A DNA stretch of 63,567 nucleotides, filler included, from Chloroflexota bacterium (GTDB lineage Bacteria > Chloroflexota > Chloroflexia > QHBQ01), in assembly GCA_043754535.1 (NCBI GenBank). It is 6 parts of 6 records of this genome, joined end to end, with 100 filler letters (N's around TTAATTAATTAA, not from the genome) between each part and the next. Parts side by side here need not be neighbours in the genome. Positions count along the whole stretch, not along the records: positions 34,324 to 39,668 come from JAYUUN010000031.1; 5 more parts are not named here. One strand, given 5' to 3'. The notes under the pieces were generated by a model. The model was not told where the DNA came from and ran no database searches. It saw only the letters and a list, made by a program, of their open reading frames with translations. Made by a program: the position numbers and the translations under genes. Shown here one piece after another: positions 1-63,567 of the stretch (within the stretch, counting starts at the first letter, position 1; each line of letters starts with the position of its first letter).

Positions 1-1110
1 CTGCTACTGACACCCCGACCAACACCCCGGTGCCACCGACTGCTACTAACACCCCGACCAACACCCCGGTGCCACCGACTGCTACTAACACCCCGACCAA
101 CACCCCGGTGCCACCAACTGCTACTGATACGCCAACCAACACCCCGGTGCCGCCGACTGCTACCAACACGCCAACCAACACCCCGACCAACACCCCGGTG
201 CCGCCGACTGCTACCAACACGCCGACCAACACCCCGGTGCCACCGACTGCTACCAACACGCCAACCAATACCCCGGTGCCACCGACTGCTACTGACACCC
301 CGACCAACACCCCGGTGCCACCGACTGCTACTGACACCCCGACCAACACCCCGGTGCCACCGACTGCTACTAACACCCCGACCAACACCCCGGTGCCACC
401 AACTGCTACCAACACTCCGACCAACACCCCGGTGCCAACGCTTACACCGACTGCTACTAACACGCCGACTAACACCCCAACCAACACCTTTACCCCGGTG
501 CCGACCCTTACGCCGACCGCTATCAACACCCCAACCCCGACTAACACCCCGACCAACACCCCGCTGCCGACGCTTACGCCGACCGCTACTAACACGCCGA
601 CCAACACCCCGACCAACACCTTCACCCCGGTGCCGACCCTTACGCCGACCGTTACTAACACCCCAACCGCTACTAACACTCCCACCAACACCCCGACCGT
701 TACGCCGACGCGCACCCCGACCAACACCTTTACCCCGGTGCCGCCGACTAACACCCCGACTGCCACCTTCACCCCGACCGACACGCCAACTGTGACGAAC
801 ACGCCGACCAATACCCCGACCGTTACCCCGACGCGCACCCCAACCAACACCTTCACCCCGGTGCCGCCAACCAACACCCCGACCAATACTCCGACCGTCA
901 CGCCAACCCGCACCCCAACCAACACCTTCACCCCGGTGCCGCCAACCAACACCCCGACCAACACCCCAACCATCACGCCAACCCGCACCCCAACCGCGAC
1001 GTTTACGCCGACCATGACTGCGACCCCGACAGCCACGGCTACAAACACCCCGACCAACACCCCGACCGACACGCCGACGGCTACCCCGACCGACACGCCA
1101 GAGCCGAACC
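1..1110 (+). repeat. Coding tandem repeat (about 39-bp unit, degenerating towards 3' end)
   Basis: Repeated ccaacaccccggtgccaccgactgctact... units. Confidence 0.9.
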
Positions 1111-1151
1111 TCACCCCGACCTGGTTCGCCCCGCCCTCCATCTCCAAGTAA
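1..1151 (+). CDS. Pro/Thr-rich repeat C-terminal region of a secreted/surface protein (5' end outside window)
   Basis: Open frame of tandem 13-aa [13 protein letters not shown] units with synonymous codon variation, ending at stop 1149-1151. Confidence 0.8.
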
Positions 1152-1166
1152 CTCCTGGGCAAAGAG

Positions 1167-1198
1167 AACACCCCCGCCAGCAATGGTGGGGGTGTTTC
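1167..1198 (+). terminator. Probable intrinsic terminator
   Basis: aacacccccgcca-gcaa-tggtgggggtgtt hairpin right after the stop codon. Confidence 0.7.
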
Positions 1199-1463
1199 TG
1201 TTGGCAGTGTGGGCGTTGGCAGCAGCCAGCGTATCAAGTTCAGCGAACAAGTGAATGGCTGCGCTAGGTGAACAGATCAGCGCAACCCATAGCATGGTCA
1301 GCCTACGCTCGACGTTCACACCCTGGCATTCGTCTATATGCTGCCTGTTATGCAAGACAATAAAGTAGCAGCAGTGACCATTAGCCTGCTGCTGCTTGCA
1401 GATTGCTTCTTGTACGTAAGAGCGGTTGATGAACCGCCGCGCCGGCGACCACTATGGAGCGGC

Positions 1464-1973
1464 CTAGTGTGGTGGCGGCACTGGGATCGCCGTCCAGGTG
1501 GCAATTACTGGGGCTGTCAGTTGCGGGCGGGCGGCATTACTGCCAGCGGCAGTGTAGCGGGTGGCAACCAACTGCCTTGCGCTGGCGAAGTTAGCGGGGG
1601 CTGCGGTCTCGAAGCTGGCAGCGGTCAGGCTGGGTTGCGGCGTGCCAGTGGCCTTCTGCGCGGCGGTGACAGCAGCCGCTTGCGTGCTGGTGGGGCTGAG
1701 AGGATTTAGTGGCTGGAAGTATTGACCGACGGGGCTGAAGGCGAAGGCGGTGATCGCCAATAGCGCGACGATGGTGGCGGCCAGGGCGAAGCTGACCCAC
1801 TGTGGGCGAGCCTGCACCAACCGCACTCGTGGCCCCGCCTGCTCCTGCAATCGCCGCTGGATCGTCGGCCACAGGTCGCGGCTGGCTGGCATCTCGCTGG
1901 CTGCGTAGTCGCGTACTGCACGGCGGATGCGCTCTCCTGGCAAAGTCTTCTGCACTGCTACCTCCTTAAACAC
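1464..1973 (-). CDS. Putative anti-sigma factor (single TM helix)
   Basis: Directly downstream of ECF sigma; 'DLWPTIQRRL' N-terminal motif then hydrophobic helix FALAATIVALLAITAFAF. Confidence 0.6.
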   Translation of the reverse strand: MFKEVAVQKTLPGERIRRAVRDYAASEMPASRDLWPTIQRRLQEQAGPRVRLVQARPQWVSFALAATIVALLAITAFAFSPVGQYFQPLNPLSPTSTQAAAVTAAQKATGTPQPSLTAASFETAAPANFASARQLVATRYTAAGSNAARPQLTAPVIATWTAIPVPPPH

Positions 1974-1997
1974 CGTAAACCCCTTGACTTTAGCTAC

Positions 1998-2606
1998 CTA
2001 CTTGGCTGGCTGCATCCACGGTGGGAGCAACTCGCGCAGCCGCTTGCGGGCCACGCTCAACCGCCAGCGGATCGTCCCTGGTGAGCAGTTCAGTTCTGCT
2101 GACATCTCCTCGTCGCTTAGGTCGAGGTAGTAGCGCAGCACGATAGCGGCCCGCTGACCGGGCGTGAGTTGGCTGAGGGTGGCGGCCAGCACGGAGTTGC
2201 GTTCGGCAGCCTCCATGATCTCATCCAGGTTGAGGCCGCCACTGACCAGTTCGATCCGTTCGCTGCTATCTTCCTTCTCCAGTGGCACTTGCCGCCCGCG
2301 CCGCTGCACTGCCTTGAGCGTATCGTTGACCACGCAGCGCAGGAACCAGGGGGCGAAGGGCCGCCGCTCGTCAAACTGGCTAATCTTTTCGTAGACGCGG
2401 ATGTAGACGGTTTGCACAATATCCTCGGCCAGGGCGTGGTCGCCGCAAATCAGGAAGGCGGTTCGCAGAGCCTGGGTCTGGTAGCGATGCACCAGCACCT
2501 CCAGGCCACCAATGTCGCCCCGCTTGAGGCGCGCAATCGCCAGGCTCTCCTCGCTCTCTGGCGTGGCCCCGACGAACTCTAGCGCGACCGGTTCTGCTCT
2601 GATCAT
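1998..2606 (-). CDS. ECF RNA polymerase sigma-70 factor
   Basis: Region 2 'AEDIVQTVYIRVY...FAPWFLR', region 4 'LTPGQRAAIVLRYY...GTIRWRLSVARKRL'. Confidence 0.93.
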   Translation of the reverse strand: MIRAEPVALEFVGATPESEESLAIARLKRGDIGGLEVLVHRYQTQALRTAFLICGDHALAEDIVQTVYIRVYEKISQFDERRPFAPWFLRCVVNDTLKAVQRRGRQVPLEKEDSSERIELVSGGLNLDEIMEAAERNSVLAATLSQLTPGQRAAIVLRYYLDLSDEEMSAELNCSPGTIRWRLSVARKRLRELLPPWMQPAK

Positions 2607-2767
2607 GCATCTCCCTCAACCAGTATATCAACCAACCCCGCTGATTGTTGGGGCTGGCAGCTTAGCTTGCGCTGGGCCAAAAAGCGGCGCAGCCTTTAGC
2701 CAGCTAATTATAGCGTAGCGGGCTGGCTGGCCGCCATAAACAGTAGCTTACCAGAGGCGGGCTGGCC

Positions 2768-3898
2768 TCAGGGGCGGCTGGCATAGCTGGCCCAACTGCC
2801 GCTGTCGCCATCAGGCAGCACAGCGAAGACCTTTTGCAGGCCGCCACCAACATAGTAGAGCGTGCCGTTACGGAAGTGTTGAACGGCACCATCGCCAAAC
2901 TCCTCCGTGTCGGTGGCCGCACCGAGGCTCTCGCTGCCCAGGGCTTCCCATGCGCTAGCGGTGCGTGGGCCGGGGGCCGGTGGATCGCCAGCCTTGCGCG
3001 AACCATTGCCGATGTAGTCCACTCGCTTGTAGCGGCCATCGGGGTAGAGGCCGTAGGCGTAGCTGGGGCGGCTGTCGCTCTGGTTGATCAACACTGCGCC
3101 CTTGCGGAAGGGCTGGTAGCCACCATGTATGCCGTTGGCTGCATCGTAGCCGGGGTCAGTCGCGCAACCAAGCCTGCTGGCGAGTTCACCATTGCTGGTC
3201 AGGGCGTACTGGAAGATTTGCTTGGTTGGCTGGCAGCCCACCTGCCCGCTGCCGCTGCTGCCCTTGCGCTGGTAAATCTCCTTGCCGACCAGACCGAGTA
3301 GCACTCTGTAACGCGGGTCGCTCTGCTCTGGGTGGTACTCAAAGCGGGCGCGCTCAAAATACTGGGTGATATAGCGTTTGCCGTCCGCCGCGTTCACCTC
3401 GTAGAAGGCATCGGTGAGCGGGAAGCCCTGTTGGGCCAGCGCGCCGTTGTCGTCCCAGTAGCTGAGGAACAGGCCGCTGACGGCGTGGCCCGTTTCGGGG
3501 AAGTTGCGCGAGCCGCCGCCAGGGACGATCTCGCTGGCCGCTGTTACCCTGCCACCAGGGTAGCGGGCGAACAAGGCTTCTTTGCCCAGCAAGCCGAGCA
3601 GGATTTGGTAGCGCGGGTTGGTCTGCTCTGGGTGCAACTCGAAGCGAGCGCGCTCAAAATACTGGGTGCGGTAGGTGCGACCATCCGCGTCGTTGGGTTC
3701 ATCGTATGCGTCAGTGATCGGCAAGCCCTGTTGGGCCAGGCCACCATGCGTCTGCCAATAGCCGAGGAAGGGGTCGTTTACAGTCTTGCCCGTTTCGGGG
3801 AAGGTACGGCTGGCATTCTGGGCCTGGGCGGTACTGCCCGCCAGCATGGTGAGCAGGGCGAACCCGGCAAACAGGAGGAGCAATCTTAGCTGCTTCAA
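2768..3898 (-). CDS. Secreted protein with Chloroflexi-type FPETG/'QYFERARFE' surface repeats
   Basis: Signal peptide; two copies of FPETG...F..YW...GGLAQQG.P.T...QYFERARFE.HPE. Confidence 0.8.
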   Translation of the reverse strand: MKQLRLLLLFAGFALLTMLAGSTAQAQNASRTFPETGKTVNDPFLGYWQTHGGLAQQGLPITDAYDEPNDADGRTYRTQYFERARFELHPEQTNPRYQILLGLLGKEALFARYPGGRVTAASEIVPGGGSRNFPETGHAVSGLFLSYWDDNGALAQQGFPLTDAFYEVNAADGKRYITQYFERARFEYHPEQSDPRYRVLLGLVGKEIYQRKGSSGSGQVGCQPTKQIFQYALTSNGELASRLGCATDPGYDAANGIHGGYQPFRKGAVLINQSDSRPSYAYGLYPDGRYKRVDYIGNGSRKAGDPPAPGPRTASAWEALGSESLGAATDTEEFGDGAVQHFRNGTLYYVGGGLQKVFAVLPDGDSGSWASYASRP

Positions 3899-3906
3899 GG
3901 TGGTAC

Positions 3907-5292
3907 CTACCTTTCTGGGGCTAAAGCGCGGGCGTGCAGGCGCATCTTCAGGCCACGGCGGGGGCGCAGGGTGGTAGAAGGCAGCAGTTCAAAGTTCTGC
4001 GGCAGCATCTCCAGGCGGTAGCGGCTGGCTATCGTGGTCAGCATCAAGTGGGCCTCCATCAAGGCAAACTGCTGGCCGATGCAGAGGCGCGGGCCGCCAC
4101 CAAAGGGGAAGTAGGCGTAGCGCGGCATCCGACGGCGGAAGTCTGCCGTCCAGCGTTCGGGGCTGAAGCGTTCTGGCTCGGCGAACCAGCGGGGGTCGCG
4201 CTGGACAACCCAGGGGGAGAGGGTCAGGTTGGCCCCAGCAGGCAGGCGGTAGCCGCTGGCCTCAAAGGACTCGATAGCCTTGCGGCCAAAGGCCCAGGCG
4301 GGTGGGTAGAGCCGCATCGCCTCGGTGATCACCTGCTCGGCGTAGGGCAAATTGGGCAGGTCGGCCAGGGTGGGGGTGCGCCCTTGCAGCACGCGGTCTA
4401 CCTCGGTGTGCAACTTGGCCTCGGCCTCACCGTTCTGGGCCAGCAGCATCCAACTGTAGGTGAGAACCAGGGCGGTAGTATCGTGGCCCGCCAGGAAGAT
4501 GGTGATCGTCTCGTCGCGCAACTGGGTGTCGGTCATCTGGCTGCCGTCGCTGTCCTGCGCTTGCAGCAGCATAGAGAGCAGGTCGCCGTGGTCTTCGCCA
4601 CTGCTGCGCCGCTCGGCAATGATGGCGTAGAGTACCGCCTCGATCTGCTGGATTGCCTGCTCCATCGGGCGATTGGGCATCAACCGCTGGCCCTGGGGCA
4701 GCATCTGGCGTAGCGCACCACCCAGCGAAGCAAACTCCTCGGCCAGCGAGTCGGTGATCACCCGCAGTGCGTGTTCGACGGTCGCCTCCTCAGCAGTAAC
4801 ATCGGTATCGAACAGTGTCTTGCCGACCGTGCGTAGGGTGAGGGCCAACATCGCCTCGTGCGCGTCAATCGGCTGGCCGGGCTGCCAGCCAGCCATGATA
4901 TCGTTGGTATAGCCGACCATCGTTTGGGCGTAGCTGGCGATGCGCTCGCGGTGGAATGCAGGTTGGGCGAGGCGGCGTTGGCGCAGCCAGAAGTCGCCGT
5001 CGCTGGTCAGCAGGCCGTTGCCGAGCAACTGGTAGGTACCACCGCGCTTGTAGAAGTCACTCTTGGTGAAGTTGCGGTTGTTGGTGACCAGTACCTTCTC
5101 AATGTCAGTAGGGTTGGAGAGCAGGTAGCTATCGGTGCCGAGAACCTGCATCTTGACCACATCACCTTGATCGCGGGTAGTACGGGTGAAGAAGCCGGGC
5201 GCGTTGCGGCTGAGATCGGGCAGGTTGCCGAGCAGTGGCAGGCTGCGGGTGCTGGGTATAGTACGGTTTGTAGTAGCAGTAGCCATCATCAC
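3907..5292 (-). CDS. Cytochrome P450
   Basis: AGHDTT I-helix, EAMRLYPP (ExxR), PERW, heme motif FPFGGGPRLCIG. Confidence 0.96.
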   Translation of the reverse strand: MMMATATTNRTIPSTRSLPLLGNLPDLSRNAPGFFTRTTRDQGDVVKMQVLGTDSYLLSNPTDIEKVLVTNNRNFTKSDFYKRGGTYQLLGNGLLTSDGDFWLRQRRLAQPAFHRERIASYAQTMVGYTNDIMAGWQPGQPIDAHEAMLALTLRTVGKTLFDTDVTAEEATVEHALRVITDSLAEEFASLGGALRQMLPQGQRLMPNRPMEQAIQQIEAVLYAIIAERRSSGEDHGDLLSMLLQAQDSDGSQMTDTQLRDETITIFLAGHDTTALVLTYSWMLLAQNGEAEAKLHTEVDRVLQGRTPTLADLPNLPYAEQVITEAMRLYPPAWAFGRKAIESFEASGYRLPAGANLTLSPWVVQRDPRWFAEPERFSPERWTADFRRRMPRYAYFPFGGGPRLCIGQQFALMEAHLMLTTIASRYRLEMLPQNFELLPSTTLRPRRGLKMRLHARALAPER

Positions 5293-5309
5293 TCCTTTGT
5301 ACTATTGCG

Positions 5310-6314
5310 CTAGCGACCCCAACTGAGGCCGCCAACCCCTGAGATACGCCCTTCGCTGGTCAGCTTCTGGGTGTCGCTGGCGCGAGGGCCGCTGCTGAAA
5401 TCCAGCTTGAGGGCGTAGAGGCTGAAGCTGTCGTTCTCCAGCGAGAGGAAAGCGAGGGCGCGCCCATCGGGCGACCAGGCTGGCGTGCGGGCGCGGTCGG
5501 TATTGGTGATCTTCAGTGCGCCGGTGCCATCCTTGTGCGCCAGCCAAATATTGGTCTTGCCGCCCACCTTCGCGGTGTAGGCGATGTACTCACCGTCGGG
5601 GCTGTAGGTTGCGTCGTAGTCAGCCTCGTCCTTGTCCAGTAGAGGCAACCACTTGCCATCCTCGATACTGTAGGCCCACACAGCAGGCTTCTTCTGGCTA
5701 AAGTTGGTGGCAAGGATGGTGGCCTCGTCGGGGCTGTAGGCCGGGTGTTCCCAACCGAAGTTGCCAAAGTCGGCATCGGGGGCCAGGCGGTTACCACCCA
5801 CGGCATCACCCTGCGCGCTCATCGTCCAAACCACCAGGGTGTCGCTATTGCCGTCGTGCAGGTAGGCCAGCCGCTTGCCATTGGGCCGCCAGGCAGGGGC
5901 GAAGGCCCAGTTGCTACCCTTCACGTACGCATGCGTTTCAGGTTCCGCGTTGGGGTTGAAGTTGTTAGTCAGCCGCACCGCATTGCCGCCGCCCACCTCC
6001 GATACCGCCAGGTCGGAGTAGCTCTCGCCGCGCCGCACGTAGGCGAACTGGCTGCTGTCTGGCGACCAGGCGGGCTGCAACTCGCGCTCCTCTGGTGCAT
6101 TGGGGTCGCGCACCACTCGGCTGGGTACGGTCGCCCGCTGCACATTGCCGTCGCGCCAGAGCCAGATCGCGTCGTCGCGGGTATAGAGGATGCGCCCGCC
6201 AAAGTCGGCAGCGTTTGGCATGGCGGGCGGCCCCGCCTGCACTCGCAAGCTGAGGCCACCAACCAGCAGGGCCAGTAGAGTGAGCATGATGAGGATTGTT
6301 TGTTTGGCTTTCAT
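5310..6314 (-). CDS. TolB-like beta-propeller (PD40 repeat) secreted protein
   Basis: Signal peptide and multiple PAWSPDG-type repeats. Confidence 0.85.
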   Translation of the reverse strand: MKAKQTILIMLTLLALLVGGLSLRVQAGPPAMPNAADFGGRILYTRDDAIWLWRDGNVQRATVPSRVVRDPNAPEERELQPAWSPDSSQFAYVRRGESYSDLAVSEVGGGNAVRLTNNFNPNAEPETHAYVKGSNWAFAPAWRPNGKRLAYLHDGNSDTLVVWTMSAQGDAVGGNRLAPDADFGNFGWEHPAYSPDEATILATNFSQKKPAVWAYSIEDGKWLPLLDKDEADYDATYSPDGEYIAYTAKVGGKTNIWLAHKDGTGALKITNTDRARTPAWSPDGRALAFLSLENDSFSLYALKLDFSSGPRASDTQKLTSEGRISGVGGLSWGR

Positions 6315-6349
6315 CTTGTTTTGCGAACCACCTGCATTCTAAGCTGGAG

Positions 6350-7894
6350 CTATCTGCTGCCGTATGATTGCTCTAGCAATTCGCGGGCTACCGTGCGGTC
6401 GTCCCAGGGTAGCTTTTCGTTACCGACAATGATACACTGCTCGTGGCCCTTGCCCAGCAGTACCACGATATCGCCCGCCTGCGCGACCAGGCCGAAGGCG
6501 GCGCGGATGGCCTCGCGGCGGTCAGCGATCTTGAGGAAGTCGCGGCCCGCCACCTTGCCCACAGCCTCGGCACCAACAGCGATCTCGTTGATGATCGCCA
6601 TCGGCTCCTCAAAACGCGGGTCTTCGTCGGCGATCACGAAACTGTCGCACCACTTTGCGGCCACGCCCCCCTGCATCGGTCGCTTGGCCCGGTCGCGCTC
6701 GCCTGCGCTACCAAAGACGCAGATCAGCTTGCCATCGCGCCCCTCTGCTTTGGTCAGCGGACGAAGAATACCCAACACCTTGTCCATCGCGTCGGGCGTG
6801 TGCGCGTAGTCCACGATGCAGGTGAAGGGCTGGCCCGCCACGATCTGCTCCATGCGCCCTGCCACCCCCGCTACGCTCTCCAACCCACGCTTGATCACCG
6901 CCAACGGTATGTCCTGCGACAGAGCAACGGTGAGGGCGGCCAGCGAGTTGTAGACGTTGAAGCTGCCAGTCAGCTTGAGGTCGAGGTGGATGCTGCCGAC
7001 TGGAGTGCTAACATCGTAGCGCAAGCCCGCCGGATGCGCCTGGATGTTGCTGGCCCGCACGTCGGCCTGCTGGTTGTGGATCGCGTAGGTTAGCCGTCGG
7101 CCACCCTGCGGCACGCGGTCGAGGTAGAGTTGGGCGTGTGGGTCGTCGCCATTGACCACGCCAACCTTCCCAATGCCCTTGTCGGCAGATGAGCCGAGGA
7201 AGTCGAACAATATAGCCTTATCTAGCCGATACTGCTCTACCGAGCCGTGAAAGTCAAGGTGTTCGTGGGTGACATTGGTCAGCACCGCCACGTCATACTC
7301 GCAGTGGTCGAGGCGGTGTTGGGCGAGGCCATGCGACGACGATTCGAGGACGGCATACTGAACCCCCTCAGCCACCATCTCCGCCAGCAAGCCCTGCACT
7401 TCGGTCGCCTCTGGGGTAGTCTCGCGCGTAGGATTGTCCCAGAGGCGCGGGCCAACCTTGAAGCTGACGGTGCCGAACAACCCAGTGCTGAAGCCAGCCT
7501 CCTCTAGCACGCGGCTAATCAGGAAGGTGGTGGTGGTTTTGCCGTCGGTGCCGGTTACGCCAATAGTGCGTAGCTTGCGGGCGGGATTGCCGTAGAAGGC
7601 GGCGGCGAAGTCGGCCAGGGCTGCGCTGGTATTCGGCACGCTGATCAGCGGCAGGTCAGGATGGGCGGCAGCAAAGTCGGGCAGCACCACAGCCGCCGTC
7701 GCCCCCTGGGCTAGAGCGGTCGCCACGTACTGGTGGCCGTCGGTATGGTAGTTCTTCTCGTAGCGGGCAACGAACAGCGTGCCGGGGGCTGCCTCCCGCG
7801 AGTCGTAGACGATGGCGGCAATCTCCGCCTCCGCCAGGCTAGCGGCCTGCAAGGTGGCGTTTGGTACGGCGAGCAGCAAATCAGCAAGTTTCAT
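6350..7894 (-). CDS. murE: UDP-MurNAc-L-Ala-D-Glu--diamino acid ligase
   Basis: GVTGTDGKTTT, ESSSHGL, HEHLDFH, VDYAHTPD, GKGHE motifs. Confidence 0.95.
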   Translation of the reverse strand: MKLADLLLAVPNATLQAASLAEAEIAAIVYDSREAAPGTLFVARYEKNYHTDGHQYVATALAQGATAAVVLPDFAAAHPDLPLISVPNTSAALADFAAAFYGNPARKLRTIGVTGTDGKTTTTFLISRVLEEAGFSTGLFGTVSFKVGPRLWDNPTRETTPEATEVQGLLAEMVAEGVQYAVLESSSHGLAQHRLDHCEYDVAVLTNVTHEHLDFHGSVEQYRLDKAILFDFLGSSADKGIGKVGVVNGDDPHAQLYLDRVPQGGRRLTYAIHNQQADVRASNIQAHPAGLRYDVSTPVGSIHLDLKLTGSFNVYNSLAALTVALSQDIPLAVIKRGLESVAGVAGRMEQIVAGQPFTCIVDYAHTPDAMDKVLGILRPLTKAEGRDGKLICVFGSAGERDRAKRPMQGGVAAKWCDSFVIADEDPRFEEPMAIINEIAVGAEAVGKVAGRDFLKIADRREAIRAAFGLVAQAGDIVVLLGKGHEQCIIVGNEKLPWDDRTVARELLEQSYGSR

Positions 7895-7998
7895 GGCGTA
7901 GCTCCTCCTTACAAGCTCAACCGCGATCCGCCTGGGAGCTACGCTGCTCCACGCCCAGCATTGGGATCACGGCCTTCCAATCAGCGGGTGTGGGCCAA

Positions 7999-8943
7999 TC
8001 AGCCCTTAAAGAACTCGATCACCAACTCCGCCGCGTTGACCCCGGCTGCCGCCTGGCCCTCGCCGGTGGATGCGCCGATGTGGGGGGTAAAGAGGATATT
8101 GGCGTTGGGGTCTGCGTTTGCCAGCACAAGCAGCGGGTTGTCCGCAGCCGGTGGCTCGATCGCGTACACGTCCAGGGCGACCCCCCCGATCTGCCCGCTC
8201 TGGATCAGCCCAGCCAAGGCCGCCTCGTCGATCACCCCACCACGGGCAGCATTGATGATCAAGGCACCAGGCTTCATGCTGCCCAGCCGCGCTGCATCCA
8301 AAAGGTTGCGCGTCTCGTCGGTCAGCGGCAGGTGAAGGGTGAGCAGGTCGGCGGTGGCTATCACCTCGTCGCGGCCCAGGCTGGTCGCCCCTTGCGCGCT
8401 GATCTGCTCTGCGCTCACAAAGGGGTCATAGGCAACCACGCTCATGCCCAGGGCGCGGGCGAAGGCAGCCACCTGCCCACCAATGCGGCCAAAGCCGAGG
8501 ACACCGAGGGTGCGCCCACGCAGCTCCAGGCCCTGGAAGGCTTTGCGCTCCCACTTGCCAGCCCGTACGCTGCGGTCGGCGGCGGGCAGGCGGCGGGCGA
8601 GAGCTAGCATCAGGCCCAGCACCAGTTCGGCTACCGCCTCGGTAGTAGCGGCGGGGGTGTTCATCACCTTGATGTTCTTCTCAGTGGCGGCGGCAGCATC
8701 CACATTGTCCAGGCCCACCCCAGCCCGCACAATCAGGCGCAGGCCCACCGCCTCGCCCAGCACCTCGCGGGTCAGCTTGGTGTCGCTGCGGACGAGGACG
8801 GCGGCGTAGCCATCCTCGCGCAGGGCGCGCTTGAGTTCGTCCACTGGCAGCTTCAGGCGGCTATCAGCTTGCAGGCCCGCCGCTTGCAGCAAGCTAGCGG
8901 CGCGGGGGTCGAGTTGGTCGGCAATCAACACTCTCTCGTTCAA
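7999..8943 (-). CDS. serA: D-3-phosphoglycerate dehydrogenase / D-2-hydroxyacid dehydrogenase (no ACT domain); start uncertain
   Basis: RAGVGLDNVD, LGFGRIG, INAARGG, TPHIGAST. Confidence 0.8.
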   Translation of the reverse strand: MNERVLIADQLDPRAASLLQAAGLQADSRLKLPVDELKRALREDGYAAVLVRSDTKLTREVLGEAVGLRLIVRAGVGLDNVDAAAATEKNIKVMNTPAATTEAVAELVLGLMLALARRLPAADRSVRAGKWERKAFQGLELRGRTLGVLGFGRIGGQVAAFARALGMSVVAYDPFVSAEQISAQGATSLGRDEVIATADLLTLHLPLTDETRNLLDAARLGSMKPGALIINAARGGVIDEAALAGLIQSGQIGGVALDVYAIEPPAADNPLLVLANADPNANILFTPHIGASTGEGQAAAGVNAAELVIEFFKG

Positions 8944-9018
8944 GGCTACGGCTCCTGCGGCACAAGATTGGGGACGTGCTAGCTGCACGTCCCCCACATT
9001 ATAGCATATTGCGGCATT

Positions 9019-9420
9019 TCAGGCTGGCAAGTCAGTCAGATAGTGATCAACCTCAGAGATCAGCGTGGTGAAGTTGAAGGGCTTGTTGATCCAGCCACTG
9101 GCCCCGGCTGCGAAGGCGGCATCCACCGTGCGCTGGTCAGAGACCGCACTGAGTATGATCACGCGGGGGAGGTCGCCTGGCTGCTGGTCGTGCTTGAGCC
9201 GCCTGCAAACGGTCACGCCATCCTGCCCTGGCATCATCACATCTAGCAGCACGAGATTAGGGTGTTCGGCGGCCACCTGCCGTTCGGCAGCCGAGGCGTT
9301 GGTCGCAGTGATAATCTCATAGCCCTGTAGCTCCAGACGATACTTTAGGATCGCCAGGATGTTCATGTCATCGTCAACCAGCAAAATCTTCGCGCCTATC
9401 ATATTCTCTCCCTCCTCCAC
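9019..9420 (-). CDS. Single-domain response regulator (REC)
   Basis: ILLVDDD, LLDVMMPGQDG, KPF. Confidence 0.92.
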   Translation of the reverse strand: MEEGENMIGAKILLVDDDMNILAILKYRLELQGYEIITATNASAAERQVAAEHPNLVLLDVMMPGQDGVTVCRRLKHDQQPGDLPRVIILSAVSDQRTVDAAFAAGASGWINKPFNFTTLISEVDHYLTDLPA

Positions 9421-9660
9421 TCATTTAGCAGTAGTATTGTACCATCTGTTTCGTAGCTAATGCAAGAGGTTGAAGCTGATCGCTGGAACACTAACATGTA
9501 TAGGTAGAGCGGTCGGTAAGGTTCTGGTAAGGTTTGTAGGCACGGGTGGTTTTGACGGCTAGCCAGGAAGTTGTGATCGGGGGCGCAGATGTGGTATATT
9601 CCATACGCCTCTTTCAGCCCACGCCTCCACCGTTTGGAGCGGGGCGGAGCCTCACCACTT

Positions 9661-10506
9661 ATGCCAAAGATACTGATCGTCTCGGACATACACGCCAACC
9701 TGACCGCCCTCGAAGCGGTACTGGCCGACTTCCAGCAAGCCACTGGGGGGCAGCCAGCGGTGATCTGGTCGCTGGGTGACATGGTGGATTATGGAGCCGA
9801 GCCAGAGGCCGTCCTCGATTGCTTGCAGCAGTACCCGCTGATCGCCATCCTGGGCAACCACGAACTGGCCCTGCTGGGCAAGGTTGAACTCGCCCTGTTC
9901 AACCCCGATGCTCGCAAGTCGGCTCTATGGACGCGCGGCCAGGTTGGTGAGCGCAATCTCGCCTTCCTAGCTGGCCTGAGCAGCAGCATCCAGGTCGCGG
10001 TGGGAGACAGTGAGTTCACCCTCGCGCACGGTAGCCCCCGCGATCCAGTGTGGGAATACCTGCTGCAAGCGGACGACGCGGCGGGCAACTTTGTGATGAT
10101 GGAGACTGACCACGCTCTGGTCGGCCACACCCACATTGCCAGCTACTTCCGCCTCGCCCCCGGCAAGGGGGATCGCTCTGTTGTCGGCTCCTATGCCGCT
10201 CGCGACCGCGAGACGCTGCGGCTGCCCACCGCCAGCAGCGGAGAGCGGCTGATCCTCAACCCCGGCTCGGTCGGCCAACCCCGCGACAAAGACCCCCGTG
10301 CCGCCTACCTCTTGTTCGACGACGAAAGTCTGAGCTTTACCTACCGCCGCGTGAGCTACGATGTGGCGCAGACTGCCGCCCGCATCAAGGCCGCCCACCT
10401 GCCAGAACGGTTCGCCCGCCGCCTGGAGCGTGGCACCTTAGAGCAGCCGCACCCCGGTTGGCTTGATTGGCGCACCCACAGTATAGAAGGAGTACAGTTT
10501 TGCTAG
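9661..10506 (+). CDS. Metallophosphoesterase (YfcE/MJ0912-like)
   Basis: SDIHAN, LGDMVDYG, GNHE, AHGSP, GHTH, NPGSVGQPRD. Confidence 0.92.
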   Translation: MPKILIVSDIHANLTALEAVLADFQQATGGQPAVIWSLGDMVDYGAEPEAVLDCLQQYPLIAILGNHELALLGKVELALFNPDARKSALWTRGQVGERNLAFLAGLSSSIQVAVGDSEFTLAHGSPRDPVWEYLLQADDAAGNFVMMETDHALVGHTHIASYFRLAPGKGDRSVVGSYAARDRETLRLPTASSGERLILNPGSVGQPRDKDPRAAYLLFDDESLSFTYRRVSYDVAQTAARIKAAHLPERFARRLERGTLEQPHPGWLDWRTHSIEGVQFC

Positions 10507-11000
10507 ACAGTAGAGGCGAACGCCTACCCATCCACCACATCCTGATCGCCGTCAAGGATGGCGAGAGTGACGAAGATGCGCTGGCCCTGGGTTATGCTAC
10601 CGCCCGTAAGAGCCACGCCCATTGCACTGTGATGCACGTGATCGAGGTGCCGCAGGCCTACCCCCTGACCGCCGACTTGCCCGCCGAGGTAGAGCATGGT
10701 GAGCGTGCCTTGCAACACGCCGAACAGGTGGCGGCCCGCTACGACCTGGAGTTGGAGACTGAACTGGTGCAGGCACGCAAGATCGGCCCAGCTATCGTGG
10801 ATGAGGCGGTAGCCCGCAATAGCGACCTGGTGATCGTTACTGCCCAACTGCACCGTCGCCCTGGCGAGTTTGCGATGGGCAAGACTGTACCCTATGTCCT
10901 TAGCCACGCCCCTTGCCGAGTCTGGATTTGTCGCTCGGCGATCAACGAGCAGGATCGCAACCCTTTCGCGCATACTACCCACCATGAGGAGAAGAACTAA
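10500..11000 (+). CDS. Universal stress protein (start uncertain)
   Basis: ILIAV N-terminal strand, AIVDEA, 'GKTVPYVLSHAPCRV' Usp C-terminal motif. Confidence 0.85.
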   Translation: MLDSRGERLPIHHILIAVKDGESDEDALALGYATARKSHAHCTVMHVIEVPQAYPLTADLPAEVEHGERALQHAEQVAARYDLELETELVQARKIGPAIVDEAVARNSDLVIVTAQLHRRPGEFAMGKTVPYVLSHAPCRVWICRSAINEQDRNPFAHTTHHEEKN

Positions 11001-11453
11001 ATGCGGGCAATCATCATGGGCAGCGGGCGGGTCGGTTCGCGCCTGGCCCACCTGCTCTACCAGCAGGGCTACGAGGTGGCCGTGATCGACGAGCAACCCA
11101 ATTCCTTCCGCCGCCTCGACCCTACCATCGACGTGCTGACCGTGACCGGCACCGCGATTGATGAGGACGTGCTGAAGGAGGCGGGCATTGAGGAGGCAGA
11201 CGTGTTCGCTGCCGTGACCAACCGCGACAACTCAAACCTGATGGCCGCCCAGATCGCCAAGCACCGCTTCAACGTTGGCACTGTGTTGGTTCGCATCTAC
11301 GACCCGGTACGCGGCGAAATCTACCAGTCTATTGGCCTGCAAACGATCAGCCCGACCACGATCATCGCCGACATCTTCTTCAACGAAATCATCAAACAGG
11401 CACAGCCCGCCAGCCCCGCTACTGCCCCAACTAGCCAAAAGGAGACCCGCTAA
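11001..11453 (+). CDS. TrkA-N (RCK) potassium uptake NAD-binding protein
   Basis: IIMGSGRVG, AGIEEAD, AVTNRDNSN. Confidence 0.9.
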   Translation: MRAIIMGSGRVGSRLAHLLYQQGYEVAVIDEQPNSFRRLDPTIDVLTVTGTAIDEDVLKEAGIEEADVFAAVTNRDNSNLMAAQIAKHRFNVGTVLVRIYDPVRGEIYQSIGLQTISPTTIIADIFFNEIIKQAQPASPATAPTSQKETR

Positions 11454-12127
11454 TGTACATCATCGTGGTTGGTGGCGGCAAGATTGGCTACTACCTGACC
11501 AAGACGCTGGTCAACGAGGGGCGTGAGGTGCTGCTGATCGAGAAGGACTCCAAGAAGGTCGCCACCTACGAGGAGCGGTTTGGCTCGGTGGTGGTGCAGG
11601 GCGACGGCTGTGAAGCGGCTACGCTGGAGGCGGCGGGTGCTGCTCGCGCCGACGTGCTGGTGGCCGTCACTGGCGACGACGAGGACAACCTGGTGGCCTG
11701 CCAGATCGCCAAAGCCCACTACAACGTGCGGCGCACCATCTGTCGGGTCAACAACCCAAAGAACGAGCGGATTATCAAAGACCTGGGCGTGGACGTGACG
11801 GTGGACGCGACCAACCTGATGAAGGACTTGATCGAGCAGTATATCCCAGAGCGACACATGGTGCATCTGCTAACCATGCGCCACGCCGACCTTGCCATCG
11901 TTGAGGGGCGGGTGACGGCTGGTTCACCGGTGTTGGGCAAGGTGATCTCGGATGTGCGCTTCCCGGCCCGCACTGTAATCTCTGCCATCGTGCGCCAGAG
12001 CCAACTGCTGGTCGCCAGTGGTAGCACTCGCTTTGAGGAGGGCGACGAGGTGATCGCGATCAGCCACAGGGAGCAGGAGGGCGAACTGCAAACCCTGTTC
12101 ACTGGTGAGGAGATCGCCCAGATTTAG
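11453..12127 (+). CDS. trkA: TrkA family potassium uptake protein (RCK_N + RCK_C)
   Basis: VVGGGKIG, GDGCE, AVTGDDEDN, C-terminal RCK_C domain. Confidence 0.9.
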   Translation: MYIIVVGGGKIGYYLTKTLVNEGREVLLIEKDSKKVATYEERFGSVVVQGDGCEAATLEAAGAARADVLVAVTGDDEDNLVACQIAKAHYNVRRTICRVNNPKNERIIKDLGVDVTVDATNLMKDLIEQYIPERHMVHLLTMRHADLAIVEGRVTAGSPVLGKVISDVRFPARTVISAIVRQSQLLVASGSTRFEEGDEVIAISHREQEGELQTLFTGEEIAQI

Positions 12128-12137
12128 CAGCCAGAGC

Positions 12138-12178
12138 GCGAAGCACCCCGTAGGCCATGCGCTGCGGGGTGTCTTTGC
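12138..12178. terminator. Hairpin between convergent genes
   Basis: caccccgtag...ctgcggggtg stem. Confidence 0.5.
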
Positions 12179-12194
12179 GTCAGCCAAAGGGTGG

Positions 12195-14369
12195 CTACTC
12201 CTCGTAGCTGCTGTTCATGGCCTTCTCGGCCAGGTTGGCAGCGTAGCCTGCGGTACGCAAGGCTTTCGTCACCTTGCTCACTGCCGAGTCGCGGGCGTGC
12301 GCGCTAACATCGGGCAGCTTGACCAGGGCGGTGGTGGGGTTGAGGCGGCGCAAGACATAGCTGCTGGTTTTGCGGCCTGCCGCCAGTTCGTCCAACACGG
12401 TGGGGTCATCCACCTCAAGCAGCGTAACCTCGGTCAGGCGCACGCGCTTGACCGCCCGCGCCCAGTCTTCGATGCTGCGGGCGACATTCTGCGGCACCTC
12501 GCGCTGGCTCTGGGCCTGCAAGAACTGCTGGATGGCCGCCACGCTGAAGCCCGACTCTAGGGCGCGCTGGATGCTCTCGCGGCTGATCGTGTAGACGCTC
12601 ACCATGTCGTGACGGCTCAGGTCGGCGATCTGCAAGAGGTACCAGAGCGGTACGCTTTCTGGCTTGAAGACCAGCACCTCGAAGTTGGGTTGGAGGAGCA
12701 GCGACTTAGTGGCCTCGGCTGGGGGCAGCGGCCCATCCTCATGCAAGCGGCTGCTAGCCTCTGGCCCCAGGCGGAAGGCGACCGCCTGCCCCGTTGCATC
12801 GTAGCCCACGTCGGCCAGGCCCAGCCAGTGCAGGCCGCTGGTAACGATAGCAGCGATCACCCGCCCCTCGCGCTGCGGCCAGTTGGTGGCGAAGCTAGTC
12901 AGGTTGCGGTAGCCACCCATGAAGCGCACGGCATCCTGCTTGTTGCGAAAGAAGATGTAGGGGTCGGCGACCTCAAAGTAGTTGACCAGGCTGCTGGTGG
13001 CGTACCACTGGCCGGGGGCGAGTTCGAGCAGCTTGTCCACAACCTTGTGGCGGCCAAAGGTGATGTTGCCCGCCCACCAGAAGCCAGCGGCGTAGACTGC
13101 TGGCTCAAACCACTCCTTGTCGTCCAACCAGAGGTGGGCCAGGCGGCGGCTCTGGGCGGCAAAGCCGAGGGCGGCCCACTCGTCGGCCTTCGCAGTCAGC
13201 AACAAGCGGTCACGCTCTGGGTTGACGCGCAAGAGGTCGAGGGCGAGGCAGAGGTGGAGGATCAGTTCGAGGCGGTTGGTCGGCAGGTCGAGCGAGTCGG
13301 GTTGGAGCAGCAGTTCGTTCAGCCGCTTGCTGACCCGCTTGGGCAGGTGGGTGTCATCATGCGCAGTCAGGCTGAACTTGTTCTGCTTGACGAAGGCAAG
13401 GACGGTGAGGATGTCCCAGGCGAGGGTGTGGGGCTGCTGCACTGCGCTGCGCTGCGGTTCGCCCACGAAGGCCGTGATTGGCGGCGGGGGGGTATGCGGC
13501 TGCACGTCGGGCTGCATAATATCTTTGGGGATGAAGAAGTTACGCACCGCCCCGGTGTAGGTCTCCAGCACGAGGAAGCGTTGACCGAGCAGGCGCAGGC
13601 TCTGGCGCATCTCTGCTTCGGAGAGAACCGCCGCCCGCCGCAGGGCATCGAGGGTCATGCGCCCGCTGTGCTGCTCCAGCAGGCGGTAGATTGCCTGGGC
13701 ATTGTCGGGTAGGATCGCCAGCATTGCCCGCACCCGCTCTGGCTCGGCGAAGGCACCCAGTAGCACATCGGCTACTTCATCCTTATAGTAAGCGGGCTGG
13801 CTAAACTTTAGCTTCCAGTTGGTGGCAATCTGCTCAAGCTGGGCCAATTCGTACTGCTCTAGCAGCTTGCTAACTGGCAGATCAAAGCGTGGTGGCTCAG
13901 TCATCTCTGCCGCGATCTTCTTTAGCACGCGAGAGACTTCGCTGGAGATCGAGACGGCGGGCCGCCGCTCGGCACCATCGGCGGGGTTGCCCTTAGTTGC
14001 ATAGCGGTATTGGCTGGTGACCACCCGGTTGTTCTTCGCCAGCACGTCCTCTATATCCACGATCCCCAGTTGGCTGATGTGTTGCAGCATCGCCTGCACC
14101 TCCGCTGGGTTGAGCGAGAAGGCAACCGCCAGGGTGTCTACGAAAGCGGTGCTAGCCCGCTGATCCATCAGCCAGTTGACGAAGTTGCGCTCCTGGGCAG
14201 TCAATTCACCCCAAATCCACTTGACCGAGGTCTCATCAATCAACTCACGATAGAGGAGCATCGCCAGTTCGTTCTGGCCCAGCCGGGCGGGAGGCAGTTG
14301 GAGGGCGGCGGCGATCTGCTTAAGTTCGTCGTAAGAGCGGCCAATAAGTCGCCCCAACAGGTTTTTCAC
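12195..14369 (-). CDS. XPB/Ssl2 N-terminal (helicase-associated) domain protein
   Basis: C-terminal 'LLLQPNFEVL...YTISRESIQRALESG...VPQNVARSIEDW' motif. Confidence 0.8.
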   Translation of the reverse strand: MKNLLGRLIGRSYDELKQIAAALQLPPARLGQNELAMLLYRELIDETSVKWIWGELTAQERNFVNWLMDQRASTAFVDTLAVAFSLNPAEVQAMLQHISQLGIVDIEDVLAKNNRVVTSQYRYATKGNPADGAERRPAVSISSEVSRVLKKIAAEMTEPPRFDLPVSKLLEQYELAQLEQIATNWKLKFSQPAYYKDEVADVLLGAFAEPERVRAMLAILPDNAQAIYRLLEQHSGRMTLDALRRAAVLSEAEMRQSLRLLGQRFLVLETYTGAVRNFFIPKDIMQPDVQPHTPPPPITAFVGEPQRSAVQQPHTLAWDILTVLAFVKQNKFSLTAHDDTHLPKRVSKRLNELLLQPDSLDLPTNRLELILHLCLALDLLRVNPERDRLLLTAKADEWAALGFAAQSRRLAHLWLDDKEWFEPAVYAAGFWWAGNITFGRHKVVDKLLELAPGQWYATSSLVNYFEVADPYIFFRNKQDAVRFMGGYRNLTSFATNWPQREGRVIAAIVTSGLHWLGLADVGYDATGQAVAFRLGPEASSRLHEDGPLPPAEATKSLLLQPNFEVLVFKPESVPLWYLLQIADLSRHDMVSVYTISRESIQRALESGFSVAAIQQFLQAQSQREVPQNVARSIEDWARAVKRVRLTEVTLLEVDDPTVLDELAAGRKTSSYVLRRLNPTTALVKLPDVSAHARDSAVSKVTKALRTAGYAANLAEKAMNSSYEE

Positions 14370-14544
14370 AGTAATTCACTCCCCGATGCGTGTACTTCGC
14401 GTTATGCCAGCCCCATGCTAGAGAGGGGGATACTCTGCATGGTATAACATACGGCTGGTAGTTTGTCAAATATGGGCTGATTTTGGGGTCAGGACAGCCA
14501 GCATCTACCTGGCTGGTAGCGCGAAGGTGTGGCTGCCCTACCCT

Positions 14545-15036
14545 CTACCAGCCGACAGTACCAGGGCCGCCCTTGAAGGGGCCAACAAGCTCGCTGGTAA
14601 TCCAACCGCCGTAGAAGTCGCCCTCCTGGGCCTGCACCCGCTCCTCGCCAACGTAGCAAGCATCCATCCGTCCAGGATAGAAGGCGACAGTGTCACGCAG
14701 CAACTCGTAGCCAGGGGCGGGGTTTGGGTAGTACCAGGCGGCATTGACGGCCTGCCGTTCGCCAACCGTGATCGTGTAATAGCCCGCCTGCCCCTTGAAC
14801 TCGCAGAAGCTAGAGCGTGAGGTGCGGCTAAGGTGGGCCATGACAATGTCGTGGCTGGGGATATAGTAGACGGGCGGGTGGCTGGTCTCCAATACGCGTA
14901 CTGCCGCCGTACTATCGGCGATGATCAGGCCGTTGAAGACCACCTGCACCCGCTTGCTGCTTGGCTCGACGCGGGGCGGGCGAGGGTAATCCCAGACCGA
15001 CTCCTGACCAGGGCCGGGTTGTACTCGCTTATTCAT
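14545..15036 (-). CDS. DUF427 family protein
   Basis: ESVWDYPRPP, LETSHPPVYYIP, CEFKGQA, FYGGWIT. Confidence 0.9.
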   Translation of the reverse strand: MNKRVQPGPGQESVWDYPRPPRVEPSSKRVQVVFNGLIIADSTAAVRVLETSHPPVYYIPSHDIVMAHLSRTSRSSFCEFKGQAGYYTITVGERQAVNAAWYYPNPAPGYELLRDTVAFYPGRMDACYVGEERVQAQEGDFYGGWITSELVGPFKGGPGTVGW

Positions 15037-15317
15037 GATGCTATTTCACCTTTCGGATGCGTAATTGAACGTGTCAATTGGCAAGCCAGAAACCTGCCAA
15101 AGCCATTATACCATTTGTTGCCGCCCCAATTCCTGTGCAGATTTGGTGGGGTTTGCACGCCTTTGCCCCTTTACAATATGGCTAAGCAGTGGTATGCTTT
15201 GACAATCGTCTAAGTCGCTGGTAAGAGCGGCGCAAGACGTACCCTGTGCTACCCAGGGCAACGTGGGGGTAGCAGTCGAACCAACAGTGGCTTCGCAAGA
15301 GGCCGAGAAGAAGAAAG

Positions 15318-17284
15318 GTGAAGTCCTTGAAGAACCACAAGTTGTATCGTTTGCTCGCTCTGGTGATGGTGCTTTCCCTCAGCCTGTTCGGAGTCGCACA
15401 GGCAACCAGCAATCAGAGCGTCAGCAGCAAGCCGCTGGCCGCCCCAGCCAAGCCGGTAGAGAAGCAGAAGAACGCCCCCATCGCCCAGGTCTCCAAGTCT
15501 ACCGGTGTTGAGTGCAGCACCCAAGATGCGGATGCCCTCAATATGCAGACCAACCTCCGTGCTGGCCTGATCCTCTTTGAGTGCTTCGGCGGCGAGAAGC
15601 CGAAGATTGATGGCAGCAAGTCTGTCACCGCTGTGCAACCCAACAGTAGCCCCAACTTCGGCGGCACTGATGTGAACACCATCACCGGCCCAGAGACCTT
15701 CCCCAAGGTCACCCAGGCTGAAGCGATGGTCTGGGCTAACGGCCAGAACGTGGTCGTCGGCATGAACGACTCGGCTGGCTCTGCTAACACCCCCCCCACG
15801 TACTCGACCGTCTCCTACTCGACGGATGGCGGTACGACCTTCACCCGCATCAACCCCACGCCGCTGACTGGCTACGGTTCCAACTACGGCGACCCCCTGA
15901 TTGTCTACAACGTCCGTCTAGGCAAGTGGTTTAACGGTGAACTGGTCAGCGGCAGCGGCACGAACGGCAACTGTGGCGCGCAGGGTATCGCCGTCTGGCA
16001 ATCCACCAATATGTCCACCTGGACGGGGGCAGCCTGCGCCCATGTTGGTAGCAACGACGACCGTATGGGAATCTGGGCCGACAACAACCCGGCTAGCACC
16101 TACTATGGCCGTATGTACATCAGCTGGAACGACTTTGGCGTTAGCGGCAACAACCCACCAGTGCAGGTAACTTACTCGGACAACGGCACTACCTGGAGCG
16201 CACCGGTAACGGTTGCCACCAGCAACCCCAACTTCATCCGCAACCAGCAGATCAGCGGCAGCCGCGGTAGTGACGGCACCGTTTACCTCTACGGTGGTCA
16301 ACCGGTCTTCCCGCAGGCCACTGGCACCAGCAACACCAACCACGTCTACAAGTCCACCAATGGTGGCCTGACCTGGACTGAACTGACCCTCAACAGCCCA
16401 ACCTGGATCGCCCCTTACGACCTGCTCTGCGGTGGCCGCCTCTCAATGGCCCCAATCTGGCGGTTCGAGGGCTTCGGTCAACTTGGTGTCGGCCCCAACA
16501 ACAGCCTGCACCTCTCCTACGTGCAGAAGGGTGCTACCGGCGACGGTGGCGATGTGTATTACACTCGCTCACTTGATGGCGGTGCCACCTGGTCGGCCCC
16601 GGTTCGTATTGACGATAGTGGTGCCAGCACTCGCGCCCAGTTCAAGTCGGGCCTGGCTGTCACCGTGCGTGGCGCAGTGGTAGTCACCTGGTACGACCGC
16701 CGCAACACCACTAACAACGACTACCAGATGTACAGCCGCGTCTCCTACGACAACGGCTCGACCTGGCAGGCCGCCACCCCCCTCAGCGACCAGATCATCC
16801 CCCAGCCCGCTCAGGTTGACAGCGGCGTGCAGGCTTGCTACGGTGGCGACTACGACTACCAGTACGCCGATGGCGACATGGTTCACATGGTCTGGACTGA
16901 CGGTCGCGTGGTGATTAGCGGCCAGAACCAGGAAGATGTCTTCTACGACAAGGCTCAGGTTACGGTAGGGCGTACCGGCACCATCGCTGGCTTCGTCCAC
17001 AGCAGCAGCGGCGCACCACTTGCCAATGCCCAGGTCGCAACAACTGATAGCATTAGTGGCACAACGAGCTTCGTCTCTACTGACAGCAACGGCAACTACA
17101 GCGTCAGCGTGCCGATCACCCCCACCTACGCGATGACCGCCAGCAAGTTCCTCTACAACTCGCAGTCGGTCAGTGGCGTGACGGTTGTCTCTGGCGTGAC
17201 CACCACCCAGAACTTCACCCTCACTGGCCTTGCTACTGGCACCATCGCGGGTGTGGTCACGGACAGCCTGACCAGCCTGCCGAT
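15318..17284 (+). CDS. Secreted BNR/sialidase-like beta-propeller protein with carboxypeptidase-regulatory-like domains (3' truncated by contig end)
   Basis: Signal peptide, Asp-box repeats (STDGGTTF, SDNGTTW, STNGGLTW, SLDGGATW), GDY motif, 'GTIAGFV...TDSNGNY'. Confidence 0.8.
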
Positions 17285-17384
17285 NNNNNNNNNNNNNNNN
17301 NNNNNNNNNNNNNNNNNNNNNNNNNNNNTTAATTAATTAANNNNNNNNNNNNNNNNNNNNNNNNNNNNNNNNNNNNNNNNNNNN
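17285..17384. other. Artificial contig linker (N + TTAATTAATTAA + N)
   Basis: 100-nt linker with stops in all frames; identical linkers elsewhere. Confidence 0.97.
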
Positions 17385-19237
17385 GGGTGGTGGTTGCAAC
17401 CCGATCTACCCAACGCCGTCCCCACGAGTGTCCATGTCGAAGTTTCAATCCCCTCAAATGCGGGGTGGTGGTTGCAACTTGATGGATACCACGACCCTGA
17501 TCAGCCGACTCGAAGTTTCAATCCCCTCAAATGCGGGGTGGTGGTTGCAACAAGTGATGGTGGATGAAGTAAGGGGAGGCTGGGGCGTTTCAATCCCCTC
17601 AAATGCGGGGTGGTGGTTGCAACGTATTCCTTCTTTTGATTCAATTGTAGAGAGAATGTTTCAATCCCCTCAAATGCGGGGTGGTGGTTGCAACTCCAAG
17701 TTTCGTCGCCCACCGGCGACAACAGCCAAGTTTCAATCCCCTCAAATGCGGGGTGGTGGTTGCAACTCGAGTGCGATCCCCCCTGGTGGTGTTACCAGCT
17801 TCAGGTTTCAATCCCCTCAAATCCGGGGTGGTGGTTGCAACGTCGTGCATCTACTATTTCAAATTATGTTTGCAACAGTAGTTTCAATCCCCTCAAATGC
17901 GGGGTGGTGGTTGCAACTTTATGTTGCTGTTGCTAGTACAATGTATCTTTGGTTTCAATCCCCTCAAATGCGGGGTGGTGGTTGCAACTAGGATGGGGCA
18001 GGAGGCAAAGCATGGCTAAGAGGTTTCAATCCCCTCAAATGCGGGGTGGTGGTTGCAACCTCATGCAACTGGCCCAGCCCGCCCAACTCGCGGTGTTTCA
18101 ATCCCCTCAAATGCGGGGTGGTGGTTGCAACTCGCTTACCATGCCATCGGTGGAGAGAACACCAGATGGTTTCAATCCCCTCAAATGCGGGGTGGTGGTT
18201 GCAACCACGCTGCCGCCACCCGATAGGCCGCCGCGTGCTGGCGGGTTTCAATCCCCTCAAATGCGGGGTGGTGGTTGCAACTAAGTAGCGTAGAGGCTTA
18301 CATGGCCTTGCCACAACGGTTTCAATCCCCTCAAATGCGGGGTGGTGGTTGCAACGCCATGCTCATCTTGCGGCCTTACAACCGCGTCCTCGTTTCAATC
18401 CCCTCAAATGCGGGGTGGTGGTTGCAACCGGGCGACCAGGCACATGATGTTCTGCAAGCGGCTCTAGTTTCAATCCCCTCAAATGCGGGGTGGTGGTTGC
18501 AACCCCGGCACAACAAGGGCAAGGAGAATAGTGCAATGGTTTCAATCCCCTCAAATGCGGGGTGGTGGTTGCAACCTTAGCCTCGCCACCGTTGCCGCCT
18601 TGCCGCTCCAGGTTTCAATCCCCTCAAATGCGGGGTGGTGGTTGCAACAACACTGCGCTGGGGGTGATTATTGCGCTCGGCCTGGTTTCAATCCCCTCAA
18701 ATGCGGGGTGGTGGTTGCAACGGTACAGGGCTGGCACCTGTGAGAGGCAGCGTGCCAGTTTCAATCCCCTCAAATGCGGGGTGGTGGTTGCAACTAGGGC
18801 GATGTGGTCGGCTTCGGCTGGGCCGCCGTGTTTCAATCCCCTCAAATGCGGGGTGGTGGTTGCAACACGGCAGATAAGGCGGCCACAACAATCAGGAGAC
18901 TGTCATGTTTCAATCCCCTCAAATGCGGGGTGGTGGTTGCAACGCTCTGTACGGGCGCATCAAAATCTACCGTCAAGGCGTTTCAATCCCCTCAAATGCG
19001 GGGTGGTGGTTGCAACGTGAGGGCGATGTATGCAGAGGCCGGGGCGATAGAGGTTTCAATCCCCTCAAATGCGGGGTGGTGGTTGCAACTCGGGCAGGCT
19101 CATACCGTCAAGGTTAATGCTGCCGTTTCAATCCCCTCAAATGCGGGGTGGTGGTTGCAACGCTGCTCGCCGTTGGCACATGGGCGGCCACGTCGCCCAG
19201 GTTTCAATCCCCTCAAATGCGGGGTGGTGGTTGCAAC
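17385..19237 (-). CRISPR. CRISPR array 1: 25 full repeats + 1 partial, 25 spacers; repeat GTTGCAACCACCACCCCGCATTTGAGGGGATTGAAAC (37 bp)
   Basis: Direct repeats with unique spacers; one variant repeat at 17805; orientation from ATTGAAAC 3' end and leader promoter; trailer cut by contig end. Confidence 0.98.
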
Positions 19238-19288
19238 CCTCCCGGCGTAGGTTTACGCACGATTTGCGAGAGGCTACTGCAACAGCTC

Positions 19289-19316
19289 ATTATAGCACAC
19301 TTTTGGCCGTTGTCAA
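19289..19316 (-). promoter_or_regulatory. CRISPR leader sigma-70 promoter
   Basis: Minus strand TTGACA-N16-TATAAT with extended -10 TGn, about 50 nt before the first repeat. Confidence 0.8.
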
Positions 19317-19527
19317 TACCCGCTGCCGACCAATTTTGGGCCTATTTGCCGCTGCGAGAGGCGCAACCGTAGTTCGCCACCGCACCCACCCCTCGCGCAA
19401 CCAGCCTGCCACCACTGACTTGCCCCAGCGAAGTTGCTATCAAAGTCCGTGCCACTTCTAAACCCCAGTCCAACCCTGACAATGGACTATGATAACACCC
19501 CCTCGTCTTTGTTATCATGGTCCGTTG

Positions 19528-20020
19528 TCACTCTTCCGGTAGGGAAGTGATAACGCAGACTGATAGCATGGCGGCTGTTAGCCTCTCTCCTTCCGCGGTG
19601 ATGTAGTAGTTACCACGTCCGCTTGGATGGCTGATATAGCCTTGCTCCTCGGCCTCGTTCAGCAGCCAGTTTAGGGTTGCCGAAGGCACGCCCAGTGCGA
19701 TCTTCATTGCACTGGAGCCTAAGTCCTGCACTCCGCACTGCTGCCTACGCCGCCAGCCCACTGCCGACTACCGCCAGCCCACTGTCTACTGCCCACTGTC
19801 TACTGCCAACTGTCTACTGCCGACTGGCAATTGCAGCACCTCATGTATCCGTTCGCCCGCGTCGCGCTCCCGCTTGAACCAATCAGTCACGTCATAGCCG
19901 CTCGACAGCCGGTTGCCATTCGCCCACTCCAACACCAAACCGCACCCGCCGAAGCCCGCCGCCAGCTTGTGCGCCTGCTCAAGATCACTCTGCTGGTTAT
20001 CGAACAGCACAAAGATGCAA
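19528..20020 (-). pseudogene. Remnant of Toprim (primase-like) and winged-HTH coding sequence
   Basis: 'FVLFDNQQSDLEQAHKLA...GYDVTDWF' resembles a Toprim C-terminus; 'LGVPSATLNWLLNEAEEQGYI...GNYYITAEG' resembles wHTH; separated by a short tandem repeat and stop. Confidence 0.4.
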
Positions 20021-20083
20021 GTGACCTCACCAAAACCTTACCAGCTTTCCTCAACCTTTTGTCCAAAATCATCAGCCAGCCAG

Positions 20084-20112
20084 TTGCATCTTGTCGCTCT
20101 TTCTGCTATACT
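20084..20112 (+). promoter_or_regulatory. Promoter of second cmr1-cas10' module
   Basis: TTGCAT-N17-TATACT with TGn extended -10. Confidence 0.6.
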
Positions 20113-20161
20113 CTGCGCCAGCAGCTAACAAGTTCGTGTCACAGCAAAGGTGGTGCGTACC

Positions 20162-21400
20162 ATGACCAGCCGTGATGTTTATATTTCACTACAAGCAGTT
20201 ACACCAGCCTTCTGGGGTGGTGCTGTGCCACGTCGCTACTTTGCTTTTACGGAACTGATTGACAGCAAGGGTAATACCCTGCTTGAACACAATGATAGAG
20301 GCAATTCGGTGCTGACTAAAGCTGCCAAGGACTGGCTGCGCCAAAGAGCAAATGAGCAGCATGAAACCCGCCCAGAGGCTAGAGTCCAGTCAGTACGTGG
20401 TGCATTGCGCTGGTGGCTGCGGGCAATGCTGGCTGGCAAGAACACAGGCTTGCTTGTCGCTACTGACCAACTCTGGCAAGCCGAGGCTGAGGTGTTTGGC
20501 AGCACCAACGAGGCATCCAGCGTAATGATCAGCCTGCGTAACCACAATCTGCAACCAACAATCATGAGTGAGCCAGAGGTCAACCCCAAGAATCCCTCCG
20601 GCTACGACTATATGCTCTATGGGATGCACACCGGCAAGTCAGACAGTGAAGGTCATGCCTACACGCCTCGCCAATACTACAATGAGAGTACAGACCGCAC
20701 CCGCCGCGAGATCGATCTTGCCATCACCCCTCGCTGGGGGGCAGCTAACGGCCAGCCAGCCGTTAAACAAACACTGTGGGCCATGTGGCTGCTGATCAAC
20801 TTTGGCGGACTAGGATCACGCAACCGACGAGGTGCAGGCTCAGTTGGCACCGCAGTTTTGCCGGAGCTACCAGAGTGGTTGAAGCAGCAGAAGGAGCAAA
20901 ATGAAGACCTTAAGCTGCCAGACTTCGAGCGTGCCGCGTCACTGGCTCAACTACGGGAGCGGCTCAGAGATGGGCTTATAGCTGCGACCAACAACCCAGC
21001 GTGGCAAAACGAGTCCATCACACCTCGCTATGCCGACTTCTCTGTACTCCATCCTGACTACTGTACCATTGCCATACTTGGCCCCAACAGCGGCAGTGGA
21101 TGGTCAACCGCGAAGGAAGCAATTAAGGCTACAGGCAGTGCCTTCCGTACCTTCCGCGCCAACCCCACCAACAAGCCCCTGAACTTTCGGGCATTTGGCT
21201 ACTCCCTGCCCAACAATCGCTTTGCCTCGCCGCTACACTTCACCATCGTACAACTCTCCAGCCGGAGCTTTGTTGTCGTCATGACATGGTTCCACTCCAA
21301 TCTGCCAGGTGGTGGAACCGTGCCGAGCCAGCCTATGATAACTGGCTTCGTCAATCATCTGCGACAAAGCCTTACCTGCAACTACATCTGGGAGCCATGA
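20162..21400 (+). CDS. cmr1: Type III-B RAMP Cmr1 (second copy)
   Basis: VTPAFWGG, RVQSVRGALRWWLRA, EAEVFGS, G-rich loop FGGLGSRNRRGAGS. Confidence 0.9.
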   Translation: MTSRDVYISLQAVTPAFWGGAVPRRYFAFTELIDSKGNTLLEHNDRGNSVLTKAAKDWLRQRANEQHETRPEARVQSVRGALRWWLRAMLAGKNTGLLVATDQLWQAEAEVFGSTNEASSVMISLRNHNLQPTIMSEPEVNPKNPSGYDYMLYGMHTGKSDSEGHAYTPRQYYNESTDRTRREIDLAITPRWGAANGQPAVKQTLWAMWLLINFGGLGSRNRRGAGSVGTAVLPELPEWLKQQKEQNEDLKLPDFERAASLAQLRERLRDGLIAATNNPAWQNESITPRYADFSVLHPDYCTIAILGPNSGSGWSTAKEAIKATGSAFRTFRANPTNKPLNFRAFGYSLPNNRFASPLHFTIVQLSSRSFVVVMTWFHSNLPGGGTVPSQPMITGFVNHLRQSLTCNYIWEP

Positions 21401-22746
21401 TGACCGACCACCCCACCACCCTCCTCGCCTTCGCCCTCGGCCCAGTGCAGCCGTTCATTGCCGCTGCCCGCCGTACCCAGGATTTGTTCGTCGGCAGCCA
21501 CATCCTCTCGCTGCTTGCCAAAGCCGCCTGTCAGGTCATTGAGCAGCGGGGTGGCAAGCTCCTCTATCCCATTGGGTGGAAGGATAGCAAGGCGACCAAT
21601 CTGCCCAACAAGCTGCTTGCTCGGTTCGATGACCCCACTAAAGCGGAGCAGGCTGGTAGGGGTGCAGTTGTGGCTGTGCAAAAAGCCTGGTGCAAGATGG
21701 CTGATGCTGTGCTGACGTGGCTGGCGGAGGAAGGGAGGGAAGGGAAGGCGGCAATTGCGCTAACTGACCACTTCCGCCAGATGTGGGCCGACCAGACCGG
21801 CTCTGCGCTTGAACTGTATTGGACTGTACTGTTTGCTGCCACCGTCATGCCGGGCTATGAAGCCAACGGTTACGGCGACCACGTGGAAGCCTCCGAGTCG
21901 CTGCTCGCCGCCCGCAAACTGCTGCGTAGCTTCACGCCGCACGCTGCCACCCAGGTCGGCCCGATGAGTACAATTGGCGGCCAGCTACCGGCCCTACGGC
22001 TAGGGGAGCGTGACAGCGACCGTGAAATCAAGGCGTTCTGGATTACGGTCGCGCAGGCAGTCAACAAGCAGGCTGTCCTTGACCTCGAAGGTGGCGAACG
22101 CCTAGACGCGATCAGCACCGTCAAGCGGCTCATTGCTAGCACCGACCATTACGCGAGCAAGTTCAGCCAACGCTACCCCTCGACCAGCGACGTGGCCGCC
22201 GCCGACTTGCGGGCTGCCATCCTCAATCTTGATGAGTTGCAGGATGATGGCAGCGCAATCAGCAAAGCTCTGTACCAATACTTTGAGGCGGCCAAGAAGA
22301 TAGACGTGCAACGTACGGGTGATGTACCCGGTTTGGTCAAGCTGGCAAAGCAGCATGGCATCGGTGGCTGGCGGTACGAAGCCCTGCTTAAGCATGACGG
22401 CGACCTGCTGTTCCCTCAGAATGTCAGCGCGAAGATGCTGGTCGCCGACTACGGCGTGCAGCCTGACCGCGCCGAGGCGATTAGCCGCGACCTGATCGCT
22501 AGCGCAAATGCTTTGCGCCGCGAGGCTAGTAAGCTGAAGGTGACGGCCACTACCCCCTACTACGCCGTCGTTGCCTTCGACGGCGACCGCATGGGTGCGT
22601 TGCTCCGCCGCATGACTAATAGCGACCGCCATGAAGTCTTGAGCCAGGCACTGGCCGACTTTGCCAGCAAGGATAAGTGGAGTGGCCTGCACTGCGCCGA
22701 TTATTGCATCCACTGCCCCGTCTTTGAGGGGATTGAAACCCCTTGA
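21397..22746 (+). pseudogene. cas10: C-terminally truncated Cas10/Cmr2 (no GGDD, no HD); last codons are CRISPR repeat-derived
   Basis: LGPVQPFIAAARRTQDLFVGSHILS, YPSTSD, YYAVVAFDGDRMG; homology to the full copy stops after ALADFA, before LVYAGGDD. Confidence 0.85.
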
Positions 22747-22816
22747 TCCGGCTGCCCTTACCCGCAATGTCCAGCGTTCATTGCATCCACTGCCCCGTAT
22801 TTGAGGGGATTGCAGG
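22703..22816 (+). CRISPR. Mini-array: 2 variant repeats (ATTGCATCCACTGCCCCGT[C/A]TTTGAGGGGATTG...) with one 40-nt spacer
   Basis: Repeat 22703-22739 ends ATTGAAAC; second 22780-22816 is degenerate at its 3' end; shares CCCCG..TTTGAGGGGATTG with array 1. Confidence 0.85.
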
Positions 22817-22822
22817 CACAAC

Positions 22823-22852
22823 AAAAAGGCCACCCTCTGGCGGGTGGCTTTC
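22823..22852. terminator. Bidirectional terminator between mini-array and cmr6
   Basis: aaaaaggccaccc-tctggc-gggtggctttc. Confidence 0.75.
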
Positions 22853-22873
22853 ATCGTCTATGCTGCCGGTTGG

Positions 22874-23818
22874 CTAAGGCTGGACTTGTTGGAAGTTGGT
22901 GAACACGCCGTAGCCGCTGGTCGTCTTGGCCCCGATGCCCATCTGCTCAAGGCCACGCTGCAAGAAGTCCCACGCTTGCTTGGCTACGGCTGCGTCGCCA
23001 TTGCGGGCCGCCACCCCGAACAGGAAGCGGCTGGCCTTGCCCACCGTCAGAAAGTTGACGGGGGTCGGGCTGTCGTAGTCGGCGGGCGGGTGGTTGCCTT
23101 GCCCCTTGTTGTTGTAGTAGTCGGGGTAGTGCGGGTTCATGATGTCCAGTTCCAAAGTCAGGCTGAGTGGCAGCGCGTCGTAGAAGATCGCCTGCCCTGT
23201 ATTGTCCTGCGTGCCGAACAGGTGCCGGAACATCTCCACCAGCCCGTTGTTAGTATAAAACTGATACAGATAATCATAGTTGGATCGATCTTTGGCTTTC
23301 AGGTCAGCATTATACTCGACTACATCACGCTCAAGGCGGCTGAGTGCACCCAGTTCCTCATACTGGCCTCTGGCGTTCTTGCGGGTCGGTACGCGCACCC
23401 CCTTCTTCTCCAACTTCAGCCACAAGTTCGTCAACGCCCTTGCCCGCGCCAGCCCCTTGAGCGCACTACCAGGGATGATCGGGCAGCCGTAGAGGTGGTG
23501 CAGCCGGATGCCAACCTCCCGCGCTCCCTTGTTGCCCAGCCCGACGATGCACCGCGCTTGCGGCCCTGCCTCGTAAGCGACCACTCCGGGTTGCAACTGC
23601 CGCAGCATAGCCCGCTGGCGTTTATCCAGCGCAGTCAGCATAGCCGGATCGAACTGGAAGTTGCTGGCCGCCTTCAACTGACCGCTGTCCTTCTCCTTCA
23701 GTATTTCGCCACTGCCGTTGACTGCCACGTACTTGCCGATTAGCAGTGCCAGATTGCTAATGTCAATGTCGCGGGCAACGTTGCGGTTGGTATCTTCTGG
23801 CAGTGCATAATTTGGCAT
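22874..23818 (-). CDS. cmr6: Type III-B RAMP Cmr6
   Basis: LHHLYGCPIIPGSALKG, LFGTQDNTG, DIMNPHYPDYY, GIGAKTTSGYG. Confidence 0.95.
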   Translation of the reverse strand: MPNYALPEDTNRNVARDIDISNLALLIGKYVAVNGSGEILKEKDSGQLKAASNFQFDPAMLTALDKRQRAMLRQLQPGVVAYEAGPQARCIVGLGNKGAREVGIRLHHLYGCPIIPGSALKGLARARALTNLWLKLEKKGVRVPTRKNARGQYEELGALSRLERDVVEYNADLKAKDRSNYDYLYQFYTNNGLVEMFRHLFGTQDNTGQAIFYDALPLSLTLELDIMNPHYPDYYNNKGQGNHPPADYDSPTPVNFLTVGKASRFLFGVAARNGDAAVAKQAWDFLQRGLEQMGIGAKTTSGYGVFTNFQQVQP

Positions 23819-24251
23819 TGGCCTGATCCTCATCAATACCACTGTCGTCAATATCCTTCACATCAGCCAGCAGCCCCTCAACCCACCGCTTGAGCCAGGT
23901 TGCATAAGCAATCGCCTCGATTGTCGCCAAACGGTAGTTGGCACTGCTGTTTGCCATCAGCAGGCGCAACAAATCCTTGCTCTCCTGCTTCTCAAACTTA
24001 ACTTGCTCGACTACCCAAGTGCTGATGTCGCTGTAAAGTTGGTTGTAGGCCGCCTTCTTGCGCTTGCTGAACAGGAACGACATGGCCGCCCCCAGTCCCG
24101 AAGTCATGACTAGCGCACCGAACTTCTTGGCCTGTGACTTGTATTCTCCCTTGTACTTATCATCCTTACTGGCAGCGACTGCCTCAACCTTGTCGTAGGC
24201 GTTCTTGGCCCGCCGCATATCAGCACTCTGGCGGTTGGACGTGTCGGCCAT
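23763..24251 (-). CDS. cmr5: Type III-B small subunit Cmr5
   Basis: 'YKSQAKKFGALVMTSGLGAAMSFL...YRLATIEAIAYATWLKRW'; lies between cmr4 and cmr6. Confidence 0.92.
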   Translation of the reverse strand: MADTSNRQSADMRRAKNAYDKVEAVAASKDDKYKGEYKSQAKKFGALVMTSGLGAAMSFLFSKRKKAAYNQLYSDISTWVVEQVKFEKQESKDLLRLLMANSSANYRLATIEAIAYATWLKRWVEGLLADVKDIDDSGIDEDQANAKLCTARRYQPQRCPRH

Positions 24252-25171
24252 CACTTCACCTCCTGCAAGCGGAGAGCGACTGTTCCCCGCCCTGTAGTTT
24301 CGTCGCCACCCAGCCGCACCCGCTGCTCGTTCAGCTTGTTGAGAGTCTCCTGCACACCATCCGAGGACATCTCGTTGCCCGTCTTCTTGGTGCCTCCCTT
24401 GCCGATATATAGCGGCGCATAAAGCAGCGTGTCGCTCGGCAAACTCTCCTCCGTCCAAAGCGCACCGCGGGCGACCGTCTTGGTCTCGGTCGTGAGCCGC
24501 ACGCGGGTGACGACCTCAGTCGCGTAGCTGACAAAATCGCGGAAGTCGTTCTCCGGCAACACCAGCAGGTGGCTGGCAAGGCTGTCGCGCCAATACTTGT
24601 ACTCCGCCGTCTGCGGCAGGGCGTGCTTGGTCAGGTAGTCAGCTAGCTTGTCCACCTCGTCGCTCTTGTTGGCCTCGTAGCTGAACTCCTCCAGCACGAC
24701 GGTGGGACTACCCAGCGCACTGTTGTTGCTGACCAACGCCCCCCGCTCCTGGGCTTGCAGTTTGGTCAGATCGAAGCCGAGCTTGCTGGTATCCACTCCA
24801 GCAGCAGCCAGGTCGCGCACATAGCGGGCGAGGACGTTCGCGCTGGTCGCCCAGGCGAACACGCCCTGCACCGAGCGCACCGGAAAGAGGAGCAGCCTGG
24901 CATCGCCGAACGATACCGCGCCTGCGTAGGCATCGCTGTCCGCCCCGATCTTCTCCGGCCCGAACACCGCCTCGCACTCCTTGTCGTTCAAGCCCAGCAT
25001 CCCCTTCGCCTCAGCCCGCAGTCGCCCCTTGACCCCGCTGGCCTGCACCAAAGGATAGTTGGTGCTGCGCTCGCGCTGGATCGGCAGGTCAACCACGCCG
25101 ACGGCCCGGCCACTGCCCGCGTGCAGCGGCGTTTCTACGTAGAAGTACAGCATCGCACTCTTATCGAACAT
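24251..25171 (-). CDS. cmr4: Type III-B backbone RNase Cmr4
   Basis: ETPLHAGSG..G.VDLPIQRE (catalytic Asp), DARLLLFPVRS, LGGDETTGRG. Confidence 0.96.
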   Translation of the reverse strand: MFDKSAMLYFYVETPLHAGSGRAVGVVDLPIQRERSTNYPLVQASGVKGRLRAEAKGMLGLNDKECEAVFGPEKIGADSDAYAGAVSFGDARLLLFPVRSVQGVFAWATSANVLARYVRDLAAAGVDTSKLGFDLTKLQAQERGALVSNNSALGSPTVVLEEFSYEANKSDEVDKLADYLTKHALPQTAEYKYWRDSLASHLLVLPENDFRDFVSYATEVVTRVRLTTETKTVARGALWTEESLPSDTLLYAPLYIGKGGTKKTGNEMSSDGVQETLNKLNEQRVRLGGDETTGRGTVALRLQEVK

Positions 25172-25172
25172 C

Positions 25173-26348
25173 TTACCATCCCCCCACAAGTACCTGTCCA
25201 AAGCCAATCGCGCCACCTTGGTCGGTGATCGGCTTGCCGTTATGTGTGATTGTGCTGCCACCCTTGCCCTCAAGGTAGTAGACGCTGCCTGCTGGCACGT
25301 AGCGGTGGGCAGGCTTGTGGCGGTGGTTAGCCAGGTCGAAGCCTGCCACCGTCAGCGGGCGACCCAATGCAGCGGCCACCAACGCTGGCTCTCCATCGAA
25401 GAAGTCGCTCCAGTTGCCTGGCAACCAGCCGTTCTTGAAGTAAGCGGGGGTGGCGAAGTAGAGCTTGATTCGTGGGCCGCTAACTGGCGCAGGTCGCTGG
25501 GCATCGCCGATCTTGCGGTAGAGGCCAACCCGCCGCTCCCCACCCAAACTGACTGCCCCCTGCCCCCTTTCAGGCGGCGGCCATCCCAGTTCGTCAAGCT
25601 CCAGGCCGAGGCCGACCCGCCAATCGCCGCGCCATTGGGGGCGGGTGAAGCTGACAGTGTAGAGCATCCCTTCTTCGGTGGACTTGCCGCCCGCTTGCAG
25701 CTTGATGCCCAGCCGCTCCTCGTCGTCGCTCAACAAATCCGCGGCAACAACCACGCTGTCGGGTGCGCCTTGTGCCAGCCAGTCTTTCAGGTCGTCCTCA
25801 TCGCGCAGAGTGTGGGCGATACCAACTGGCTGCTCGCTAGCCGCCGCCAGATAAGCCTTCATCGCCTCCGCATCCAGCCAACCAGCCGCGTTCTTCGCCT
25901 CCTTGTTGCTCGTGTAGAGCAGGTGGCTAGTCGCCAGCGCACTGACTGCCAGCCCGCCGCCGACCTTCTGCACTTGTGGCAGCCAGTATTCGCGGTCAGC
26001 CACGTAGAGGTCAGCGGGAGCGGGGTAGTAGCGGGTGTAGGTTGCAGTGGGCTTGCCATCTCTGCGGGTGATCAGCTGCGTGGTCAGGAAGGGGCCACGA
26101 AGTTGCAGGTTGCCGTAGTCGCCCTCGTCGGGGCTGCCAATGGCAGCTTTGGCGGCAGCGTTGCCCTTGTTCTTGAAGTCGTCGAAGTCTATGCCGTTCG
26201 CCAGCAAATAACTGGTACGCACCATGCCCGCGATGGTGGTCGGCAAGGGCGGGAACTGGCTCTGGGCGCGGTGGTCGCTGCCCGCGCTAAAAGGCCTGCC
26301 GTCGCGGAACAGCCAGACATCGCCCGCTTCGATAAACAGCGTTGTCAA
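25173..26348 (-). CDS. cmr3: Type III-B Cmr3
   Basis: DVWLFRDGRPF, FPPLPTTIAG, LGGERR, VPAGSVY, GFG. Confidence 0.95.
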   Translation of the reverse strand: MTTLFIEAGDVWLFRDGRPFSAGSDHRAQSQFPPLPTTIAGMVRTSYLLANGIDFDDFKNKGNAAAKAAIGSPDEGDYGNLQLRGPFLTTQLITRRDGKPTATYTRYYPAPADLYVADREYWLPQVQKVGGGLAVSALATSHLLYTSNKEAKNAAGWLDAEAMKAYLAAASEQPVGIAHTLRDEDDLKDWLAQGAPDSVVVAADLLSDDEERLGIKLQAGGKSTEEGMLYTVSFTRPQWRGDWRVGLGLELDELGWPPPERGQGAVSLGGERRVGLYRKIGDAQRPAPVSGPRIKLYFATPAYFKNGWLPGNWSDFFDGEPALVAAALGRPLTVAGFDLANHRHKPAHRYVPAGSVYYLEGKGGSTITHNGKPITDQGGAIGFGQVLVGGW

Positions 26349-28486
26349 TCCTGCTCCCCTCCTCTGGCGATAAACTCCGCGACACGCAGCCAGCCGCTAA
26401 GTTGCTGGCTGGCCTGTACCGCTAGCTGCTCGTCGCTGTACTTGCGCTTCGGCTTACGCAACTCGGCTTTAACCAGCCGCCGGTTGGCGTTGGTCAGCAG
26501 CGTGGTCATACCAGCTAGCAATCCCTTCCCGGCAGTAGTCAGCTTGCCATCGTCCTTCAGCGTGTCGCCGTTGGTGTGGCGCAGCAGCAACCGCCGTAGT
26601 TCGCTGGCCGCCATGTTGGTGAGGCCAAAGGCGTGCGCCTCGCGGTCGAAGTCGAACACCAGCTTGGCGGAGAGCGGCCCGCCCCCGGCAAAGTAGCGGC
26701 TGAGGTCAATAACCGGCTGAAGGTCGCCGAAGCCAATCCCGCCATCTGCACCCACGTCGGCGGTCGGGTCGAAGCCAAACTGGTAGCCGACGGTGGAGTG
26801 TTCGCCACTGCGCCGCAGGGTCGTCACCGCCACTGCGTTACGGCCATACTCGTTCTTGGCTAGCTTCTCGGCTTTACGCACCTGATCCAGCACGAAATCG
26901 AGCGGGGTCAGGTGGTGGGCGAGGACAATACCAGCACTGGCGGTCGCCAGCGGCCCATCGTCGGCGTGCAGCGTGGTGCCGGTTAGATGCTTACGCAAGG
27001 TAGTGCGGTACTGGCGCAGCAACTCAACCACGCCTCCGAGCGCAGTCGTCAGCGGGAAGAAGGCGAACACGTCGTCGCCCCCAGCATAGACCAGCCGCCC
27101 CAGATACTCCCTGCTCTCGGTCACGGTGCGGGCCGGGCCACCGGCAAAGGCGGCCAATGCCGCGCTCAAGTTCTTGTGACCGTCCTCGGCCATGCCGCTG
27201 AGGAGCCTGCCCATGCGGTCGCCGTCCATCAGCACGACGGCGTAGTAGGGGCTGGTCGTGGTGATGCCCGCTGCCCCAGCCGCTTGCCGCAATTCACGGG
27301 CGGTGCTGGCGATCTTGCCCGCCGCCTCAGTCGCCCGCCGTTGTCGCCGCTCAGGGTCGTTCTCGCCCGGATAGATGCCGTAGTCGAGCAGCAGCATCTT
27401 GCCGCTGATGCTGGCGGGAAAGAGGAGGTCGCCATCGTAGCGCAGCAGAGCCGCCCGTGCCTCGCTGTCCAGCCCGCTTACCTCGTCGGCGATCAGGGGC
27501 AGAGCGGGGATGTCGTCCTCGGCGGTTTCTTCCCAGTGGCGCAGCGGCTGGATGTCGTTGTAAAGCTGCTTGAGGGTGGCCGCGATGTTGGGGCTGGCGT
27601 AATGGCGCAGGATGTCGGCCCGCAAGTCGGCGGCGGCGAGGTCGCTGGTCGAGGGGTAACGCTGGTAGAAGGCTTGCAGGCCGGGGTAGCGACGAGCCGA
27701 CTCCTCCTTGGTCAGGTCGCGGCGGATCAGTTCTGGCAGCAGCCGCTTGACGGTGCTGATCGCGTCGAGCCGTTCGCTACCGTCGTAGGTCAGCACGGCC
27801 TCGCGCTTCACCCCATCTTCAGCTAGCTGCTGCCAGAACTTGCGGATCGCCTCGTTGCCGTCAGCCTTGTCACCGCGCAAGACCGGCAGCGTGCCGCCAA
27901 TGCTGCTCATCGGGCCGCGCTGCTCATTGCCGAGTGGAGCAAAGTCACGAGCCTGCTTGCGGGCGGCCAGCAGCCCCTCGGCGGCATCTACTGCGCGGGC
28001 GTAGTCGGTGCGCTCATCATCACCCTGACGTTCGCCCAGCAGTTTGTCAACCTCAGCGGTGTCCAGCACCGCCCAGTAGACTTCGAGGAAGTGGTCAATC
28101 TGCTTGCCCCAAATGTCGGGGTTGGAGGTCAGGCGGCTTGCCAGCCAATGCTTGTAGACCAGCGCGGCCAACCGCTGCCATTCCCCCTTTACCGCAGCCC
28201 CGGCCTTGGTGGCCGCTGCTTTCGCATCGGCGACGGTGGCGAAGCTGGCTAGCAGCTTGTTGGGGATGTTGCTGCGCTTGCCGTCGTTGCTATCTTCTGG
28301 CAGCGTCGGGTAGATGATCGTGCCTTGCCCGCTGCTGATGGTGGCGTGGGCTTGGCGGGCGAGGTGGCTGAGGATGCTGCTACCCACGAACAGGTCGCTG
28401 GCGCGGCGGGCCGCTTCGATAAAGGTCTGCACCGGGCCGAGGCTGAGGGCAAGCAGGACGCGGGCTGGCGCGGGCTGGTCGCTCAT
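26345..28486 (-). CDS. cas10: Cas10/Cmr2, HD-less, cyclase motifs intact
   Basis: LGPVQTFIEAARR, YYAVVLMDGDRMG, LVYAGGDD, TASAGIVLAH. Confidence 0.96.
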   Translation of the reverse strand: MSDQPAPARVLLALSLGPVQTFIEAARRASDLFVGSSILSHLARQAHATISSGQGTIIYPTLPEDSNDGKRSNIPNKLLASFATVADAKAAATKAGAAVKGEWQRLAALVYKHWLASRLTSNPDIWGKQIDHFLEVYWAVLDTAEVDKLLGERQGDDERTDYARAVDAAEGLLAARKQARDFAPLGNEQRGPMSSIGGTLPVLRGDKADGNEAIRKFWQQLAEDGVKREAVLTYDGSERLDAISTVKRLLPELIRRDLTKEESARRYPGLQAFYQRYPSTSDLAAADLRADILRHYASPNIAATLKQLYNDIQPLRHWEETAEDDIPALPLIADEVSGLDSEARAALLRYDGDLLFPASISGKMLLLDYGIYPGENDPERRQRRATEAAGKIASTARELRQAAGAAGITTTSPYYAVVLMDGDRMGRLLSGMAEDGHKNLSAALAAFAGGPARTVTESREYLGRLVYAGGDDVFAFFPLTTALGGVVELLRQYRTTLRKHLTGTTLHADDGPLATASAGIVLAHHLTPLDFVLDQVRKAEKLAKNEYGRNAVAVTTLRRSGEHSTVGYQFGFDPTADVGADGGIGFGDLQPVIDLSRYFAGGGPLSAKLVFDFDREAHAFGLTNMAASELRRLLLRHTNGDTLKDDGKLTTAGKGLLAGMTTLLTNANRRLVKAELRKPKRKYSDEQLAVQASQQLSGWLRVAEFIARGGEQD

Positions 28487-29832
28487 GGCTGTGCCTCCTG
28501 TCGGTAGGCGATCTGCAAGGCATCCGCGTTCAGCCGGTCTTCAAGGCCTACTTTGAAATCCTCAAGCAGCGTGCTGGCAAGCTCGTTGCTGGGCGGGTCA
28601 ACTAGCACTGGCCTGCCGCCCGCTTTGATTTGCAGCTTACGCTTTTCGGGTGGCTGGTTGGGGCGGATGATGGTTGGCACCAACTCGCGGTAGGCGATGG
28701 TCAGCACCAGCGCGATGTCGCGCCCCACGGGGCTGAAGTGCAGCATCACCGGCGAGGCCGAGCGCGTCTCCTTGTCGTCGTCACCTTTCCAGCTAATGCC
28801 GACGCGATCCCTGGTTTGGGGGAAGTAGAAGGCCAGCGGCAGACCAAAGGTGGCCCGCTCGATCTGCGGCGGCGGCGTGCCGTCCTTGAGGAAGCTGGTG
28901 ATCGCCACGTTGTCGTCGGCGATCTCCTCACTGCGGAACTGGGCAAAAGCACGGCCAACCTCATCCATTGCATCTTCCCACTTGCGCCAGGTGCGGTCGA
29001 ACACGTAGATGGTAGTATAGTCGGGGTGGAGAACTGTGTAGGGGCTGACCTCTGGCTCGATCTTGTCGCTGGAGGGTCGGTCGTGGTACTTGTAGCTGCT
29101 ACTGATCAGCTTGCGTATGCTTTTAACCCCGGCCTGCAGCTGCTGCTGTAGTTCCTTTGGCGAAGCGGCAAGGGGTGGGGTGGGCAGTTGTTGCTCCGGC
29201 CAATTGGGGTGATTGGCAACGCTGAGGCTGCCCGCCCCACGCCGACTGCGTGCGCCCAACCCGCCGAGGCTAGTCAGCAGCCAGAGGGCAGCACAGGCGT
29301 ATATTTGCGGGTCGCGCCCACTAGCCTCCCCACTGTCGTCCACTATCACGCCAACCCTCAAGCCCAGGTGCAGGTCGAAGGCTGCGCCGGGTTGGTAGGC
29401 GCGGCGGGCGGGGGCAGAATTGCGGCCAGTTTGCTCGTGCATGCCATATAGTAGATAGTCTTGACCAGCAATCAGGCGGGGGTTTCGCCCGACTTTGGTT
29501 ACTTCGCGCACATCGCGGGGGCCAGTGTTGTCGGTGAGGCGCAAGGTTATAGGCGAGGCACCACCCTGCTCCAGACCGTCGTCGCGCTCCTTGTAGGTGA
29601 CGCTACCGAACACCTTCGCTTCCTCTTGCCAGAGCTTGTCAGTGTCAGTGAAGTTGGGGCCAGCCACACCGCAGCCAGCCAGCAACGCCCGCAGCCACCA
29701 GCGCATTGCGCCCCGCACTGACTGCACGCGCAACTCGGCCCGCAATTCGGCTGGTGCGCCACGCGGCTCGGTACCACCAATGAACATGGGGGTGACTACT
29801 CGTAGGTCAAGTTTAACTGGCTCGTCAGGCAT
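28483..29832 (-). CDS. cmr1: Type III-B RAMP Cmr1
   Basis: VVTPMFIGG, LRVQSVRGAMRWWLRA, LGGLGARSRRGAGS, FGLP, RSASP. Confidence 0.94.
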   Translation of the reverse strand: MPDEPVKLDLRVVTPMFIGGTEPRGAPAELRAELRVQSVRGAMRWWLRALLAGCGVAGPNFTDTDKLWQEEAKVFGSVTYKERDDGLEQGGASPITLRLTDNTGPRDVREVTKVGRNPRLIAGQDYLLYGMHEQTGRNSAPARRAYQPGAAFDLHLGLRVGVIVDDSGEASGRDPQIYACAALWLLTSLGGLGARSRRGAGSLSVANHPNWPEQQLPTPPLAASPKELQQQLQAGVKSIRKLISSSYKYHDRPSSDKIEPEVSPYTVLHPDYTTIYVFDRTWRKWEDAMDEVGRAFAQFRSEEIADDNVAITSFLKDGTPPPQIERATFGLPLAFYFPQTRDRVGISWKGDDDKETRSASPVMLHFSPVGRDIALVLTIAYRELVPTIIRPNQPPEKRKLQIKAGGRPVLVDPPSNELASTLLEDFKVGLEDRLNADALQIAYRQEAQP

Positions 29833-29886
29833 GATAGTTCCACCTCTGCTGCTGGTTTGATTGCCAGATGCGCTGGCTCCGCAAAG

Positions 29887-29915
29887 AGTGTAGCACAGCC
29901 TATCGCTGTTTGCAA
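29887..29915 (-). promoter_or_regulatory. Promoter of main cmr operon
   Basis: Minus strand TTGCAA-N17-TACACT with TGn; similar to the promoter at 20084. Confidence 0.55.
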
Positions 29916-30003
29916 TAGCCAGCAACAAGCAATCTACGATGAGCTTGCGGCCATGCGGTGAGGTGATGGTAAGGTGTACTGGTTTATTGCTTGCCCTAGT
30001 CGC

Positions 30004-30033
30004 TTGACCAATATGCCACACCTACGTTATAAT
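30004..30033 (+). promoter_or_regulatory. Promoter of effector operon
   Basis: TTGACC-N18-TATAAT. Confidence 0.55.
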
Positions 30034-30131
30034 GCAACCACACTGGCTAGTAAAGTTGTGTCAAGCAGTATGCAGTCGTGGGTCAATGACCCACGTGCGC
30101 GTGGATGGGCAACATGAAGGAGGATGCAGCG

Positions 30132-31121
30132 ATGAGCGGCAAGGTGATGATTTCGCTGATCGGTGAGCAAACGGTGCCGAACGTGGTGCCACTGCTGCAC
30201 TATAGCAAGCTACATGGGGTTGAGCGTAGTATCCTTGTTCACTCTGGTAGCCTCACTGATCGCTGCGGCTGGATTGAGGGCGTAGTCAGGTCGAAGTCTC
30301 CCGCCAGTGAACAACAGCAGTTGCTGATAAGCGGCTATGACCTAGCGGCAGCTACCAAGCAGCTAAAGGCACTGGTTGAGGCTGGTATTAAGCAGCAAGG
30401 CTGGCAGATCAGCGATCTGGTCTTCAACTTCACTGGTGGCACCAAGATCATGGCTTTGGCTCTCTATGGTCTGGCTACGACTTTTGGCTGTGAAGCGGTC
30501 TACTACCAGACTGACGATCAGGATGATCCCGGACGCGGCCCGCGCATCCAGAGCTACATCACTTGCAACGGTGAACTACTCGCCAGCGACATCTCTCCCC
30601 TTGAAGTGCTTGACATCGAAAGCTACTTTGCGGCGCATGGTCTGACTGTTAGTGTGCCACAAACTGACCCTCGTGCTAAACTTGAGCAGAATATACGCAA
30701 CGCGAAAGACGCTGGTAGTAGGCGTGGCTACCAGTTCGAGGTGGCGGTCTATGATGCGTTGCTGCCAGTTGCCTCTGAGCTTATGCTGGGGGTGACGTTC
30801 CCGGGCTTCACTAGCGACATCGATCTGGTTGTGCGACTCGACAATCTGGTTGGGGTGGTACAACTCAAGTCTGGTGGTGAAGCGAACGGTCTTAAAGGTA
30901 TAGAGCAAACAACGTTGTTCAGCGGCGTGCCTTACGGCACTTACACCAAACGCCTGATTATTGATGATGGTGCAGCTAACGTACAAGATAAGCACGCTGA
31001 ACACATCAAGAAGCAGAACATCAAGCGGTGTCGCATTAGTCCCTATAATCCTGCAACTGGCATTAGCGATGTCGAGGGCTTGCGTGAGCAAGTAATTGCA
31101 GCACTGAGGGCATCCCGATGA
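30132..31121 (+). CDS. CARF + PD-(D/E)XK nuclease, Can2/Card1 (DUF1887)-like cOA effector
   Basis: ISLIGEQTVPNV, FNFTGGTKIMAL (CARF); GYQFE...DIDLVV...VQLKSG (restriction-like nuclease). Confidence 0.85.
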   Translation: MSGKVMISLIGEQTVPNVVPLLHYSKLHGVERSILVHSGSLTDRCGWIEGVVRSKSPASEQQQLLISGYDLAAATKQLKALVEAGIKQQGWQISDLVFNFTGGTKIMALALYGLATTFGCEAVYYQTDDQDDPGRGPRIQSYITCNGELLASDISPLEVLDIESYFAAHGLTVSVPQTDPRAKLEQNIRNAKDAGSRRGYQFEVAVYDALLPVASELMLGVTFPGFTSDIDLVVRLDNLVGVVQLKSGGEANGLKGIEQTTLFSGVPYGTYTKRLIIDDGAANVQDKHAEHIKKQNIKRCRISPYNPATGISDVEGLREQVIAALRASR

Positions 31122-31498
31122 TCATCCTTAACTTCTCCCATCCTCTGACCGAGGCCCAGCTAGCAAGTATCCGCCAGCTAACTGGTAGCGACGACCTGCG
31201 CGAAGTCCGTGTCCCCACCCAGCTAGACCAGCAGGCTGACTTTCTGCTCCAGATCGTCGCGCTGGCCGATGCTTGTGGGCTGGCCGCCACCGAGTGGCAA
31301 ACCGAGCCACTTGTCGTCAACCCGCCCGCGCTCAACTTTGTCGCAGTCGCACTGCTGGCCGAGTTGCACGGGCGCATGGGCTACTTCGCCACCTGCCTGC
31401 GCCTGCGCCCGGTTGCAGGCAGCACCCCGCCACAGTTCGAGGTCGTGGGGCTACTCAACTTGCAGGCTGTGCGCGATGAGGCAAGAACAAGGAGGTGA
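31118..31498 (+). CDS. csx15: CRISPR-associated Csx15 (probable ring nuclease)
   Basis: MIILNFSHPLT...WQT..LVVNPP.L...A..LLAELHGRMGYF signature. Confidence 0.88.
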   Translation: MIILNFSHPLTEAQLASIRQLTGSDDLREVRVPTQLDQQADFLLQIVALADACGLAATEWQTEPLVVNPPALNFVAVALLAELHGRMGYFATCLRLRPVAGSTPPQFEVVGLLNLQAVRDEARTRR

Positions 31499-31501
31499 GC
31501 G

Positions 31502-32272
31502 ATGAACAGACAGCGGCCTCGCGGTTTGGTGCGGATGCTAGGGGCAGACAGCGTGCTGGGGCTGATCGGCCTCATCCTCTTTGGTGTGCTGGTCAACGCC
31601 CTGTTCCAGCTTGCCACCGACTTCTCGTGGGGTGCAGCAGCGGTGGCGGTTGTCACCACGATTGGGCTGCTGCTGCTCGTCCCCCTCAACCAGCTACTCA
31701 ACCAGCGCAGCCGCCCGCCGCAACTGGGGCTGGCGGCAGAACGTGAGGTCGTTCCCACCGCCGGGCTGATCGTCATCGTCAGCATCCCCGGCAAAGGCCC
31801 GGATGGACAGGAGTTGCCACTAAACACGACTGCGGCAGGGGCGGCGATTGTCTTCCACAGCCAAATCCATGCTGCCGGGCAGCCACCGTTGCTACGCCGC
31901 TGCTGGCTGATCCACTCGGCCAAGACGCAGCCTTACGCCGAAGCCTTGCAGCAGCAGTACGCCACCGACTTCCCTTGCGTGCCGGTGCCAGTCGCGGACA
32001 TCGAGTCGGCCAAAGCGACGTTCGAGGCGGTCAACCGCTGCTATGGCGACGGCCTACTCAACGGTCTGCGGGCGGGCGACATCACCGCCGACTGCACCGG
32101 CGGCACCAAAGCAATGACGGTGGGTATGGCTCTGGCAGTGGCCGCCCAGCAGTCGCGCAGCCTTGAGTACATCCCCACCGCCTATGATGAGCGCGGCAAC
32201 CCTGACCGCCAGAAGCAGCTTGACCCCTTGCTGGTTAGCATCGAGTTCTTTCTAGGGGATGAGCAGCAGTAG
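31502..32272 (+). CDS. Transmembrane-CARF effector (Cam1/Cam2-like)
   Basis: Two N-terminal TM helices, then GLIVIVS, CWLIHS, ITADCTGGTKAMTVGMALA CARF motifs. Confidence 0.8.
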   Translation: MNRQRPRGLVRMLGADSVLGLIGLILFGVLVNALFQLATDFSWGAAAVAVVTTIGLLLLVPLNQLLNQRSRPPQLGLAAEREVVPTAGLIVIVSIPGKGPDGQELPLNTTAAGAAIVFHSQIHAAGQPPLLRRCWLIHSAKTQPYAEALQQQYATDFPCVPVPVADIESAKATFEAVNRCYGDGLLNGLRAGDITADCTGGTKAMTVGMALAVAAQQSRSLEYIPTAYDERGNPDRQKQLDPLLVSIEFFLGDEQQ

Positions 32273-32295
32273 CTAGCGAGTTGCGACCAGCTACG

Positions 32296-32690
32296 CTAAT
32301 GACCGAGTACCCTCACGCTGTTGGTGCGACTGTGCCAGATTAGCGTGTGCTGGCCGAAGTTCGCCAGCAGCTTCTGCGCCCGATCTGCTTCACCACCAGG
32401 TCGCTGTCGCCACGTACCTCGATCTGCCAAGCAGCCAGCGATTGGCCTGCCGCTTCGATGCGGCGAGTGACATCCTCCAGCCCGGCAATCAGCGACTTGT
32501 ACTCGGCTTCGTTGTTGGTGCCGTAGCCAAAGTCCAATCGGCTGACAACCTCAAGCGGCTCAGTGAGCCAGGCACCGTTCGCATCCGGCACGAATAGGGC
32601 GTAGCTGCCATAGGAAGCACCGGGATTGGGTTCGGCCCCGCCGTCGAACCAGATCATGACTCGCTTATATAGATTGATGATGTTCGCCAT
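32296..32690 (-). pseudogene. RNase HI-family gene with internal deletion/frameshift
   Basis: WFDGG..PNPG, TNNEAEY, IEVRGDSDLVVKQI; C-terminus AQKLLANFGQHTLIWHSRTNSVRVLGH* lies in another frame. Confidence 0.75.
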
Positions 32691-33033
32691 TTTGCCCTCT
32701 TGTGAAGTTCAGCAAGCAGCCACTATTGGTTCGCCGGGTGAGATCACTCTAAACAAAGTTAGCTTTACCATCTTTGTAAAACATCCTGTGAATTGTTAGC
32801 CATCCACTCAGCCATCGCTCCAAAGACCCAGCCTCTGGCACGGCACTCAGCAACTCCGACGCTAAGCTACGCTGGAGTGGAGCCGTGCCACTTCAGCCAG
32901 CAGCCTACAGCCGCAAAGTTGCCTACCACAACCAGCCGCTGAGGGTGCAACTGTGCCACGCTCATTAGCTGGCTACATGGCTGCACTACTCAGGCGGCTG
33001 CTGGCTGCTAGCTTCCCATCCTGGTCTACTGCC

Positions 33034-33418
33034 TCACCCCTCTGCGCTCAGCTTGCGCTTCAGGTCGTTGCAGTGGCTGTGGGCTAGCAACCCCTCATGT
33101 TGCAGCCTGCCCACCACAATGCCCGCTGCCACCCCTACTTCATGCGCGAAGGCTTCGATTGCCGCTTTGCTCTGGTACTTGCCTGCTTGCACAAACTTCG
33201 TCCATAGTGAAGCTGCGACTAGTGTGTCAGCAGCAAAGCGGTTGGCTGCCACCTCTTTGCTCGTGTCCGCTACATCCCCTTCCAGAAACACCGCTTGTTT
33301 GCCGTGCAGCACGATGTGACCTGCTTCGTGGTAGAACGTGAACCACAGCTGGTCTTCCGTCTTGTAGCGGTAGCTTAGTTGGATCATTGCCTTGCGCGGA
33401 CTGAGCCAGCGGGTGGCA
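33034..33418 (-). pseudogene. C-terminal fragment of HigA-like/ImmA-IrrE zinc peptidase antitoxin
   Basis: ATRWLSPRKAMIQLSYRYKTEDQLWFTFYHEAGHIVLH (HExxH), EVAANRFA, GIVVGRLQHEG; N-terminal HTH absent. Confidence 0.75.
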
Positions 33419-34223
33419 GGGGCAGCATGATTGACCTGTTTGGGCGCAATTATCTAGCCTGTGTGCTATGCGGCGGTCGAGCTTTAGCGGCCAGGTGCTA
33501 GCGGCAGAGCTTCCCACTGGTGCTAGTGGTGACACGCGGCCCGGAGAAGCGGCTGGCTAATTTAACTGAGGCGGTAGAGGACAGGCTGACCGTCAATGAG
33601 CTGATACTGTTGAAGGGCAGAGTGTGGAGTGTGCCACTGCTGCGCGAACGCTTCGCCTCGTGAGAGCAACCAACCACTGGGTGGTGCCAATCTCACGCCC
33701 CCTGTGAGTGTATGATGCTCAAGATATACACCACAAGACAGTGGGAAGCTGCTGAAGCTGGTTCAAGCAGGGGTTGAGGTTAAGCTGTGGCGACGGTAAG
33801 CGGCTTAGCTAGCCGGCGCGATCAAGTGATTTGGTTGCAGCCACCCTTTTCACCAAATCAGGGCAGCACGCGGCAGCCAGATGAGTGCTGAGCAGCATAT
33901 ACTTGCAGAGCGCGCCAGTACTGACAGGGGTACTGCTGAACATGCTGGATGGCTATCTGGAACTGCTGGAAGCAGCGAAGTAGGCACAGGCAGCAAGAGG
34001 GTGCAAAACAGCCCGCTCACCAGCGAACATGATGATCAGCAACGAACTGCAATATCATCAGATAGTACAAGAAGTATGAACAACCATCTACATGACCAAC
34101 GTAAGAAGCGGCATAACTCGTCGCCAGTTTCAACTATCTCTCTCAAGCCCAGTAAGAACCCTGCTTCTTACTGGGCTTCTGTCATATGCCCCAATGACTG
34201 TAGCTGTAATTCGGCGAAAACTC

Positions 34224-34323
34224 NNNNNNNNNNNNNNNNNNNNNNNNNNNNNNNNNNNNNNNNNNNNTTAATTAATTAANNNNNNNNNNNNNNNNNNNNN
34301 NNNNNNNNNNNNNNNNNNNNNNN
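34224..34323. other. Artificial contig linker
   Basis: N-TTAATTAATTAA-N. Confidence 0.97.
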
Positions 34324-34431
34324 CAACAATCCCGCACCCTAGCCGAGCTACGCGACACCTTGCTGCCCAAGCTGATCTCCGGCGCAGTACGGGTGCGTGA
34401 GGCCGAGCGGCTGGTGGCTGAGGCAGTATAG
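34324..34431 (+). CDS. hsdS: Type I RM specificity subunit, C-terminal end (partial)
   Basis: Translates [24 protein letters not shown]...; directly upstream of hsdR. Confidence 0.88.
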
Positions 34432-34443
34432 AGGAGTGGTGAC

Positions 34444-37400
34444 ATGAGCGCATTTCTGAGCGAGGACGACATCGAGCAGCTAACTATGGGCTACTTCGCC
34501 GGGCTGGGCTACACTGCCATGCACGCCCGTGAACTTGGCCCTGACCGCGACGACGGCAAGGATGAGCGGATCAGCTACGCAGACGTGCTGCTGCTGGGTC
34601 GCCTGCGGGCCGCCATTGCTCGCCTCAACCCCGACCTCCCCGCCGAGGTGCAGGAGGATGCGATACGTAAGCTGACCAACCTTGACAGCCGCCAACTGGT
34701 TGCCAGCAACCGCACCTTCCACCAATGGCTGGTCGAAGGTGTCCCTGCCAAATACACCGTCGGCGGTCAGCAACGCGGGGTGAAGGTGCAACTGCTCGAC
34801 TACGCCAACCCCGCCGCCAACGACCTCCTCGCCGTCAACCAACTAACCGTAATCGAAAGCGGCCACGAGCGCAGGCCCGACATCGTAGTGTTCGTCAACG
34901 GCTTGCCGCTGGCCGTCATCGAACTGAAAAGCCCCAGCGACGAGCGGGCTGACCTACGGGCCGCCTACAACCAGTTGCAGACCTACAAGAAGGAGATACC
35001 TTCGCTCATGGTCTACAACGAACTGCCGATCATCAGTGACGGCCCGCACGCCGCCGCTGGCAGCCTGACCACCAACCGCGAACGCTTCCTACCTTGGCGC
35101 ACGATTGATGGCAGCGAACTGGCCCCGCTTGCCCAGATGGAGATCGCGGTGCTGGTCAAGGGCATCTTCGCCCCCTCCCGCCTACTCGACCTGATCCGCT
35201 ACTTCGTCACCTTCGCCGACGACGGCAGCAAGCTCGACAAGAAGATCGCCGCCTACCACCAGTACCACGCCGTCAACAAGGCAGTGGCCGCCACCGTGCA
35301 GGCCGTGCGTGGCAACCGCAAGATCGGCGTAGTTTGGCACACGCAGGGGTCGGGCAAGAGCCTCTCGATGCTGTACTACGCCGGGAAGCTGCGCCAGCAC
35401 CCGGAACTAGCCAACCCGACTTTGGTTGTGATCACCGACCGCAACGACCTTGACGACCAGCTATTCGACACCTTCGCCGCTGGAGCCGACGTGCTGCGCG
35501 GCGACCCGGTACAGGCTGACAGCCGCGCCGACCTCCGCGCCAAGCTGAACGTAGATGTCGGTGGTGTGATCTTTACCACGATCCAGAAGTTCGCGCCAGA
35601 GAAGGGCGAGAGCCAGCCGCAGCTATCCGCCCGCCAGAACGTGATCGTCATCGCCGACGAAGCTCACCGCAGCCAGTACGACTTCCTCGGCGGCTTCGCC
35701 AGCAACCTGCGCGACGCACTGCCTCATGCCTCGTTTATCGGCTTCAGCGGCACCCCGGTTGAGACCGCTGACCGCAGCACCCGCTCGGTGTTCGGCGACT
35801 ATATAGACACCTACGACATCCAGCAGGCGGTCGAAGATCAGGCGACCGTGCCGATCTACTACGAGGGCCGCTGGGTGCAGCTTGAGCTTGACGAGGCCGA
35901 ACGCCCCCACGTTGATCCCGACTTTGAGGAAGCGACCGAGGGTGAGGAGCAAGGCAGCAAGGAACAGCTAAAACAGAAGTGGTCACGTCTGGAAGCACTG
36001 GTTGGTAGCGATAGACGCATCGAGCAGGTAGCCAGCGACATCGTGACCCACTTTGCCGAGCGCACCGCAGCACTGGTCGGTAAGGGGATGATCGTCTGCA
36101 TGAGCCGCGCCCTCTGCGTCAAGCTGTACGATGAGATCATCAAGCTGCACCCGGAGTGGCACAGCAGCGACGACAATGCGGGCGCGATCAAGGTGGTAAT
36201 CAGCGGCTCGGCAGCCGACGACGCAGAGTTGCAGCCGCACATCCGCAGCAAGCGACAACGCGATGCGGTGGCCCGCCACTTCAAAGACCCTGACGACTCG
36301 CTAAAGCTAGTGATCGTGCGTGATATGTGGCTCACCGGCTTCGACGTGCCACCGCTGCACACGATGTACTTGGACAAGCCGATGCGCGGCCACAACCTGA
36401 TGCAAGCTATTGCCCGCGTCAACCGCGTCTTCCGCGACAAGCCGGGTGGCCTGATCGTGGACTATCTAGGCATCGCCGACTTCCTGCGCCAAGCCCTCAG
36501 CGTTTACAGCCAGCAAGACCGCAACCAAGTTGGCATGGATCAGGAGCAGGCCCGCGTCAAGTTTATCGAGGAGTACGAGATCGTGCAAGCGATGTTCTAC
36601 GGCTTCGACTACCTCGGCCCGTTGCACGGCAGCGTTGAGCAAAAGACGGAGCTACTGCTACAAGCTATGGAACACATCCTCAACCTGACCGATGGCAAGA
36701 ACCGCTTTCTGGATGCGGTCTTGCGCCTCGCCAAAGCCTTCGTCTTGAGCGTGCCGCACCCTGACGTGCTGAAGCTGCGCGACGAGGTGGCGTTCTTCCA
36801 AACCGTCCGCGCCCAGTTCCTCAAGAGTACGCCGGTCGAGGGCCGCGACAGTGGCGACATGGATGCTGCAATCCAACAGATCGTCAGCCGCGCCATTGCC
36901 CCGGCAGGCGTGAGCGACATCTTCACCGCTGCTGGTCTATCCCGCCCCGACGTGTCGGTACTCTCCGAGGAGTTCCTGGCCGACGTAGCCAACCTACCGC
37001 AACGCAACCTCGCGCTGGAAGCGTTGGCAAAGCTGCTAGCTGACCAGATCAAGTCACGCGCACGCACCAACGTAGTTCAGGCCCGCTCGTTCGCCGACCT
37101 CTTGCGTCGCACGGTAGCTGAGTACCAGAACCGCAGCCGCACCGCAGCCGAGGTGATCAGCGAACTAATCAAGCTGGCCCGCGACATACGAGAGGAGCAG
37201 CAGCGCGGCGTGAAGATGCAGATGAGCGAGGCAGAGGTTGCCTTCTACGACGCGCTAACCGACAAAGAGAGTGCCTACGAGGTGTTGAGCGACAGCGACT
37301 TGCAGGATATCGCCCGCGAGTTGGTAGTGGTGGTCAAACGCAACGCCAGCGTAGACTGGACGCTGAAGCAGAACGTGCGGGCGCGGTTGCGGGTCGCGGT

Positions 37401-37506
37401 CAAGCGGGTACTGCGTGAGCGTGGCTACCCACCCGACAAGCAACGTGCTGCCGCCACGCTGATCCTCAAGCAAGCCGAGGCGGTCGGGCGTGGCTGGGCA
37501 GCGTAG
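34444..37506 (+). CDS. hsdR: Type I restriction endonuclease subunit R
   Basis: [51 protein letters not shown]. Confidence 0.97.
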
Positions 37507-37550
37507 GAGCAGGTCAGTGAGTGACTTGTTGCCCCGCTCGCTAACTAACA

Positions 37551-38654
37551 TCAAGCAGCGTTGTACAAAGCCTTCAGTGCGGAAGCAAACTCATCGCCTT
37601 GCAAGTCGCGGTTGATGCTATACAGGTAGGGATCAGCACCTATGTTGCTAGCCTCCTGCCTCAGCTTGCCGGTTAGGTCACGCCGCTGCACAAACTTGTT
37701 ACCCAGCACCAACTGCAAGCGCGACCAATCGTTGTAGAAGTATTCTTGCAGCAACGGGATTACCTTGTTGTACCAAATGCTATGCAACTGGGCCAAGCTG
37801 CCTATTCCAATAAAGTAGCTGTGACCAATCAAGTGGTCAGCATCCACCAACACCTCAACTCGCTCGTTCAGGCTGGTTAGCAGGGCTTGCAGGTCAACCT
37901 CAGCAACCAGCGGGGGCTTGATTGCCGTCGGGTCGGGTGGCAGGGGCAGGAAGTTGAAGCGACGACGCAGGGCTATGTCTAGTAGCGCAATCGAACGGTC
38001 GGCGGTGTTCATCGTACCGACGATCCAGAGGTTGGGCGGCACACCAAACGACTCGCCAGAGTAGGGCAGCGTGGCCCGCAACTCGGTTGATCGCCCGCTG
38101 GCATCCTGCTGACCCAGCCGCTTGTCATCTTCAATCAGGGTGATCAGTTCACCAAAGACTTTGGCAATGTTGGCCCGGTTGATCTCGTCAATGATCAGCA
38201 GATGTTGGTCATCAGGGTGCAAAGCTGCTCTGGCGCAGATACGCTTGAACACGCCGGGCTTAACGTTGTAGCTAAGTTGCCCATCCCGTGCTTCCGGCTT
38301 CAAGCCTTCCACAAAATCTTCGTAGGCGAACGACTGGTGGAAGGTGACAAACGCGCTACAGTTGGCAGGTTGGTTGCTGGCTGCTTCTAGCGCGGCCTCC
38401 TGCTCCTCATCCAGCGGCAGAGTAAGTTCGTTGCCAGCATCGCGGCAGAGTTGTACTAGAGCAGCGGCCTGATCATCACTAAGCTGGCGCAATGTGGCCT
38501 GCACATCGTTGGGCCGCAGCGACAACCGCTCTCGGAGCTGCGACCAAGTTACAGGATGAGCCAACTCACCGCTCAACCTAATGGTTATACCCTTCTCCTC
38601 AGTGCTACTCTCCTCGACCTCACCCACCCCGAAGGGCAGGTGCAACCTGATCAA
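37551..38654 (-). pseudogene. mcrB: N-terminally truncated McrB-like AAA+ GTPase (Walker A missing), 5' end inside CRISPR array 2 trailer
   Basis: FVTFHQSFAYEDFVEG, IIDEINRAN..KVFGEL, GTMNTADRS, ALRRRF, PLLQEYFY; no GxPGxGKT; no mcrC downstream. Confidence 0.82.
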
Positions 38655-39422
38655 GAGCGACCTTACCCGCTCCGCTATGCTGTTTCAATCCCCACCCACC
38701 CCGAAGGGCAGGTGCAACTTGATCACAGCAGCACCCTCCCCACCAACGAACCGTTTCAATCCCCACCCACCCCGAAGGGCAGGTGCAACAGCAGCAATGG
38801 AGGATTATGATTAGTTCTGTACTAGTTTCAATCCCCACCCACCCCGAAGGGCAGGTGCAACGGTGGCAATGGCTGGCGGGTCTGGGATGGTAGGAGGTGG
38901 TTTCAATCCCCACCCACCCCGAAGGGCAGGTGCAACGGGCCGCAGACTTGATGTGCGTGCATCTTCTAGCTGTTTCACAATCCCCACCCACCCCGAAGGG
39001 CAGGTGCAACAGCCAACTGGTGGCCGCTGAAGTTGAGGCCTACCTGTTTCAATCCCCACCCACCCCGAAGGGCAGGTGCAACCTGGTAGCACGCGCTAAG
39101 GAGGTAGGTAAGTAATGTTTCAATCCCCACCCACCCCGAAGGGCAGGTGCAACTCGCCCTGCAAAAGGCTAGCCAGCAGTTTGACGTTGTTTCAATCCCC
39201 ACCCACCCCGAAGGGCAGGTGCAACGAGCAGCAGCTAGACGCGCTGCTCTATAGCATGGTTTCAATCCCCACCCACCCCGAAGGGCAGGTGCAACATGAG
39301 GCTTGCCGAGTTGCGTGCAGCCTGATCGAGGTTTCAATCCCCACCCACCCCGAAGGGCAGGTGCAACCAGGTTGACGCTCTCGTAATGCATCCTCGCACG
39401 CTGTTTCAATCCCCACCCACCC
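38618..39422 (-). CRISPR. CRISPR array 2: 10 full repeats + degenerate trailer repeat + truncated repeat, 11 spacers; repeat GTTGCACCTGCCCTTCGGGGTGGGTGGGGATTGAAAC
   Basis: 37-bp repeats with unique spacers; 2-nt insertion variant at 38972; repeat at 39403 truncated after 20 nt. Confidence 0.97.
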
Positions 39423-39535
39423 GCGAGCGCGAACGTGAGCGCGAACTGATGACCCTTGATGATAAAACCCGCCGCATACCTGCCCCTTCAGGGGTGGGCC
39501 TCTGCGGGCAAGGTAGGCCAAAGGTTGGGGTAGGC

Positions 39536-39564
39536 TTGACATAGGTGTACCAGTATGGTATACT
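39536..39564 (+). promoter_or_regulatory. tnpA promoter (probably leaderless transcript)
   Basis: TTGACA-N17-TATACT, 6 nt before ATG, no RBS. Confidence 0.7.
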
Positions 39565-39570
39565 GTACCC

Positions 39571-39668
39571 ATGCAAGCACGAAAGACAAAGCACGTTACC
39601 TATAAGTTGGGCTATCACTTCGTATGGTGTCCTAAGTACCGCAAGGCGGTGCTGACCGGCGAGGTGCA
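39571..39668 (+). CDS. tnpA: IS200/IS605 Y1 transposase (partial)
   Basis: MQARKTKHVTYKLGYHFVWCPKYRKAVLTGEV. Confidence 0.92.
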
Positions 39669-39768
39669 NNNNNNNNNNNNNNNNNNNNNNNNNNNNNNNN
39701 NNNNNNNNNNNNTTAATTAATTAANNNNNNNNNNNNNNNNNNNNNNNNNNNNNNNNNNNNNNNNNNNN
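39669..39768. other. Artificial contig linker
   Basis: N-TTAATTAATTAA-N. Confidence 0.97.
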
Positions 39769-39897
39769 CTTGCCGGTCTCGCTGAAGGTCTTGCCGCCGG
39801 TTTGGGCAAAGGTGTTCTGGGGAACAATCGCCAGGCAGAAGGCGAAAGCCACGAACAGGAACAGCCCGCTACGGCCAAACTTGAGGGTGCTAGACAT
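39769..39897 (-). CDS. N-terminus of secreted FPETG-repeat protein (partial)
   Basis: RBS GAGGAG; signal peptide then KTFSETGK. Confidence 0.7.
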
Positions 39898-40484
39898 CTT
39901 GAAATCTCCTCTCAAGAACCAGTTGAACTGGATATGCTGGGGTGTGAGTTACCACCCCGCCGCTAATACGTTAGTGTGGCGACAGCCGACCGATGGTAGC
40001 GGTCGGCTGTCGAGGCTACCCTACATGACTGCCGCCATGCAGGACAGAGAAGGTTGAAGGAGGACAGGAACTTGGAACCATTCATAGAGCGAAGCCGTCT
40101 ACCACGCCTTGTGTGCTGCTCTTGCTAGCTGCCAGCCCTTGCGCGAGGGCTGCATTTTCGCACCACCAGTGCATAAAACACAGCATGGCTGACCGGAAGG
40201 ATACAACTTGCAAACAAGCAACTTGTTCCATAGGCTTTGCGCAGGAAAAGCAAATAAGGGTACTGGCGATTCTGCTACTAAGGTGTTAGCTCAGCAGCAG
40301 TGACGTTTGCTCTACATAATCTATACAAGTGCTTGCGGAGAAGGGTTCAGTCAATTGGCAGCTTTGGCCGAAATCACACTGACCCAGCGGCTCTGCCTCC
40401 GGTAGCTGGCGAGCAGAGGCAGGCAGATCACAATGGCTCTCTACCAGGCAGTAGAGGCCGGTTTGTCGCACAGTAGTGCAACCG

Positions 40485-41153
40485 CTAAGCAGCGGCGTTG
40501 TGGGCCAGGCGGGTTGGCTCTGGCAGGCGCAGCTTGCCGCTGCTGCACAGCAGGGTGTAGCGCACCGCCGTGGCGATGCTGATGCGGTGGCCGGGCGAGA
40601 TGTAGACGGGATTTACACCACTGCGGGTTCGCACTACCGCTCCAATCTCCTCACCCTTGTCTATCAGTGGCACAGTCGCGCCCCGCTCCTGCGCCAGCTC
40701 AGCGGCGGGCTTGCCACTGAGCAGAGATTTGGCGCAGCCCAGCGTCGGCCTATCGAGCAACACACCCAGGTGGGCAGCGATGCCGAGCCGACGGGGGTGG
40801 GCGATCCCCTGTCCGTCGAACATGATCAGGTCGGGTGTGACGGTCAGCTTCGCCAGCGCAGCCAATACTGCTGGTGCCTCGCGGAAGGAGAGGAAGCCAG
40901 GGACGTAGGGGAAGTCGAGTGGCTGCTCCGCCGTGACTGCCTCTAGCAGGTCAAGCTCTGGGAAGCTGAGGACGACGATAGCGGCCCGTGCCACCCCCTT
41001 CGCGCTCATGTCTACACCTGCTATACAACGTACGCCCCCAGGTTGGTTCAGGATCGGGTCGTCCACCAGGCTAACTTGTTGGCGCAACTGCTGCTGGATC
41101 GCTACCGCCTGCTCAAAACTGACATCCCAGCGGTGCATCGGGGGGATTTCCAT
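40485..41153 (-). CDS. nfi: Endonuclease V
   Basis: IAGVD, FPYVPGFLSFRE, DGQGIAHPRRLGIAAHLG, GCAKS, RLPEPTRLAH. Confidence 0.96.
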   Translation of the reverse strand: MEIPPMHRWDVSFEQAVAIQQQLRQQVSLVDDPILNQPGGVRCIAGVDMSAKGVARAAIVVLSFPELDLLEAVTAEQPLDFPYVPGFLSFREAPAVLAALAKLTVTPDLIMFDGQGIAHPRRLGIAAHLGVLLDRPTLGCAKSLLSGKPAAELAQERGATVPLIDKGEEIGAVVRTRSGVNPVYISPGHRISIATAVRYTLLCSSGKLRLPEPTRLAHNAAA

Positions 41154-41242
41154 GTTATAATGCCTCCAAAGACTTGTTTGGCTCCTTCCCTCAGAGAGAT
41201 GGGTTGAGCCACTGAACGTGCCGATTTTGTGGGAAAGGGTGA

Positions 41243-42433
41243 ATGATGGATAGCGAAACCGCAATGGAAGTGACCGCCAGATTGCCGCTGGCTGAGTATG
41301 CTGCACGCATAAAGCGCGCCCAGGCTGGTCTGCAAGCACAGAATGTGGACTATCTGTTGCTGGCTCCGTCCAGCGACCTGCGCTACCTGACTGGCCTGGA
41401 TGCACGAGTGAGCGAACGGCTCAACCTGTTCGTCGTCCCCCGCGAGGGCAAGCCCGCCTTCTACGCCCCTGCCCTAGAAGCGATGGAACCGGCGGCCCTG
41501 GCCCAGGATGGTCTGTTCAACCTGATCGTCTGGCAGGAGGATGAGGACGCGACTGCTCTCTTTGCTCGCGCTGCCCTGCGGCGTGAGACGGACAGCGGCA
41601 ACCAGCAGACCCCGATCAGCCTGGCAGTGGGTGAGCAGATGTGGGCGGGCTTCCTGCTCCGCCTGCAACAGCAGTTGCCGCACGCGATCTGGTACCCGGC
41701 CCTGCCGATTACCGGGCCTCTGCGCCTGATTAAGACCGCCGCCGAGATCGCAGCTCTGGCCGAGATTGGGGCCGCCGCCGACGAAGTGTTCGCCCGGCTG
41801 ATCACGATCCAGTTTAGCGGGCGCAAGGAGCTTGAGATCGCCGACGTGATCAACCATATGCTGCGCGACCGGGGCCACCAGAACGTCAAGTTCGCTATCG
41901 TTGCTAGCGGGCCAAACGGGGCTTCGCCGCACCACACGGCGGGTGAGCGGGTGATCCAGGCAGGCGACTTTGTGGTGCTGGACTTCGGCGGCCCCGGCTT
42001 CCACGGCTACGGCTCGGATATCAGCCGCACTGTGTTCGTCGCGGGGGCAGCAGAGGGCTTCGAGCCAACCCCGGAGCAGATCAAGGTCTACACTACCGTG
42101 TTCGAGGCGCAGGAGCTAGCTTTTGAGGCGGTCAGGCCGGGGGTGACGGCCCAGGAGCTAGACCGCGTGGCCCGCGACCACATCGCCGCCGCTGGCTACG
42201 GCCCCGCCTTCCTGCACCGCCTCGGCCATGGCATCGGGCTGGACGGCCACGAGCCGCCCTACCTGGTACAGGGCAATGTGCAGGAGATCAGCGCAGGCAT
42301 GGCCTTCAGCGACGAACCAGGCATCTACCTGGATGGTCGCTTTGGCGTGCGGATCGAGGACATCATAGTGTGCGAGGCGAGCGGCGGGCGGCGGCTGAAC
42401 AACGCCGCACGGGAGTTGATCAGGGTGAAGTGA
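41243..42433 (+). CDS. Xaa-Pro aminopeptidase/dipeptidase (M24B)
   Basis: IVASGPNGASPHH, YGSDISRT, HRLGHGIGL..HE.P, EPGIY, GVRIEDI. Confidence 0.94.
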   Translation: MMDSETAMEVTARLPLAEYAARIKRAQAGLQAQNVDYLLLAPSSDLRYLTGLDARVSERLNLFVVPREGKPAFYAPALEAMEPAALAQDGLFNLIVWQEDEDATALFARAALRRETDSGNQQTPISLAVGEQMWAGFLLRLQQQLPHAIWYPALPITGPLRLIKTAAEIAALAEIGAAADEVFARLITIQFSGRKELEIADVINHMLRDRGHQNVKFAIVASGPNGASPHHTAGERVIQAGDFVVLDFGGPGFHGYGSDISRTVFVAGAAEGFEPTPEQIKVYTTVFEAQELAFEAVRPGVTAQELDRVARDHIAAAGYGPAFLHRLGHGIGLDGHEPPYLVQGNVQEISAGMAFSDEPGIYLDGRFGVRIEDIIVCEASGGRRLNNAARELIRVK

Positions 42434-42442
42434 GGCAAAAAG

Positions 42443-42474
42443 AAAGGGCGCACCCAGAAAAGGTGCGCCCTTCA
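42443..42474. terminator. Bidirectional terminator
   Basis: aagggcgcacc-cagaaa-aggtgcgccctt between convergent genes. Confidence 0.75.
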
Positions 42475-42513
42475 TTTAAGCTTAGCAAGGAGAAAGATAG
42501 TAGATGGTAGTTC

Positions 42514-43047
42514 TCACCTAAAGATATATACGTTAAGAACGTTTACGATCTCCACAAACGAAGAGAATGCCGTGTGTGCAGCTTCCTTCGCGTCACGAGG
42601 ACGGTTGATAGCTCCTTTAAGGGTATGGGTGGTACTGACTCGAACGCTGTTCAGCGTCCAAGCATTCTGTATAACCTGGTTGGTAAAGCGATAATCTCTT
42701 GGGAACGACCTAGATTTGCCTCCTGGAACATCTACTGAGTCGCCGTTTACAATAAGTATCAAAGTGCCAAGCCCAGCCTTGAATTCGGGATAATCCTTAA
42801 TGATTTTCATGAGGTTTTCCAGTGCGAAGCAGCTAAAAAGAGCATCCATAGCTTGGCCTGCAAGAGCAGGTACTGCTAGAGTAATACCCAGTTCATAGCA
42901 CCGTTTCATTTGGTTTTCATTAGTGTAAAATATACCAATCAGCAGCTTTCGGATTACATCGATGTCATTGATCAAGCTCATTACCTTTCTCTTTAATTCA
43001 TCATAGATTGATGAAATGAGTTGTTTTAGTAATAGCTTTAGGTACAA
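42514..43047 (-). CDS. Hypothetical protein, AT-rich (start uncertain)
   Basis: 177-aa ORF in an AT-rich island with upstream consensus promoter. Confidence 0.55.
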   Translation of the reverse strand: MYLKLLLKQLISSIYDELKRKVMSLINDIDVIRKLLIGIFYTNENQMKRCYELGITLAVPALAGQAMDALFSCFALENLMKIIKDYPEFKAGLGTLILIVNGDSVDVPGGKSRSFPRDYRFTNQVIQNAWTLNSVRVSTTHTLKGAINRPRDAKEAAHTAFSSFVEIVNVLNVYIFR

Positions 43048-43129
43048 ACTTTGTCTGCTACCTTGTCTCCTTCCTATTCAGTTGTTAAGGTACTTGCTTG
43101 CAGCCGAGTATCTGCTTGGCTACATCACC

Positions 43130-43158
43130 ATTATAGCATGAAGACACCAGCCTGTCAA
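43130..43158 (-). promoter_or_regulatory. Consensus sigma-70 promoter
   Basis: Minus strand TTGACA-N17-TATAAT. Confidence 0.7.
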
Positions 43159-43280
43159 TACCTTTGTAGAGCAACTGCTGGAAGTGGTTTTTGACAGGTG
43201 GTATTTGGTAAGGTTTTGGTAAGGTTGGTTGTACCTGACCTGCGGTCAACTTCTTCGATTAGCTATCGGGCGGCTAGCGT

Positions 43281-43400
43281 AGCCTTGACCCTCTTCACCA
43301 GTTCGTCGTGCAGGGCGTGGCGGTTGCGCTCTTGTAGCTTGCCCGACCCTTGCAGGTAGGCAAAGTGATCGGTTAACCGCCCTTACTAGCTGGCCGTAGC
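43281..43400 (-). repeat. Diverged duplicate of meaB 3' region
   Basis: accagttcgtc.tgcagggcgtggcggttgcgctcttg.agc.tgcccgacccttgcaggtagg shared with about 44860-44960. Confidence 0.85.
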
Positions 43401-43422
43401 GATCAGTTGCACCGAGGATCAG

Positions 43423-44703
43423 TTAGCGCGGCCACTCTACCTGGTCTACGTAGAAGGTGCTGGGCGCAGTGGGGTTGCTGCGGCTGAGGCGCAAGCGCAG
43501 GCTGTAGGGGGACTGGTAGCCGCTGGGTAGAGTCAGATTCAGGGTTGACCACTGACCAGGCTTGAGCGTAGCGGCTGGGCTGCGGTGGCTGCGCCCGCCC
43601 TCTAGCACTTCCAGCACTGCGCTGCTGGTGCCGCCATCGCCCGCAGCCACGCTGACCTCGGCGGTAAGCACGCCGCTGGCAGCTACTACTGGCACGCCGA
43701 CGATCAGCAGTTCCGATCCTCCACCCGCCACGCTGATCTGCAAGGCACGTTCGCCAGCGAACTTCAGTGCGCTTGTAGTTGTGAAGCTGACAGTGGTAAG
43801 GGGGGTATAGGTTGGCAGGGCTGCGCCAGTCGCCTCGTCCAACACCCACCAGCCTTGCGGGCCGCGTTCAAAGTCAAAAGGCAGCGCGAGGGTGTTGAAG
43901 GAGCGCACCACAAACAGCGCGAAGTCAGCCTTGCTGATCGGCGCGTGTGGTAGGAAGCAGCGATCCACCCGCCCTGGGATCGGCGTGGGGCAAGGGCCGC
44001 CCTCGAAGATGCCCAGCGGCGCGAGGGAATAGGTGTCCGTGTACCAGGTCTTGCCCGGTGAAATATCGGCGTAGACACGCTGGGGCGGCAACTGGTCGGC
44101 ATAGCCCCGCGCCTTCTTGATTACCCGCTCGGTCTGGCCCCGCGTCACCTCCCAGGATGGTCGGAAGCAGGGTTTGCTTGGCACTGGTGTAGCTGCCATC
44201 ACGCAGCGCACGGGGATGTAGCCGGTCAGCACCCCATCGCGCACGCCCGACTCGATGGCAACGAAGTAGGGGTCGCTGGCTGGCACATCGTAGAAGGTGT
44301 TGTCGGCTGGGCTGTAGATCGGGATGTTGTAGGAGCGTTGCAGTACGGCGGTAAACTCGTCGCGGCGGGTTATCCTGTCGGGGTCGAAGTCGTAGCTGCC
44401 ATCGGCGTTGAGTGTGGCAGTCATGATACCGTGACAGACCACATACTGGGTGGCAGTGTAATACTTGCTATCCGCCGCCACATCACGGAAGCGATAAGTG
44501 GGGCAGGTGGTGGCAGCGACAGCTACACCCGCTATAGTACGTGGCACCGGCGCAGGCTGGTTGAACCACAGCGCAGCCAGGGTTGCCGCTGCGACCAGCA
44601 GCAACCCAACGACCAGGAGCAGATTACGATTGAGCTTCAAGATGAATAAACCTCTGTGGTTGCTACAGAGCTGTCGCTGCGAACGGTGAAGTTGCTGGCT
44701 CAT
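43423..44703 (-). CDS. S-layer homology (SLH) domain protein (start uncertain)
   Basis: N-terminal TM; FRDV...YY, FDPDRITRRDEF, FYDVPASDPYF, FRPSWEVTRGQ SLH-like repeats. Confidence 0.8.
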   Translation of the reverse strand: MSQQLHRSQRQLCSNHRGLFILKLNRNLLLVVGLLLVAAATLAALWFNQPAPVPRTIAGVAVAATTCPTYRFRDVAADSKYYTATQYVVCHGIMTATLNADGSYDFDPDRITRRDEFTAVLQRSYNIPIYSPADNTFYDVPASDPYFVAIESGVRDGVLTGYIPVRCVMAATPVPSKPCFRPSWEVTRGQTERVIKKARGYADQLPPQRVYADISPGKTWYTDTYSLAPLGIFEGGPCPTPIPGRVDRCFLPHAPISKADFALFVVRSFNTLALPFDFERGPQGWWVLDEATGAALPTYTPLTTVSFTTTSALKFAGERALQISVAGGGSELLIVGVPVVAASGVLTAEVSVAAGDGGTSSAVLEVLEGGRSHRSPAATLKPGQWSTLNLTLPSGYQSPYSLRLRLSRSNPTAPSTFYVDQVEWPR

Positions 44704-44733
44704 TCTACCACAAGCGACAGCGGCTAACCAACG

Positions 44734-45666
44734 CTAGTGGCTGACCTCGGCGATCAGTTGCTGGGCCGCCGTAGAGATGTCGGTCTCGCGGCTGAGGAGG
44801 TCGTCCAGCAGTTTGCTACCCTCCGCGCTGTTTAGCCGCTGTAGGGCGCGGGTAGCTAGCTCGGCCTTTACCCGCTCTACCAGTTCGTCATGCAGGGCGT
44901 GGCGGTTGCGCTCTTGCAGCCTGCCCGACCCTTGCAGGTAGGTGAAGTGGTCGGCCACCGCCGCCGCCAGTTGCGCGGTACCATCTCCCTGGCTGGCTAT
45001 CGTCTTGACAATCGGCGGCTTCCAGTCGTAGTGCGAGTAGCTGAGCATGGTGCGGAGGTGGGTAGCTAGCTTATCAGCCCCCTCGCGGTCGGCCTTGTTG
45101 ACCACCAGCACGTCGGCGATCTCCAGAATGCCTGCCTTGATGCTCTGCACGTCGTCACCCAGCCCCGGCACTTCGACGAGGATGGTAGTCTGCGCCGCCT
45201 TAGCGATGCTAACCTCATCCTGGCCCGCCCCGACTGTCTCGATCACGATCAGGTCAAAGCGCGCTGCGTCTAGCACACGCACGGTGTCGTTAGTCGCTGC
45301 ACTAAGGCCACCGACCATGCCGCGACTCGCCATGCTGCGGATGTACACGCCGTCGTCACCGTAGAACTCCTGCATCCTAATGCGGTCACCCAGCACGGCA
45401 CCGCCACTGAGGCTGCTGCTGGGGTCGACCGCAACAATAGCCACCCGCTTGCCAAGATTGCGGTAGAAGTGGATCATCTGGTTAACCAGTGTACTCTTGC
45501 CTGCTCCCGGTGGCCCAGTCACGCCCAGGACTCGCGCCCCGCCCAGGTGCAGGTTGATATCACGCAGCACAGCAGCGGCACGGGGGCCACCGTTCTCCAC
45601 CGTGCTGATCGCCCGCGTCAGGGTTAGCTTATCGCCCGCCTGTAGCTTCTCGACCAGTTCGCTCAT
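44734..45666 (-). CDS. meaB: B12 mutase-associated GTPase
   Basis: [43 protein letters not shown]. Confidence 0.95.
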
Positions 45667-46337
45667 CCCGGCTGCTCGCCCGGCTCGGCGTGCGAGGTCG
45701 CTACGCTGCCCGGCTCGACCGCCGCCCCGCTAGCCTGGTTGAGCTTGCTGTTCGGCTCGTGGATCGCATTGGGCTTGACGATATTGCGATGGTGGCCCGT
45801 CTCGTCACCTGCCAGGGCGGGGTTGCCTGCTGTGGCAAGGCCCGGCACTTCGCCGAGGATCGTCTCTACCGCTGGTAGGCTGGCAAGGCTGAAGCTTTCG
45901 CCGCGCTCTATTGCCGCGTGGCGGGCCTGTGCGTCGGCGGCGATCAGGGCTGCGATGCTGTCCAGCGTCGCGCCAGGGCCGAACACGGCACGGATGCCCC
46001 AGGCCCGAATCTGCGCCATGTCCTCATCTGGGATGATCCCGCCTGCGTAAACTGGCACATCCGCGATCCCACGCTGGCGTAGCTCGGCCATCACGCGAGG
46101 AAAGAGGGCCATGTGCGCGCCGCTGAGGATGCTGAGGCCAACCGCGTCCACATCCTCTTGCAAAGCAGCCTCGGCTACCATCTGCGGGGTTTGGTGCAGG
46201 CCAGTGTAGATCACCTCCATGCCCGCGTCGCGTAGGGCGCGGGTCAGCACCTTCGCTCCCCGGTCGTGGCCGTCCAGCCCCGGTTTGGCAATCAGCACGC
46301 GCACCTTGCGTGTACCCGGCATCGTCGTTGATGTCAT
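45663..46337 (-). CDS. Acyl-CoA mutase small (cobalamin-binding) subunit
   Basis: [10 protein letters not shown] (DxHxxG), [14 protein letters not shown]. Confidence 0.94.
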
Positions 46338-47626
46338 TGTATGTTCCTTTCCTGATGGCTATGAACTGCTGCCTCGCGCATTGGCTCTGACTTCGCTGGG
46401 GCAGGCAACTGCTGGCGCAGGCGTATGCGGATAAAGGGCCGCTCGATCAAGGTGTAGAAGATGAAGGCTAGAGGCAGGGTAACAAGCATGGTGAGGCCGA
46501 TGGCTGCCAGGATTGCCAACCCCTCGCTTGGCATCTGCAAGGCCAACGGCACGACTAGCTTGCGAGTAATCGGCTCATTCCACAGGTAGAGGCTGTATGA
46601 TACACCGCCGATGAAGATCAGGAACCGTCCCGACAAGGCTCGCGCCCACCTAGGCCAGCCCAGTATTACCCCCAGCAGCAGCCCGCTGTAGCAAATCGCC
46701 ATGATTGGTTCGCGGAAGAAGTAGTTGATCGTGTTCAGCGCGTCTGAGGGTTTGCTTGCATCAGCCGGGCGCATGACCACGTTGAGCAAGATGAAGGCCA
46801 GGTAGAGCGTGGCTCCCACCAGCCCTGCGATCTTGCCCAACCGTTGCGCCTGCGCCGCTGGCAGCCAGCTAACTTTGGCCTCGGTCGCCGCGATGTAGAG
46901 GATGCTAGCCGCGATCCCCAGCGCAAAGCTGCCGAAGTAGCGAGCCAGCGACAGCCCACCAGCGATGGTGAAGCCCTGCGTCGGCCACACGATCAGCGTC
47001 GTCAGCCAACTGTAGAGCGGTGAGGCCAGCAGCCCTGCCACAATCGCCGTTGTCAGCCAGCCCCAGCGTCCGCGCCTGCCCAGCGCGACCAGCCCCGCCG
47101 CCACCAGTGGTAGCAGCAGGTAGAACTGCACCTCAATCGCCATTGACCAGTACACTGGGTTGATCGTGCCAAACGTTGTAGGGTCGAAGTTGTGGATCAG
47201 CAGGAAGTGCTTGATCACGTCGGGCCACTTCTCTTGCTTCTCGATGTAGCCAGGGGCGATCAAGATGACGATCAGCAGCAGCGAGGTCCAGTAGCCAGGG
47301 AGGATGCGGAGGGCGCGTTTGCGGTAGAAGCTGGTGGGGCTGGGCTGCTGGCCAATGCTAAACAGCCGTCGGGCATAGGGCATGAACAAGAGGAAGCCAG
47401 AGAGGACGAAGAACAGGCTGACCCCAGTCGCGCCAAAGCCCCACACCGCCCGCACCTTCTCCGCATCCATCAGGCCAAGTGCCGTCCAGCCCCGACCTCG
47501 TGCGTCACGGGTCAGGGTATGGGTGACGTGCAGCATCACGATCAGCAGCACCGCTACCCCGCGCAAGCCATCGAGCGGTTGCGTGTGTTGGGTTGCTGCA
47601 CTAAGCGGACGCAGGCGCGCCCACAT
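46334..47626 (-). CDS. Acyltransferase family 3 (OafA-like) membrane protein
   Basis: [49 protein letters not shown]. Confidence 0.92.
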
Positions 47627-47697
47627 CCGACTCCAGCCCAACCCCTCCTCCAAACCTGACCTCCTCTCAGCCGCTGTTGTATTGGCTAGAGCTAAAC

Positions 47698-49380
47698 CTA
47701 AACCACATTGCTGTGGCGTTGGACTCCCCACACCTGCTTGAGGGCGGTGGTGATCTCGCCCAGGGTGGCGTAGGCGTTGGCCGCTTCAACCAGGGCGGGC
47801 ATCAGGTTCTCGTCCCCGCTCGCCGCCGCCTTGACGTGAGCGATAGCGGCAGTTACCCGCTCAGCATCTCGTTCGCTGCGTATCTTCTGCAAGCGGGCCA
47901 GGTGCCGTTGCTCACCCTGCGGATCCATCTGCAAGATTGGCAGTTCGAGCGGCTCATCTACCACGTAGTCGTTCACGCCAACCATAATCCGCTGCTTGTT
48001 GTCGATCTCGCGCTGGTATTGATAGCTGGCTTGCGAAATCTCACCTTGCTGGAAGTTCTCCTTGATCGCAGGCAGTACCCCACCATACTCGCGGATGCGG
48101 TCGAAGTACTCATAGGCCCCGCGCTCAAGCTGGTTGGTCAGTGCCTCCACAAAGTAGCTGCCCCCTAGTGGGTCGGCGGTATTGATCACCCCACTCTCCT
48201 CAGCGATGATCTGCTGGGTACGTAGCGCAATGCGTACTGCCTTGTCGCTCGGCAAGGCGAGAGCTTCATCCATCGAGTTGGTGTGCAGAGACTGGGTGCC
48301 ACCCATCACCGCTGCCAATGCCTGGATTGTGGTGCGGACGATGTTCATCTCTGGCTGCTGGGCAGTTAGACTGCACCCTGCTGTCTGGGTGTGGAAGCGC
48401 AGCCAGAGCGAGCGGTCACTCTGTGCGCCGTAGCGGTGCTTCAGTTCCCGCGCCCAGATGCGCCGTGCCGCCCTATACTTGGCGATCTCCTCAAAGAAGT
48501 CGTTGTGCGCGTTGAAGAAGTAGCTGAGGCGGGGGGCGAAGTCATCCACGCTCATCCCCCGCTTGATGCACTCCTCTACGTAGCAGAAGCCGTCGGCCAG
48601 GGTGAAAGCAAGCTCCTGCACGGCAGTGCTGCCCGCCTCACGAATGTGGTAGCCGCTGATGCTCACTGTATTCCAGCGCGGCAGCTCTTTGCTGCCAAAC
48701 TCAATTGTGTCGATCACCAGGCGCAGGCTTGGTTCGTGCGGGAAGATGAAGGTGTTCTGGGCGATGTACTCTTTGAGGATGTCGTTCTGGATCGTGCCGC
48801 CCAGCTTCGCACGGGGGAAGCCGCGCTTCTCTGCCGCCGCGATGTAGAAGGCCCACATGATAGCCGCTGGGCCGTTGATCGTCATCGAGGTCGTGACCTG
48901 GTCTAGGGGGATACCATCGAACAGAATCTCCATGTCGGCCATGCTGCTCACCCCCACGCCGACCTTGCCGAACTCGCCGAGGGCCATTTCGTCGTCGCTG
49001 TCGTAGCCGTATAGGGTGGGGAAATCGAAGGCAGTGGAGAGGCCAGTTTCACCGTGTGAGAGCAGATACTTGAAGCGGGCGTTGGTCTCCTCCACCGAGC
49101 CGAAGCCCGCGAACATCCGCATCGTCCACGACTTGCCGCGATACATGGTCGGGTGGATACCCCGCGTGAATGGAAACTCCCCAGGGAAGCCGAGGTCGCG
49201 TTGGTAGTCGAACTCAGGCACGTCGGCTGGCGTATAAAGGCGGTCAACCGGCGTGCTAGAGGTAGTCATGAACAGTTTAGTCGGCTTGATCTCGCCGCCC
49301 TTCGTCAGGCTCTGCTTGAGGGTGCTACCCTCCCAGCGTTCGCGCTCCTTCGTTACCTTGTAGGTTGCGTCCTTGTCCAT
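47698..49380 (-). CDS. Acyl-CoA mutase large subunit, isobutyryl-CoA mutase-like specificity residues
   Basis: [51 protein letters not shown]. Confidence 0.92.
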
Positions 49381-49443
49381 TACCTGCCTCCTCCACTACT
49401 TTGTGGCTTGAAGATTAAAGGTCATTGGGGCAATCGACCCTGC

Positions 49444-50436
49444 TTATTTCTCGCTGCCAGCTAGTGGCTTGGGCCTGCGCGCCTCCCAGGCCAGGTCGCT
49501 ACCATCGTCGGCAGTGGTGGGGAAGCGAGGACGTAGCCAACCGGCAATTACCCAGCCGAGAGCTGCCCACAGCACGCTAGCCAGCGTCACCGGCCAGAGC
49601 AGTTCGAGGCTGCCCACGCTCTTGCTGCCAAAGCCCACCCCAGTGGTCAGGGCCATGATCGTGCCATAGTAGAGCGTAGCCAGGCCTAGCCAGCCCAGCC
49701 AGCCAACCCCCGCCTGTTGCCGCTTGATTGCGTAGAAGACGAGGACGCTAAGGCCGACATAGATGGCGATGAAGATCGCCTCTTGCAGCACCAGGGCGAG
49801 GCCAACTAGCGGGTTGCTGTTCAGCGCGTCCAGTTCTGGCTGCGAACCCAGTGGTACCCTGCCGCTGGTGAGGATGCCCGCGTTGGCGACCAGGTAGATC
49901 ACGCTATGGGTCAGCGTCGCTATCGTACCATAGCCCACCCCGAAGCCAACCGCCCCACGCCAGCCGCCAGCCTTGAGCGGCCCAGCGGCGATGCTACCCA
50001 CTACCAGGGCGTTGATCGCCCCAACTAGCAGCCCATCCCAGATGCTGAGGCTGACGGTGTTGAAGCCCCAGCCCACCAGCAGCCTGTGGATGTCTGGGTT
50101 GACCACACCCGTGATAAACGACTGAAAGAAGATTATCCCAATCCAGGCTACCATCCCCTGTCCAACATAGGGACGCGGCAACTTGTAGCGCACGGTGAGG
50201 ATGATCGCGTAGACCACAACGGCGAGGCTGCCGAAGCCGGGGATCAGCAGGAAGGGGCCATAGTTGACTGCCACCGTGTTGCTGCCGCCGGTAGTGCTGG
50301 GTAGCACGGCGCGGCCTGCGTTCGTCTCTGCGCTAAAAGGCCCGTTGATCGCCAGTAGCCAAATCACGTAGAGGATGCCCGCCATCAGGACGCTGGCAAT
50401 GAGGTAGTCTATCGGCTTGCGGTTGGTTTTTGCCAT
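49444..50436 (-). CDS. Multi-pass membrane protein (distant YhfC-like)
   Basis: Many TM helices, 'GFGVGYG' motif; canonical catalytic EE not evident. Confidence 0.55.
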   Translation of the reverse strand: MAKTNRKPIDYLIASVLMAGILYVIWLLAINGPFSAETNAGRAVLPSTTGGSNTVAVNYGPFLLIPGFGSLAVVVYAIILTVRYKLPRPYVGQGMVAWIGIIFFQSFITGVVNPDIHRLLVGWGFNTVSLSIWDGLLVGAINALVVGSIAAGPLKAGGWRGAVGFGVGYGTIATLTHSVIYLVANAGILTSGRVPLGSQPELDALNSNPLVGLALVLQEAIFIAIYVGLSVLVFYAIKRQQAGVGWLGWLGLATLYYGTIMALTTGVGFGSKSVGSLELLWPVTLASVLWAALGWVIAGWLRPRFPTTADDGSDLAWEARRPKPLAGSEK

Positions 50437-50619
50437 GTTGTTGTCTCTAGGAGTAAGGGCATAAACTTGCGCCCAGTCGCGCTGGCTTGTGTGCCTCCTC
50501 ATTTTACCACTTTTGGCCCGGAGTCGCTAATTCGACTGCTGTCTAGGGTTGTGCGGAGCAGCTAGTAGCCTGGCTACTCTGCTTGCGATCCACATCGTCT
50601 GCTGGGTCAACCTGCTGGC

Positions 50620-51624
50620 TCAACTCGCGCCCGCTTTGAAGTCGGCACGCCAATCGGCATGGGGGGTACGGCTGGCTATCTCGTCGGCCAGGCGGTCGTA
50701 GGTGGGGGCGGCGAAGTAGTCGTCGGCGATCTCCAGGGTGTGCGTCTCGTCGGCCAGGGTGAGGGTGCGGCGGGCGGCAGCGGACGGCTGATAGTCCTCG
50801 GCTTCGCGCACCTCTGCCCAGGTGATAGTCCCCTGCACTCTCCCACCCCGTTGTACCGTCAGTTCCTCTGCGGTCAGTGCGTAAGAGAGCGGGGGCATGA
50901 ACGCCTGCCAGCCACGTAGCAGCAGCAGCCAGAGGATGGGAAAGAGGATGCTTCCGCCATAAACAAACCAGTCCGCCAGGTTGAGCGCGCCCAGCCCGTA
51001 CGTCTCGCTCACCCACAGCAGCCCGCTTGCGCCATAGATCACCGCTGGGCCGAGCAGCAGCCAGTATAGCAACAAGGGTCGCCTATCCTCCACAAAGCGC
51101 AACGCCGGTTCATCAAGCCCCTCGCTGGTCGGGGTGGCTGGCTGACTATCGGGGCGCAGGAAGGCGTAGAAGCTGGCGGCCAGCAGCAGCAGGTTGGGGC
51201 CAAGCCAGGCCAGCAGCAATGCTGTGCTATAGGTCAGCGGCGGCAGGCCTAGCCAGTGTGTGAAAGCCGACCCCGCCCCCTCCTGGGCTATCGCCCCACC
51301 AAAGCCCGACACCACATTGCTGGCAACCAGTAGCACGGCCACCGCCACGGCCTGGGCCAGCAGCATAAAGATGAGCAGGACAGCACGAGCAGCCATGCTC
51401 CCACGCTGCCGAGCGCAACGCAGGCCGAGATAGAGGATCAGGGTGATGGCAAAGAGGAGAATGAAGCAGAAGTCGCGTACTACCTGCGCGTCCAATGCGG
51501 TCGCGTCGCTACCATAGATCGCCGCGTGTCTGGGTAGGGTTAGCAGCAGCAACACCCCGTAGCTGACCAGCCAGAGGATCAGCAGCAGATAGCGCAAGCG
51601 GCTTTGGCGTAGGTTTGTTGGCAT
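50620..51624 (-). CDS. Hypothetical membrane protein
   Basis: Start MPTNLRQ; several TM helices plus a C-terminal PH-like segment. The upstream part of the 718-aa ORF is an antisense shadow of the acyl-CoA dehydrogenase. Confidence 0.65.
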   Translation of the reverse strand: MPTNLRQSRLRYLLLILWLVSYGVLLLLTLPRHAAIYGSDATALDAQVVRDFCFILLFAITLILYLGLRCARQRGSMAARAVLLIFMLLAQAVAVAVLLVASNVVSGFGGAIAQEGAGSAFTHWLGLPPLTYSTALLLAWLGPNLLLLAASFYAFLRPDSQPATPTSEGLDEPALRFVEDRRPLLLYWLLLGPAVIYGASGLLWVSETYGLGALNLADWFVYGGSILFPILWLLLLRGWQAFMPPLSYALTAEELTVQRGGRVQGTITWAEVREAEDYQPSAAARRTLTLADETHTLEIADDYFAAPTYDRLADEIASRTPHADWRADFKAGAS

Positions 51625-51768
51625 GAGAGGATTATAGCACAAAGGGGAGGTTAGATTTCCAGCTTCGCCTATTAGACTCCCCCATCTCCATATGCTATAA
51701 TACCTCATCTGACCATAGTCACGACTTTCACTGACCGGGCGCGACGATACAAGGAGGTATCTTCGATT

Positions 51769-52923
51769 ATGGATTTTGAGCTTACGAACGAGCAGAAGCT
51801 CTTTCAGCAGACGGTGCGCGAGTTCTCGGACAAGGTGATCGCCCCCGAAGCCCGCGACCGCGACCGCACCCATGAGTTTCCCTGGCCGATCATCAAGCAG
51901 ATGGGTGAACTGGGCTTGCTTGGTATCTACTACCCAGAGGAGTACGAGGGTGCGGGGGCAGATACCATGTCCTATGCAATCGCCATCGAGGAGATCGCCC
52001 GCAACGACGGCTCGCTGGCCCTGACCGTGGCGGCCCACAACTCGCTTGGCTGCGGCCCGATCTACTACTTCGGCAGCGACGAGCAAAAGCATGAGTGGCT
52101 GCCGAAGCTGTGCAGCGGCAAGATGCTTGGTGCCTTCGGCCTCACCGAGTCGGGGGCCGGCAGTGATGCGGGTGGCACCCAGACTACTGCTGTCCTCGAC
52201 GGCGACCAGTGGGTGATCAATGGCAGCAAGATTTATTGCACCAGCGGGCGCATTGCGGGCGTAACCACGATCACCGCCAAGACCCCAGGGCGCGGCGATG
52301 GCAAAACGATCAGCAGCTTCATTGTTCCCAATGGCACCCCCGGTTACGAATATGGCAAGGACGAGGACAAGATGGGCCTGCGCTCCAGCGTAACCAGCCC
52401 ACTCTACTTCCACGATGTCCGCATCCCGAAGGAGAACCTGCTGGGCGACGAAGGCGGCGGCTTCAAGCAGTTCATGCAGATACTGGATGGCGGGCGGATC
52501 AGCATCGGCGCGATGGCCCTCGGTCTCGGTGTCGGCGCACTGAATGTCGCGCTCAAGTATGCGAAGGAGCGAGTGCAATTCGGCCAGCCGATCAGCAGCT
52601 TCCAGGCAATCCAGTTCAAGCTGGCAGACATGGCAACCGAGCTTGAGGCGGCCAGGTGGCTGCTCTGGCGGGCCGCCTGGCTGAAAGATCAGCACCGCTC
52701 CTTTGCTCAGGCCGCTGCGATGGGCAAGCTCTACGCCAGCGAAGCGGCAGAGCGGGCTTGCCACGCTGCGATCCAAATCTGCGGCGGCATGGGCTACACC
52801 AGCGAGATGCCGGTCGAGCGGATGTACCGCGACGTGCGCCTAACCGAGATCGGTGAGGGGACGAGCGAAATCCAACGCATTGTGATCAGCCGCGCTCTCT
52901 TGCGCGACGCAAAGAACTACTAG
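51769..52923 (+). CDS. Acyl-CoA dehydrogenase (short/branched chain)
   Basis: GLTESGAGSD, INGSK, LDGGRISIGA, QFGQPI..FQAIQFKLADM, IGEGTSEIQR. Confidence 0.96.
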   Translation: MDFELTNEQKLFQQTVREFSDKVIAPEARDRDRTHEFPWPIIKQMGELGLLGIYYPEEYEGAGADTMSYAIAIEEIARNDGSLALTVAAHNSLGCGPIYYFGSDEQKHEWLPKLCSGKMLGAFGLTESGAGSDAGGTQTTAVLDGDQWVINGSKIYCTSGRIAGVTTITAKTPGRGDGKTISSFIVPNGTPGYEYGKDEDKMGLRSSVTSPLYFHDVRIPKENLLGDEGGGFKQFMQILDGGRISIGAMALGLGVGALNVALKYAKERVQFGQPISSFQAIQFKLADMATELEAARWLLWRAAWLKDQHRSFAQAAAMGKLYASEAAERACHAAIQICGGMGYTSEMPVERMYRDVRLTEIGEGTSEIQRIVISRALLRDAKNY

Positions 52924-52954
52924 CCAGCAGCTAGTCAGCAGGCAGGGCGCAACC

Positions 52955-53440
52955 ATGCAACTAGAGCGTATCGTAGAACCATCCCCCCTCGTGGGAGAAA
53001 ACCAGGAGCGGGTGCAGGAGACGGCCCGCCGCTGGCTGCTGATCGCCGTTAGCACCACCGCGATCATCGGCCTGCTCCACCTCGGTGACCACATCCTGCG
53101 CGGCAAGCAGTACGTCCTGCCATACTTTGGGGCAGTAGACACGATTTGGCTGGCGATGGCGACATATCTGTTCGTTCTGCCACCCCTCTACCTCACTGCT
53201 CGTGGGCGGTTGCTAACCGGCTACTGGCTGTTTGCGGGGATGGTGGCTACGCTGCTAGTCGGCTTCGGCCACCTCAGCCCCTTCGCCTTCGAGTCTGTTC
53301 ACACCATTTATATGGATCATGCCAACGATCCGCCTATCGCTGCCCTGTCGCTGATCCTCCTCTACAGCCTGTTCGCCAGCAGCCTCGCGCTGATTATGGC
53401 GGCGGTGCGAGTGCGGAGGTTGACGGGTAGCTGGCGGTGA
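52955..53440 (+). CDS. Hypothetical membrane protein
   Basis: Four predicted TM segments, operonic spacing. Confidence 0.65.
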   Translation: MQLERIVEPSPLVGENQERVQETARRWLLIAVSTTAIIGLLHLGDHILRGKQYVLPYFGAVDTIWLAMATYLFVLPPLYLTARGRLLTGYWLFAGMVATLLVGFGHLSPFAFESVHTIYMDHANDPPIAALSLILLYSLFASSLALIMAAVRVRRLTGSWR

Positions 53441-53459
53441 TCGCCGAAGGAGTAAGCCG

Positions 53460-53657
53460 ATGTACCGTGACCGTCTAGCCCGCGAAGTCCTCAACAACAG
53501 CGGTGGGATCGTCCAGCGGGTGCTGCCGCTCACCAGGCTGGATCAACTGGTCTCCGCCCTATCTGACGGGCAGGCTGGGTTGCCGCTCGGCCCCAACGAG
53601 CCGCCAAGCCGCAGGCGGCGCATTCGGCGCAGCAGGAAGCAGGTGAAGCAAAGATGA
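53460..53657 (+). CDS. Small hypothetical protein
   Basis: RBS AAGGAG; overlaps the next start (ATGA). Confidence 0.45.
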   Translation: MYRDRLAREVLNNSGGIVQRVLPLTRLDQLVSALSDGQAGLPLGPNEPPSRRRRIRRSRKQVKQR

Positions 53658-54817
53658 ACCTTGACCTCAACGACGAGCAGATCATGCTCCGCGATGCAGC
53701 CCGCAACTTTGCAGACAGCGAATTGCGCCCCATCGCCCAGGAGTGCGACGCGAACGAGCAGTTCCCCCACGCCGCCTTCAAGCAGATGGCCGACCTCGGC
53801 TTCCTCGGCCTGCTAGTGCCAGAACAGTATGGCGGCGTGGGGGTTGATACTCTTAGCTACATCCTGGTGCTGGAGGAGCTAAACAAGGTGCTGCCTGCGC
53901 TCGGCACTGTCGTCTCCGTCCACAACTCATTGACCGTCAGCGGCGTGGTGCGAGCGGGCAGCGAGGCGCAGAAGCAGCAGTATTTGCCCCGCCTTGCTAG
54001 CGGCGAACTGCTGGGAGCCTATGCGATCAGCGAGCCACAGGCGGGTAGCGACCCTGCCAGTATGCGTACTTTCGCCCGTCGTGAGGGGGACGACTACGTG
54101 ATCAACGGCACCAAGTGTTGGATCACCAGCGGCCAGAACTGTGGCCTGATCCTGCTTCTTGCCGTCACCGACAAAGAGGTGAAGCCGTCGGCGGGGATCA
54201 GCGCGTTCCTCATCGAGAAAGACACGCCTGGGCTGCTGGTTGGTAGGCGCGAGGAGAAGCTGGGCTTGCGGGCCAGTGACACCACCCAGCTTGTGTTCGA
54301 GGATTGCCGTGTCCCTGCCACTACTCTGCTCGGCGCAGAGGGTAGCGGCCTCAAACTCGCTCTCAGCCTGCTAGACGGTGGGCGGGTTGGTATCGCAGCC
54401 CAAGCTCTCGGTATTGCTGAAGCTGCCCTGGATGAGGCGGTCAGGTATGCTAAGGGGCGTGAGCAGTTTGGCCGCCCGATCAGCGACTATCAGGCGATCA
54501 GCTTCATGCTGGCGGACATGGCGACCGAGATCGAGGCGGCCAGGCTGCTGATCTACCGCGCCGCCACGCTCAAAGAGCAGCGCGAACGGATCACCGCGCA
54601 GGCTAGCATGGCGAAGCTGTTTGCCAGCGAAGTAGCGATGCGCGCTGTAGACAAGGCCTTGCAGATACATGGCGGCTACGGTTACGTCAAGGAGTATGCT
54701 ATCGAGCGTATCTACCGCGACGCACGGATCACTCGCATCTACGAGGGGACGAGTGAAGTGCAGCGTATGGTGATTGCTGCTCAGTTGCTCAAGGGCGAGT
54801 ACGTCGCGGCGGTCTAA
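53654..54817 (+). CDS. Acyl-CoA dehydrogenase (butyryl-CoA dehydrogenase-like)
   Basis: ISEPQAGSD, INGTKCWIT, LDGGRVGIAAQ, ARITRIYEGTSEVQR. Confidence 0.96.
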   Translation: MNLDLNDEQIMLRDAARNFADSELRPIAQECDANEQFPHAAFKQMADLGFLGLLVPEQYGGVGVDTLSYILVLEELNKVLPALGTVVSVHNSLTVSGVVRAGSEAQKQQYLPRLASGELLGAYAISEPQAGSDPASMRTFARREGDDYVINGTKCWITSGQNCGLILLLAVTDKEVKPSAGISAFLIEKDTPGLLVGRREEKLGLRASDTTQLVFEDCRVPATTLLGAEGSGLKLALSLLDGGRVGIAAQALGIAEAALDEAVRYAKGREQFGRPISDYQAISFMLADMATEIEAARLLIYRAATLKEQRERITAQASMAKLFASEVAMRAVDKALQIHGGYGYVKEYAIERIYRDARITRIYEGTSEVQRMVIAAQLLKGEYVAAV

Positions 54818-54951
54818 GTGGACAGGAGAATCGCAGATCGAAGGTCGGCGCAATGGCTAAGGCAGGTGTAAACTGGTGGTCGGAAAATATTTCGCACTGG
54901 CGGGCCAGCCTGGCACAGATGCGGGAGCGCATCCAGGCTGGCCCACCAAGA

Positions 54952-55582
54952 TTAGCGCAACACCTTGATCATGTCGGCCCAACAGTTGCGCTGCTCGAAA
55001 CCAACCCCGCTATAGAGGGGTAGGGCGCGCTCGTTCTTGCCCTCCACGCCAAGCTCCACGTGTTCGACCTGTGTTCGTAGCCAGCGGATGCCATCTAGCA
55101 AAAGCGCGCGCCCAAGGCCAGCCCGCCGCTGCTCTGGCACCACACCGAGGTTCTCGATCCAGCCAACCGACTCGCCCCGACGCTCGACCTCATCCGGCCA
55201 GATTGCCGCGTGGCAGTAGCCAACCGCTTGCTCACCAGCGCAGGCGAAAATCACCCCGTCGGGCTGGAAGCCAGTCTCCTCGGTCAGGTGGATCGTATCC
55301 GCCAGGCTGCGCTGCACGCTGCCAAAGTGGTCGGCGAAGGTGACATTGCGGAGGTCGGTCAGCAGTTGCTCGTCCTCACCCAGTACCATGCGGCGGCTGG
55401 CGATCCCTGCTGGGTATCGTGGTTCTGGCACTGGTACGCCCGCTGCCAGGCGCATCGTCCAGGAGTAGCGGTCAAGCTGGTAGCCGCGTTGTTCCAGGAA
55501 GCTGGTCAGCAGGTCGTAACGGCTGCTGACCCCAAAGTAGAGCTTGCCAAGCTGCTGGGCCTGGGCCTGCTGCTCGGCTGCG
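54952..55582 (-). CDS. GNAT acetyltransferase (MshD-like tandem GNAT), 5' partial
   Basis: LGVVPEQRRAGLGRALL, NERALPLYSGVGF. Confidence 0.85.
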
Positions 55583-55682
55583 NNNNNNNNNNNNNNNNNN
55601 NNNNNNNNNNNNNNNNNNNNNNNNNNTTAATTAATTAANNNNNNNNNNNNNNNNNNNNNNNNNNNNNNNNNNNNNNNNNNNN
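55583..55682. other. Artificial contig linker
   Basis: N-TTAATTAATTAA-N. Confidence 0.97.
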
Positions 55683-57012
55683 GTGGCTCCTGGTTGATCG
55701 AGCGTTCGTTCTGCTGGTAGCTAACCACACCATTATTCTCCACTCGCCAGCGGTAGGGAGCCTGGTAGTAGATCACGGTCTGGTTAGTATCGGTGAAGTA
55801 GTTGTAGGATGTATAGGTGATGACCAGGCTGCTGACGTTGCCCACCCAACCGACTTTTTCGAGGGGGGGGTTCAGTGGCGGGGTTGGGTTGTAGCCAGCT
55901 ACCGTAGGGCTAACAGTTGCGTCGGTCGGCGGGGTGCTAGTTGCCAGCGCAGTGACGACGAACAGGGAAGGGTCAAGCGCAACGCCCGTCTGGAAGCTAG
56001 TTATTTCGTCGCGGTAAACAAGATTGCCGTCGCTGGTCGCGCCTTCCAGCTTGAGGGCAAAGCCAGTTGCCCTATCCACCCACAGAGTAAAGCTAAGGTT
56101 GCTTTTGCTAATAGCCCAACCGCAAGATCTGCTATCACTCTCAGCAGTCAGTACATCCACCACGCGCCCATGTAGGTACTCGCTGCCAGCGTAGCGTGGT
56201 GCTAGTGCTTGGTTGTCATTCGAGACAAAGCAGGCACTTACATCACTAGGCTTGTAGATGCCATCTTCAGCTACGCCATCAATCCTGACTACCACTTGGA
56301 GAGCCAACAGCGATAGCCGAGGCCACCGCTGAGCATCTTCAGCTACGCTGCCACCAATCCTGGCTACCACGCCATACACCTTTGCGCTGGGTACGTCAAT
56401 GCGGTAGCTTTGGTCACTGGCTCGGTACCAGATGTTTACTACTGATGTACGAGGCTCCATCCTACTACCTGTGCTGGTGTAAGTGGTTGTTTTGGTTAGC
56501 ACAAAGTTGGGCAGGGTGTTGCTCTCGTAGATGTGCATGGCACGACTGAGAATGTCGGCGGCATTGATGGTTGGCGGCACGATGGTCGGCGCAGCCGTCG
56601 CCACCCCAGGGCTGACGACGTTGCCCCCCCTGCTCTGGTTGAAGCTCTGCGCGAAGAACAGACCGCCACCAACGAGCAGTAGCACGACCGCCAGGGTTGC
56701 AAGGCGAGCGAAGGCGGCGCGGGTGCGTGACGTGAAGATGGGGTTCTGCATGGTGTTCAGCCTCTCAAATCTACCCGATTGGGTAGTGGGATTGGGGCTA
56801 GCTTGCTTGAGCCGCACCGCCTCCGCCGCCAGCAGCATCGCTAGCTGGTCGTGGAAGCGCGCGCCGGGGGTTACTTCGGGCAGTTCGCTGCTGGCGCGGC
56901 GGGCGATCTCCGCACTGGCAGGGTCGAGGTCGGCGGGTGGCTGGCTGTTGGGTTCGCTAGCGAGGGCAGTGAAGAACTGCTCTAGCAACACGCTCTGCTT
57001 GTCATCGTCCAT
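55683..57012 (-). CDS. Putative anti-sigma factor with extracytoplasmic LolA/RseB-like domain (3' partial)
   Basis: Coupled to ECF; TM helix; 'TLWVDRATGFALKLE...LDPSLF' LolA-like motif. Confidence 0.65.
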
Positions 57013-57611
57013 CAGTTGCCCTCCTGTCCTAGTACCAGCTGCTTAAGTCGCTCAACCGCTCGGTGGCGCAACATCCTGACGGCAGGGCCGCTCTTGCCCA
57101 TCGCCTCGCCAATCTGCTCGCCAGTCCAGCCCACACACTGTAGTTCGATTACCGTACGCTGCTCCTCTGGCAAGAGAGCGAGTGCCGCCCGCACGCTCTG
57201 CCGCTCGGCCTGCGCTACTACCGTTTCCTCCAGCGTGGGGCCAGAGGCGGCCATCTCCTCAGCCTCATACAGCGTGGTCGCCAGGCGCATCTGCTGCTGG
57301 CTGACCACCACATTGCGGGCGATCTGGAACAGCCAGGCGGCGAATAGCCCTTCGCGGTAGCCTGCCAGCCCGTTGATTGCCCGCAGGAAGATTTCGCTGG
57401 TCGCGTCCTCCGCCGCCTCCTGCACCCGCAGCCGCAGGTAGCAGAAGTTGTAGATGCGCTTGAAGTAGCGTTCGTAGAGCGCAGCGAACCGGGCCGGGTC
57501 TTGCCGCGCCGCCCGCACCAAGTCGAGGTCACTAGCCTCCCCCTCAAGCGGGGTCACCCCAGTCTGCGGCTGCCCACTCACGCCAAACAACAGTATGATC
57601 GAGGTCAACAT
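57012..57611 (-). CDS. ECF RNA polymerase sigma-70 factor
   Basis: FAALYERY, AEDATSEIFLRA, FAAWLFQIARN, LPEEQRTVIEL, region 4 HTH. Confidence 0.92.
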   Translation of the reverse strand: MLTSIILLFGVSGQPQTGVTPLEGEASDLDLVRAARQDPARFAALYERYFKRIYNFCYLRLRVQEAAEDATSEIFLRAINGLAGYREGLFAAWLFQIARNVVVSQQQMRLATTLYEAEEMAASGPTLEETVVAQAERQSVRAALALLPEEQRTVIELQCVGWTGEQIGEAMGKSGPAVRMLRHRAVERLKQLVLGQEGN

Positions 57612-57865
57612 CGGCGTTTCTCTCCCTGTGCCGGGTCGTAGGCCGGTCGGCTCCCCTTTTCCCTGCCTCATAAGTAGAGACTGGGCGGCAAGCCCAATGT
57701 AACGCGCAATCTGCACCAATCTGCAAGGATTATAACAGCATCCAACCCCCTCTGGTTCCCTCCCCTCGCGCGGGCGCACCCTGGGCAAGGCTCAGCGACC
57801 ACACGCTGGCCCCACTTGTGCTAAAATGGCAACACCAAACCAGTTTGCACAGGAGACAGCCCCCC

Positions 57866-60619
57866 ATGCCGATGAAAATCCTCGAAACCCGCGTCTACCG
57901 TGGCCCCTCCTACTGGGAGTATGCTCCCCACATCCGCATGGTCATTGACTTGCAGGAGTACGAGCGCAAGCCGACCAACAAGCTGCCTGGCTTCACCGAT
58001 GCACTCCTTGAGCAGATACCCGGCTTGCAGGATCATACCTGTAGCCGGGGCGTGAGCGGCGGCTTCGTCGAACGCCTGCGCGAAGGTACCTGGCTCGGCC
58101 ACGTCACCGAACACGTCGCCATCGCCCTGCAAACCCTCGCTGGCACCGACGTGAAGCGCGGCAAGACGCGCGGTGCAGACAAGCGTGGGGTCTACAATGT
58201 CGTCTTCACCTACGTTGAGGAGGAGGTCGGCAAGGCTGCTGGTCGCTTCGCCTTCGAGATTGTCTCTGCCCTGGCGCGGGGCGAAACCTACGCCGTGCAG
58301 CCAGTGATCGACGAACTGGCTCGCATGGTAGACGAGGTGGCCCTTGGCCCCAGCACCCTCTCCCTGGTCGAAGAAGCCCACCGCCGTGGCATCCCCTACA
58401 TCCGCCTCAACCGCTACAGCCTGATCCAACTCGGCTACGGCATCAACCAGCGGCGGTTGGAGGCGACCGTCACCTCCGAAACCCTGCACATCGCCACCAA
58501 CATCGCCTCCAATAAAGACCTGACCAAGCAACTACTGCACGACGTGGGCATCCCCGTCCCCCGTGGCAAGGTCGCCCGCCGCCTCAGCACCGCCGCCAGT
58601 ATTGCCCAAGAACTGGGCTACCCCCTGGTGGTCAAGCCGCTGGACGCGAATCATGGGCGCGGCATTACCGTCAACCTCACCTCGGATGACCAGTTGGCTA
58701 AAGCCTTCGAGTTCGCCCAGGAACATGGCTCTAGCGACCGCGTGATCGTCGAGCAGTACATCACCGGGCGCGACCATCGCATCCTGGTGGTCAACGGCAA
58801 GGTGGTGGCCGTGGCCGAGCGGGTGCCAGCCCACGTCGTCGGTGACGGCCAGCGCACGATCAGCCAACTGATCGACGAGGTTAACAGCGACCCCCGCCGG
58901 GGCGTGGCTCACGAGAAGGTGCTGACCAAAATCAAAGTGGACGGCCTGGTGCTGGAACTGCTGCGCCGCAAGCAGTACGACCTGGACACCGTGCCAGCCG
59001 CTGGCGAAAGCGTCACCCTGCGCACGACCGCCAACATGAGTACTGGCGGCACGGCGATTGACCGCACCGACGAAATCCACTACGACAACATCGAAGTCTG
59101 CGTGCGCGCCGCCCGCGTCGTCGGCCTGGACGTGGCGGGCATAGACATGGTGATCCCCGACATCAGCCACTCGATCTACGAGAACGGGGGCGAAGGTCGT
59201 GGCGGCGCGATTGTCGAAGTCAATGCCGCCCCTGGCTTCCGGATGCACGTACAACCTAGCGAGGGTAGCCCGCGCAACGTCGCCAAGCCAGTCATTGATA
59301 TGCTCTTTCCCCCTGGTAGCAGCAGCCGCATCCCCCTGATTGCGATCACTGGCACCAACGGCAAGACGACCACCACGCGCATGGTCGCCCACATCCTCAA
59401 GCTGGCGGGCCGCAAGGTGGGCATGACCACCACCGACGGCATCTATATTGATGGTAAGCAGATATTGCATGGCGACATGACCGGCCCCCGCTCGGCCCGC
59501 GTCGTCCTGCGCGACCCGACCGTGAGTGCGGCGGTGTTGGAGACGGCGCGGGGCGGCATCCTGCGCGAGGGGCTGGGTTTCGACCGCTGCGATGTGGGGG
59601 CCGTGCTGAACGTCAGCGGCGACCACCTGGGGCTGGGTGGCATTGACACCCTGGAGCAGATGGCCGAGGTCAAGTCGCTGGTGATCGAAGTGGTGCGGCG
59701 CGACGGCAGCGGCGTACTCAACGCCGACGACCCGCTGGTGGCGGCGATGGCGACCAAGTGCAGCGGCAAGGTCTCCTACTTTTCGATGGACAGCCGCAAC
59801 CCCCTCGTCCGCAAGCACGTGGCCGAGGGCGGCATGGCCGTCGTCCTCGAACAAGGGGTGCATGGCGACATGATCACCGTCTACAACGGCGAGCAACGCA
59901 CTGCCCTGCTCTGGACCAGCCGCATCCCCGCCACCCTCGACGGCATGGCGAGCTTCAACGTCGCCAACGCCCTGGCCGCCACTACGATCTGCACTGCCCT
60001 CGACATATCGGTGGAGGACATTCGGCAGGGGCTACAGACCTTCGACACCAGCTACTTCCTCACCCCCGGTCGCCTCAACGTCTTCGACAAGGACGACTTC
60101 AAGGTAATCCTCGACTACGGCCACAACGCCGTCGCCCTCAACAACATCGCCGACCTGGTGGGCAAGATGAAGAAGCCCGGCGGCCACACCCTGGCTGTCT
60201 TCAGTGCAGCCGGCGACCGCCGCGACGAGGATATCCGCGAGTTCGGTGCGATCCTGGGTCGCAGCTTTGAGCAGTTGATCCTCAAGGAGGACAAGAACAA
60301 GCGCGGGCGCAAGTCTGGCGAGGCGACCGCCCTGGTGCGCGAGGGCGCAGAAGGGGCAGGCCTGGCCCCAGAGCGCATCCGCGAGATCGCCGACGAACTG
60401 GCGGCAGTGCGCATCGCCCTGGACGGTGCCGAGCGCAACGACCTGATCGTGCTGTTCGCCGACGACGTAGAGCGGGTCGCCGACCTTACCTCGAACTGGA
60501 TGCACCAGCCGGTGCTGCCTAACGAAACCGTGGTAGACCAGGAGGAGTTTGCCACCCTCACCTCGGAGGAGCCGCTGGCCGCCGACCCCACGCACACCAG
60601 CGGGAGGGGCGACGCTTGA
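57866..60619 (+). CDS. cphA: Cyanophycin synthetase
   Basis: GTWLGHVTEH N-domain, ATP-grasp (KPLDANHGRG, EVNAAPGFRMH), Mur-ligase (ITGTNGKTTT, LETARGG, DYGHN). Confidence 0.97.
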   Translation: MPMKILETRVYRGPSYWEYAPHIRMVIDLQEYERKPTNKLPGFTDALLEQIPGLQDHTCSRGVSGGFVERLREGTWLGHVTEHVAIALQTLAGTDVKRGKTRGADKRGVYNVVFTYVEEEVGKAAGRFAFEIVSALARGETYAVQPVIDELARMVDEVALGPSTLSLVEEAHRRGIPYIRLNRYSLIQLGYGINQRRLEATVTSETLHIATNIASNKDLTKQLLHDVGIPVPRGKVARRLSTAASIAQELGYPLVVKPLDANHGRGITVNLTSDDQLAKAFEFAQEHGSSDRVIVEQYITGRDHRILVVNGKVVAVAERVPAHVVGDGQRTISQLIDEVNSDPRRGVAHEKVLTKIKVDGLVLELLRRKQYDLDTVPAAGESVTLRTTANMSTGGTAIDRTDEIHYDNIEVCVRAARVVGLDVAGIDMVIPDISHSIYENGGEGRGGAIVEVNAAPGFRMHVQPSEGSPRNVAKPVIDMLFPPGSSSRIPLIAITGTNGKTTTTRMVAHILKLAGRKVGMTTTDGIYIDGKQILHGDMTGPRSARVVLRDPTVSAAVLETARGGILREGLGFDRCDVGAVLNVSGDHLGLGGIDTLEQMAEVKSLVIEVVRRDGSGVLNADDPLVAAMATKCSGKVSYFSMDSRNPLVRKHVAEGGMAVVLEQGVHGDMITVYNGEQRTALLWTSRIPATLDGMASFNVANALAATTICTALDISVEDIRQGLQTFDTSYFLTPGRLNVFDKDDFKVILDYGHNAVALNNIADLVGKMKKPGGHTLAVFSAAGDRRDEDIREFGAILGRSFEQLILKEDKNKRGRKSGEATALVREGAEGAGLAPERIREIADELAAVRIALDGAERNDLIVLFADDVERVADLTSNWMHQPVLPNETVVDQEEFATLTSEEPLAADPTHTSGRGDA

Positions 60620-60624
60620 CCACT

Positions 60625-60724
60625 NNNNNNNNNNNNNNNNNNNNNNNNNNNNNNNNNNNNNNNNNNNNTTAATTAATTAANNNNNNNNNNNNNNNNNNNN
60701 NNNNNNNNNNNNNNNNNNNNNNNN
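60625..60724. other. Artificial contig linker
   Basis: N-TTAATTAATTAA-N. Confidence 0.97.
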
Positions 60725-60824
60725 AGCAACAGAGGCAGGGGCAAGGCCGGAAGCCGCCTTGCCTACCTGCCCTTGTCGGTGAAGCAAGGTCAAGCAGACC
60801 AAAACACCAACAAGGAGCAGCAAC

Positions 60825-61088
60825 ATGGACAATCAACCGGATGTGCAGAAGCGGATGCTGGGTGTGACCAGCAACATCGTCATCCTCAGCGGCATGATCG
60901 CCGCTAGCATCCTGATCGTGGTCGCCCTCGGCCTGCTGGTTCTGAGCATCAACGACTCGTACCGCAACACCGACAGTTCAACCACCGTCACCACCACCAT
61001 GTTCGTCACCTTCGCAGCGGTGCTATCCACCTTCGCCTTCGTTGGCGGGGTCATGTTGCGCCGCCGCAACCAGCCCGGCCCCTGCTAA
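60825..61088 (+). CDS. Small 2-TM membrane protein
   Basis: RBS AAGGAG, two hydrophobic helices, host-like codon usage. Confidence 0.7.
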   Translation: MDNQPDVQKRMLGVTSNIVILSGMIAASILIVVALGLLVLSINDSYRNTDSSTTVTTTMFVTFAAVLSTFAFVGGVMLRRRNQPGPC

Positions 61089-61147
61089 GGTCGGGGTTGT
61101 TCGTCGCTATAAGCCAGCCGTTTCAACCATAGAGAAGGAGCAAAGCA

Positions 61148-61348
61148 ATGTCTGGTACTAAACCGACTAACTGGGCAGTCGTCATCTGCGCTCTCATCGG
61201 CCTCGCCCTGGTTGCCTACCTCGTCATCCTCCTGTTCAACGCGATGAACGGGCAGGGCATTAACGCGGCCCTGGTGACAGGCGTTAGCGTACTGGCAATC
61301 GTCTGTTTCATCATGGGTGGGCTTATACGCCTGCGGAGTAACCGCTAA
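61148..61348 (+). CDS. Small 2-TM membrane protein
   Basis: RBS AAGGAG, two hydrophobic helices. Confidence 0.7.
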   Translation: MSGTKPTNWAVVICALIGLALVAYLVILLFNAMNGQGINAALVTGVSVLAIVCFIMGGLIRLRSNR

Positions 61349-61563
61349 CTGGCTTGCGGCACGGTGAGCAGCGTGCTAACCGTGCAGGCTGCTACCTTTG
61401 TCTATAGCACAGGCAACATGGGCGGGGCGGCCTGCCCAGCACCATCCACTGGCACTTGCTACCGACTGAACGCCAGCATCAGTCGGGGCGAACTAAGCAG
61501 GGTAGTGAACAGAGCGATTGACACCTTGCGCTAGCGGTTAACGCGCAGGCCACTTGCTGATAC

Positions 61564-61655
61564 CCATACACCTTCAGCGAGACCGGCAAGAGGCTGGGTG
61601 GCGAGTTCCGCACCCATTGGGAGCAGCATGATGGGCTTGCGGTGCGGGGCTATGC
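61564..61655 (+). pseudogene. Remnant of FPETG-repeat surface protein
   Basis: Translates PYTFSETGKRLGGEFRTHWEQHDGLAVRGY with no start context. Confidence 0.55.
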
Positions 61656-62492
61656 CTGCCGCTGGCGGTGCGATAGGTGTTCAGGCCTCCAGATGACGAC
61701 GACCAGCACCGCCACCACCATGACCAGCGTGCTGAGAGTAGCCGCTACCAGCCCGACCCCAGCCCCACTCGCGGTGATGTAATTGAAGGTTGCGTGCCAG
61801 ACCGCAACGGCAAGCACGCTGCCTGCCGTACTATTATAGAGCCAGGTGAGCAGGATCGTTCCAGCCAGCAGCCCCAGCACCACACCGGGTAGAGTTGCTA
61901 CGTCGTAAATGTAAAAGAAAAAGGGGATGTGCCAACCTAGCCACAACACGCCCAGGATCAGGCTGGCGGTCAGCGCGTTGTAGTGCTGTTGCAGGTGGGG
62001 CAACGCGAAGCCACGCCAGCCGGTCTCCTCGCCGAAGCCGAAAGTCAGCAGCCAGAGTGGGAGAGCCACCAACCCTAGCTTCGGCAGGAACTTGACCGTG
62101 CCAAGTAGCCCGAAGTCGAGCCAGTTGCCGAACAGACCCATGCCCAGCGCGACCAGCCCGTAGACCAGCAGAGGTGAGAGCGCGACCAACCACCAGAGCC
62201 AGCCGATCCGCCACGCGCCCGTTCTTGCCAGCAGCTTCCTCACCCCCCCACCTCCTGTGGTCAGCCAGGTAACGGTGACGGCAGCCAGGAGTGGCCCCCA
62301 AGCGGTGAAGTAATGGAGGCCGAAGGGGGCGACGATCCCCTGCTGGTGGGCGACAGCCAGCGGCACGGAGAGCAGCCAGGAGTAAGCATAGGCGAGACCG
62401 AAGTAGGCGACCAGCGGGTGCTGGCGCAGCCATGTGCGGGTCATGGTCATGGTTCTCACGGGCTGGATACCCCCTGTTTGTGCTTGACCCAA
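61650..62492 (-). CDS. CPBP (CAAX/Abi) intramembrane metalloprotease (true start may be about 62450)
   Basis: GEETGWRGFALP (EExxxR), W..WH.P, HATFN. Confidence 0.92.
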   Translation of the reverse strand: MGQAQTGGIQPVRTMTMTRTWLRQHPLVAYFGLAYAYSWLLSVPLAVAHQQGIVAPFGLHYFTAWGPLLAAVTVTWLTTGGGGVRKLLARTGAWRIGWLWWLVALSPLLVYGLVALGMGLFGNWLDFGLLGTVKFLPKLGLVALPLWLLTFGFGEETGWRGFALPHLQQHYNALTASLILGVLWLGWHIPFFFYIYDVATLPGVVLGLLAGTILLTWLYNSTAGSVLAVAVWHATFNYITASGAGVGLVAATLSTLVMVVAVLVVVIWRPEHLSHRQRQA

Positions 62493-62834
62493 CTAACAAA
62501 ATCGTGGCGCATCGGCAGCCTCGGCCTGTTCAACGGCGTGACGACGGTCGTCACGAGCTTGCAGAATGTCAGCCTTCGCCTCCTCAAAGGTCAGCTTCTC
62601 CTCATACTTTGCTTCTTCAGCAATTTGTAGCAGCCGGTAAGCAAACGCTTCCTCTCTCATCTCCCGGTAGGCAGCCAAGGCGAGCAGCACCGCCGTCGGC
62701 TTGTTGCGGACGTTCACAACTACTGGCCTATCGCCTTCCAGCCCATCAAGCAGCGCGGACAGATTAGCACGGAACTCAACCACGCCCAATCCAGCAGCGG
62801 CAAGGTCTGCCCGCTCCATTACTTCGTCTATCAT
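62493..62834 (-). CDS. Phd/YefM-family antitoxin-like protein
   Basis: GVVEFRANLSALLD...PVVVNVRNKPTAVLL; RBS AGGAGG; upstream TTGACA-N17-TATGGT. Confidence 0.75.
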   Translation of the reverse strand: MIDEVMERADLAAAGLGVVEFRANLSALLDGLEGDRPVVVNVRNKPTAVLLALAAYREMREEAFAYRLLQIAEEAKYEEKLTFEEAKADILQARDDRRHAVEQAEAADAPRFC

Positions 62835-63215
62835 GGTTTTGCCTCCTGTTCTGCACAGATAACTTTACATTCGCTGTTACACCATACAGCGGCCAGCGGC
62901 CATTGTCAAGAGGCGGTGATTAGTCAACCGTCAGGCCACAGCGTGCGAGGAAGTCGCGGCCCGCTTCTTCCCACAAATCCTGTTGGCTGCGCTGATCGTG
63001 GGCGACTACCTGCTGCGGGCTGACCCTGACAGCAGGCAGGGCCGCTATGCACCGCTGGCCGACCTGTTCACCGCCGCGCAGTTAGGTGGAGTGAGGTAGG
63101 TAGTCCGGCGGCAAGGCAGAACTGCCGCCTTGCCCAGCCGGGCCGGTCGGGAGGGTAGAGGGGCGCGCCACAGGTTGGTGCGCCCTTCCTCATTCCACCT
63201 ACCGGAGGTACACGT

Positions 63216-63567
63216 ATGCTCACCCTCACGATCCGACCCAAGCAACCCACCTACCCGAATGGCAAGCCGCGCAAGAGCCGCAGCTTCGCCGCCACCCTGC
63301 TCGGCTACGTCGTCGCGTCCGACCTCTATGACGACCGCGAGAGCAAGTCCACCGAACGTCCGCTGCGGCTAAGTGTTGCTGGTAGCTGAGGATGTCAGCG
63401 CGAAGCTGGCAGTGCAACTGGCCGAGCTACTAACCGTAGTCTACCCCTACGACCAGCAGGTGCGCGGCCTGTGCCGGTCGCGCTACCTACTCGGGGCCGG
63501 GGAGAAGCAGGCTACCTTGCGCCTCAACGCCGTGCAAGCGGCGAAGCTGCCCGACAGTGAAGCTGAC
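63216..63567 (+). pseudogene. Hypothetical gene with apparent frameshift near 63371 (3' partial)
   Basis: RBS GGAGGT + ATG; MLTLTIRPKQ...RPLRL continues as VLLVAEDVSAKL... in a shifted frame. Confidence 0.4.

Follow-up and report, generated by a model that had tools for sequence, protein, structure and literature searches.

Type III-B CRISPR-Cas systems with an HD-less Cas10 (Cmr2), recognised by the profiles TIGR01894, TIGR02577, TIGR01888, TIGR02580, TIGR01881 and TIGR01898, have six genes in a usual order and a Cas10 with a GGDD motif. In the Cmr-alpha complex of Sulfolobus, substitutions in Palm 2 abolished the synthesis of cyclic oligoadenylate (cOA) while target RNA was still cleaved (PMC6212834), and in Cmr-beta the C-terminal domain of Cas10 and most of its Palm2 touch Cmr4 and the Cmr3 stalk loop (10.1101/2020.06.24.163345). 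Shmakov et al. (2023, PMC10120712) report mini-arrays in the vicinity of 10-14% of type III systems, which they read as non-functional, likely degraded repeats. The same paper sets out what marks CreA/CreR, scaRNA and the type I mini-arrays: a partial match of at least 10 bp to a PAM-adjacent promoter, and conservation among relatives (PMC10120712).

Here we examine a window of 63,567 nucleotides, which is a string of contigs; a single contig (G000:C27, 16,839 bp, positions 17385-34223) carries the whole finding, a stump of a second III-B operon. We find that this stump is most likely (with a probability of roughly 0.9) a scar left by a recent deletion, not a regulatory module; our verdict is that at least 6 kb were lost in a strain-specific event. 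The complete operon next to the stump, and the operon that stands at the orthologous site in another strain (L015), both agree with type III-B systems in gene number, gene order and GGDD, and both also have a Card1-type CARF gene and csx15. The stump, in contrast, consists of cmr1 and 423 of the ~698 residues of Cas10, with no GGDD, no cognate cmr3-6 and no effector, so that cmr1' is the sole cmr gene besides the cas10' fragment. Its mini-array is like the degraded type III mini-arrays of PMC10120712 in that the upstream repeat is near-canonical and the downstream one degraded, the position is not conserved in close relatives and no target was found; it is unlike them in being fused to a broken cas10, so that the cmr1' promoter could drive its transcription. 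With CreA/CreR, scaRNA and the type I mini-arrays it shares two repeats, one of them variant. Unlike these RNAs, its spacer has no promoter match of at least 10 bp in 7 cas upstream regions, its position is unconserved, and its variant repeat belongs to a second, ordinary family of the genome.

The layout of the locus is given in Table 1. The sequence-only reading had described the stump as head-to-head with the complete cmr operon; it does face that operon, but with its 3' end pointing at the 3' end of the other unit. The leader of array 1 has a 12/12 sigma-70 consensus at 19316-19289. Among the effector genes of the complete operon, the third (membrane-type) gives a weak CARF match (TIGR02710, E=1.8e-6, far under the cut-off) and no Pfam match. 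A minus-strand piece at 19789-20037, which we had taken to resemble a primase fragment, was dropped as such, with no Pfam match at E<=1. Beyond the locus, the inventory of the cell comprises the complete III-B system with its effectors, a I-D system, III-A genes and a Cas6, which is in the I-D locus on contig C62.

Table 1. Features of the stump and its surroundings, in positions of the window.
Feature	Position	Strand	Remark
CRISPR array 1, 25 repeats	17442..19237	-	divergent from cmr1'
candidate promoter of second cmr operon, TTGCAT-17-TATACT, extended -10 (TG)	20084..20112	+	read from sequence
cmr1', intact, 412 aa, first gene of second III-B operon	20162..21400	+	TIGR01894 E=2.8e-14
cas10' 5' part, residues 1-423, HD-less Cmr2	21400..22668	+	cut after first strand and helix of Palm2
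junction zone	22650..22702	+	departure from other strains begins at 22662
cas10' read-through tail, 25 residues	22669..22746	+	crosses repeat 1, stop in spacer
CRISPR repeat 1, C112-type family	22703..22739	+	hairpin and 8-nt handle intact
spacer, 40 nt	22740..22779	+	length as in the C112 array (40-43 nt)
repeat 2, degenerate, terminal	22780..22816	+	hairpin retained, handle gone
terminator hairpin	~22826..22851		T-tail on minus strand, for the cmr6 side; may act weakly in both directions
complete neighbouring III-B operon, cmr1-cas10(GGDD intact)-cmr3-cmr4-cmr5-cmr6	22874..29832	-	profile matches
effector genes of complete operon: Card1-type CARF protein, csx15, membrane-type protein	30105..32272	+	profile matches

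The first gene of the stump is, as had been proposed, an intact and diverged paralog, with 32% identity between Cmr1' and the main Cmr1. The start of cas10' at 21400 overlaps the cmr1' stop (ATGA), and its product shows 42% identity with the main Cas10 in residues 1-422, covers only positions 1-41 of the 133 in the Palm2 Pfam model and has no GGDD. Homology stops at residue 423, which is 20 residues short of the motif (443 in the full 698-aa allele); the claim that this Cas10 ends just before GGDD is thereby borne out. The frame had further been said to run into repeat-spacer-repeat and a terminator: it does cross repeat 1, but a stop codon at 22744-22746 closes it within the spacer, and the hairpin at ~22826-22851 reaches a terminator score for the minus strand alone (z -5.0, against -3.1 on the plus strand, where just TTTC lies downstream). 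The 25-residue tail has no homology to the full-length alleles. Up to the break, the frames of cmr1' and cas10' contain neither stops nor frameshifts, and the promoter has not changed, but since the strains diverge by only ~1%, intact frames are expected either way and are no sign of selection.

The promoter attributed to the stump stands in part. The candidate site falls below the threshold of the promoter scan and is not among the 3 sites of that scan; however, a similar motif lies upstream of the main cmr1 and identical bases precede the full operon in L015, which makes it likely that this is the old promoter of the second operon. A tblastn search of the assembly (the genome is 89% complete) with the window's Cmr3-6 found no second cmr3-6 set.

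In other strains the second operon is complete. A metagenome scan yielded two loci (L015 and L016) out of 59 candidate stretches, which we count as one strain because they have spacers in common. L015, a metagenome contig, reads leader-promoter-cmr1-cas10(GGDD)-cmr3-cmr4-cmr5-cmr6-CARF (Card1-type)-csx15 and is identical to the window at 96-100 of 100 bases per block over the leader and cmr1', with 3 nucleotide differences in the 412 codons of cmr1'. Its Cas10 has 729 aa, with GGDD at 474. Over 22540-22661 it agrees with the window at 120/122 bases and then departs sharply, while L016 is still cas10 for 30 nt beyond the break, where it ends. The array-1 repeat and leader are also found in L015 and L016, but the spacers differ (0/5 and 0/5 are among the window's 24).

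Sequencing runs X5, X9 and X10, from three studies, match the window to 22661 and then exit by one identical loose end, which reads in frame F-A-S-D-G-A-K-T-A-V and continues for ~2,360 nt. The junction of the window is seen in none of the five runs of other studies, of which X6 and X7 carry no information there (the X7 contig ends at 22649 and X6, among the pieces listed, at 22581). Neither the spacer nor 22675-22689 has cover in X5, X7, X9 and X10, a blank that we do not count as evidence. Downstream of cmr6, X5 has different DNA (loose end at 22862) and no mini-array. Among proteins, the sole other member of the window protein's 90% cluster is P0004 (698 aa, GGDD at 443), with 14 differences from the fragment in residues 1-423 and one only after residue 91. 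The two closest protein clusters have 8 members, namely the truncated window protein, four at full length (P0004, P0002, P0006 and P0009) and three shorter pieces, and the piece that was aligned (P0008) passes GGDD and reaches the C-terminus. A protein search with residues 330-448 returned 3 matches from 144 candidates (246-784 aa): the window protein and two full-length ones. As L015 and L016, the protein clusters and the X runs may share samples, we count all of this as three studies and not as eight records. With at least 6,077 bp missing at the window's site, a full second operon in L015 and reads that go on as cas10 in X5, X9 and X10, the deletion scar that the sequence-only reading had offered as one of two explanations is the one that is supported. 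That reading had also taken a full operon at this position in relatives as evidence against a retained module, and a full operon is what the relatives carry.

The search for the same arrangement was extended to wider relatives. We find cas10' matched in 9 of 41 genomes, this genome included, and unmatched in the same-genus genome G001 (87% complete). The relatives' frames that we examined have GGDD or GGED in all but one, a short frame (L008 in G014) that runs to the contig end. For 50 GTDB loci with the Palm2-start motif, which the fragment has too, G-G-D/E-D is in frame in 48; one of the remaining two extends 282 residues past the motif and the other runs off its contig. No second case of the cmr1-cas10'-mini-array layout was found among the relatives' genomes, runs, GTDB loci and protein clusters examined. 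The unpublished genome G012 enters the 41-genome tally and the motif check with loci L006 and L013, and alignment A1 with L006; no conclusion rests on it.

Now we consider the right-hand side of the break. Both repeats of the mini-array keep the 4-bp hairpin of array 1, as had been noted; the handle, said to be kept as well, is ATTGAAAC in repeat 1 only, and repeat 2 terminates in ATTGCAGG. The match to Rfam CRISPR-DR10 at these repeats (E=3.1e-6, 34.6 bits) is under the gathering score of 39. Repeats 1 and 2 differ from array 1 by 6 and 8 mismatches in 37. The variation is not special to the mini-array: contig C112 of this genome carries an array of five repeats, from which repeat 1 has only 2 mismatches. 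The C112 array has 40-43 nt spacers, a degenerate last repeat, a homologous downstream stretch and terminator, is convergent on a cas6 remnant, and is itself truncated upstream by an apparent IS piece, presumably IS1-like. Because C112 has the same repeat family and a homologous degenerate end and terminator, the two repeats of the window look like the oldest (trailer) part of an ordinary array, one from a second repeat family. Runs X6, X7 and X10 contain repeat 2, the terminator and cmr6 in this order; their contigs begin at the repeat, so any upstream array is out of view in them. In no relative was a long array seen at this position. The promoter scan gave no promoter-like site near 22650-22700.

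The spacer matches nothing above chance in the collections searched. Its first 20 bases have no exact match in viral_contigs, phages and plasmids give only chance-level hits (3 records at E=7 and 11 records with a best E=0.04, respectively), and its best match in the genome is 26/40, with shuffles giving 25-28. The 11-nt seed matches 7 other genome sites, which reach 17-22/40 overall. Against 7 cas upstream regions, the longest 5' seed matches are 3-7 nt (shuffle p 0.11-1.0). A likeness to cmr6 that was seen by eye was rejected, the best match in the cas locus being 23/40 (p=0.5 versus shuffles).

The junction itself is present in 1/6 runs, X1, which is the possible source run and speaks for the join in reads, not for its occurrence elsewhere. 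An X1 contig of 3,395 nt covers 19337-22731 with 0 differences at depth 45 (neighbours 50-53) and extends 70 nt past the first departure point. Reads across 22660-22710, which the sequence-only reading had pointed to as a check, are thus represented by a contig that spans to 22731, but near repeat 1 the X1 Logan contigs are interrupted (22731 / 22711), and the link over that repeat, which none of the contigs listed bridges, rests on the original assembly. Four runs of X1's study contain 0.99 of the words and, together with the full depth in X1, this means that the junction looks fixed in its population.

Inspection of the departure narrows the position of the break. Five differences from the other strains fall in 22650-22668 and all are synonymous; this stretch is probably still cas10-coding, taken from another allele block, and the break likely lies in 22669-22702. 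The cas10 alleles of the strains are mosaics of near-identical and divergent blocks, and for this reason the values for cas10' against L015 (pN 0.15, pS 0.32) reflect allele swapping before the break; cmr1' against L015 has 1 silent and 2 replacement changes. Relative to all aligned alleles, the window has 4 private amino-acid changes (two in Cmr1', two in Cas10') and, outside the junction, ~1 private silent change. For selection on the truncated cas10, which had been proposed as a further check, these private changes lean towards relaxation, though the counts are too small for a test and pN/pS is confounded by the allele swapping.

How such a join could arise other than by deletion has two answers of its own. 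It might be an artefact of assembly, the metagenome-assembled genome being chimeric at this join, and the string of separate contigs and the X1 contigs that break around repeat 1 would fit this; a separately assembled X1 contig that crosses the departure point without a difference at depth 45 makes it extremely unlikely. It might also be a scar of CRISPR adaptation, in which Cas1-Cas2 would have attached chromosomal cas10 DNA (or a piece the size of a spacer) to a repeat at its 5' boundary, with loss of the intervening DNA. The likely break interval does contain a repeat boundary, the 41 nt of 22662-22702 are a normal spacer length for the C112-type family, and the genome holds one cas1. We nevertheless regard this origin as unlikely, since we noticed no target-site duplication when inspecting the break by eye, the synonymous differences in 22650-22668 speak for recombination at short homology or a switch of allele, and other breaks at the locus, which carry IS-like or methyltransferase fragments, indicate that ordinary deletion suffices. 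A 20-base stretch of the upstream junction piece has no exact match in viral_contigs.

A different kind of alternative accepts the deletion and asks whether its product was later retained. Cmr1' and the GGDD-less Cas10 might become part of the Cmr complex encoded next door and weaken its signalling, and the one crRNA would be their dedicated guide. For such a modulator the intact frames, promoter, repeat 1 and handle and the apparent fixation in the possible source population could be cited, and a signalling-dead complex is conceivable from the Palm 2 substitutions in Sulfolobus Cmr-alpha (PMC6212834). But the layout is seen in no other strain or genome examined, the fragment is without 275 residues, among them the C-terminal domain and the larger part of Palm2, the cognate Cmr3-6 are lost, the paralogs are only 32-42% identical, and seed matches to the 7 cas upstream regions are just 3-7 nt; we therefore think it very unlikely. 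The retained, signalling-dead modulator of the sequence-only reading is accordingly not supported, its layout being seen only in this genome and the possible source run, its guide having no seed match to a cas promoter and its repeats being of the ordinary trailer kind. In a related version the stump would be a natural decoy made as one transcript: Cmr1' and the GGDD-less Cas10 would compete for places in Cmr and lower cOA, and Cas6 would cut the mRNA at the fused repeat, freeing one guide. This too is highly improbable; if true, it would account for the junction looking fixed in the population, and it would be a new way of tuning type III signalling.

The deletion scar remains our preferred reading, and it suggests the following course of events. 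The operon would have been broken within cas10 and joined by deletion to the trailer end of an array, with a short-homology deletion as the plain reading of the break. The right-hand piece would be the oldest end of an array that was convergent on the complete cmr operon and had its terminator in common with it, and this remnant, having no leader, would take up no new spacers. The old promoter is predicted to drive expression of Cmr1' and a 448-residue Cas10 fragment, which should synthesise no cyclic oligoadenylate. With read-through into the repeats, Cas6 might free one ordinary crRNA without a known target. Assembly of the fragment into a complex is unlikely on this analysis because of the 275 residues gone and the loss of the cognate Cmr3-6, and the loss of the operon was likely tolerated, or cheap, since a complete III-B system, a I-D system and III-A genes remain. 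A simple deletion presupposes that the two operons were neighbours beforehand, and the event may instead have been a larger rearrangement.

Events of this kind are already known, and as one more case of CRISPR-cas turnover the finding matters little; in the open-access literature, judged by title and the start of the abstract, we found no published module of such a layout. What the locus does offer is a clean before-and-after pair, with the complete operon in other strains and the stump here. It is also a warning that, where a single assembly shows a GGDD-less cas10 next to a mini-array, the pair may be a scar, and the block-wise allele swapping in cas10 could interest students of type III module diversification.

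Two minor observations concern the repeats and spacers of this genome and its genus. Repeats of the C112-type family and of a sister family flank whole single genes in the genus, and gene-sized inserts between repeats have no description that we could find in the open-access literature, again judged by title and the start of the abstract. The last spacer of the array on contig C50 matches cmr1' at 18/20, with a shuffle p=0.005 within the locus and E=0.27 genome-wide, in a comparison chosen post hoc from 81 queries.

The cas10' alleles are mosaic. When we compare the 5' cas10 fragment of the second, broken type III-B operon (window 21400-22668) with L015, a metagenome contig that carries the same locus with a full second operon, and with the related full-length Cas10 proteins P0002, P0004 and P0009, we see stretches that hardly differ, interrupted by strongly divergent blocks. 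The divergent blocks lie at residues about 101-170 and 275-380, and their combination differs per strain. We find that cmr6 of the complete neighbouring operon is mosaic as well, in X5, X6 and X10 (sequencing runs from other studies). The mosaicism of these two genes suggests that segments are frequently swapped among cmr modules.

The full-operon strain apparently carries another break at this locus. At L015:10016-11183, a short frame comes after csx15, and beyond it lies a Type ISP restriction-modification gene of which only the 3' part is present, a gene that is whole on contig C104 of the source genome (G000) and 96-97% identical there to the L015 piece. Broken reading frames are also found on the minus strand at window 19500-20060, between the array-1 leader and cmr1', and are 96-100% conserved in L015; they may resemble a primase/winged-helix relic, and the one piece tested had no match in Pfam.

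Whole single genes bracketed by degenerate CRISPR repeats occur at four sites, two in G000 and two in the same-genus genome G001, as listed in the table below. The stop codon of the AHSA1-family gene falls inside the following repeat, and that of the RibD_C-family gene overlaps the repeat that follows it. By their layout, these look like gene-sized inserts in arrays. Among 201 genomes of the class, two contained the repeat pattern. The sole cas1 found has an open frame of 375 aa, which is short for an RT fusion.

Single genes flanked by degenerate CRISPR repeats
Locus	Position	Strand	Order of elements
L022	G000:C62:21031-20364	minus	leader, repeat, 38-nt spacer, degenerate repeat, AHSA1-family gene, next repeat, terminator
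L098	G001:C87:2829-2180		repeat, RibD_C-family gene, next repeat, trailer of the window mini-array's kind
L027	G001:C311:64-805		repeat, Imm5-like gene, repeat, spacer, repeat
L102	G000:C51:10153-10040		two repeats, then ABC/UvrA-like gene

At window 22702-22740 in runs X5, X7, X9 and X10, a 34-base part of repeat 1, the first mini-array repeat, has a contig depth of 48-163, compared with roughly 8-12 for unique DNA in X7, X9 and X10. The contigs that meet this piece are mostly 184-3,464 nt long, not spacer-sized, and one loose end beyond the repeat opens with ATG. Repeats of this family may delimit gene cassettes in the strains of these four runs. A five-repeat array of the same family lies on G000 contig C112 (L017) together with a DNA methyltransferase, ParA, ParB and a 3' remnant of cas6; the contig has the look of a mobile element that carries a second decayed CRISPR locus.

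In the array on G000:C50, the oldest spacer, which follows the repeat at 44798, shares 18 of 20 bases with cmr1' near its 3' end (window about 21341-21360). The mismatches fall at codon third positions, and the spacer could derive from a cmr1 relative. This match was picked after the fact: against shuffles within the locus it has p=0.005, but across the genome its E value is 0.27. GGED takes the place of GGDD in a few related Cas10 proteins (L002, L052, L057 and L063, noted among L034 and relatives).

Follow-up and report, generated by a model that had tools for sequence, protein, structure and literature searches.

The left end of an ISDra2-like IS of the IS200/IS605 family, an element with tnpA and, in its complete copies, tnpB, lies beside a CRISPR array in a MAG of a Chloroflexota bacterium, and the hairpin near this end resembles the core of the array's repeat. 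The likeness is real and uncommon. We consider it about 75% probable that the locus is an ordinary IS beside a decayed array, that two independent events produced the arrangement, and that the likeness of the two hairpins is coincidental or convergent.

The window is the whole stretch of DNA that was analysed (63,567 nucleotides, filler included); it consists of six contigs of one MAG with N linkers between them. The assembly has 132 contigs and 3.87 Mb and is 88.9% complete. The locus is the final 266 bases of contig C31 (5345 bases, window 34324-39668), at the 3' end of which the sequence stops at 39668. C31 also carries CRISPR array 2 and the first 208 bases of the IS (Table 1), and a Pfam profile search of the contig found no CRISPR effector among its genes. 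Elsewhere in the window, ACACCCCGACCA-type units are repeated in long tandem runs at positions 1-1121, with periods of 12, 39, 132 and 207; translated, they would give a Thr/Pro-rich stretch of protein.

Table 1. Features on contig C31, in window coordinates
Feature	Position	Strand	Details
Type I restriction R subunit gene	34444-37506	+	
AAA_5 ATPase gene	37551-38654	-	
CRISPR array 2	38621-39422	-	11 complete 37-nt repeats, flanked on either side by a partial copy; leader absent
Truncated leader-proximal repeat	39403-39422	-	20 of 37 nt kept; spacing 72 (repeat family D2)
Last 49 nt of an unrelated gene	39412-39460	+	First 11 nt, CCCACCCACCC (39412-39422), common to the repeat
TTGAT target pentanucleotide	39456-39460	+	IS inserted directly 3'
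Non-coding left end (LE) of the IS	39461-39570	+	Basis: comparison with L124 and G003
CATA	39475-39478		
Subterminal LE hairpin	39479-39498	+	CCTGCCCC/TTCA/GGGGTGGG; 8-bp stem, tandem T.G and G.T pairs, TTCA loop; putative TnpA binding site
Sigma-70-like tnpA promoter	39536-39564	+	TTGACA-17-TATACT; 11/12 matches
tnpA (Y1 HUH transposase), first 32 codons	39571-39668	+	ATG at 39571; cut by the contig end

The IS has the features of the IS200/IS605 family, namely a Y1 TnpA, a subterminal imperfect hairpin (at the LE in the window) and insertion 3' of a fixed pentanucleotide, which is TTGAT in the window, in the same-family genome G003 and in five of six metagenome copies, and CTGAT in the sixth. 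The 32 residues of TnpA in the window score 25.6 bits against PF01797 (Y1_Tnp; cut-off 23), and the HUH and Tyr motifs fall past the contig end in this copy. All 32 are identical to the start of the 134-aa TnpA of L124, a complete sibling copy, and the TnpA of L124 scores 139 bits. L124 carries tnpA and tnpB (PF01385, 89 bits; PF07282, 73 bits), and its LE is 98.5% identical to the window over 201-202 nt from 39468 on. In G003, a 77% identical stretch starts at 39455, the base before TTGAT, and the element there (G003:C48) is complete; it has TTGAT, an LE hairpin (CCCCCAAC-TTCA-GGTGGGGG), tnpA (134 aa), tnpB (395 aa) and a right-end hairpin (CTCACCCC-TTCA-GGGGTGGG). The original prediction had supposed that tnpB is missing from the window only through the end of the contig, and the two complete copies, which have the gene, agree with this. 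In L124 (764-2023, minus strand), the tnpB frame reads without a stop up to and through the right-end hairpin, giving 419 aa versus 395 aa in G003. It was also observed that the TTGACA-17-TATACT sequence ends 6 nt before the tnpA ATG and that no ribosome-binding site is visible in 39536-39573. This short distance suggests that the tnpA mRNA is probably leaderless.

The TTGAT-N14-CATA-hairpin layout had been said to resemble the ISDra2 left end; the element is indeed an IS200/IS605 left end of ISDra2 type, in which a subterminal hairpin and then tnpA come after TTGAT. According to PMC2806898, insertion of ISDra2 takes place 3' of TTGAT, and the structure to which TnpA binds is contained in the first 39 nt of the LE. 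The window element resembles this description in its insertion at TTGAT, which is exact in the empty site described below, and in the length from LE start to hairpin end, which is 38 nt versus about 39 nt. Complete copies of the IS also have tnpA and then tnpB on one strand, as ISDra2 does, and ISDra2 TnpB is the best natural solved relative of the G003 TnpB (8H1J, 8BF8; E about 8e-49). Unlike in this respect, TnpA is nearer to a Sulfolobus protein than to ISDra2 TnpA; the best structure match of the G003 TnpA is Sulfolobus 2EC2 (3e-36), and ISDra2 TnpA (2XM3) follows at 1.8e-28. The host is moreover of Chloroflexia type, the hairpin sequence in the window is its own, and the likeness of the N14-CATA layout is one at the level of description. 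By analogy with ISDra2, a TnpA dimer would bind the LE hairpin on the top strand and cut on the 3' side of TTGAT.

The hairpin is native to the IS. We scanned metagenome contigs for exact matches to the core shared by hairpin and repeat, with two optional bases allowed, and found 77 loci, which comprise eight arrays with the array-2 repeat, six left ends of the same IS and 63 others. The six IS copies (L110, L124, L140, L149, L152 and L153) are 97-98.5% identical to the window from 39468 on, and the 21-mer that contains the hairpin is identical in all of them (6/6). In the LE of 11 relatives, an outer stem and an inner hairpin are kept as a nested structure, and 9 of 15 pairs show compensatory changes. 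When 60 nt of the LE were folded as a single DNA strand, the z against shuffles was -0.05, no different from them, so that the case for LE structure comes from the covariation. In the G003 copy, the core CCCCTTCAGGGGTGGG recurs as the hairpin of the right end, and a repeat of the array-2 type was not found in the G003 genome; right-end hairpins were observed in L124 and G003 and lie outside the part of the IS in the window. The identity of the hairpin among IS copies, the covariation in the LE and the right end in a genome without the array-2 repeat together indicate that the hairpin was not copied from the adjoining array.

Searches of the MAG's own assembly by DNA, Y1_Tnp, the whole L124 IS and the TNB domain found no other copy of the IS. 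Since MAG assemblies typically lack IS that are present in several copies, this absence says little. In searches of genomes of the family and order, a close relative was found only in G003, and other matches were 34-37% identical. The first 14-17 nt of the LE (39461-39477) read GATAAAACCCGCCGCAT in the window, like G003, versus GATCTTTGCCCAGCCGCAT in the six metagenome copies, and the remainder is about 98% identical. In the ISDra2-type family, this stretch at the LE start should hold bases that pair with the cleavage site. The sibling copies also differ from the window at 39570.

The flanks of the other copies bear on the proposal that TnpA homes to repeat-like hairpins. The original prediction had itself named insertion at random TTGAT sites as an outcome that would speak against homing, and it is what the metagenome copies show in 6/6. 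Five of them lie after TTGAT and one after CTGAT, every flank is different (L124, for example, sits between an acetyltransferase gene and a DUF3105 gene), and array motifs were found in none of the six within up to 2.5 kb of flank. Among 86 relative loci (485 kb in total), no flank held a CRISPR-like array (0/86) by a simple array detector, which did find the window array as a positive control. Seen from the side of the arrays, the IS hairpin is present in 0/8 of the metagenome arrays with the array-2 repeat. Ktedonobacter sp. SOSP1-85 (L016-L031) has a related IS (TnpA 71-72% identical), which lies after TTGAA at 11/11 loci with unrelated flanks, two loci sharing one flank. TTGAA instead of TTGAT is a one-base target change within the lineage. 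These sites, together with an empty TTGAT site inside a gene, contradict homing to repeats.

The near-copy that drew attention to the locus was confirmed. When the 21-mer ACCTGCCCCTTCAGGGGTGGG (39478-39498) is aligned to the reverse-complemented repeat core, 19/19 bases match and there are two one-base insertions (score 17); its orientation is inverted, and its distance to the truncated repeat is 55 nt. A same-strand alignment of the 21-mer to the array-2 repeat scores 6. The likeness is confined to a 19-nt core of the 37-nt repeat, and the hairpin has neither of the repeat ends, GTTGC and ATTGAAAC. Folded as RNA, the repeat forms a 9-bp stem with a UUCG loop (-17 kcal/mol) and tandem U.G/G.U pairs; the IS hairpin, which was also folded as DNA, forms as RNA an 8-bp stem with a UUCA loop (-14 kcal/mol) and the same tandem pairs. 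A check against GC-rich hairpins had been named at the outset, and the likeness proved significant in it. A score of 17 was reached by 0 of 20000 shuffles of the hairpin and by 0 of 20000 random 8-bp GC hairpins; under the most lenient null, in which the 5' arm of the hairpins is C-rich and the 3' arm G-rich, 5 of 20000 reached it. We also scanned the whole assembly on both strands (258012 windows); outside the array, a score of 14 was reached at 51 places, 15 at eight, 16 at two, and 17 or more at none, the only places in the assembly with a score of 17 being array 2 and, on contig C68, a solo copy of the array-2 repeat. Thirty-five hairpin-repeat pairs were compared in all, and the 34 besides this one scored 4-13, including the IS hairpins of G003 and Ktedonobacter against their own hosts' repeats, which were searched within the GTTGC...ATTGAAAC class only. 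This suggests that a match to host repeats is not a general property of IS hairpins. Against the array-2 repeat, the hairpin at the right end of this IS reaches no more than 10.

Three of these observations argue against coincidence: the likeness is rarer than in the nulls, no other place in the genome reaches 17, and the tandem wobble pairs are shared. It must also be said that the likeness was spotted post hoc, within a very large scan. Among the 63 metagenome loci that are neither arrays nor IS ends, which represent 50 distinct contexts, 28 have the exact 19-mer repeat core, and 7 have a T-run after it like that of a terminator. A single unrelated context (L166) has the IS 21-mer unchanged. 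Convergence is therefore plausible, because the repeat core recurs in dozens of unrelated metagenome contexts.

Array 2 is probably a silent remnant without leader and adaptation genes. Its repeat is GTTTCAATCCCCACCCACCCCGAAGGGCAGGTGCAAC on the plus strand and GTTGCACCTGCCCTTCGGGGTGGGTGGGGATTGAAAC on the minus strand, with a spacing of 70-75 nt. The orientation of the array was determined from the metagenome locus L148, in which cas4-cas1 is followed by a leader and then by the first repeat in the GTTGC-to-ATTGAAAC direction. This order shows that array 2 in the window is read on the minus strand and that its leader is expected where the IS sits. The copy next to the IS had been described as the last, truncated repeat; the truncation is correct, and "last" holds only in plus-strand coordinates, as the minus-strand reading makes it the leader-proximal first repeat. 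Among the 17 nt which it lost are those of the crRNA hairpin's loop and 5' arm. In two metagenome runs, X4 and X5, the array-2 repeat continues into a leader nearly identical to that of L148 (30 letters compared). A leader of the L148 type is absent from the window's assembly, where matches to Cas1 and Cas4 are only 31-33% identical and lie beside another array. The spacers of array 2 were compared with those of metagenome arrays having the same repeat, and no spacer is shared.

Several further features of the repeats were observed. The array-2 repeat at 38971-39009 has a CA insertion (GTTTCACAATCCCC), and the solo repeat near the contig end at C68:11701-11735 has the same insertion and a 5-nt deletion and is followed by a more AT-rich, leader-like stretch. 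At the opposite end of array 2 (38604-38655) there is also a partial repeat, which overlaps the start annotated for the AAA_5 ORF and has other sequence in place of its first 11 nt. The genome has at least three repeat families of the GTTGC...ATTGAAAC class, with different cores, on at least eight contigs. Array 1 (C27, 17442-19238) begins 57 nt from a contig end. In metagenome locus L113 (1-1733), two ORFs with weak DruA (Druantia) matches adjoin an array with the array-2 repeat.

The sequence between the array and the IS revealed how the two came to be neighbours. We compared Logan contigs of four runs with 39250-39668; such contigs show presence and not absence. Three other studies supplied runs X3, X4 and X5, each with one contig (777, 2616 and 2784 nt) that matches the window only at 39412-39460 and is unlike it on both sides. 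In all three, this stretch is an empty site; it ends in TTGAT, is not preceded by an array and is not followed by an IS. The gene frame reads ...RERERERELMTLD, and the letters that follow TTGAT in the empty site start with TGA. The stretch CCCACCCACCC corresponds to repeat bases 10-20, so that an 11-nt microhomology fuses the array to the gene. X3-X5 cover 39297-39411 of the window only as repeat pieces, and the 38 nt between the repeat and the IS gave only chance short matches in the MAG's own genome. Contigs that match 39412-39460 and nothing else of the window indicate that the IS entered the gene and not the array, and that a separate rearrangement (less likely a mis-join) brought the array to it. 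The likeness of hairpin and repeat might itself have led to an inversion or deletion; this reading was rejected, because the junction lies in direct microhomology outside the hairpin.

If the junction were an assembly or library chimera, the array and the gene with its IS would be neighbours in no cell, and only the sequence likeness would be real. A short microhomology at the junction and the separation of gene and array in the three other studies are compatible with such a mis-join. The junction of array, gene and IS is seen in the MAG contig and in run X1, possibly the same sample; the X1 contig of 242 nt has a depth of 3.06, may share reads with the MAG, and is identical to 39330-39569, bridging repeat, spacer, truncated repeat, TTGAT and hairpin. 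The two assemblies are thus identical at every base of 39330-39569. De Bruijn assemblers use words far longer than 11 nt, which also speaks against a mis-join at this microhomology. Furthermore, the IS in the window has an LE start of its own (GATAAAACCCGCC versus GATCTTTGCCCAGCC in the six other copies), which indicates a distinct insertion and not a mis-join to a common copy. A chimera is, on this evidence, very doubtful.

The rearrangement broke a repeat where its stem meets its loop, only 38 nt away from the IS end, and the account by two independent events must accept this position as chance. An alternative is that the likeness is recognised in the cell: TnpA would bind the repeats in single-stranded DNA and promote breaks or rearrangement there, or a repeat-binding Cas protein would bind IS RNA as a Racr-like mimic, or the likeness brought the IS and the array together. 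Besides the position of the breakpoint, this reading draws on the significance of the likeness in the nulls and the genome scan, on the tandem wobble pairs and near-identical loops of the two hairpins, on the co-occurrence of the IS with arrays of the array-2 repeat in runs from several studies, and on phage-borne repeat mimics, which are known (PMC10651486). The Racr or solitary repeat unit described there is similar in that a mobile element carries a lone mimic of the host repeat stem-loop. It differs in that here only a 19-nt core is mimicked, without repeat ends, and that the hairpin would double as a transposase site. A Racr-like element would be a near full-length, transcribed copy, and what the locus has is 19 of 37 nt placed upstream of the only predicted promoter. 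In addition, the 11-nt direct microhomology explains the junction without the IS hairpin, the match lies on opposite strands at the locus, the other IS copies and the arrays show no association (6/6 and 0/8), the right-end hairpin of the element is less repeat-like, and the hairpins of the G003 and Ktedonobacter IS are unlike the repeats of their hosts. Such recognition in any of its forms is unlikely. The narrower proposal, that the TnpA hairpin of this IS lineage and a co-resident class 1 repeat hairpin are mutually mistaken, with TnpA binding or breaking single-stranded repeats or a Cas protein binding IS RNA, is quite improbable.

A transcript of the LE minus strand might also pair with the repeats as a tracr-like anti-repeat and feed an RNA-guided nuclease, or TnpB might use the crRNAs of the array. 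The geometry of the first proposal is correct, since the array is read on the minus strand with the IS on its upstream side, and a minus-strand transcript would carry the complement of the repeat core. The tracrRNA anti-repeats of type II and some type V systems are similar in that a complement of the repeat lies beside the array on the upstream side. The complementarity extends over 19 nt with two bulges, yet there is no minus-strand promoter-like site in 39423-39668, and the contig carries no effector; each partner is itself a self-folding hairpin, and the array-2 repeat goes with cas4-cas1 in L148, with no type II or V (Cas9 or Cas12) context. The repeat end ATTGAAAC is the tag of class 1 arrays that Cas6 processes and that do without a tracrRNA. 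No Cas12f1-like TNB domain was found elsewhere in the assembly (88.9% complete), and the adjacency of array and IS is a one-off. For TnpB, the wrong end of the element faces the array, as the guide of ISDra2 TnpB consists of the right end plus the flank beyond it, according to PMC8612924, and here it is the LE that adjoins the repeats. Both proposals are extremely improbable.

We therefore return to an ordinary IS beside a decayed array. The IS would have entered the last bases of an ordinary gene, 3' of TTGAT, by the single-strand pathway typical of such elements. A separate rearrangement, mediated by the 11-nt microhomology, would have joined the last 49 nt of this gene to the middle of a repeat of array 2, presumably in the order given here, and would have removed the leader and the adaptation genes of the array. 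The likeness would reflect convergence of two very stable hairpins, each built of a tetraloop between a 5' arm rich in C and a 3' arm rich in G, with no working connection between them. Array 2 resembles orphan arrays made by deletion, having no leader, no nearby cas genes and an end repeat that is cut internally, but differs from them in that the junction can be placed at the 11-nt microhomology and the partner sequence is intact in other samples.

A literature search of titles and the beginnings of abstracts gave no report of an IS end hairpin that resembles a CRISPR repeat. If functional, the likeness would tie DNA recognition by TnpA to CRISPR repeats, which is of note as TnpB and Cas12 already link the two kinds of element; if true, it would be direct cross-talk between an IS200/IS605 end and a class 1 array, of which that search likewise found no case. 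Stable GC-rich tetraloop hairpins recur independently, and a local likeness of this kind calls first for a look at other copies and empty sites. As a by-product, the locus provides a resolved case in which a CRISPR array lost its leader by fusion to an unrelated gene through an 11-nt microhomology.
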